From assembly GCA_000004695.1 (NCBI GenBank), contig CM000154.2, positions 4,160,001-4,224,000 of the forward strand: DNA of 64,000 bases, in the 5' to 3' direction. This DNA comes from Dictyostelium discoideum (lineage: Eukaryota). How positions within the stretch are numbered: the first letter of the stretch is position 1; each line of letters starts with the position of its first letter. The position numbers were made by a program, and so were the translations under genes. A model generated the notes under the pieces. That model did not search any database. It saw only the letters and a program-made list of their open reading frames with translations, and was not told where the DNA came from. Below, piece after piece: positions 1-64,000 of the stretch.

Positions 1-3000
1 TCTACAATTAATTCATCATTTGAATTTGATAAATCTGGACTAATCATTTGTTGTTGTTGATGTAAAGATGATGAGGATGATCTTTCTTTATAAGATTCTC
101 TTAATTGTAATTCAAGATCACTAATAATTTGTGATTTTTCTATTAATAAATTATCTTTTTCAGATAATTGATTTGTAATTAAATTTAATTGTGATTGAAT
201 TTCATTAAAACCTTCTTTTGATAATGAATGAATTTCATTATCTTTTTCATTAATTTTTAAATGAGCATTTGTTAATCTTTCATTTAATGATTTAACTAAA
301 TCTTTTTGATCATTAATTTCATTTAAACTTTCATCATAATCATTTATCATTTCATTTAATTCTTGTTCTTTTTCTGATAATTTCTCTGAAATTAATTTAA
401 TCTCTTCTTTTAATTCATTAATATCATCATTTTTTTCATTAACTGTATCTTTTTCTAAATTTAATTCATTTTCTAAATCTTGTAATTTTTCTTTTAATTC
501 TTCAATTAATTGTATATTTTCTTCATTATTATTATCATTATCATTATTGATATTTATTTCTTTTTCTTTTTCATTTAATTGATTATTAATATCAATTATT
601 TTATTATTTTGATTTTCAATTTCTTGATCTTTTTCAATTAATTTTAATTGTAATTGATTTAATTCATTTTCTTTTTCACTAAATTGATGATTTACATCAA
701 TGATTTGTGAATTTAAATCTAATATTTTATTATTTTTTTCTTCTAATTCTTGTTCTAAATTTTCAAATTTACTTTGTTGATCTTTTGATAATGATTCATT
801 AGTTTGAATTAATTCATTAATTTTATTATCTTTTTCATTAATTTCATTTAGTTTTTCATTTAATTTTGACTGTAATTCATCTAGTGATGATTGATTATTT
901 TCAATTAATTGATTAATTTCATTTTGTTTTTCATTTAAATTTGATTGTAATTCATCTAATGATGATTGATTATTTTCAGTTATTTGATCGATTTCATTTT
1001 GTTTTTCATTTAATTTTGATTGTAATTGATTAAGTTTTTCATCTCTTTCAATTATTGAAGATTCAAATGATTTTAATTGATTTTCTTTTTCTTGTAATTG
1101 ATCAGATAATTGAATTAATTTTGATTGTAATTCATCAGAAGATGATTCATTATTTTCAACTAATTCATTAATTTTATTTTGTTTTTCATTTAATTTTGAT
1201 TGTAATTCATTAATTTCTTGATGTTTTTCGTTTAATTTTGATTGTAATTCATCAGAGGATGATTGATTATTTTCAATTAATAGATTAATTTCATTTTGTT
1301 TTTCATTTAATTTTGATTGTAATTCATTAGAAGATGATTGATTATTTTCAATTAATTCATTAATTTCATTTTGTTTTTCATTTAATTTTGATTGTAATTC
1401 ATCCAATGAATCTTGATTTGATTTAGTTAATTGAACAAGTTTTTCTTGATTTTCAATGATTATTGAATCTAATGATTTTAATTTTTCATCTTTTTCTTTT
1501 AATTCATCAGATAATTGAATTAATTTTGATTGTAATTCATCAGAAGATGATTCATTATTTTCAATTAATTCATTTAATTTTGATTGTAATTCACTAATTT
1601 CTTGATGTTTTTCATTTAATTTTGATTGTAATTCATCAGATGATGATTGATTATTTTCAATTAATTGATTAATTTCATTTTGTTTTTCATTTAATTTCGA
1701 TTGTAATTCATCTAATGATGATTGATTATTTTCAATTAATTGATTAATATTAATTTCTTTTTCATTTAATTTCGATTGTAATTCATTGACTGTAACTTGA
1801 TTAGATTGAATTAATTGATCAAGTTTATCTTGATTTTCAATGATTGAAGTTTCTAATGATCTTACATTTTCATTTTTATCTTTTAATTCATCAGATAATT
1901 TAATTAATTTTGAATTTAATTCATCAGATGATGATTGATTATTTTCAATTAATTCATTAATTTTATTTTGATTTTCATTTAAATTTGATTGTAATTCATT
2001 GATTATAGATTGATTATTTAAAAGTTTTTCATCTTTTTCTTGTAATTGATCAGATAATTGAATTAATTTTGATTGTAATTCATCAGATGATGATTCATTA
2101 TTTTCAACTAATTCATTAATTTTATCTTGTTTTTCATTTAAATTATCTTGTAATTGATCAATTTTTTCATCTCTTTCAATGATTGAAGATTCTAATGATT
2201 TTAATTTTTCATCTTTTTCTTGTAATTTATCAGATAATTGATTTAATTTTAATTTTAATTCATCAGATGATGATTGATTATTTTCAATTAATTCATTAAT
2301 TTTATTTTGATTTTCATTTAAATTTGATTGTAATTCATTGATTACAGATTGATTATTTAAAAGTTTTTCATCTTTTTCTTGTAATTCATCAGATAATTGA
2401 TTTAATTTTAATTTTAATTCATCAGATGATGATTCATTATTTTCAATTAATTGATTAAGTTGATTATCCTTTGAAATTAATTGATTTTCTTTTTCATTTA
2501 ATTTATTATTAATTTCTAAAATTTGATTTTCTTTATCTTGTAATTTATTTGATAATTGATTAATATCATTTAATTTTTCAAGTAATTCATTAGAGATATC
2601 ATTTAATTTTAATTGTAATTGGTCAGATGATGAAGTACTATTTTCAATTTCTTTTTGTTTATCAATTGATTGTTTTGATAATTCTTGAATTTTATTATCT
2701 TTTTCATTTAATTGATTAGAAATTTTTGAAATATTATCATTTAATTCTAAAATCATTTGATTGTTTTTATTATTATCAATTTCATGTTGTTGATTTAATT
2801 GAGTTAATTGATTATCTTTTAATTGAATTTCTTTAAGTTTATCATCTACTATTGATTTTAAAGATTGAATTTCATTATTTACCAATTGTAATTTCGTTGA
2901 GAATTGATTTTTATCATTTTCTAAATCCAATTGAGATTGTTGTAATGATTGTTGAAATGATTTAACTTGTGATAAACTTTGTTGATTCATTTCATTTAAT

Positions 3001-4037
3001 TCATTTTCTTTATCTTGAATTTCCAATTGATATTGATTAATTCTTTTTTCAAATTGTTGTTTTTGTGTATCGATTAATGATTGTAAATCATTGTTTTCAT
3101 CTTTAATTTCATTTAATGATTCTTGTAATCTTTTGATATTATCCTCTAACAATTGATTAACTTTTGAATCATTTGTTGAATTTAAATTCTCAATCAATTG
3201 AATCTCTTTGATTTTTTCAGTTAATTTTAAAATTTCATTATCTTTTTTAGTTTGTTCAATCTCTGAACGATGTTCAATATCAACCAATTTCTCCACTTGT
3301 TTCTCCAATGATTTCATTGACTCGTCTTTACTTGATAGTTGTAGAGTTAGTGATTTAATTTCTTGTTCTTTTTTAGTGGTTTCTTGAATTTCAATGGTTC
3401 TTTGTTCTTCAAATTTCTTTTCTTTCTCTTGGTATCTTTTTTCAGACTCTTGATGTTTCTCATTCAAATGTTTGATTTTCTCACGAAGTTTTATTATATC
3501 ATTATCTTTGGTTTTAATTAACCCATCCAATACTTGAACTTGACTTGAATTGATTTCATGATACTTAATTGCATCTTTTATACCTTCAATCCAATAGTTT
3601 ATCTCTGTATCATTTTTAGCTCTTAATATATAAACTCTTCCTGGTACTTCAACATGAAATACAAAATTACCATCAACTTTCTTTATTGATGTAACTTGAC
3701 GAATATCTAAATATCCCAATGATAATGCTGTTGAACTTTGTGTTGATGAACTAAAACTTACATCTTTTGGTGGTGGACTTTCAAAATAATGTAAATCAAA
3801 TCCATTTTTTGCTAATGAAAAATATCTATTTTTATATGATTTATAAATTCCTTTTTCCTTTTTTTTTTTTTATTAATTATTTTGTTGGAAAAATAAAATA
3901 AAAAAAATTGGGTGTTGGTGTGGTTGGGAGAAAAAAAAAGTGAAAAAAAAAAAGTAAAAAAAAAAAAAAAGTAAAATAGTATTTTATTTTATACTCACTC
4001 CCTGTTTTTCGAGGTATCCTTCTAAAAGAATTGACAT
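1..4037 (-). CDS. PH-domain protein with very long coiled-coil rod (5' part only; the gene continues past the window start). Model: exon1 3999..4037 (MSILLEGYLEKQG), intron 3858..3998, exon2 <1..3857
   Basis: The minus-strand frame is open for more than 1,280 codons from position 3857 to the window edge. The translation is a heptad-rich repeat (…NELQSKLNEKQNEINQLIENNQSSSDELQSKL… iterated many times). The N-terminal region reads EKGIYKSYKNRYFSLAKNGFDLHYFESPPP…YILRAKNDTEINYWIEGIKDAI, which is a typical PH-domain signature. There is no in-frame ATG upstream of this block, because a TAA lies immediately 5' of it. The ORF-track entry 3984..4196(-) ends in …MSILLEGYLEKQG, followed by GTGAGT (3998..3993). 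An AG acceptor at 3859/3858 joins in frame to GAA AAA GGA…. The spliced PH-domain N-terminus is therefore MSILLEGYLEKQG|EKGIYKSYKNRYF. Confidence 0.8.
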
Positions 4038-4138
4038 TTTTTTATAATCAAAAAAAAAAAAAAAAAAAAAGAGTAGGATTACTATTCGAACAGTGAAAAA
4101 AAAAAAAAAAAAATTAAAAATAAAAAAAAAAAAAAAAA

Positions 4139-4180
<42 letters not shown>

Positions 4181-4698
4181 TTTTTCCAACTGACACATCA
4201 TATTAATCAAAAAAAAAAAAAAAAAAAAAATAAAATAAAAAAAATAAAATAAAAAAAAAAATAAAATAAAAAAAAAATAAAATAAAATAAAAATCATTTT
4301 AATTACATTTCAAAATAAAAAAAAAAAAAAATAAAAAAAAAAATAGTAATTATAAAGTTAATGTTTATTTTATTTTAATTTATTATTTTTTTGTTATGGT
4401 ATTTATAGTTTAATGTGTTGTTATTATGCAGTGATTATATTTTAATAGAATTTAATCCCAGAAAATTAAATTTTTAAATTTTTTTTTTTTTTTTTTGTAA
4501 AATTTTAATTGAGACCCAGATCCAAAAAAATTGATTTGATTAAATTAGTTTATTTTTTATTTTTCTATTTATTCAAAGTTTTATAAATTTCTTATTTCAT
4601 TTTTTATTTTATCATCTAAATTTGCTTACAAAGATTCTGCTATTCATCATTTTCTCCTTTTTTTCTTCCTTTTTTTTTTTATTTATTATTAATAATTA

Positions 4699-6145
4699 TT
4701 AATTTAATATTTGTACAGATTTATCTAATTTACAAACATCTAAAGATGATGGTTCAATATTTCTATTTAAAATAATTGTTTGAATTGTTTTTGGTATTGA
4801 TCCTTCAAATAGTTGTGTATTTACACAGCCTAAAATTAATATCCTTATGGAATTTGGAATGATTCCTGGTGTTAGTGCTTGATTAAATCCATTAAAGATA
4901 CACAAGTTGGTTACAGAATTTGGTATTGAATTCACTAATAATGCTTGTTTAATTCCTCCCAAATGTAAATCGCACACTCCATTTGTAATTATACCTGGTG
5001 ATATTATTTGATTGAAACCATCATTGAAATATAATGAATGAATCGATTTAGGAATAGAACCCTCAATCAATAAATCATTAACTTGTTTGAATTCTAATGA
5101 TTTAACACCCTCTGGTATAATACCTGCTGTAAGTAATTGGTTAAAGCCTTTATAAAAGTTTATTTTTGAAACTGTTTTTGGTATTGACCCAATTGCTAAT
5201 GGTTTTGTTATTTCCTGTAATGTTACAATTTCAACACTTTTTGGAATAATACCTGGCGTTAATGTTTGAGAGAATCCATCTTTTAGAATCAATTGTTTTA
5301 CTGACTCTGGAATTGATCCAATGTTTAGTTCACTTTTAATATTATGTAATGTTAAGTATTGCACACCTCCTGTGGGTGTATATGGCAATATATCTTCATT
5401 TTTTACCTGACAGGAAGGAATAATACCAGGTTCTAATGATTGATTAAATCCATCATGAAGTATTAAACTTGAAATAGTTGATGGTATTGATCCAACTACT
5501 AATGGTGTTTTAATATCACATATTTCTAAATATTTAATACCAAGTGGTAATACACCTGGTTCTAAACTTTCTTTAAATCCATCTAATAACATAACACTCT
5601 TTAAATTAGGTTCTGATTTAAATTTTAATAAACTACCACAATCTTCTCCGAATGCAATTGCTTCTTTATCTTTATAGTTTGAAAATTCACATTTCTCTGA
5701 ATGTATATAATATTTCCCATACCTACCTATTTTTATAAAAATTTAATATCTATACCATAATAATTACATTTTTTTAATTTCAATTTAAACACTTACTCCT
5801 TATAAATTTAAAATTATTTTCATCGAATTCAATGTTTAGTTTTTTATTTTTATTGTTCTCTATAATATTATCAAATTTATAAATTAATTTTAAAATATTT
5901 TTAATATCATCTATTTTTTGATTATTGAATAGTATTGATTGATTTTTATATTCTTTTAATTTATTTATATTATCAAAATTATTATTATTATTTACTATTA
6001 TTGATGATTGTTGATATTTTTTAATTAATTGATAAATTTCTTCATTTTCAAGCCAGTTATAAATTTGATTTTCATCATAATTTTGTAAGTCAGGATCATT
6101 GAGATTATCCAATTTATAACTTATTGATTCTATATTAATACCCCA

Positions 6146-6198
<53 letters not shown>

Positions 6199-6676
6199 TA
6201 TTATTGTTATTATCATTATCATTATTATTTTTGATTGATGAATTAATAGTAGTATTAATTGATGTATTTTGATCAAATGTTGTTTTTAATTGCTTTTCAA
6301 TATCTAATTGAATAATTTGAAGTATTTTATGAAATTTATTAAATTCATCTGTTATTAAGTTTTTATTATTTTCATATTGTTGTTTTATTTCATTATAAAT
6401 ATTTTCAGATTCATTGATTATTTGTTTATCATTTTCTATTGTTTCTTTTAATTTTGGAATGATATCATTTTTAAATAAATTCATCATTTTGAGAATATTT
6501 GATGTTTCCATTGAATCTATAGAATTTGTTTTATGACCATAGTGTTCACCATCTTGAGAAATACATTGATTACAACATGGAATTAATTTACAATCCAAAC
6601 ATAAAAGTTTTATTTTTTTATTTGTATGATGTGTACATTTGTTATTGTTACTATCTAATATTATATCATTATTCAT
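4699..6676 (-). CDS. B-box-type zinc finger plus FNIP-repeat protein, copy A. Model: exon1 5797..6676, intron 5727..5796 (GTAAGT…ATAG), exon2 4699..5726
   Basis: ORF 5780..6676(-) begins [49 protein letters not shown], which has B-box-like Cys/His spacing, and carries Asn-rich linkers. ORF 4699..5592(-) consists of about 12 FNIP repeats (…GSIPxSxxxLxFxxGFNQxLxPGIIP…). A GTAAGT sits exactly at the last codons of the upstream ORF (plus-strand acttac at 5791..5796). The FNIP reading frame stays open about 45 codons upstream of its first ATG. An ATAG acceptor (AG at 5728/5727) joins the two in phase as …NFKFIR|[37 protein letters not shown]…VMLLDGF. An alternative acceptor at 5697 is also in phase. 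Confidence 0.75.
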
Positions 6677-6794
6677 TTTTAATTTTATTTGTTTTTGAAA
6701 AATAAAAAAAATAAAATAAACTAATGGGAATGTGTGAAAGGAAAGTGTTGTTGAATTTTTTTATTTTTTGTTATGGGATTAATAGTTTAATGTG

Positions 6795-6816
6795 TTGTTA
6801 TTGCTCAGTGGTAGAG
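6795..6816 (+). other. tRNA-derived fragment (D-arm only: GCTCAGTGGTAGAGC). This is not an intact tRNA gene
   Basis: The sequence ttgctcagtggtagagcttta matches the canonical tRNA D-stem/D-loop (GCTC-AGTGGTA-GAGC). The downstream sequence is AT-rich with no anticodon or T-arm, and no GGTTCGAATCC box is present. It lies inside a ~45-bp element that is also present at 4396..4440 (ttgttatggNattNatagtttaatgtgttgttatt), so it belongs to the duplicated unit. Confidence 0.45.
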
Positions 6817-6869
6817 CTTTAATTTTTTATTGAAAAAAAAAAAATGGAAAAGTGTGGGTGTGGGAAATT

Positions 6870-7325
6870 TGTTATTAAAAAAAAAGTTAGAAATTTTACT
6901 GTTTTATGAGAAATTATTCTTCTTGCATTTTAAGAAAAGATATTATAATTTAATAAAATTTCTAACAAACTAATATCAATTATTAAAAAATAATTAATTA
7001 TATTTTATTATTAATTATCATAAAATAATAAAAAAGAATCTGGTCAATTATAAAAATTTAAAATTAATCAAAAATTAATATTATTAAAATTGAATAATTC
7101 ATTTGTCGTTAAATTTTAAAAAATTAATTTATTTACCATATTGTGAGAAATTATACTATTGTAATTTCTCATTTTTTAAAACAAAATACTATAATTTAAT
7201 AAATTACTATACAATTAATAATAAATAAAATATAATACAATTGTAATTTATCATTTTTTAAAACATAAAACTAAAATTTAATATACAATACAATTAATAA
7301 TAAATAAAATATCACATATTATTAA
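6870..7325. repeat. Local tandem repeats of ~70 bp (gagaaattat…ttttaaaacaNaatactataatttaataaa…caattaataataaataaaata) in the intergenic spacer between duplicated genes
   Basis: Three to four degenerate copies are visible by eye (6870..6960, 7137..7205, 7206..7262, 7263..7320). They are absent from the corresponding position of the other duplicate unit. Confidence 0.55.
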
Positions 7326-7404
7326 AAATTATAATGAAATGATGGTGTATAATAAATATTTTAATAAGAATTTTAATTTTTTTTAAATAATAGTTTTTTA
7401 TTTA

Positions 7405-9617
<2,213 letters not shown>

Positions 9618-9879
9618 TTTTAATTTTATTTGTTTTTGAAAAAAATAATAAAAAATAAAAAAAATAAAAAAATTTTAAAAAATAAAAAAAATTAATTTTT
9701 TTTGTAAAATTTTAAGTGAAAATATGCTATAAAATCTGGATCTTAAAAAACTAAAAAAAATTGATTTGGAATATTTTTTTTTTTTTTTTAATTTCAAACC
9801 AACTAAAATACCAATAACAACAGAAACAAGATCATCAAAATTAAATAAAAATTAAAAATTAAATTACCATATGGTATAT

Positions 9880-10190
9880 TTATATAATCTATCAAAACCA
9901 AATAACTGTGCCTATTCATATGCGGTTTGGTGACATAATTTGGTATTGAACTAACTACTAATGGTTGTTTAATTTCTCCTAAATATAACTCCCTCACTCC
10001 ATTAGTTATTATACCTGGTGATATTTTTTGATTGAAACCGTCACTGAATAAATCGACCTTTTGGGAATTGAACCCCTTTAATGTTTGAGAGAATCCATTT
10101 TTTAGTGTCAATTCGAATACTGACTCTGGAATTGATCAAATGTTTACCTCACTTTTAATATTATGTAATGTTAAGTGCCTTACGCCTCCA
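9880..10190 (-). pseudogene. Truncated, degenerate FNIP-repeat gene fragment (third copy of the duplicated unit)
   Basis: ORF 9803..10111(-) retains FNIP-repeat remnants ([34 protein letters not shown]). Nucleotide alignment to 7630..8100 shows an internal deletion of about 200 bp and in-frame stops. It has no B-box partner and no start codon. Confidence 0.6.
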
Positions 10191-10861
10191 TAACGAATAA
10201 TAATAAAAAAAACATAAATAAAAAAAAAAAATTAGAAAAAAACTAAAAAAAAAAAATAAAATATTAAAAAAAACATTTTAATCATTTTTTTTGATCTGAA
10301 GTTATGTTACTATTCACAACCAAATTTATTTTTTTTTTTTTTTTGATTTCTCATTAACGTTTTCAAAAAAAAAAAATAAAAAAATAAAAAAATAAAAAAA
10401 AAATAATAAAAATAAAAAAAAATGGTTTGAAGATTTTTACAATCCCATTGATCCGTTTTGCTTTTTTTTTAATTTTTTTTTTTAAAATTTTTGATTTCTT
10501 TTCTGACCCAGTTTGACATTTTATTTTTTTTTTTTTTTCTTTTTTTTTTTTTTTCACATTCTTATTAGTTTGTATAATTATATAAACAAACCCAATAAAC
10601 TAATTTTAATATTGCATCCCTCATTTAAATAAATGTGTGGCAAACTCAAAAAAAAAAAAAATAAAAATAAAAATAATAAATAAATAAAAATAAAAATAAA
10701 AATAAAAATAAAAATAAAAATAAAAAAAAATAAAAATAAAAAAAAATAATCAAATAAAAAAAACATAAAAAAAAAAAATAAATAATTTCATTCTTTTAAT
10801 AGAACACACAAACATTCTTTAGAACAAAAAAAAAAAAAAATTAAAATAATAAAGCCAAAAC

Positions 10862-10904
<43 letters not shown>

Positions 10905-10907
<3 letters not shown>

Positions 10908-11717
10908 AAATTTGGTAAATACCTCGAAAGCCAGGTGGAGGCAAGTATCTGATTTTTTTTTATTTTTTTTATTTTTATTTTTTATATTTTTTTTTTTTCT
11001 ATTTTTCTATTTTTATATTTTTCTATTTTTATAATTTTCTATTTTTATAATTTTCTATTTTTATATTTTTTTTTTTAATAATTTTATCATACCATACTAA
11101 TAAATTAAAAATCATAACAGTCAACATGGTCAGATCGTTATGTTGATTATAAAGGAATTAGAAAATCATTAAAAAGGTTTAAAAGTGAAATTGAATCATT
11201 AAATATACATATAAGTGAATTAAAAGCATATAATTTAAATAATGCAACCTCAAAAATCAATTCAAAACAACCAAGTCCAACAACAGCAACTGCAACAACA
11301 ACAACAATTGGTATTAGTAGTAGTAATGGTGGTAGTAATTTATTAAGAAATAGTATATCAACAAGTAAATTCATGAACTTATCACAAACACCACTTGGAT
11401 CATCAACACCAATGCCAAGTGACCAAATTACAGCAATCAATACAAGTAAATCAATATTAGAATCTATGGAACAACTTAAAGAGATTCAAGATAGGTTAGT
11501 TAAATCTTTAACTGATGAAGTATCAAAAGTAAATGATTTCTATATGGAAAGAGAAAAAGAAGCACAAGAAAGATTTGATAAATTAAAAATTCAAGTACCA
11601 TTATATTTAAAATCAAAAGAGAAACAAAGAAGAGAAAATGAAAAAGAATTAAATGATCATGATGAACTTTTATCATATTCTGAATCTTACCATTATTCAA
11701 AGAAAAAGAATAAATTA

Positions 11718-11767
<50 letters not shown>

Positions 11768-11954
11768 AACTTCACCACCACCATTATCACATGACCAACA
11801 ACACTTACAACAACCAGAAATTAAAAGAATTAATCAACATCATGCTGTATTAAATTTAACACCAATTAAAAGTACACCATTATCACCAAAACAACAAGAT
11901 GGTTCATCAAAGAAAGAAGTTAAAATTAGTTTATTATCATCACCAATTTTAGAG

Positions 11955-11985
<31 letters not shown>

Positions 11986-13877
11986 ATAATATTCATGATC
12001 AAGATCCTGAAGTCATTGAAATGGCAACAGTTTATCATTATGATGAAGATGAATTGGAAGAGGTTTTATCTGATAATTGTAATGATAATGGTGCAAGTGA
12101 TGAATTTAATGGTAGTGTTAATAATAATGGTGCTGGTAGTGGTGGTGGTGGTAATAATAATAGTTCAAGTGAATTAAATTTAACATTTGATATAATTGGT
12201 AGTAAAATTAGTAAAAGTTTAAAAGAAATTAGTACACATGTTGTTAAACCAACAACAACATTTTTTCAACCACTTGGTGATAGAGCAAAGAGATTTATGT
12301 CAATGGGTAAACAAAAGAGTGATGAAGCATTGTTGAAAGAGGCATTTAGAGAGTATTATCATTTTTTAGTGATTTTAAAGAATTATCAAGTTATAAATTA
12401 TACTGGTTTTGTAAAGATTATTAAAAAGTCTGAAAAGAATACAGGTCTTTCAATAGGGTCACAAGTGATGTCATTTATTGAATCTCAACAATTTAGACAG
12501 TCTAAAAAGATTGAACGTTTGACATCATCAATTGAAAAGATTCATTCAGAGTTATTTAATAATGGTAAGATTAGAGATGCAAGAAAACAATTACGTAACT
12601 CTGAACATGTTTCACAACAGTCACCAACTATATCAAACTTTTTCAGTGGTGTTTGTGCAGGTTGGACTAGCGCATTGTTGATGTTGATTTACTACTTTAT
12701 CTACACCAAGGAGTTTGACGATTTCGTCAGGTTCTCTTCGATTTACAATGTTTACAGTGCGTTTGGGTTGGTGCTGCTGTGGGCGTTCATATTCGGTATA
12801 GATTGCTGGGTTTGGACGAAATCGCATGTTCATTACAGTTTTATATTTGAATTGTCAAAAAATAAATTCAACCATGTTAAAATATTTCAAGCGGTGACTC
12901 TATTGTCAGTGATGTGGATTACGAGTATTGGTGTATACATGTGGCAGTCGGTGAGTGGTGATGACTTTCCATTCCCATTCGTGCCACCGGAATATAACCC
13001 ATTGGTATTGTTTGGTGCGTATATGTTGATATTGGTTTGTCCATTCAATATCTTTCAATTGTCTGTTAGAAAATGGTTTTTAAATACAGTGTTTAGGGTA
13101 TTGACTGCACCAATTAAGTCTGTTAAATTCAAGGATTTCTTTATGGGTGACCAGTTGAGTAGTTTAGTATTGATGATTGTCCAATTCGCTCAGTTTGTTT
13201 GTTTTTACACTTATGATGTTTACAGACCTGAGCATAGTGGAGGGTGTATTCGATATGCACGTTATTTCAATCCATTCATATCTGGTTTACCAGCATATTG
13301 CCGTCTAATGCAATGTTTCAGACGTTACTATGACAGTTATGACAGCACCACTGGTAAGGGTGACACTGTACATCTCAGAAATGCCGTTAAATATTCATTA
13401 TCAATTGTAGTGGTGGTTTGCTCAACTTTGGATGGTTTCTTCTCTGGTGACAGTGGTTGGCATTCACCATATAGATTAATTTGGGTAGTTGCAGGTGTAT
13501 CGAATTCAATGTATTCCTATTGGTGGGATTTAATATGTGATTGGAGTATTGTAGTTAGACCAAAAGGTCAACATTGGAACCCATTCAAATGGACTCTTAG
13601 AAAGAGAAGAATGTATCAACCTACCTTTGTTTACTATTTTGCAATCTTTTCAAATCTTGGATTTAGAACAACTTGGACCTTTACAAAATCATTACCACAA
13701 TTAACAAACATTTTACCATCTTATAAATTAGTTGTCGTAATTGGTATTATTGAAATCCTAAGAAGAGGTCAATGGAATATTTTTAGATTAGAAAATGAAC
13801 ATTTAAATAATTGTGGTAAATTTAGAGTAACAAGAGAAATACCATTACCCTATCAAATTAGAGATAATGAAAATTAA
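10905..13877 (+). CDS. SPX and EXS domain protein (XPR1/PHO1/SYG1 family, phosphate-export/sensing type). Model: exon1 10905..10940, intron 10941..11120 (GC-AG), exon2 11121..13877
   Basis: Exon 1 (ATG AAA TTT GGT AAA TAC CTC GAA AGC CAG GTG GAG) encodes MKFGKYLESQVE, which is the hallmark SPX start (MKFGK.L). The reading frame of ORF 11373..13877 is open back to the AG at 11119/11120. It encodes STWSDRYVDYKGIRKSLKRF, matching the W-x-D-x-Y-[IV]-D-Y-K SPX motif. The C-terminal half has multiple TM helices and the EXS region (…LSVRKWFLNTVFRVL…WDLICDWS…). The only phase-0 donors available are GCAAGT (after GAG) or a weak GTGGAG. Confidence 0.8.
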
Positions 13878-13964
13878 ATAAATAAATAAATAAATAACAA
13901 CACATATATTTTTTTATTTTATTTTTTTTATTTTTTTTTTATTTTATTTATTTATTATTATTTT

Positions 13965-15377
13965 TTATTGAAATGAACAATTTGATGGATTTATATTAAA
14001 TTCTTGATTTGAATTATGAATTTGTAATAATTCACTACATTTTTTATTTATAGATAAATTTATTGAATATAATTCTTCTCTTATAAATTTCATCATTGAT
14101 AATAGATCATTTGGATCAGGTGGTGGAGTATTATTATAATTTTCAAGATTATCAAAAATTGAAGATGATTGTCTTTGTTTTAAATTTTTTGGTAAAATTA
14201 TAGTTGAATCAATCATTTTTAATAATTCTTTAATATAAATTAATTCTTGTGAAATTGATTTTATTTCTTTTTTAGCTTGAAATAGAATTGATTGATTATT
14301 ATTATTATTATTTATATTACTATTTTCATTTAAAAGTTGTCTATATTTAAATTCAGTTTCATGAATTTGTAATTTTAAATTTTCATTAATTTGTAAAATT
14401 TGATTAAATTCTTGATCTTTTTGTTTTTGAGTATCTTCAAAATTTTTTATAGTTTGGTCATATTCGTTCAAGATGTTTATAGATTCTGCTAATTTAGTTT
14501 CAGAATTTTGTAATTTTAATTCTAAAAAATCAATTTGTAAAGAGAGTGCATTAATTTCATTCAATTTCTCAGATAGTGTTGTTTGTAGTGTTTGTTCAGA
14601 TTTTGATTTTTGATTTGATTGTTCACGTTGTGTGGCTTGTAATCTTTGATTTTGTTGATGAAGATCTTGCAGTTTTAATTTATAGTCTGATAATTGCTGT
14701 CGAATTTGTTTTTCATTATCAGTGATTGATATTGTACCATCTTCATATTTTGTAATTCTATTCTCAAGTTCTAATATTCTTTCATTTAATTGTGCATTCT
14801 TTATGAGTAAATCACTTGAAAACCGTTTATTCTTATCGGTGGTCTCTAATAATGTTATGATTTGTTGTTCCTGTGATTGGGATTTCTTTAACAGTCTCTC
14901 TACCTCCATAGATTGTTGATAGGATTTTTGAGATTGTTTCTCAATTTCAAAGTATTGATTCTTTATTAATTGATCTTGTGTATTTGAAAATTCCTTTAAA
15001 TTATCATACTGTTTAGTTATTGATTGGATTTCATTCCTTAATTCATTCTCTTTAATTCTCCAATCATTTTCAGTTTCTTGTTTAATAATTTGAATTTCTT
15101 TAATTAATTCTTCAATTTGTTTTTTAAATTTTTCTTTTTCAATTTCATTTATTATTGTTATATTTTCATTTTGAGTTGGTGTTTCTATATCATTATTATT
15201 TACATTTTGTTGTTGTTGTGGTTGTGATTGTTGTTGTGGTTGATGATTTGTAAAGTTATTGTTATTGTTATTATTATTATTATTAGTATTATTTATTTTA
15301 TTTAAGGGGTATTTATCAACTGTTAAAGGTCTTTTAAATTTCGGTGTTTTAAATGGATCATTATTTATATTATTCAT
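13965..15377 (-). CDS. Coiled-coil protein, function unknown (470 aa; N-terminus is Gln/Asn-rich, centre is a heptad-rich rod)
   Basis: This is a complete ORF with ATG and stop. An upstream poly(A) tract at 15378..15400 lies on the coding strand side. The central ~300 aa has coiled-coil composition (LKLQ/ELEN repeats). It converges on the SPX-EXS gene with only 87 bp between the two stops. Confidence 0.7.
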   Translation of the reverse strand: MNNINNDPFKTPKFKRPLTVDKYPLNKINNTNNNNNNNNNNFTNHQPQQQSQPQQQQNVNNNDIETPTQNENITIINEIEKEKFKKQIEELIKEIQIIKQETENDWRIKENELRNEIQSITKQYDNLKEFSNTQDQLIKNQYFEIEKQSQKSYQQSMEVERLLKKSQSQEQQIITLLETTDKNKRFSSDLLIKNAQLNERILELENRITKYEDGTISITDNEKQIRQQLSDYKLKLQDLHQQNQRLQATQREQSNQKSKSEQTLQTTLSEKLNEINALSLQIDFLELKLQNSETKLAESINILNEYDQTIKNFEDTQKQKDQEFNQILQINENLKLQIHETEFKYRQLLNENSNINNNNNNQSILFQAKKEIKSISQELIYIKELLKMIDSTIILPKNLKQRQSSSIFDNLENYNNTPPPDPNDLLSMMKFIREELYSINLSINKKCSELLQIHNSNQEFNINPSNCSFQ

Positions 15378-15908
15378 TCTTTTTTTTTTTTTTTTTTTTT
15401 AATTTGAAAAAATGTTATTTTTAAAAAAAAAAAAAAAATTTAAAAATAATTAAAAAAAAAAAAATTTGGCGAAGCGCACATTTTCAATTTTTTTTTTTAT
15501 TTTTTTTTTTTATTTGAAATGAAAATTACTTTTTAATAATGGACGCTCGATAAAAACATTGATCAAAAATTAATTTAAAAGAGAAATAAAAGTAGAAAAA
15601 AGGATCTTTTTTTTTTTTTTTAAATTTTTAATTTAATTTGTTTTAATTTTTTTTATTTTTAATAATCTTTTTATTTTTTTTACCTTTTCATTATTATAAT
15701 AAAATTAAAAAAAAAAAAAAAAAAAAAAAGATCCGAGATATTTTTTTATTTTAAAATAATTTTTTTTTAAAAAAAAACTTTTTTTTTTTTTATTTTTATT
15801 TTTTTTATTTTTTTTTTTTTTGGTCATTTTTTTTTTTTGATCATTTTTTTTTTTTTTATTTTTAAATTCTTACCTTCAGACAAAAAAAAAAAATAAAAAA
15901 AAAACACA

Positions 15909-16760
15909 ATGGAAAGCAATGAAATTATAATTGATAAAATTAATATTCTCTTTTGGAAAGTATGGAGAAATAAATATGCAATTTCAAATATTTTGAAATT
16001 TTGTAGTACTGATGGTAAAAGTAAAAGAGAATTTACATATAAAAATAGTGAAATTTTTAATGTTTGTTGGTTAATTGAAAATAATCATTTAGGATTATTA
16101 TTTAATAAAGTTAGAAATGGAGAACCATTAACATTTGGACCATCAACATCAACATCAACAACATTATCAACATCATCAACTAAAAATAATAATGAAAATA
16201 ATAATGAAAATTATTATGAAGATTTACCTTATTTTTATTTTAAATTTCCAAATTTTCAAAATTCATGGGTTTCAAAAAGTACAGAATTTTATTCAAACCT
16301 TTTTAAAAATTATTCAAATTATTTTACATTTAATAAAAAATGTAAAGATACAACTGCATTAATTTTCGTAAAATTGGATATAGTAATTGGCTTAGAAGTT
16401 TTAGTTAAAGAATATTTTGATTGTAATAATAATAATGATATAATTCAAAAATATAATGAATTATTACCAAAATCTATTTACAGTGGTTCATTAAATGTCG
16501 CAAACTTTTTATATAATCAAATTAATGGATTTGGTAAATTAGTTAGAGTTAGTAGTAGAAGTAGTATAATGTTATCAAAACCATTAATTAATGGTTTGGG
16601 TAATAGTTTAAATAATCTTAGTAATGTAATGAAATCATCATCATTAAAGCCATTGAATCCAAATAAAGTTTGGAAAAGGGTTATGGAATTATTTAAACAA
16701 CAACAAAAAACAACAACAACATCATCAACAATACCATTTGATATGGTTGATTTTGTTTAA
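15909..16760 (+). CDS. Hypothetical protein with a FNIP-family-type N-terminal motif (…ILFWKVWRNKYAISNIL…) but no FNIP repeats
   Basis: This is a complete ORF of 283 aa. The N-terminal F-W-K-V-W-R-N motif resembles the conserved N-terminus seen upstream of the FNIP repeats in gene 52337..54317 (LFKKVWNNLVIRNEIIF). It is Asn/Ser-rich and low complexity. Confidence 0.55.
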   Translation: MESNEIIIDKINILFWKVWRNKYAISNILKFCSTDGKSKREFTYKNSEIFNVCWLIENNHLGLLFNKVRNGEPLTFGPSTSTSTTLSTSSTKNNNENNNENYYEDLPYFYFKFPNFQNSWVSKSTEFYSNLFKNYSNYFTFNKKCKDTTALIFVKLDIVIGLEVLVKEYFDCNNNNDIIQKYNELLPKSIYSGSLNVANFLYNQINGFGKLVRVSSRSSIMLSKPLINGLGNSLNNLSNVMKSSSLKPLNPNKVWKRVMELFKQQQKTTTTSSTIPFDMVDFV

Positions 16761-16822
16761 ATAAATTATTAATTACACCACCATCATCATCATCATCATC
16801 ATCAACATCATCAACACTAACT

Positions 16823-18547
16823 ATGAATGAGTTTAAAATGCCAAATCATTTCATTCATAGTTTTATATATAATGAAAAAGTTTCACAACTTTTAGAAATT
16901 AGTAAATGTTTAATATCATTATCGAGTTATTATCAAGATTATTATCAACAATTAATTAATAAATCTTATAAATTAAACTCATCAACTTTAAAATCATATG
17001 AAAATGTTATTAAAATTTTAATTAATGATAAACCGGAGAAATTATTAACAATTGAAGAATTTGAAATTATTAAAGAGAAATTTAAAAATCAAAATATTTT
17101 AGAATTAAAAGTTTATGAAATTTGTTGTACAGATTCAAATGTACAATATTTATTTAAAATGATTTTACCATTCATATCATTATCAAAGCTATTAAATAAT
17201 CTATCATTCTATAAAATGAAATATAATGCAAATTATCATCGTGATCCAATTCATGATATTGTAAATTACCATAACCCAATTTCATTTGGCGATTATTTAG
17301 TTTTACAAAATTCAAATAATTCTAAAACAATAATTGAACAATTTTCAACAAATACATTATTTAAATATTGTAAATCTGATAAAGAAAAACAATTACAATT
17401 CATTTCAAATGTAATTAATGATATTATTAAATTTGAAAAATATGAAAATTTTAAAAATCAAAATCAAGAATTGGGTGAAAAAGTAGATGATGATGAACAA
17501 CAAATTAATCAATCATCATCATCAAGTGATTTAATTAATAGTTTTTTATCAACATTAATTGTATTAAATCAATATGAATTTATTAAATTAGTATTTGAAG
17601 AATTATCAAAAAGATTAATTAATCCAATAATATCAATACCATATTATTATTTCCTTTTATTAGATTCAATTGAAATTTTTGATTATTTATTTTTAAAAGT
17701 TAAACAACAACAACAAAAAGATCAAAAATTAAATAATGAATTAGATTTAAAACAATTTTTATTAATTAAAAATGAAATAATTATAAATCATTTTAAAGAG
17801 AAATATCCAGATAGTTATCATTTAATGGTTGAATTAATAATTAAAGAATTAAAATTAAATGCAAAAAGAAATTCAATTGATTTTAAATGTGTAAAGTATG
17901 CTTGGGATTTACATTTATTAGAATCAAAAGATGATTTTAAAATCATTTGGTATTCAATTATTATTGATGAATTAACATTTGATCAATACATTTGGTTAAT
18001 TCAAAGAACACCAAAATCAATTCCATATAGAATTGGTAATCTTAATAATAGTGATACCTATTTTAAAAATAATAATAATGATGATGAAGATGATAAAAAT
18101 TATTTTTCAAATTGTGGTAGTAATCCAAATAAAAATTTAATTCAAGTTTTTAAATGGATTGATGAAAATAAGAGAGACCATTTAGTTTCATCTGATCATC
18201 ATTTATATTGTTATTTTGATAATCAAGTATTTTATTTATTTAATTACTTTAATAAATCTTTAAATTTTTATATTGGATTATGTATTTCTCAATATTTCTT
18301 TAAATTTATGAATCCAGTTTGGAATCAAATTGCATTACGTGGTGATACTGAAACTTTAGGTAGAATAATGTCAACTTTCTTTTACAATGAACAACAATCA
18401 GTTAATGAAAAACATTATCTTTATAATTTCATTAAAAAGTCAACAATTTATGGAAACTTAAAAATTATTCAATTTTTAAATCAAAATTATCCTTTTGTTT
18501 TTCAAACATTTAAAGATTCTTCACAATCATTCTCATTTTCTTCTTCA

Positions 18548-18615
<68 letters not shown>

Positions 18616-18715
18616 TAATAATAATATTGATAATATTGATAATAATAAAAATAATAATAATACACCAACAAAAAAAAATAGATTCTCGGTAGCAATAACA
18701 AGTTTAATTAAAAAC

Positions 18716-18804
<89 letters not shown>

Positions 18805-19072
18805 TTTTAATAATAATAATAATTCAAATAATTTGAATAATAATCCATTAAAGAAATTATTAAAAACTGATTTGGATAGTATAATAGAGTTATGTATAAA
18901 TAATGGTCATGTTGAATTATTTTTATACTTTAAAAATTCAATTTTACATTCATCTTTTTCAATTCCAACTTGTATTATTCAATCTAAAAACAATGTTTCC
19001 TTATTAAATCATTTAAATATAAAATTGAATTCTGAAATTTTAAATGGAAAGAAAATAAAGAATATGTTTTAA
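16823..19072 (+). CDS. Hypothetical Asn-rich protein (749 aa). It is possibly the continuation of 15909..16760 across a frameshift
   Basis: This is a complete ORF with two long (AAT)n poly-Asn tracts near the C-terminus. Only 62 bp separate it from the preceding stop, and that spacer is coding-like ((CAT)7 = SSSSSSS in this frame). The frame is open back to 16751, overlapping the end of the previous ORF. Confidence 0.55.
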
Positions 19073-19787
19073 GTTAAAAAAAAAAAAAAAAAACTAGAAA
19101 AGTTTGTTTTGGTCATCGGTTTATTTTTTTAAGTGTTTTTTTTTTTAAGTTTTTTAAAGTTTAAAAAAATAAAAAAATTTCTTATTTTAATTTGTGTTTA
19201 ATTTCATTTTGAAAAAAAATAAAAAAATTGATAATTTCTTTAAATGAAATATATTCACTACTAGTTGTTCTTCAAAATTAAATTCCATAATTATTTTTTG
19301 AAAATTAAAAAAAATTACAAACTAATATCAAATAATCCAAGAATCCTAATTTTATTCCAAATTTAAAATAAAATAAAATAAAACAAAATAAAATAAAATA
19401 AATTAAAAAAGAAAACCACATAAAATTATTACATCCCAAACTTAAAATATTTTTTTTATTTTTTTTTTTTTTTTATTTTTTTTTATTTTTTTTTATTTTT
19501 TTTAAATTTTTATTAAATTTTTTTTTTTTTTTTTTTAATTTAAATTTTTTTTTTTTTTTTTCTTTTAAAAATTTTGAAAATCAAATTTGGAAAGGGGGGG
19601 TTGACCTCTTCATTGATTTTCTTTGAAATTTAAATAAAAAATAAAATATAAAAAAAAAAATAAAAAATAAAAAAATAAATATTTATTTATATCGTTCAAC
19701 AATTCAAAAAAAAAAAAAACAAAAAACATAAAACATATAAAATATAAAATATAAAATATAAAATATAAAATATAAAATATAAACAAA

Positions 19788-35965
<16,178 letters not shown>

Positions 35966-35966
35966 A

Positions 35967-36004
<38 letters not shown>

Positions 36005-36056
36005 TATAAACAAAGGAAAATAATACTAATTATAAATTTATTTTATTAAACTATAG

Positions 36057-37485
36057 AAATTGTAATCATAATAAATCAGATATTAAATTAGTAGAATCAC
36101 CAGAATATATATTTATTGAAGTTGAGAGATTTAAAAAAGGTCTTCCGTTCAATTCTAGTATTATAAACTTTGAAAAGAATATCAGTATATCAGAGTTATT
36201 GGGTAATTTTTCAAAAGATATTAATGGATTATATAATATTCAATCAATTCTTGTAAGTTTATAAATATATTTTTATTTTATATAATAATAATAATAACAA
36301 ACTAACTTTATAATTTATTTTTAGTCTTATGGTTCAAGAAATGATGAATTTGATTTTATTACAAGTAATGAAGGTCAATACTATCATCTTACTTCTAGTA
36401 GTTGCGTTAAAACATTGAATGAGTACAGTTTTAACGCAATAATAGAGTCACTCAACAACAACTGTAACTTTATCATTTTAAAGAAAGGTGGCTATATCAA
36501 AACAAGTCATATCAGCGATCCAGTTGATCCTTCTCTTTTAAATAAACCACCTATTCCATCAAGTGATAATGAAGAAGAAGAAGAAGATGATGATGATGAT
36601 GAAGTAAATGAAGATGAATATGAAAATGGAAATGAGGATGAAGATGAAGATGAGGATGAAGATGAAGATGAAGATGAAGATGAAGATGAAGATGAAGATG
36701 AAGATGAAGATGAAGATGAAGATGAAGATGAAGATGAAGATGAAGATGAAGATGAAGATGAAGAATATGAAGATGAAGATGAAGATGAAGATATTATTGG
36801 AGATGACGCTGAGGTTGAAAAAGAAAACAAGAATGGATTTTCTCATTTAGAATCACTACAAATTACACCAATACCTCACGACAAAGATGAAGAACAACCA
36901 GAAAAACCTCAACAACAAGAGATACATCAACAACCAGAGAAACCTCAACAACCAGAGAAACCACAAGAACTACAATCAACTGAAACACCAGGACAAGAAG
37001 TATCAGTTGATTATAAAATCCTTTATGACAGAAAAGCTTTCAAAGAATTTTTATACGGTGGATTCGAAAAATTCACTGAAGATTTGAAACTGCAAATCCT
37101 TGATGCCGGTATCAATTGTTTTTCAGTTTTATTAAATTTAAAGAGTGAAGACTGGTCAAAGTTTTCATTCTTACAATTACCAAAGAGAAATCAATTGGTA
37201 AATTCTTATAAGAAAATTCATAATGAAGCCATCAAAAAAGAGTATCCTTTCGAATCTCCTTTTGATATAGATGACCAAAAAGCCTACGAACAATTCCTTA
37301 AAGATATCGTTAATGATGAAAAAACTATAATGGATTTGGTTGAAGCTGGTTTTGACTCATTTACATCTTTAATTCCATCTGATGATGGCGGTTGGGAAGA
37401 AGTGTCTTTAAATTTACAAGAGATCCTTAAACCTGCGACATGTTTCAACTTAATCAATCAATTAAAATTGGTTGGAAAAGCATAA
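36057..37485 (+). CDS. Probable terminal exons of the giant AAA+ gene. Model: exon 36057..36252, intron 36253..36324 (GTAAGT…TTAG), exon 36325..37485. The product has an acidic (ED)n tract, PQQPEK repeats and two SAM-like C-terminal modules
   Basis: The frame of ORF 36415..37485 is open back to the acceptor at 36324, and the ORF-track start is TTG, not ATG. The upstream exon 36057..36252 is open from a stop at 36007 but contains no ATG. A GTTTGT at 35956 (two nt into the last codons of the giant ORF) and the TATAG acceptor at 36056 are phase-compatible (…SIKI-R-NCNHNKSDIKLVESPEYIFIEVERFKKGLPF…). No alternative start exists for this exon block. Confidence 0.5.
36636..36792 (+). repeat. (GAAGAT)n coding microsatellite, roughly 25 hexamer units, encoding a ~50-residue (Glu-Asp)n tract
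   Basis: Direct reading shows gaagatgaagatgaagat… with a few GAG/GAA variants. Confidence 0.9.
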
Positions 37486-37738
37486 TGAAAAATAAAAAAA
37501 TAAAAAAATAAAAAAAATAAATATAAAAAAAAAAAATATTAAGATATAATAAAAAAAATAAAATAAAAAAAATAAATAAGAAAATAAATGTTAATAATTA
37601 TTAATAACATTTTTTTTTTTTAATATATCAATAAAAGTTGAAATAAAGAGAAAAGAAAGAGAATAAATAAGAACAAACAAGAACAACAAAGAACAATAAC
37701 AAGAACAATAACAAGTACAAAAAATAAAACAATTAAAC

Positions 37739-38395
37739 AAAAATAAAAGTCTATTTCCCAAAACATTTTAGCAATTATCTTTTTTGATTAAAAAAGAAAG
37801 ATCTTTCTTACAACAAAACCAATTATGGATTCATTTATTTTTTTTTTTTTCCTCTGGTGGTGGATTTATGGTTAAAAAGATTTCATTATAATTTGGACAT
37901 TTCATCTTGTTCATTTTCATTTCGTCTTCATTATCTTTCTTCTTTTAATTGCTTAATTGATGTTCATTTGAAATAATCATTATTAATACAATTTGAAAAC
38001 TATTTTGAATAATTATAAAAAAAAAAATTAAATTCTTACAACTTTAAAAGGAATAGACATATTAATTTCATCAGACTAATTTTAACATATTAATTTCAGC
38101 CTTAAAACAGGTATATACATTAAAAAAACTTAAAATTTTATTTCCCAAAACATTTTAGCGATTATCTTTTTAATTAAAAAAGAAAGATCTTTCTTACAAC
38201 AAAACCAATTATGGATTCATTTATTTTGATTTGTTTTTTTTTTTCTTTTCTTCTGGCAATGAATTTATATTTTTTCAAGAATTTATTATCATTTGGACAT
38301 TTCATCTTCTTCAATTTTCATTTTGTCTTCATAATATTTCTTCTTTTTTAATAGCTTAATTGATATTCATTTGAAATAATAATATTTGGTTGGTT
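37739..38395. repeat. Two direct copies (37739..37990 and 38138..38395) of a ~250-bp non-coding segment, about 90% identical, each containing the perfect palindrome AAGAAAGATCTTTCTT and a CCCAAAAC motif
   Basis: The alignment by eye is tttcccaaaacattttagcRattatctttt…aaaaaagaaagatctttcttacaacaaaaccaattatggattcatttatttt…atttggacatttcatctt…cttaattgatRttcatttgaaataat. No ORF is conserved between the copies. The flanking sequence differs. Confidence 0.7.
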
Positions 38396-38514
38396 TATAT
38401 TTTTGACTGTAAAAAAAAAAATTTACCTTCGATTGAATTATTATTATAGTTGCTGCTTTTGTATTATTATTCAAGCATTTATTTTTACTATTTTCATTTT
38501 TTATGTTATTAATA

Positions 38515-38605
38515 CAATTAGTATTACTATTACTATTACTATTACTATTACTATTACTATTACTATTACTATTACTATTACTATTACTATTACTATTACT
38601 ATTAT
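38515..38605. repeat. (TATTAC)n hexanucleotide microsatellite, about 14 units
   Basis: The sequence reads agtattactattactattactattactatt…. The overlapping ORF-track entries 38403..38780(+) and 38501..38788(-) are repeat-translation artefacts. Confidence 0.9.
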
Positions 38606-38767
38606 ACCTCTTAAAAAGCCATTTGAGTTGTTGATAATAATGAGGAATCTCAATGGTAAAATGTTTATCATTTTTCTGGAACTAATTGCAACAAAGTTTG
38701 ATTCCAAATCTTTTATTAAAAATATTGCTTTTGTTTTCAAAGTGTGTGGTTTTTTTTTTCTTTCAAT

Positions 38768-38820
38768 AATCCATCCATAAATTTTCATTCTTTTGAAATT
38801 GAAAAGTTTATGGATGGATT
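38768..38820. other. Perfect 14-bp inverted repeat (AATCCATCCATAAA … TTTATGGATGGATT) with a 25-nt loop. This is a strong stem-loop in an AT-rich intergenic region
   Basis: The left arm is 38768..38781 and the right arm 38807..38820. The right arm is the exact reverse complement of the left. The stem has 6 G/C pairs, which is unusual for this sequence context. Confidence 0.6.
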
Positions 38821-39031
38821 TTTGAATGAAAAAAAAAATCCCATACTATACTACCAAATTAAAATGAAATTTTGTGGTAATGAAAATTAAATATCATTCA
38901 AAAATGTTAATGCCAAAAAAAGCCTCAACAATAATAATATTAGATAATTAAATCCATATTAAAAATAAAAAAAAATCGAAGTAATAAAAAAAAAAAAACT
39001 AGATTATAAATCAAATCAAAAAGAGGATAAA

Positions 39032-39175
39032 ATGGATATCGATAATGAGGAGGAAGAAGGTGATACCGATTTTGATCATAAACAAAAAGTTGATACTAAA
39101 CAACAACATGATGAAAATAAAAAATATCAATGCCAGATTAGAAACAAGATCAATTGTAACAAAAATAAAAAATAA
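39032..39175 (+). CDS. Small 47-codon ORF (MDIDNEEEEGDTDFDHKQKVDTKQQHDENKKYQCQIRNKINCNKNKK). Coding status is uncertain
   Basis: It has an ATG and a TAA. Local G+C is clearly higher than the surrounding spacer (gaggaggaagaaggtgataccgattttgatcat). It lies in a 2.8-kb interval with no other gene. It is below the 60-aa cutoff of the ORF track. Confidence 0.2.
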   Translation: MDIDNEEEEGDTDFDHKQKVDTKQQHDENKKYQCQIRNKINCNKNKK

Positions 39176-39268
39176 ATAACATTTAAGGAAGGCACAAGAA
39201 AAATCATTTTATTAAAATCCTAACTATTAAATGTACAATATGATATGTTTACTTCCAATTTGACAAAT

Positions 39269-39608
39269 AGTGTTGATAACTTTTTATGTCTCAAATTATT
39301 GATTTTACCGGCTACAGTGTTGATAACTTTTAACCACCAATAATATTTGGTGAATTGATTCTATAATTTTACCAATTTTTGAAAATACTTCTTGATAATT
39401 CCTACTTACATGTAAAACAATTAGTGTTGATAACTTTTCTTGAATTAAACTATAAGAGATGTGGATCCAATTGACAATTAGTGTTGATAACTTTTTTCGT
39501 CGTACACAAGAGAGTAACTCCTCACTAACAATTTGATAAAAAGTGTTAATAACTTTTTTTATCATGTATTATTACAATGATTAAGCTAATAGTGTTGATA
39601 ACTTTTTA
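39269..39608 (+). repeat. Array of six spaced copies (plus one degenerate copy) of a 17-bp motif, TAGTGTTGATAACTTTT, with unique 30-90 bp spacers. The motif has a GATA-type core (TGATAA)
   Basis: Motif starts are at 39269, 39316, 39423, 39480, 39542 (variant GTTAATAAC) and 39591, with a partial CTTGATAATTCC at ~39390. The sequence following copies 2 and 6 is also similar (TTAACCACCAATAATA… versus TTAACCCATAATAATA…). Confidence 0.7.
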
Positions 39609-40061
39609 ACCCATAATAATACTTTGAGAGTGGTGAATTTCCAAATAATTCCAGATACCATCTATTTTATTTTTTTTTTTTTTTTTTTTTTTTTATTAGC
39701 ACAATTTGAAAATGAATAATTAAAAAAAATAAATTAAATTCATACACATTTTAAAGGAATAGATTATAACTTTTGATTTTTATATGTAATAGCACACTTT
39801 TACATAAAAAAAAAAAAAAAAAAAAAAAAAACTTTCTTTTATACTCAGTCCAAAATCTTTAAAACCAAATTGTAAAATTTTATTTTTTCCAATTTTGGTA
39901 AATTAAAATATGAGATTTAATCCACAAATATATAAATGGTGATTGTTTTATCTTGATTCTTTTTAAAGTAATTTTTTCATTTAATCTAAAAGATTTTAAT
40001 TGAAAGTGAAAAATAGGGGTTTGCTGATTGATTAAAAAAAAAAAAAATAAAAAAAAAATAA

Positions 40062-40140
40062 AAAAAAAAATAAAAATAAAATAAAATAAAATAAAATAAA
40101 ATAAAATAAAATAAAATAAAATAAAATAAAATAAAATAAA
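40062..40140. repeat. (AAAAT)n pentanucleotide microsatellite (about 14 units), followed by (AAATT)5
   Basis: The sequence reads aaaataaaataaaataaaat… and then aaattaaattaaattaaatt. Confidence 0.9.
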
Positions 40141-40323
40141 AAAAAACAAAATTAAATTAAATTAAATTAAATAAAAATATTTAAGATCTTGGTCAACTTT
40201 TATTTTTTTGTTTAAATTATTTAATTTATTATTTTAATTTTTTTTATTTTTTTTATTTTTTTTTTATTTAAATATATGTTTTTTATTTTATTTATTTTTA
40301 TTTTATTTTTTTAATATTTAAAG

Positions 40324-41613
40324 TTAAAATAAAAAGTATAAAAATAGAGATACCATTATTAATAAGTATTTTGGTATATTCTTACAAGAGCTATTACCAT
40401 CACTATTCTTTTCGAGTAATTCATTTGAGCTTGAGTGATGAATAAAAGGTGGTGGAGGTGTTCCCCTTTTATGTAATGGTGTTGGTGATACGTTTTCTTC
40501 AGAATCCGAAGATGATGAGTCCATAATTGGCAATGGTGATGCTGATACTGATACTGATGTTGATGCTGATGCTGATTCTGATGCTGATTCTGATTCTGAT
40601 GCTGATGCCGATGGTGATGGTGATTCAGATTGAGAAGATTTACTCTCACTATCTTTTTTTTTATCTTCACTACTAGATTCATTAAACTCACTAGATGCTT
40701 GAATAACCTCTTCAGATGAAGATGGTTTTTCTGTAGAAATTGACATTGGTCTAGAGGATATTGGTGTTTGAGTTGGAGTTGGAGTTTGAGTTTGAGTTGG
40801 TGTTTGGCTTGGTGTTTGAGTCGGGGTTGGTGTTTGACTTGGTGTTGGAGTTGGTGTTTGACTTGGTGTTTGACTTGGTGTTTGACTTGGTGTTTGACTT
40901 GGTGTTTGACTTGGTGTTGGTGTTTGAGTTGGTGTTTGAGTTGGTTTTGGTGTTTGACTTGGTGTTGGTGTTTGACTTGGTGTTTGAGTTTGGGTTGGTG
41001 TTAGTGTTTGAGTTTGAGTTGGTGTTGTTGTTTGAGTTTGAGTTGGTGTTGGTGTTTGAGTTGGTGTTGGTGTTTGGCTTGGTGTTTGACTTTCCTCTAA
41101 TGATGATGATGGTGATGGTGATGGTGATGGTGATGGTGATGGTGATGGTGATGGTGATGGTGATGGTGATGGTGATGGTGATGGTGATGGTGATGGTGAT
41201 GGTGATGGTGATGGTGATGGTGATGGTGATGGTGATGGTGATGGTGATGAGTTTGGATCTAATTCACCACATTTTACTTTAATAAAAGAGTTTAATTCTA
41301 ACCATTCACCATTGCAAGTTAAAGCTTTAGTCATTTCGAAAGCATTTGATCTTGTTGAGCATTGATTATTTTTATAAACATCGAAAATATAACCATTGGT
41401 TAATCTTTTTTTAACGGAAAATGAACGTGTTAATTGATCTTGTTGATCGACATTCTCATCTTTACATATTAAATAACTACATCTATTAGCAAGTGTTACA
41501 TTCTTTATAATACCACCATCTTTACAATTTAAACAAACTGTAAAAATTGTAGTATCAATTGAATATATACCAACTAATACATTAAAAAACAATACTACAA
41601 ATAATAATATTTT

Positions 41614-41616
<3 letters not shown>
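40324..41616 (-). CDS. Secreted, probably GPI-anchored, cell-surface glycoprotein of the PsA (prespore antigen)-like class. It has an N-terminal Cys-rich globular domain, an (SP)24 tract, TQTP/SQTP mucin-like repeats, an acidic Ser-rich tract, and a C-terminal hydrophobic tail
   Basis: There is a signal peptide ([19 protein letters not shown]). The N-domain motifs YKNNQCS…[21 protein letters not shown] parallel PsA (EYTTNQCT…TFTCADQ…WSGVCKI). (GGTGAT)24 on the plus strand at 41107..41247 encodes SPSPSP…. The C-terminus …[22 protein letters not shown] is a GPI-signal-like tail. Confidence 0.7.
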
Positions 41617-41646
<30 letters not shown>

Positions 41647-42033
41647 CTAAAATTGGTAATTTATTTTTTATATTATTTTTTTTTTTTTTACTAAAATTTT
41701 TATATTATTTTTATATTATTGTAATCTAATAAAAAAATTATTTTGAAATGTAATAATGGTTTGTTTGTTTTTTTTTTTTTTTAATTGTTTTATTTATTTT
41801 TTTAATTTGGTTATTTTAATTTAAAAAAAATAAATATATATTATTTTTATTTTGTTTGGTTATTAATCTCTAAATTTAATTTTACAAATGAAAAATGAAT
41901 TGGATTTAAAATAATTTCATACCATAAATAGTGCTTTTGTATATAAAAAATAACAGAAAATCATTGACAATTATTTTTAAATTTTCAACCATGATTTTAT
42001 TTGAATCGTAATTAAAAACAATACCTTTAAAAA

Positions 42034-42074
<41 letters not shown>

Positions 42075-42324
42075 GATTAGATTCTATTAAATAAAAAGAA
42101 AACATCCATTCACTTCATTATATTTTTATTTCTAATGTTTCAATTCAAATTACAAATCCAAAAATTCGTGCCCTATTGCGTTAAATTCCACCCATATAAA
42201 AATAAAATTTCTTTTTAAAAGAATTTAAAAAATCCACACCACACGTATGGATATTTTTATATATATATAAATTATATTTATATATTAAAATAAAACACCC
42301 GTTTGTGCATATCATTATTATAAT

Positions 42325-42352
42325 AATTACCAATTTTTTTCAATTGGTAATT
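42325..42352. promoter_or_regulatory. Perfect palindrome AATTACCAATT-N6-AATTGGTAATT in the 980-bp divergent promoter region between 41616(-) and 42596(+)
   Basis: The left arm is 42325..42335 and the right arm 42342..42352. The right arm is the exact reverse complement. It is a candidate dimeric transcription-factor site. Confidence 0.4.
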
Positions 42353-42595
42353 GTGGAATTTTCAAAACAATTCTTTTTTTTTTTTTTTTACGACTTTGTT
42401 ATCAATCTGGAGTGAAAATAAAAAAAAAAAATTAAAAAAAAAAAAAAAATAAAAAAAAAAAAAAAAAAAATAAAAAAAAAAAAAACATTTTAAAAAATTC
42501 ACACTTTTTCTTTTTTTATCCATTATTAGTGCGTCTTTTTTCTTTTTCTTTTTTCTTTTTTTTTAATTAAAACAAATAGAAAATACTGCACCACC

Positions 42596-44042
42596 ATGTA
42601 TAAAAGCAAATTACAAAATCAAGATGAACATTTACAACAACAACAAAAGGATTTTCCAATCGTTTGTGAAAATTGTTTAGGTGACAGCCCATATTTAACA
42701 ATGGTATGACATAATCTATAATTTTAATAATAATAAAAAAAAACAATACAAAAAAACAAATTCTAACCCTCCATACAAATAATCTTCCTTTTCACACTCA
42801 TACACGTATTCATACACATTATATATATATAAATATACTTTAATATATTTATATATTTATTTATTTTTATATCTTTATATTATGTATAAATAAAAAATAA
42901 AAAATAAAAATTAATAATAATAATAGACTAGATCAGAATTTGATAAAGAATGTAAAATATGTACTAGACCATACAATGTATATAGATGGAAACCAGGATC
43001 AAGTTCAAGATATAAGAGAACAGAGATTTGTAAAACATGTTCACAAGTTAAGAATGTTTGTCAAGCTTGTATACATGATTTAGAATTTGGATTACCAGTT
43101 CAAGTTAGAGATGCAGCATTAGCAGCAAATCAATTTGAAAACTCTTATGTTACAGATAAAGGTATTGAATACCAAGCAACTGAGAATCAACGTTTAATTG
43201 ATAACGGTTTAATATCATATGATAATTTTCAACCAAGTGATATCGTTACAAAATTAGCAAAAACAATACCAAAATCAAATTTTAATAATAGTAGTAATAA
43301 TAATAATAATAATAATAATAAAAATGATTCAAATGCACCAAAAATATGCTCATTCTTTCAAAAAGGTAATTGTAATCGTGGTGATGAATGTCCATATAGA
43401 CATGATTTAAATAGCAGCAATACAGAAATAAAAGATGGTGTAAATAAAATACAACAACAAAAACCACCAAAGAAACCAATCGATCAAAGTATAACAACAT
43501 TATTTTTAGGTAATTTAGAGTTTGATAAGATCACTGAAGATCATATTAAAAATAATTTATTTGTATTTGGTAATATTAAAAAGGTTAAATTAATTGAACA
43601 TCAAAAATGTGCTTTTGTAACATTTGAAACTCGTGAATCTGCTGAATCCGCAATAGATTCTTTATTTAATAATTTTAAAATTGATAATTGTGAAATTAAA
43701 TTAAATTGGAGTAAATCAAATAAACCACCACCAATTCAAAATACAAATAATAACAATAATAATAATAATTCATATCATCCTTATCAACATCCAAATAATA
43801 AAATAAATAATAATAATAATACAAATATAGAAAATACAGAAGAAAAAGAATTATATTCAGCAGCACCAACAGATAAACCAAAACCAATTACAATTATGAA
43901 ACCAATGGGAATTAAATCTTTCCCAACTTTTAAAATTAATCCAACTCCAACTTCTTCCTCCTCATCTTCATCAACAACTACAAATAAACCATACTACTCC
44001 TCAATGGATCCAAGTAATTATGGTAGTAAATATAGTTCATAA
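42596..44042 (+). CDS. rbm22: Pre-mRNA-splicing factor RBM22 (Cwc2/Slt11-type; zf-CCCH plus RRM). Model: exon1 42596..42703, intron 42704..42926 (GTATGA…ATAG), exon2 42927..44042
   Basis: Exon 1 encodes MYKSKLQNQDEHLQQQQKDFPIVCENCLGDSPYLTM. Exon 2 encodes TRSEFDKECKICTRPYNVYRWKPGSSSRYKRTEICKTCSQVKNVCQACIHDLEFGLPVQVRDAAL…, which is near-identical in pattern to human RBM22 ([42 protein letters not shown]…[24 protein letters not shown]). It also has C-x8-C-x5-C-x3-H (CSFFQKGNCNRGDECPYRH) and an RRM (TLFLGNL…KCAFVTFETRESAE). The ORF track shows only antisense artefacts here because the intron breaks the ORF. Confidence 0.9.
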
Positions 44043-44120
44043 ATAAATAAATAAAATTTTAAAAAAACTCTATTCTTTTATAAATTTATTTATTTAAATT
44101 TTTATTATTTATTTATTAAT

Positions 44121-44175
<55 letters not shown>

Positions 44176-44191
44176 TTATTGTTATTTTTGA

Positions 44192-45504
<1,313 letters not shown>

Positions 45505-46507
45505 CTCTCTCTCTCTCTTTTTTATTAATCAATTAATTATTGAACAAATAAAAAAAATAAAAAAAATAATAAAAAAATAAAAAAAGTGTGAAGTTTTTTC
45601 ATTTTTTTTTTTTTTATTTTTTTTTTATTTTTATTTTTATTTTTGTCATTTTAAAAAATTTGGAAGATCGTTGTTTGACTTTTTGAGGATAATAATAGTG
45701 TTTTTTAATTTTAAATTTAAAATTAAGGATTTGAATTGTTTAATTTTTTTTTAATTAACATAAAAATAAAAAAATAAAAAAATAATTAGTTTTTTTAATT
45801 TTTAAATTTTAAATTATTTATTATTTTATTTTTAACATTTTTATTTTTTTTTTTTTCTTGAAATAATAAGAGATATTTTTTTTTTTTTTTTTTTTAATAG
45901 ATTTTATTATATTAACACAACCACTAATTATTTATTAATAATTTTTTTTTTTTTTTTGTTTATTTTTTTTAAAAATAAATATGCGCCAAAATTTCAAAAA
46001 AAAAAAAAAGTAAGATCTCCCTAAATCCAACAACTAATTTTTGTTTTTTTCAAAAAAACCACCTTTTTTTTTTTTTTTTTTTTTTTTTATTTGTTTTTCG
46101 AATCACTAACATCACCACACTACATTTTAAATTTAATTCCAGATAACGGTTCATTTTTTTTTTTTATTAATATTGTTTTGTTTTTAATACTAGGGTGTGT
46201 GTTAATTAATAATAATTTATTTTATTTTTTTATTTTTATTTTTTATTTTTTTATTTTTTAATTTCATTAATTTTATTCTATGTGAACAGTCAAACTAAAT
46301 AATACCATATAATCAAACAAAACCAAAATCAAAATAATAATAATAATAATATAAAAAATTATATAAATATATATATAAAATAAAAAATAAAATTAAAAAA
46401 AAAAAAAAAACATATAATTTTATGCATATAATAATAATATAATATAATTTCCTACACATTTCATTAAACATAAAAGTTAAAAATTAAAAAACAAAAAAAA
46501 CAAAAAA

Positions 46508-46865
46508 ATGTATTCAAAAGAAAAGTTAAGTACCATATCAAGGGATGACCTTTTAAAGATTTGTAGAAATAATAGAATTCATATTCTTTCAGCTGAAATT
46601 GAAAAGGTAATGCAAATACTCTAAAATAAATAAATAAATAAACAAACAAACAATATATTAATTAATGTATTTAAAAAATAAAAAAATAATTATATAGCCT
46701 GAATTAATTTCTAGTATCCTAAGATACTTTAGAAGACAATCAAGATATTTTCAACCACCAGAAACTAATAATAATAATAATGAATTAACACTTGATCAAT
46801 TAGAATCACCAACTACAACAGCAACAACAACAAATACATTAAAATCATCATCTGAAGTTTACCCA

Positions 46866-46913
<48 letters not shown>

Positions 46914-48320
46914 TCATTATATCCAACATTATTAGAGAATAATAATAATAATAATGAAAATAGTTTAATTAAATTATCATCATCACTTTCAAATTATTCA
47001 TTTAATGGCGAAGTATCAGCATATAAACCACCACCAGCAATACCGATTTCAGTTGCATTAGCAAGAAGAAAAACAATATTCAAGAGTAGTACAAGTAGTA
47101 ATTATAATAACTTTGAAATGACATTAGATTTAAATTCTTCAAATGTCGATTTAAATAATTATCAAAATACAGGTTCACATTGTACCGATGATAAAAAATC
47201 AATCATCAAAAATATTTTAAATAATAATTTATTAATTCAATCACAATCCCAACCATCATCAACTTCAACTAATAATAATAATAATAATACATTATTACAA
47301 CAATCGTCATCAGGTGCATTACCACCACTAAAATTTCAACCACCACCAAATGTTACTAGTAATATAGCTAGTACCGCCAATATGGTATTACCAACTAACC
47401 CTTCTGATATTTCATTTCAATCACCACTATCACCTTGTGCACAAAAAGAACAAGATTCTATCATTAATCAAATTGCATCATTGGATTTAACCAAAATTTC
47501 ACCAAGAAAAGTAGATTATAATATTAACAATAATGATAACAATAATACAAGCATAATTCAATCACCATTACAATCAGAAACAACAACAACACCATTGATT
47601 ACTTCAACACTATCATCACCATCAACATCATCACCAATGAAAGGTTCTACCAATAATTCTCCAAATACCAAAACTACAGCTTCAACAACAACTACAACCA
47701 CAACAACAAATAAATCACCAACATCAACAACTGTTGTACCAGTTCAAGCTGAAAATAGAAAAGATAGTTTTATGGCCTTCAAAAAGAGACTATCTTTAAT
47801 GAAATTAAAGTTTGTGTCAAATTTTAAAAAAAACTTTATTTATTTCTTATTTATTTCTTTATTTATTTATAATAAGAGTACTAATACTACTTTTTTTTTT
47901 TTTTTTTTTGTTTTCAATAGGGATATGTCATCAAAAAAGAAAGCAACCACAACAAGTAGTAATGATACAAGATATGCAGAAACATCAAGACCAATTCCAA
48001 AATTAAATCCACATTTATCAAATAATAAACCAAAAGTGGCAACGCAACAACCAACAACAAATACAGCATCAAGAGTAACAAAGAGACCAGATTTTGATAA
48101 AATTCATCAAGCCGCTTTTGATAAATTACCTTCAATCGTTGATTATGAAGCAAAAAGAAAAGATCTATGGTTGAAATTAGGTTTTACAACTGTACCTCCA
48201 TTTGTTTCAAATAATAATGATACTACAATAACTACAACTGAATCAGATTCTAATAATACAAATGATAATAATAATAATATAAATGATAATAATACAGACA
48301 ATGATAATGAAAAAAAAAAA

Positions 48321-48370
<50 letters not shown>

Positions 48371-49622
48371 TCAATCAATTGATAGTCATATGGATATGTC
48401 AATTGAGAATAACAATAATAATAATACAACACCACCAAAACCAATACAGCCACAAATATTTAAACCTTCCTCAAATAATTTTAATCCAATTAATCCAATT
48501 ACACCAAAGAAAACAACAACTAATCCATTCCTTTCTTCAAATATTAATTTATCAAGTGTTAAAACTCCAACTAAATTTAAGTCTAGTCTTTCTAGTACAT
48601 TATCATCAATTCCACAAATGTCTTCAGCTGCAATCACTGAAGCTAATAAAACACCTTCAAAACATTCTTCAACAGTTTCATTATTAATGAATAAAAATTT
48701 TAATAATAATAATAATAACAATACACCTACAAATAATACTACTGCCTCAACTCCAACTACCATTACACCAACTTCAACTTCCACTACTTCTGCTACTTCA
48801 ACATCATCATCTTCTTCTTCTAAAACTACTACACCGGGAACTACTGCTGTTAGAAAACCCACCATTCCATCTTTTACATCAGCAACAACAAAACCATCAA
48901 GTAAACCAACAACTTCAACTTCTACTACCACTTCTTCAACATCATCTCTCTTTTCAAATAAACCAACAACCACTAGCACCACTGCATCATCAAAGTCAAC
49001 AACTGTAAATATGAAACCAACAACCTCAACCACTTCCAAATCCACATCAAGTACCACAATGAAACCAAAATCATCCACAACAACATCATCTTCATCTTCA
49101 ACTTCAGTAGCACCCACCACCGTTAGTAAATTACCATCATACGCTCAACCAACTTTTGCTTCAAATTTAAATTCAAAAGTTACACCAACAACTACATCCA
49201 CTAAATCATCTTTAACACCAAAAACTGGTATATTAAAATCAACAACACCAACAAGTTCATCTGAAAGATTGAAATCAAAATTATTATCAACAACAACATC
49301 ATCATCATCATCTTTAACACCAAAATCTTCATCATCAACTCAATCATCTCAATCACCTTTAACCAATATTACAAATACACCACCAAAAGAAACTTCAACA
49401 ACTACAACACCGAAATCAACAATTTTTGGTAATACAAAATCATCCTCTTCAACTACACCTTCATCACCTGGTAAAATAAAGAAAAGAAAGAGTATAAAAT
49501 CAACTGTTGTAATTTCAGGTACTGAAAAAAGAACAATAACACAAAAAAAGACATCTGATCAATCTCATGATTCTCTAATTCAAAGAAAAAGATTAGAACA
49601 ACAAGGGATAATTACAAAATAA
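46508..49622 (+). CDS. Ser/Thr/Asn-rich low-complexity protein (mucin-like composition). Model: exon1 46508..46606, intron 46607..46697 (GTAATG…TATAG), exon2 46698..47809, probable intron 47810..47920 (GTTTGT…CAATAG), exon3 47921..49622
   Basis: The frame of ORF 47118..49622 is open back to the acceptor at 46697, verified codon by codon. Exon 1 encodes MYSKEKLSTISRDDLLKICRNNRIHILSAEIEK and ends at a GTAATG donor. Inside the long ORF, the segment translated as …FVSNFKKNFIYFLFISLFIYNKSTNTTFFFFFFVFNR… is a T-rich, intron-like sequence. It is bounded by a phase-matched GTTTGT (47810) and a poly-T + CAATAG acceptor (47920). Confidence 0.7.
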
Positions 49623-49814
49623 AATAATTTTAATTTTAAAAAAAAATATATAACTTTATTTCTAAATTAATTTTAAAATAAAATTAACTATTCTATCAAT
49701 TTAAATTTTATTGTTATAATTTTAAATTTATTTATTTATTTATTATTTCTTTTTTTTTTTTTTTTTTTTCTTCCATTGAATCATTATTATCATCTTATCT
49801 TAATTATTTAATAT

Positions 49815-51793
49815 TTATTCATCAACATTATCAAGGAAGAAATAATTACCAGCAGCTTTTTGTTCATTATCTTTGATTGAATTTAATTTGTTAATTCTTG
49901 GACGGAAATTGGATGGATCACGACGGAAAGTGATTTCGAGAGATTTAAGGAAAGAGTTCATACCAGTGAGGAGAGATTGTGGAGTATTAGCAACACAAGA
50001 GACACCTGGAATACCATCATAAACGATGACACGATCAGCTAAATAAGTGGCCATAATGAAATCGTGCTCTACGATGAAACCAGATTTACCAGCGTGAAGA
50101 ATGAATCTCTTGATGACTTTAGAGACGATAATACGTTGTTCAGAATCCAAATAAGCGGATGGTTCATCAATGAGATAGATATCAGCAGGTTGACCTAAAC
50201 ATAAAACGATGGCAACACGTTGTAACTCACCACCAGATAAATTGAGTACTTGATTGTCGATGATGTTTTCAATGTTTAATGGTTTAACGACATCGGATTG
50301 GAATTGTGGATGAAGGAAAGTGTTGCAAATACGTTTATTAATCAATTCTCTAACGGAACCTGGGAATTTTGGATCGATTTTTTGTGGTTTGTAACTGACA
50401 TTCAACTCTGGAACTTGAGCATCAGTATCGGATGGCATATGACCAGCCAACATTCTGATAAAGGTGGTCTTACCGGTACCGTTTTGACCCAACATAACGA
50501 TGATTTCAGAATCTGTGAATTGACCTGCTTTAATTTCCAATTTGAAGGTACCCATTGTTTTGGTCATATTTGGATATTTGTAGTTACAATGTTTCTTGAT
50601 CTCTTCTTCATTCTCTGCTGTCTCTGAGAATTTAAAGGTTAATGCATCCTTACGGAATCTCATATTCTCTGTGTGAATATAACCACTAAGGAAAATATTA
50701 ATACCTTCTCTAACAGAGAATGGTAATGTTACAACACCATAAGCACCTGGTGCTCCATAAAGACAACAAATAAAATCTGATAAGTAATCTAAAACACTAA
50801 GATCATGTTCAACTACAATAATATAATTTTGTGATTGAATTAAACCTCTAATAACTTGTGCTGCCTTTAATCTTTGTTTAACATCAAGATAACTTGATGG
50901 TTCATCAAACATATAACTATAATAAAAAAAAAATATATAATATTATATATATATATATATATATAAATATATTAATATTTGATATTGTTGTTGTTGTTGT
51001 TGTTGTTGTTGTGTTGTTGTTGTTGTTGTGTTGTTGTTGTTGTTGTTGTTGATTTAAATTTTAATTTCTTTAAAAAAACTTACACATCGGCTTTTTGAAT
51101 TGCAACAACAGCAATTGCAAAACGTTGTAATTCACCACCTGAAAGTACTGGTACAGTTTTATGAAGTGCTTCTTTTAAGTCAAGACAATCGATCATTTCT
51201 TGTTTATTATCTTTTTCAGATTTAGCATCGAGGATACTTGAGACTACACCAGTGACAGCCTTTGAAAGATTATCAACGTATTGTGGTTTGATGAGTGCTT
51301 TTAAATCTTCACCGAGAATTCTAGTGAAATAGGATTGAAGTTCATTACCACGGAAGAAAGAAATGATTTCATCCCAAGTTGGTGGATTATCGTAGAGACC
51401 TAAATTTGGTTTTAATTTACCAGCTAAAACCTTTAAGGCAGTGGATTTACCAATACCATTGGTACCTACTAAACCCAATACTTGACCTGGACGTGGTGTT
51501 GGTAATCTATGAAGTTTGAAACTGTTTGGACCATAACGATGTGTGGTTTCTTTGGTTAAATTCTTTGGTAAATTAATGATTTGAATTGCTTCGAATGGAC
51601 ATTTCTTTACACAAATACCACAACCATTACAAAGTTCTTCTGAAATGTATGACATCTTTGATGTTGGTTTAACTTCAATACAAAGTTTACCCATCTTTAC
51701 GACTGGGCAATACTTTTTACATTCTTGACTACATTTCTTTGGTTTGCATCTATCTGCATTTACAATTGCTATTCTAATTGCATCATCTGCCAT
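49815..51793 (-). CDS. abcE1: ABCE1 / RNase L inhibitor (RLI1)-type Fe-S ABC ATPase. Model: exon1 51084..51793, intron 50917..51083, exon2 49815..50916 (about 603 aa)
   Basis: Exon 1 encodes [41 protein letters not shown]…[16 protein letters not shown] (two 4Fe-4S Cys clusters) and NBD1 ([20 protein letters not shown]). Exon 2 starts (V)[15 protein letters not shown] and contains NBD2 ([29 protein letters not shown]). The junction …IQKADV|YMFDEPSS matches the conserved ABCE1 sequence. Donor GTAAGT is at 51083..51078 and acceptor TATAG at 50918/50917. Confidence 0.9.
50917..51083. repeat. Intron of abcE1 containing (GTT)n / (TA)n microsatellites
   Basis: 50981..51050 reads gttgttgttgttgttgtg…, preceded by atatatatatatatata. 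Confidence 0.8.
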
Positions 51794-51903
51794 CTTTGTT
51801 TTTTATATATACTATTTGAAATAATTATATTTTTAATAAAATACAGTTACAATTATTTTAAATAATAATATTATTGTGCGTGTTATATAAAAACGAAGTA
51901 ACT

Positions 51904-51942
<39 letters not shown>

Positions 51943-51996
51943 ATGATTTTTTTTTTTTTTTACCGAAATTTTTTTTATTTTTTTTTTAAAAATAAA

Positions 51997-52027
<31 letters not shown>

Positions 52028-52336
52028 GTATCTCACACATTCTTATTTATTTATTAAAATTTTCTAATAAAAAAAGCAGTTTTTTTTTTTTTCTTTTTTT
52101 TTAATTAATTTTTATTTTTATTTAATTTTTTTAAACAAAATAATTATCAAAAAATTTATTAAAATAATTTATTTATTTATTAATTAATTTATTATTATTA
52201 TTCATTTATTTAAATAATAAATAAATATAAATAAATTAAATAAAAAATTAAAAATAAAATAAAAAAAATAAATAAAATAAAATAAAAAAAAAATAAAATA
52301 AATACCTTTTATTTTATTTTATTTTATTTAATTTTT

Positions 52337-54317
52337 TTAATCATCTCTATATTTTATATATTTTGAAATGAAATGAGTATCTAAATTTTTAATATAACGT
52401 GCATATCTATCACAATAGATTACATTTAAATTTTTTGGAATTGTATTAATATCAAAAATTGGTAAAAAACCATAAATATGAATATAATTTAAAGAAGATG
52501 GTAAACAATTGATTGGTGATAAATCAATTATTCTATTACTATAATTAATAATTGTTAAAGATTTTAAATTTGATGGTAAAATTGATGGACCTATTGCATT
52601 TGGATTATTAAAATTATAACATATTGTTAAATATTCTAATGAATTTGGAAAAGAAACTAAAGTTAATGGATGATTATAACCACCTAAATCTAATTTTTTA
52701 AGAGTACTCGGTAGTGATGATTTGTTTATTATTTGATTAAATCCACTACCAAATTTTAAAGTTTTTAATTTTTTATATATTTCATTAAATTCACTACTAC
52801 CACCACCATCACCACCACCACTATTAGGTATATTAATTAATTGATTATAATACCAACCAAATTTTAAAGATTTTAAATTATTTAATTGATTTTTAAATAT
52901 CAAATTATTTAATAAAGGTTGATTAAAATCTTGTTCAAATTTTAATTTTAAAAGATTACTAGGTAAACTATTTTCTTGAATAGCTTGATTGAAATTTACA
53001 CCAAATGATAATTTAGTTAATGACATTGGAAGTGAATTTTCATTTATAATTTGATTAAAATTATTACCAAATCTAATTGTTGATACATTCTCTGGTATAT
53101 CACCATCATTTAAAATATTATTAAATTCATTTTCAAATATTAATGTTGTAGTTGATCTTGGTATATTTAATAAATTATTATTAGAATTAATATTAAATTT
53201 TAAAGTTGTCACTGATTTTGGAATTGATTTTGGTTCAATTTTACCAAAATAATTTTTATTTAATTTTAAAGTTATTAAAGATATTGGTAATTTATGTTTA
53301 ATTAAAATTGGTTGTTGAAATGATGTGCAATATTCTAAATCTAAAGATTTAATTGATTTAGGTAACCATGTTGATTCTATTGTTTGTTTAAAATCTCTAC
53401 CTGTGAATGTTAAACTTGTAATATTCTCATGAAGTGTGAATTCAGTGAATGGTGAACTAAAAATAACATTATTAAATTCTAATTGTGTCAACGATTCTGG
53501 TAAACAATTACAATCGAGTTCAATTGAAAATCCAGTTCTAAATTTAATAGATTTTAAACCATTTAAAAATGTACCTTGTTTAATTTGTAATTTATCATTT
53601 CTATTATCCATTAAATTAATTGATGTTAAATAACTTTTAAATTTATAATTTTTATATTCTTCAATACCTTTAAAATTAATTTCAAATTTATGTAAATTAT
53701 ATAATCTCGAATGAAAAATTATTTCATTTCTTATAACTAAATTATTCCAAACTTTTTTAAATAAATTATAATTTTTATAATTAATTAATTCTTTATTATT
53801 ACTATTATTTTTATTATTATTATTACTATTTTCATTTATAATATGTTTTTTATTATTTATAATATATTTTTTATTATTTTCAATAATTATGAATATTGAA
53901 CAATTAAATTTTATTTTTAAAATATCATTACTATTATTATTATTATCATTATTATTATTATTAAAATAAATTTTATTTATAAAAGTTTCAATATTGTTAT
54001 TATTATTATTTTTATTTAATGATTTTAAATTATTTTTTATTAATTTAAATTGGAATTCATTTAACCCTAAATTATTTTCATAATCATTTCTATATTTTTT
54101 TTCAGGGATGTTAATAATAATAATAATTTAATTAATTATTTAAAAAGTGTATTTTTATTTACTTTTTAAAATTTTTTGAGAAAAAGCATTTTAAATTTTC
54201 AATGGAAATGTATAAACCATTAATTGATAGAATTGTGATACAATCTATTAATGAAAATTTATAATATGGTAACCCATCAACACTATTTATTAACCACTCG
54301 TAAACTATATTTTCCAT
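52337..54317 (-). CDS. FNIP-repeat protein with a hidden 5' exon. Model: exon1 54163..54317, intron 54090..54162 (GTAAAT…TATAG), exon2 52337..54089 (about 635 aa)
   Basis: ORF 52337..53611(-) is FNIP-repeat rich (FGxxFNQxIxxxSLPxSLxxL). Its frame is open, with no stop and no ATG, for a further 172 codons upstream (to 54127). That extension includes the family N-terminal motif LFKKVWNNLVIRNEIIFHSRLYNLHKF. A 51-codon ATG exon (MENIVYEWLINSVDGLPYYKF…CFFSKNFK) ends at a GTAAAT donor in phase 2. This matches the TATAG acceptor at 54091/54090. Confidence 0.65.
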
Positions 54318-54688
54318 TGATGATCATCGTTCTTTTTTTTTTATTTTTAATTTTTTTATTTTTTTTTATTTTCTAAATTTCACAAAAAAAAACATTATTT
54401 TTTATTTTTTTTTATATTATTTTTTATTTTATAAATTTGGTAACAATAGCAGTGTGTGAGGGAAATTTGATGACTCAGTGCCAAAGGAAATTTAAAAGAT
54501 ATTTTTTCGAGCTTAAAAATTTTTTTTTTTTTTTCAAAAACTATTAATATCTTTTTTTTTTTTTTTTTTTAGTATAAGATTTATGAATTCCTTTGTTTTT
54601 TAAACTATTATTATTTTTTTTATTTATTTAATTTAAGATTTATGATTTCAATTGTTTTTTATATTATTATTATAATTATTACTATTAT

Positions 54689-54735
<47 letters not shown>

Positions 54736-54739
54736 TATT

Positions 54740-57137
<2,398 letters not shown>

Positions 57138-57413
57138 TTTTTTAATATGAATTAAAAATATTATTTATTTTGATTTTGATTTTGGTATGAATAATTTTTT
57201 TTTTTTTTTTTATTTAATTTTGTTGTGTTGTTTTTTTTTTTTTTTTAATTTAATAAAAAAAAAAAAAAAAAAATGTAATTTATTATTATTTTTATTATTA
57301 TTTTTATTATTATTTTTATTATTGGTCATCTAGATTACCACTTGATTTATTGAGAAAATTATAAAATAATAATAATAATAAAATGGGTTAAACCCCATAA
57401 ATAGTATTTATTT

Positions 57414-57530
57414 TTGGGGTTGGACACCCCCCCAAAAAAAAAAAAAAAAAAAAAAAGAAAAAAAAAGTCCTTTCCCCCCAATTTTTCAATTTTAATCTAA
57501 AAATGAAAACAGTGATGTTTTTATTTTTTT
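57414..57530. promoter_or_regulatory. G-rich/C-rich islands (GGGGTTGGACACCCCCCC … TCCTTTCCCCCC … GGGATATCCCACTG) in the otherwise more than 85% AT promoter region, 300-400 bp upstream of the B-box/FNIP gene start (57137, minus strand)
   Basis: Direct reading shows these to be the only G/C clusters in 57138..57897. A similar GGGGGGG block lies at 19594..19602, about 190 bp upstream of the giant gene's ATG. Confidence 0.3.
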
Positions 57531-57897
57531 CATGGGATTTAAATCTTCATACCAATTGGGATATCCCACTGTTAAAAAAAAAAAAAAAAAAAAAAAAATA
57601 TTGTGAATAATCAAAAATAAAAAATAAAAAAAAATAAAACAAAAAAATTTTTTCTATGAACTTTTTTTTTTTTAATAATGGTAGAAAATCATTTATTTTT
57701 AGAAAAAAAAAATCTAGTGAATATTATTATTATTTTTTTTTTTTTTTCAAATATCACAAGAGATAACCAGATTACTATGGTGAAACTTTTTTTTTTTTTA
57801 AAAAAAAATTAAAAACAAAAGATTAAAATAAAAGGAGTTATTTTATGAATACATGAAGAATTTAATATTTTTTTAATTTATTTTTAATTTTTTAATT

Positions 57898-59816
57898 TTA
57901 ATTTTTCATATTTGGGAAATAATTTTGACTTTTCATATAACCAATTAATTGTTCAGGTATTTCACAAAGTGTTTCAGCAGCTAATTGTTCAGGATCATTT
58001 TCATATTTTTTGAATGGTACGAATTGAACAATGTCACGAGTAGCAATAACACCATTTTTATCAGATAATTGATTTTCATCACCATCTAATTTTTTCATAA
58101 GTTCAAAAGAAGCAATACCAACACCAACGATAACGATTGATAATGGAGCTTTGGAGGATGCTTTTACAATTTCTTCAATGGTTTCTTCCATATCTGTGAT
58201 TTCACCATCTGTAAGTATTAATAGAATTGTATATTTTTGATTTTTAGAATCAACACCTTTAATTGACTTTTTATGAGCATGTTTAATAATCTCTTGAAAG
58301 TTAGTTGGATAACTTAATTTAATAGTTGGTATAACTTTATTATAGGTTGATAAAACTTCTTCAATACCGCGAGCTTCAGCTTTTGGACCGAATTGGAAAC
58401 AGTGGCTTGTTACACCACCGAATCTTTCAGCACCGAAACCCAATAATTCAATTTTACCATCGGAATCATATGGGGCTAAAACATTACCCACTGCCAAGAT
58501 AGATCTTGCATACTCACTTTCATGAGTTGGTGTATTGTAATGTAAAGATGTACGATCACTTGGCATACCATTTGAAGCTGTACAATCAATTGCAATCATT
58601 AAATTAATTTCACAACCACCCGATAAATAATCAATAAAAGTTGGTTGTGCAATTAATCTTGCATCTGTGAATACAATTTTACCACTATTTTTATAACTTG
58701 ATTTTGATAGCTTCTTTGGATTGATTAATGTGAATTCCCTAACTTGTCCTTTTAATATCTCATCAGTTGTAGTTTTAAATGAACCAATGAAATCATTATC
58801 ACCAATTGTATCATAATCCCAAAATTCAAATGTTAATTCTCTAAACATATCTCCACCATTAAACTCTTCCAATTTAAATATGATTGGATTATAAATTGGA
58901 TTAATATTACTCTTTATAACTGGACTTTGATAAACTAATAAATTACCATTAGCTGATGATTTAAAAATTTTAAAAAATGGATCACTTGAAAATAAATCCT
59001 TTTTATCTAATTTACTACCTTGAAGTTTTAAAATTATATTTTGACCAGTTTCTTGAATTTCTTCTGCAATAATTTCAATTGTACCTGTTTGTTTACCATT
59101 ACATTTAATTTCACCAATTACTTTTTTACCTGGTTTTGAGATTATATTACCTAATGTTATTGACTAAAATTTAATTTTATTATTAATTTTATTAATTTTA
59201 TTTATTATTATTATTATTATTGAAATTTAATAGATTATTAATACATACAAAGTCACCAATAGTATCATTTTTACCACCACCATCTATATCTAAAACTTCA
59301 AATTTTAAATTTTGAATTCTTTCAAAATGGTAATCAATTGTAACAGTTTTTTTAAAAACTGGATTTAAATTATTACTAATCATTTCTGTTGAACCAATAA
59401 GAATTGGTTTTGAATTATTATTATTATTATTATTACCTTTTTTTTCATAAACAAAGATTTGTGGATCTGATTTTGAAAAGGTATCTATATTTTTTTTATA
59501 TTTTAATTAATTAATATATATTTAAACATTATTATTATTATTTTTTTATTTTTTTTTAAAAAAAAAGAAACACTATACCCATATCTTTTAAATTCATGCA
59601 TTTAAATCTTAATTCAACTTTTGTACACTTTGAAAGGTTTATACCTTGATTTGAAGGATTAGACATTTGATTTGAAGGATCAATAGTTACTTTTGAAAGA
59701 TTGATAGTTGCATTTGAAACATTTACTGTATCATCAACTTTTGAAAGATTTATTGTTGCACTTGAAAAATTAGAATCTCCTTCTTTTGAAAGGTTAACAA
59801 TTGATGAATCACTCAT
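57898..59816 (-). CDS. Copine (two C2 domains plus a vWA-like copine domain). Model: exon1 59579..59816, intron 59485..59578 (GTATAG…ATATAG), exon2 59249..59484, intron 59164..59248 (GTATGT…TTTTAG), exon3 57898..59163 (about 579 aa)
   Basis: ORF 57898..58872(-) is the copine vWA-like domain (…LMIAIDCTASNG…ILLILTDGEITD…). Its frame is open upstream to the TTTTAG acceptor at 59165/59164, covering the C2B region (GSKLDKKDLFSSDPFFKIF). ORF 59198..59383(-) is the C2A core (…KSDPQIFVYEK…IDGGGKNDTIGDF) and ends at GTATGT. ORF 59556..59816(-) supplies the start (MSDSS… with four NLSK repeats) and the first C2A strand CTKVELRFKCMNLKDM. Both junctions are phase-matched (…NLKDM-D-TFSKSDPQ…; …TIGDF|SITLGNIISK…). 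Confidence 0.8.
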
Positions 59817-59895
59817 TATATTGATGTGTGATGTGTGTGTGATGTGTGTTTTATAACAATAATGATAATAAAAATAATGGGTCCATCATGTCAAA

Positions 59896-59931
<36 letters not shown>

Positions 59932-60162
59932 ATTTTTAAAAAAAAAAAAAAAAATAAAATAAAAAAAAATAAAAATTAGATATTTTCAACCAACTGTTTT
60001 TCCAAAAAAAACAAAAAAAAGACTTTTTGTAACCCACTTGCACCAAAAATAAAAATAAAAATAAAATAAAAATAAAAAATCAATGAAATGATTATTATAA
60101 TGATCGCAACAAAACAAAATATATGCCATTTGTTTTTGATACTTTAATTTTTTTTTTTATTC

Positions 60163-64000
<3,838 letters not shown>

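What the first reader, a model, noticed from the sequence alone, without database searches (positions are those of the whole stretch)
39269..39608. Array of six evenly spaced TAGTGTTGATAACTTTT motifs (GATA-like core) in a gene desert between two convergent genes
A 17-bp motif recurs six times at 47-107 bp spacing, separated by unique sequence. The architecture superficially resembles repeat-spacer arrays, but in a eukaryotic AT-rich spacer it more plausibly marks clustered binding sites. The TGATAA core suggests a GATA-family factor, possibly serving as an enhancer or silencer, a replication or segregation element, or the relic of a small mobile element's terminal repeats. It sits about 700 bp 3' of gene 40324..41616 and about 100 bp downstream of a 47-codon G/C-enriched small ORF (39032..39175).
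Basis: seen in the sequence. Interest (0 to 1): 0.55.

Follow-up and report, generated by a model that had tools for sequence, protein, structure and literature searches.

The report
Conserved six-copy DNA motif array, Dictyostelium
A 17-base DNA word really does occur six times in a 340-base non-coding stretch of Dictyostelium discoideum chromosome 5; it exists only in D. discoideum and its closest relatives and the word is better preserved than the DNA between its copies, so it is probably a cluster of docking sites for an unidentified DNA-binding protein, but not a classic GATA site and not a CRISPR-like array.

Summary
There are six same-strand copies of TAGTGTTGATAACTTTT (0, 1, 0, 0, 2 and 0 mismatches) at window 39268-39606. 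The window is D. discoideum AX4 chr5:4160001-4224000, so the array is chr5:4199268-4199606. Five copies match with at most 1 mismatch, against 0.00 expected from shuffles. Spacing is uneven: 47, 107, 57, 62 and 49 bp.

The array forms a 27% GC island in 11% GC surroundings, between two convergent genes. All four other D. discoideum-clade assemblies have the same six copies in the same order. The orthologous site in D. citrinum (two assemblies), D. dimigraforme and D. firmibasis lacks it.

Across the five genomes, 95 of 102 motif columns are invariant with no indels, against 214 of 268 ungapped spacer columns (p about 2e-4 to 2e-3). Spacer lengths drift. Copy-specific variants are shared by orthologues, so this is selection rather than homogenisation.

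It is not coding, has no structured-RNA signal, matches no Rfam family and is not a classical tandem repeat. The G of the "GATA" core is the most variable position (9 of 30 instances lack GATA). The constrained word is AGTGTT-N-ATAACTTT.

Best reading (about 0.45): a homotypic cluster of binding sites for an unknown protein. Main rival: a relic of mobile or foreign DNA. Function is untested, and interest is moderate to low.

The parts
39268..39284 (+). motif copy 1, TAGTGTTGATAACTTTT (exact)
   Evidence: Orthologous copy in L003-L006.
39315..39331 (+). motif copy 2, CAGTGTTGATAACTTTT (1 mismatch; the C is shared by all five genomes)
39422..39438 (+). motif copy 3 (exact; invariant in all five genomes)
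39479..39495 (+). motif copy 4 (exact in AX4; G8->T in L005 and L006)
39541..39557 (+). motif copy 5, AAGTGTTAATAACTTTT (2 mismatches; no GATA core)
39590..39606 (+). motif copy 6 (exact)
39256..39267 (+). upstream companion element CAATTTGACAAA of copy 1. Similar elements lie at 39467-39478 (copy 4) and 39529-39540 (copy 5).
   Evidence: (families D1 and D4)
39392..39398 (+). degenerate extra TTGATAA inside the long spacer between copies 2 and 3
39185..39655 (.). conserved, GC-richer (26.8% for 39251-39660) non-coding island that holds the array. Conservation among the five D. discoideum-clade genomes begins and ends here.
39609..39616 (+). ACCCATAA, which matches the DUSE consensus and sits in a block that is nearly invariant across the five genomes. 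No RNA gene lies about 60 nt downstream, where the T-run is.
39665..39694 (+). T30 run directly after the array, present in all five genomes
39695..40035 (.). further conserved non-coding block linked to the array in all five genomes. It consists of a 107-bp block, an A26 run (39805-39831), then about 200 bp.
   Evidence: (I5)
37570..40118 (.). segment with no counterpart at the orthologous site of D. citrinum, D. dimigraforme or D. firmibasis. Its left part (to about 39180) is structurally variable between D. discoideum-clade strains.
39032..39175 (+). 47-codon ORF, annotated DDB_G0290519 (chr5:4199032-4199175). Not conserved as an ORF, and probably not part of the feature.

Best explanation
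The array is a homotypic cluster of binding sites for one unidentified sequence-specific DNA-binding protein. It sits in a roughly 470-bp non-coding island that is specific to the D. discoideum clade.

The selected word is bipartite, AGTGTT-N-ATAACTTT. It contains the near-palindrome GTTnnnAAC. This suggests a dimer or a two-subdomain reader rather than a single GATA zinc finger.

The copies act independently of exact spacing (a 'billboard' arrangement). The module probably arrived at this site already formed and has since been kept by purifying selection on the motif.

The most likely output is local transcriptional or chromatin control. One option is an upstream activating array for an unannotated transcript that starts behind the T30 run and runs into the conserved 39695-40035 block. 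The other is a protein roadblock or boundary between the two convergent genes.

Shown here: the reality of the array, its non-coding nature, its lineage restriction and the extra conservation of the motif. Inferred: protein binding, the bipartite reading and the regulatory output.
For: - Non-random array: 5 copies at 1 mismatch or fewer, against 0.00 expected, all on one strand.
- Same six copies in the same order in four other assemblies.
- Motif columns are 95/102 invariant with no indels. Spacer columns are 214/324 invariant, or 214/268 without gap columns. Fisher p is 1e-8 and 0.0016; binomial p is 1.8e-4.
- Copy-specific variants are inherited by orthologues, so there is no concerted evolution.
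- Units [1+2] and [5+6] are an old duplication. The motif is 31/34 identical, the rest 51/85, and the inner spacer 13/30.
- Spacer lengths change between strains (62 to 49 bp, 107 to 118 bp) while the motifs stay. This fits independent sites, not a coding frame or a folded RNA.
- The island is more conserved than other intergenic DNA of the same genomes: 83-93% against 77-90%.
- It is a 27% GC island in 11% GC flanks.
- There is no RNA structure signal on either strand, z = +0.3 and +0.8, and no Rfam hit.
- The longest ORF across the array has no relative among 5.8 billion proteins, and strain indels are not multiples of three.
- A T-run directly downstream is typical of Dictyostelium promoters. 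This point rests on general knowledge, not on a test here.
Against: - There is no binding, chromatin or expression evidence of any kind.
- No known Dictyostelium factor is reported for this word.
- Both neighbouring genes point their 3' ends at the array, so there is no obvious target gene.
- The lncRNA catalogue (File S4 of PMC5295588) has no coordinate beginning 4198 or 4199, so no catalogued transcript starts or ends within chr5:4198000-4199999.
- Sister species manage without the array, with the same two genes only about 180-200 bp apart.
- The conservation contrast rests on five genomes, two of them nearly identical. Alignment anchoring on the repeats may inflate it.
- A perfectly conserved 15-17-bp word is long for a typical transcription-factor site.
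Confidence: 0.45

Rival explanations
1. The array is a relic of mobile or otherwise foreign DNA with no present host function. Examples are the subterminal transposase-binding repeats of a DNA transposon, the enhancer repeats of a solo LTR, or the iterons of an integrated nuclear plasmid. In this reading the motif once served the element's own protein.
For: - The 1.7-3 kb segment carrying the array is absent from the orthologous site in D. citrinum (two assemblies), D. dimigraforme and D. firmibasis.
- The internal duplication, about 40% diverged outside the motif, looks older than the species splits, where intergenic DNA is about 26-33% diverged. This suggests the array was inserted already formed.
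- It is a GC island, like Dictyostelium transposons and coding DNA.
- The site is a hotspot of rearrangement. L004 has a FNIP-repeat ORF, L005 and L006 have a partial gene duplication, and D. firmibasis has an unrelated gene.
- Repeat length and copy number resemble iterons or subterminal repeats.
Against: - The motif is more conserved than the spacers after insertion. A dead relic would not show this.
- There is no inverted second cluster, no TIR and no recognisable target-site duplication.
- There is no second copy in the 64-kb window or in about 150 kb of related loci.
- There is no transposase or Rep remnant: no Pfam hit in neighbouring ORFs and no tblastx signal.
- There is no match in the plasmid, phage or viral collections.
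Confidence: 0.25
2. The array works at the RNA level. It would be part of an unannotated non-coding transcript in which the 17-mer is a protein-binding or processing element. Alternatively it is a row of short Pol III-type transcripts, each with a unique 5' part and a common 3' handle ending in the T4-7 run.
For: - Every copy ends in T4-T7, a Pol III terminator-like run.
- A DUSE-like ACCCATAA is conserved next to copy 6.
- The whole 39185-40035 block is conserved and non-coding.
- Gene predictors in two assemblies drew an exon into the array.
Against: - There is no fold signal on either strand and no Rfam family at gathering score.
- There is no box C/D, Class I or hairpin feature.
- There is no repeated promoter element in front of each unit.
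- The unique parts tolerate 11-14-bp indels between strains, and T-runs are lost in some orthologous copies.
- No catalogued lncRNA transcript starts or ends within chr5:4198000-4199999, and no miRNA is listed at chr5:4199100-4199699.
- About 60 nt downstream of the DUSE-like word lies only a T-run.
Confidence: 0.1
3. This is the first reader's reading: a cluster of sites for a GATA-family zinc-finger factor (Dictyostelium has many), acting as an enhancer or silencer through the TGATAA core.
For: TGATAA fits WGATAR in 5 of 6 AX4 copies. GtaC ChIP peaks are enriched for a GATA-like motif (PMC4506546).
Against: - The G of GATA is the least conserved motif position, and 9 of 30 orthologous instances lack GATA while the flanks are intact.
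- Conservation covers 15-17 bp, far beyond a GATA core.
- The GtaC DNA-binding domain prefers GATC in vitro.
Confidence: 0.1
4. The array is a horizontally acquired bacterial DnaA-box cluster (an oriC- or iteron-like region) from a food bacterium or symbiont, now fixed in the nuclear genome.
For: - The reverse complement AAAAGTTATCAACACTA contains TTATCAACA, one mismatch from the DnaA box TTATCCACA.
- The variable motif position is the N of TTATNCACA.
- Exact two-copy scans of bacterial, metagenome and viral collections returned DnaA-box clusters whose boxes share up to 16 of 17 bases with the motif.
- The array is a GC island flanked by an extremely AT-rich stretch, and appears to have been inserted already formed.
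Against: - It lies in a eukaryotic nuclear locus present in five assemblies, with no bacterial gene nearby.
- Dictyostelium is not known to have a DnaA (general knowledge, not tested here), yet the motif is under constraint.
- All boxes are in one orientation at 45-118 bp spacing, unlike the dense mixed-orientation bacterial clusters.
- The 9-mer is common in this AT-rich genome, with 8 copies elsewhere in the window.
- The spacers match nothing in the plasmid, phage or viral collections.
- The resemblance was found post hoc.
Confidence: 0.04

Closest known systems
Homotypic clusters of transcription-factor binding sites (cis-regulatory modules)
   Same: Several copies of one short word lie within a few hundred bp. 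Spacing is flexible. The word is conserved more than the intervening DNA, and the context is non-coding.
   Different: The word is long (15-17 bp, near-perfect). All copies are on one strand. The array lies between the 3' ends of two genes with no obvious target. No factor is known.
Sal-box/TTF-I (Reb1-type) terminator and fork-barrier arrays downstream of rRNA genes (comparison from general knowledge)
   Same: An approximately 18-bp motif is repeated many times in one orientation at irregular spacing, in a spacer downstream of gene 3' ends. Function there depends on a bound protein and on orientation.
   Different: This is not an rDNA locus. There is no sequence similarity. No Myb-type factor has been shown to bind. 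Sister species lack the array although they have the same convergent genes.
Subterminal transposase-binding repeats of DNA transposons, and plasmid iterons
   Same: The motif is 17-21 bp, occurs about six times in direct orientation within about 350 bp, sits next to very AT-rich DNA, and the segment is inserted relative to sister species.
   Different: There is no second, inverted end, no TIR or TSD, no transposase or Rep gene, and no other copy seen. Spacing is irregular, whereas iterons are usually about 22 bp apart. The motif was still under constraint after insertion.
Bacterial DnaA-box clusters
   Same: The core 9-mer is one mismatch from the consensus. Extended boxes in some bacteria are identical at up to 16 of 17 positions. 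An AT-rich flank is present.
   Different: This is a eukaryotic nuclear genome, Dictyostelium is not known to have a DnaA, the copies are in a single orientation, and the spacing is wide.
CRISPR repeat-spacer arrays
   Same: The superficial layout is the same: an identical short repeat separated by unique sequence.
   Different: The repeat is too short (17-21 bp). Spacers range from 30 to 90 bp. The spacers are orthologous and conserved between strains rather than newly acquired. There are no cas genes, and the host is a eukaryote.

Membership tests
CRISPR array | Repeats of about 23-55 bp with spacers of nearly uniform length | tested here: not met
   The repeat is 17-21 bp. Spacers are 30, 90, 40, 45 and 32 bp.
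CRISPR array | Prokaryotic or viral context with cas genes, and spacer content that differs between strains | tested here: not met
   The locus is Dictyostelium chr5. The same six units with orthologous spacers occur in five genomes. Flanking ORFs have no Pfam hit.
GATA-factor binding-site cluster | A WGATAR core that is the conserved part of the site | tested here: not met
   The core is present in 5 of 6 AX4 copies, but the G of GATA is the most variable position. Nine of 30 orthologous instances lack GATA while the flanks are kept.
GATA-factor binding-site cluster | Occupancy by a GATA factor | not testable with these tools
   The text and legends of the GtaC ChIP-seq paper do not mention this locus, and no occupancy data for chr5:4199268-4199606 were available.
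Homotypic transcription-factor site cluster (cis-regulatory module) | Motif over-represented locally and conserved above the intervening sequence | tested here: met
Homotypic transcription-factor site cluster (cis-regulatory module) | Protein binding and an effect on transcription | not testable with these tools
   This needs EMSA or pull-down, ATAC or ChIP, and a reporter or deletion experiment.
DNA transposon end / MITE | Terminal inverted repeats and a target-site duplication at the insertion borders | tested here: inconclusive
   No inverted copy of the motif exists. The only long inverted repeats are A/T homopolymers. The borders lie in low-complexity A/T DNA and cannot be placed.
DNA transposon end / MITE | Multiple dispersed copies in the genome | not testable with these tools
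   No tool scans the Dictyostelium genome. There are none in the 64-kb window or in related loci. No predicted protein anywhere overlaps a similar ORF.
Plasmid iterons / replication origin | Regularly spaced (about 22 bp) direct repeats next to a rep gene | tested here: not met
   Spacing is 45-118 bp and variable. There is no rep-like ORF and no plasmid match.
Bacterial DnaA-box cluster (oriC) | 9-mers matching TTATNCACA | tested here: inconclusive
   TTATCAACA has one mismatch, at a consensus position. The same variant is used next to canonical boxes in bacterial contigs.
Bacterial DnaA-box cluster (oriC) | Bacterial replicon with DnaA and neighbouring replication genes | tested here: not met
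   The context is a eukaryotic nuclear locus in five assemblies, with no bacterial-type genes.
Dictyostelium Class I RNA or other DUSE-driven ncRNA gene | Covariance-model match and a DUSE about 60 nt upstream of the RNA start | tested here: not met
   There is no Rfam hit. The DUSE-like word at 39609 is followed at +60 by a T-run.
box C/D snoRNA cluster | Box C (RUGAUGA) and box D (CUGA) with terminal stem | tested here: not met
   The only hit is 20 bits, E = 7.1, against a gathering score of 50. Reading the sequence directly, there is no CUGA on either strand of the array.
Tandem repeat / minisatellite | Head-to-tail copies of one unit | tested here: not met
   TRF reports only A/T-rich simple runs. 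Units share little outside the motif.
Protein-coding exon with repeated peptide | Open frame kept across orthologues, with homologues | tested here: not met
   Copies fall in different frames. Strain indels of 11 and 14 bp occur. The 87-aa ORF has no homologue.

The most novel reading that the evidence does not exclude
The array is a captured replication-origin-type element: a DnaA-box or iteron cluster from a bacterial symbiont, prey bacterium or extrachromosomal replicon. It entered the ancestor of the D. discoideum clade already formed and has since been co-opted, its boxes now read by a host protein and kept under selection. This would be a bacterial origin module domesticated as a eukaryotic chromosomal element.
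Probability: 0.04. Interest if true: 0.8.

Novelty: new member of a known kind. Interest (0 to 1): 0.35.

Why it matters
If the binding-site reading is right, the locus gives a clean natural substrate for identifying a new Dictyostelium DNA-binding specificity. It offers six near-identical 17-mers and natural variants that map the tolerated position.

It is also a dated example of a lineage-specific non-coding module gained between two convergent genes, in a genome whose cis-regulatory code is poorly known. It shows too that this convergent-gene junction is a hotspot of structural turnover among close relatives.

It does not bear on a major open question unless the foreign-origin reading proves true.

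Tried and rejected
- **CRISPR-like array:** rejected on repeat length, spacer lengths, conserved spacers and eukaryotic context.
- **Structured RNA:** RNA folding of both strands is no better than shuffles. Rfam shows nothing at gathering or permissive thresholds. There are no tRNA genes.
- **Coding:** six-frame reading, Pfam on neighbouring ORFs and a homology search of the 87-aa ORF across the array found nothing.
- **Small ORF DDB_G0290519 as a real gene:** rejected. It has frameshifts in L005 and L006, its start is deleted in L004, and it is absent in L003.
- **Local origin:** blastn and tblastx of the island against the rest of the window gave only one 78-bp match, 39693-39763 to 37980-38057.
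- **Plasmid and phage collections:** no match.
- **Viral contigs:** no array, and no match to two conserved non-motif stretches. The 11-mer pair scan gave only coding YGVDNP repeats and DnaA-box clusters.
- **Literature:** the motif string appears only in unrelated primers. Nothing in the lncRNA or miRNA catalogues lies at these coordinates. No paper mentions the neighbouring gene IDs in a relevant way.
- **AX4 annotation:** a look-up of the AX4 record for its own annotation failed.
- **Insertion borders:** TIRs and TSDs could not be defined in the A/T low-complexity flanks.
- **D. purpureum:** synteny is broken, so it is uninformative.

Full report
**Where this is.** The window is about 20% GC. 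Its ORFs have typical Dictyostelium low-complexity proteins. The ORF at 44662-45504 is part of DDB_G0290523 of D. discoideum AX4, on a 5,125,352-bp contig. A supplementary table of PMC5295588 places DDB_G0290519 at chr5:4199032-4199175 (+). That is exactly the 144-bp ORF at window 39032-39175. So window coordinate + 4,160,000 gives the chr5 coordinate, and the array is chr5:4199268-4199606.

**The observation.** There are six + strand copies of TAGTGTTGATAACTTTT at 39268, 39315, 39422, 39479, 39541 and 39590, with 0, 1, 0, 0, 2 and 0 mismatches.
- At 1 mismatch or fewer there are 5 hits, against 0.00 in shuffles.
- No other copy exists in the window.
- Spacing is 47, 107, 57, 62 and 49 bp, which is not even.
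- Copies 1, 4 and 5 have an upstream CAATT(T)GAYAAW element. Copies 2 and 6 share a downstream AACCnnnAATAATA element.
- Nine TTGAYAA, all on the + strand, fall in 342 bp.
- TRF does not see a tandem repeat.
- The array has 26.8% GC, in flanks of about 11%.
- It lies in the 2.8-kb gap between the stop codons of two convergent genes, at 37485 and 40324.

**What it is not.**
- No tRNA genes.
- No Rfam family at gathering score. The permissive scan gives only chance-level hits.
- Neither strand folds better than shuffles, z = +0.27 and +0.77.
- The repeats fall in different frames. The longest ORF across them (87 aa, - strand) has no relative among 5.8 billion proteins.
- Neighbouring ORFs have no Pfam domain.
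- The small ORF upstream (DDB_G0290519) is frameshifted, truncated or absent in the related genomes.
- No similar DNA in the plasmid or phage collections.

**Comparative evidence.** I fetched the orthologous locus from nine other assemblies through orthologues of DDB_G0290523.
- The four D. discoideum-clade assemblies (L003-L006) each carry the same six copies in the same order.
- D. citrinum (two assemblies) and D. dimigraforme have no copy. There the two convergent genes are only about 180-200 bp apart, and window 37570-40118 has no counterpart.
- D. firmibasis also lacks the array and has an unrelated Cys-rich gene in the gap.
- In D. purpureum synteny is broken.
- Within the D. discoideum clade, the DNA left of about 39180 is structurally variable. 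L004 has a FNIP-repeat ORF, L005 and L006 have a partial copy of the large gene's 3' end, and AX4 has a roughly 390-bp tandem duplication.
- In contrast, 39185-40035 is conserved in all five genomes. This block comprises the array island, a T30 run, a 107-bp block, an A26 run and about 200 bp more.

**Selection.**
- In the five-genome alignment, 95 of 102 motif columns are invariant and none has a gap. Outside the motif the figures are 214 of 324, or 214 of 268 if gap columns are dropped. Fisher p is 1e-8 and 0.0016; binomial p is 1.8e-4.
- Spacer lengths drift, from 62 to 49 bp and from 107 to 118 bp in L003.
- The C at position 1 of copy 2 and the A at position 1 of copy 5 are shared by all five genomes. 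The G8->A variant of copy 5 is shared by four of the five. So the copies are not being homogenised. The similarity between them is maintained, not regenerated.
- Units [1+2] and [5+6] are an old duplication of about 115 bp. The motif is 31/34 identical, other aligned columns 51/85, and the inner spacer 13/30.
- That 40% divergence is above the 26-33% seen between AX4 and D. citrinum or D. firmibasis in other intergenic DNA. This suggests, but does not prove, that the array is older than its presence at this site and was inserted already formed.
- The island is 83-93% identical to AX4 in the four relatives, against 77-90% for other intergenic segments and 86-98% for coding segments.

**Reading the motif.**
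- All variation inside the 17-mer falls at positions 1, 8, 9, 13 and 17. Position 8, the G of GATA, changed at least three times independently.
- Nine of the 30 instances have no GATA, yet AGTGTT and ATAACTTT are intact. The constrained word is therefore AGTGTT-N-ATAACTTT, which contains the near-palindrome GTTnnnAAC.
- This argues against a canonical GATA finger. That the G of GATA is essential for GATA fingers is general knowledge, not something tested here. GtaC's DNA-binding domain prefers GATC in vitro (PMC4506546).
- It favours a larger, probably dimeric or two-part, recognition surface.

**An unexpected resemblance.**
- Scans of bacterial, metagenome and viral collections for two exact copies of the core returned a handful of contigs. 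The word occurs there within clusters of DnaA boxes (TGTGGATAA/TTATCCACA), with up to 16 of 17 bases identical to the Dictyostelium motif.
- The reverse complement of the motif contains TTATCAACA, one mismatch from the DnaA box. The variable position 8 coincides with the N of TTATNCACA.
- I treat this as a lead only. The 9-mer is common in this genome. The bacterial clusters are dense and of mixed orientation. Adjacent genes did not confirm an origin. Dictyostelium is not known to have a DnaA (general knowledge, not tested here). The spacers match nothing.

**Mechanism.**
- The most likely reading (about 0.45) is a homotypic cluster of sites for one unidentified DNA-binding protein, in a lineage-specific non-coding module.
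- Its output is unknown. The T30 run directly behind the array and the conserved block beyond it fit the Dictyostelium promoter layout of upstream elements, an oligo-dT stretch and then the start site. That layout is general knowledge. It suggests an unannotated + strand transcript.
- A protein roadblock or boundary between the convergent genes is an alternative, by analogy with Sal-box/TTF-I arrays.
- Against a required role in the flanking genes, three related species do without the array.
- No catalogued lncRNA transcript starts or ends within chr5:4198000-4199999, and no miRNA is listed at chr5:4199100-4199699. The lncRNA check was only partial, because it was made by coordinate prefix.

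**Rivals.**
- Relic of mobile or foreign DNA (0.25). It is favoured by the insertion and the turnover at this site. It is disfavoured by post-insertion constraint and by the lack of ends, enzyme genes or other copies.
- An RNA-level element or a row of short transcripts (0.10).
- A genuine GATA-factor cluster (0.10).
- Bacterial DnaA-box capture (0.04).

**Verdict.** The feature is real, non-random and conserved but lineage-restricted. Its kind is familiar: a clustered sequence-specific protein-binding motif. Its word and its binding protein are unknown. The key untested point is whether the word occurs elsewhere in the Dictyostelium genome. None of the available tools can answer that, and a one-minute genome scan would.

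Noticed in passing
L008, L010, L013, L017, L018/L023 (bacterial, metagenome and IMG/VR contigs): Clusters of canonical DnaA boxes mixed with a TGTTGATAA variant. The flanks of that variant match the Dictyostelium 17-mer at up to 16 of 17 bases (for example TAGTGTTGATAACTTT in L017). This extended box recurs across unrelated bacterial contigs.
   Followed up: partly
window 39032-39175 (DDB_G0290519): The annotated 47-codon gene is not conserved as an ORF in close relatives. It is frameshifted in L005 and L006, has its start deleted in L004, and is absent in L003. It is probably not a protein-coding gene.
   Followed up: yes
window 37732-37980 and 38119-38383: About 250-bp units repeated in tandem, with a 386-403 bp period and 84-94% identity, lie in the strain-variable part of the gap. 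They are followed by an (ATTACT)n microsatellite at about 38520-38605.
   Followed up: partly
window 39665-39694 and 39805-39831: A T30 run and an A26 run form a perfect 27-nt inverted pair around a conserved 107-bp block. Both runs are present in all five D. discoideum-clade genomes. Window 39693-39763 also resembles 37980-38057 (82%).
   Followed up: partly
L004:16512-18161; L005:16550-17040 and 18189-18650; L014:15844-17199: The junction between the same two convergent genes holds different cargo in each lineage. One D. cf. discoideum has a FNIP-repeat ORF. Two 'D. discoideum' assemblies have a duplicated 3' end of the large gene. D. firmibasis has a Cys-rich secreted-protein gene. D. citrinum and D. 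dimigraforme have nothing. The site is a structural-turnover hotspot.
   Followed up: partly
L005, L006 compared with the window: Assemblies labelled Dictyostelium discoideum differ from AX4 by about 3-9% in coding and 10-15% in intergenic DNA at this locus. That is more than I would expect within one species, from general knowledge.
   Followed up: no
window 20243-35965 and 36415-37485: A 5240-codon uninterrupted ORF is followed by an ED-rich ORF. Orthologous gene models (5532-6335 aa) treat the second ORF as the last exon of the same giant gene. No Pfam domain was found in the terminal part.
   Followed up: no
L006, region orthologous to window 40003-40035: The G-rich element GAGGGGGTTTGC is present as a perfect inverted duplication (a hairpin) in one strain only.
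   Followed up: no
PMC5295588 File S6: The 'nearest neighbour' listed for two chr5 lncRNAs at 4.14 Mb is DDB_G0290519, 59 kb away, although the window shows many genes in between. The table's neighbour assignment looks unreliable in this region.
   Followed up: no
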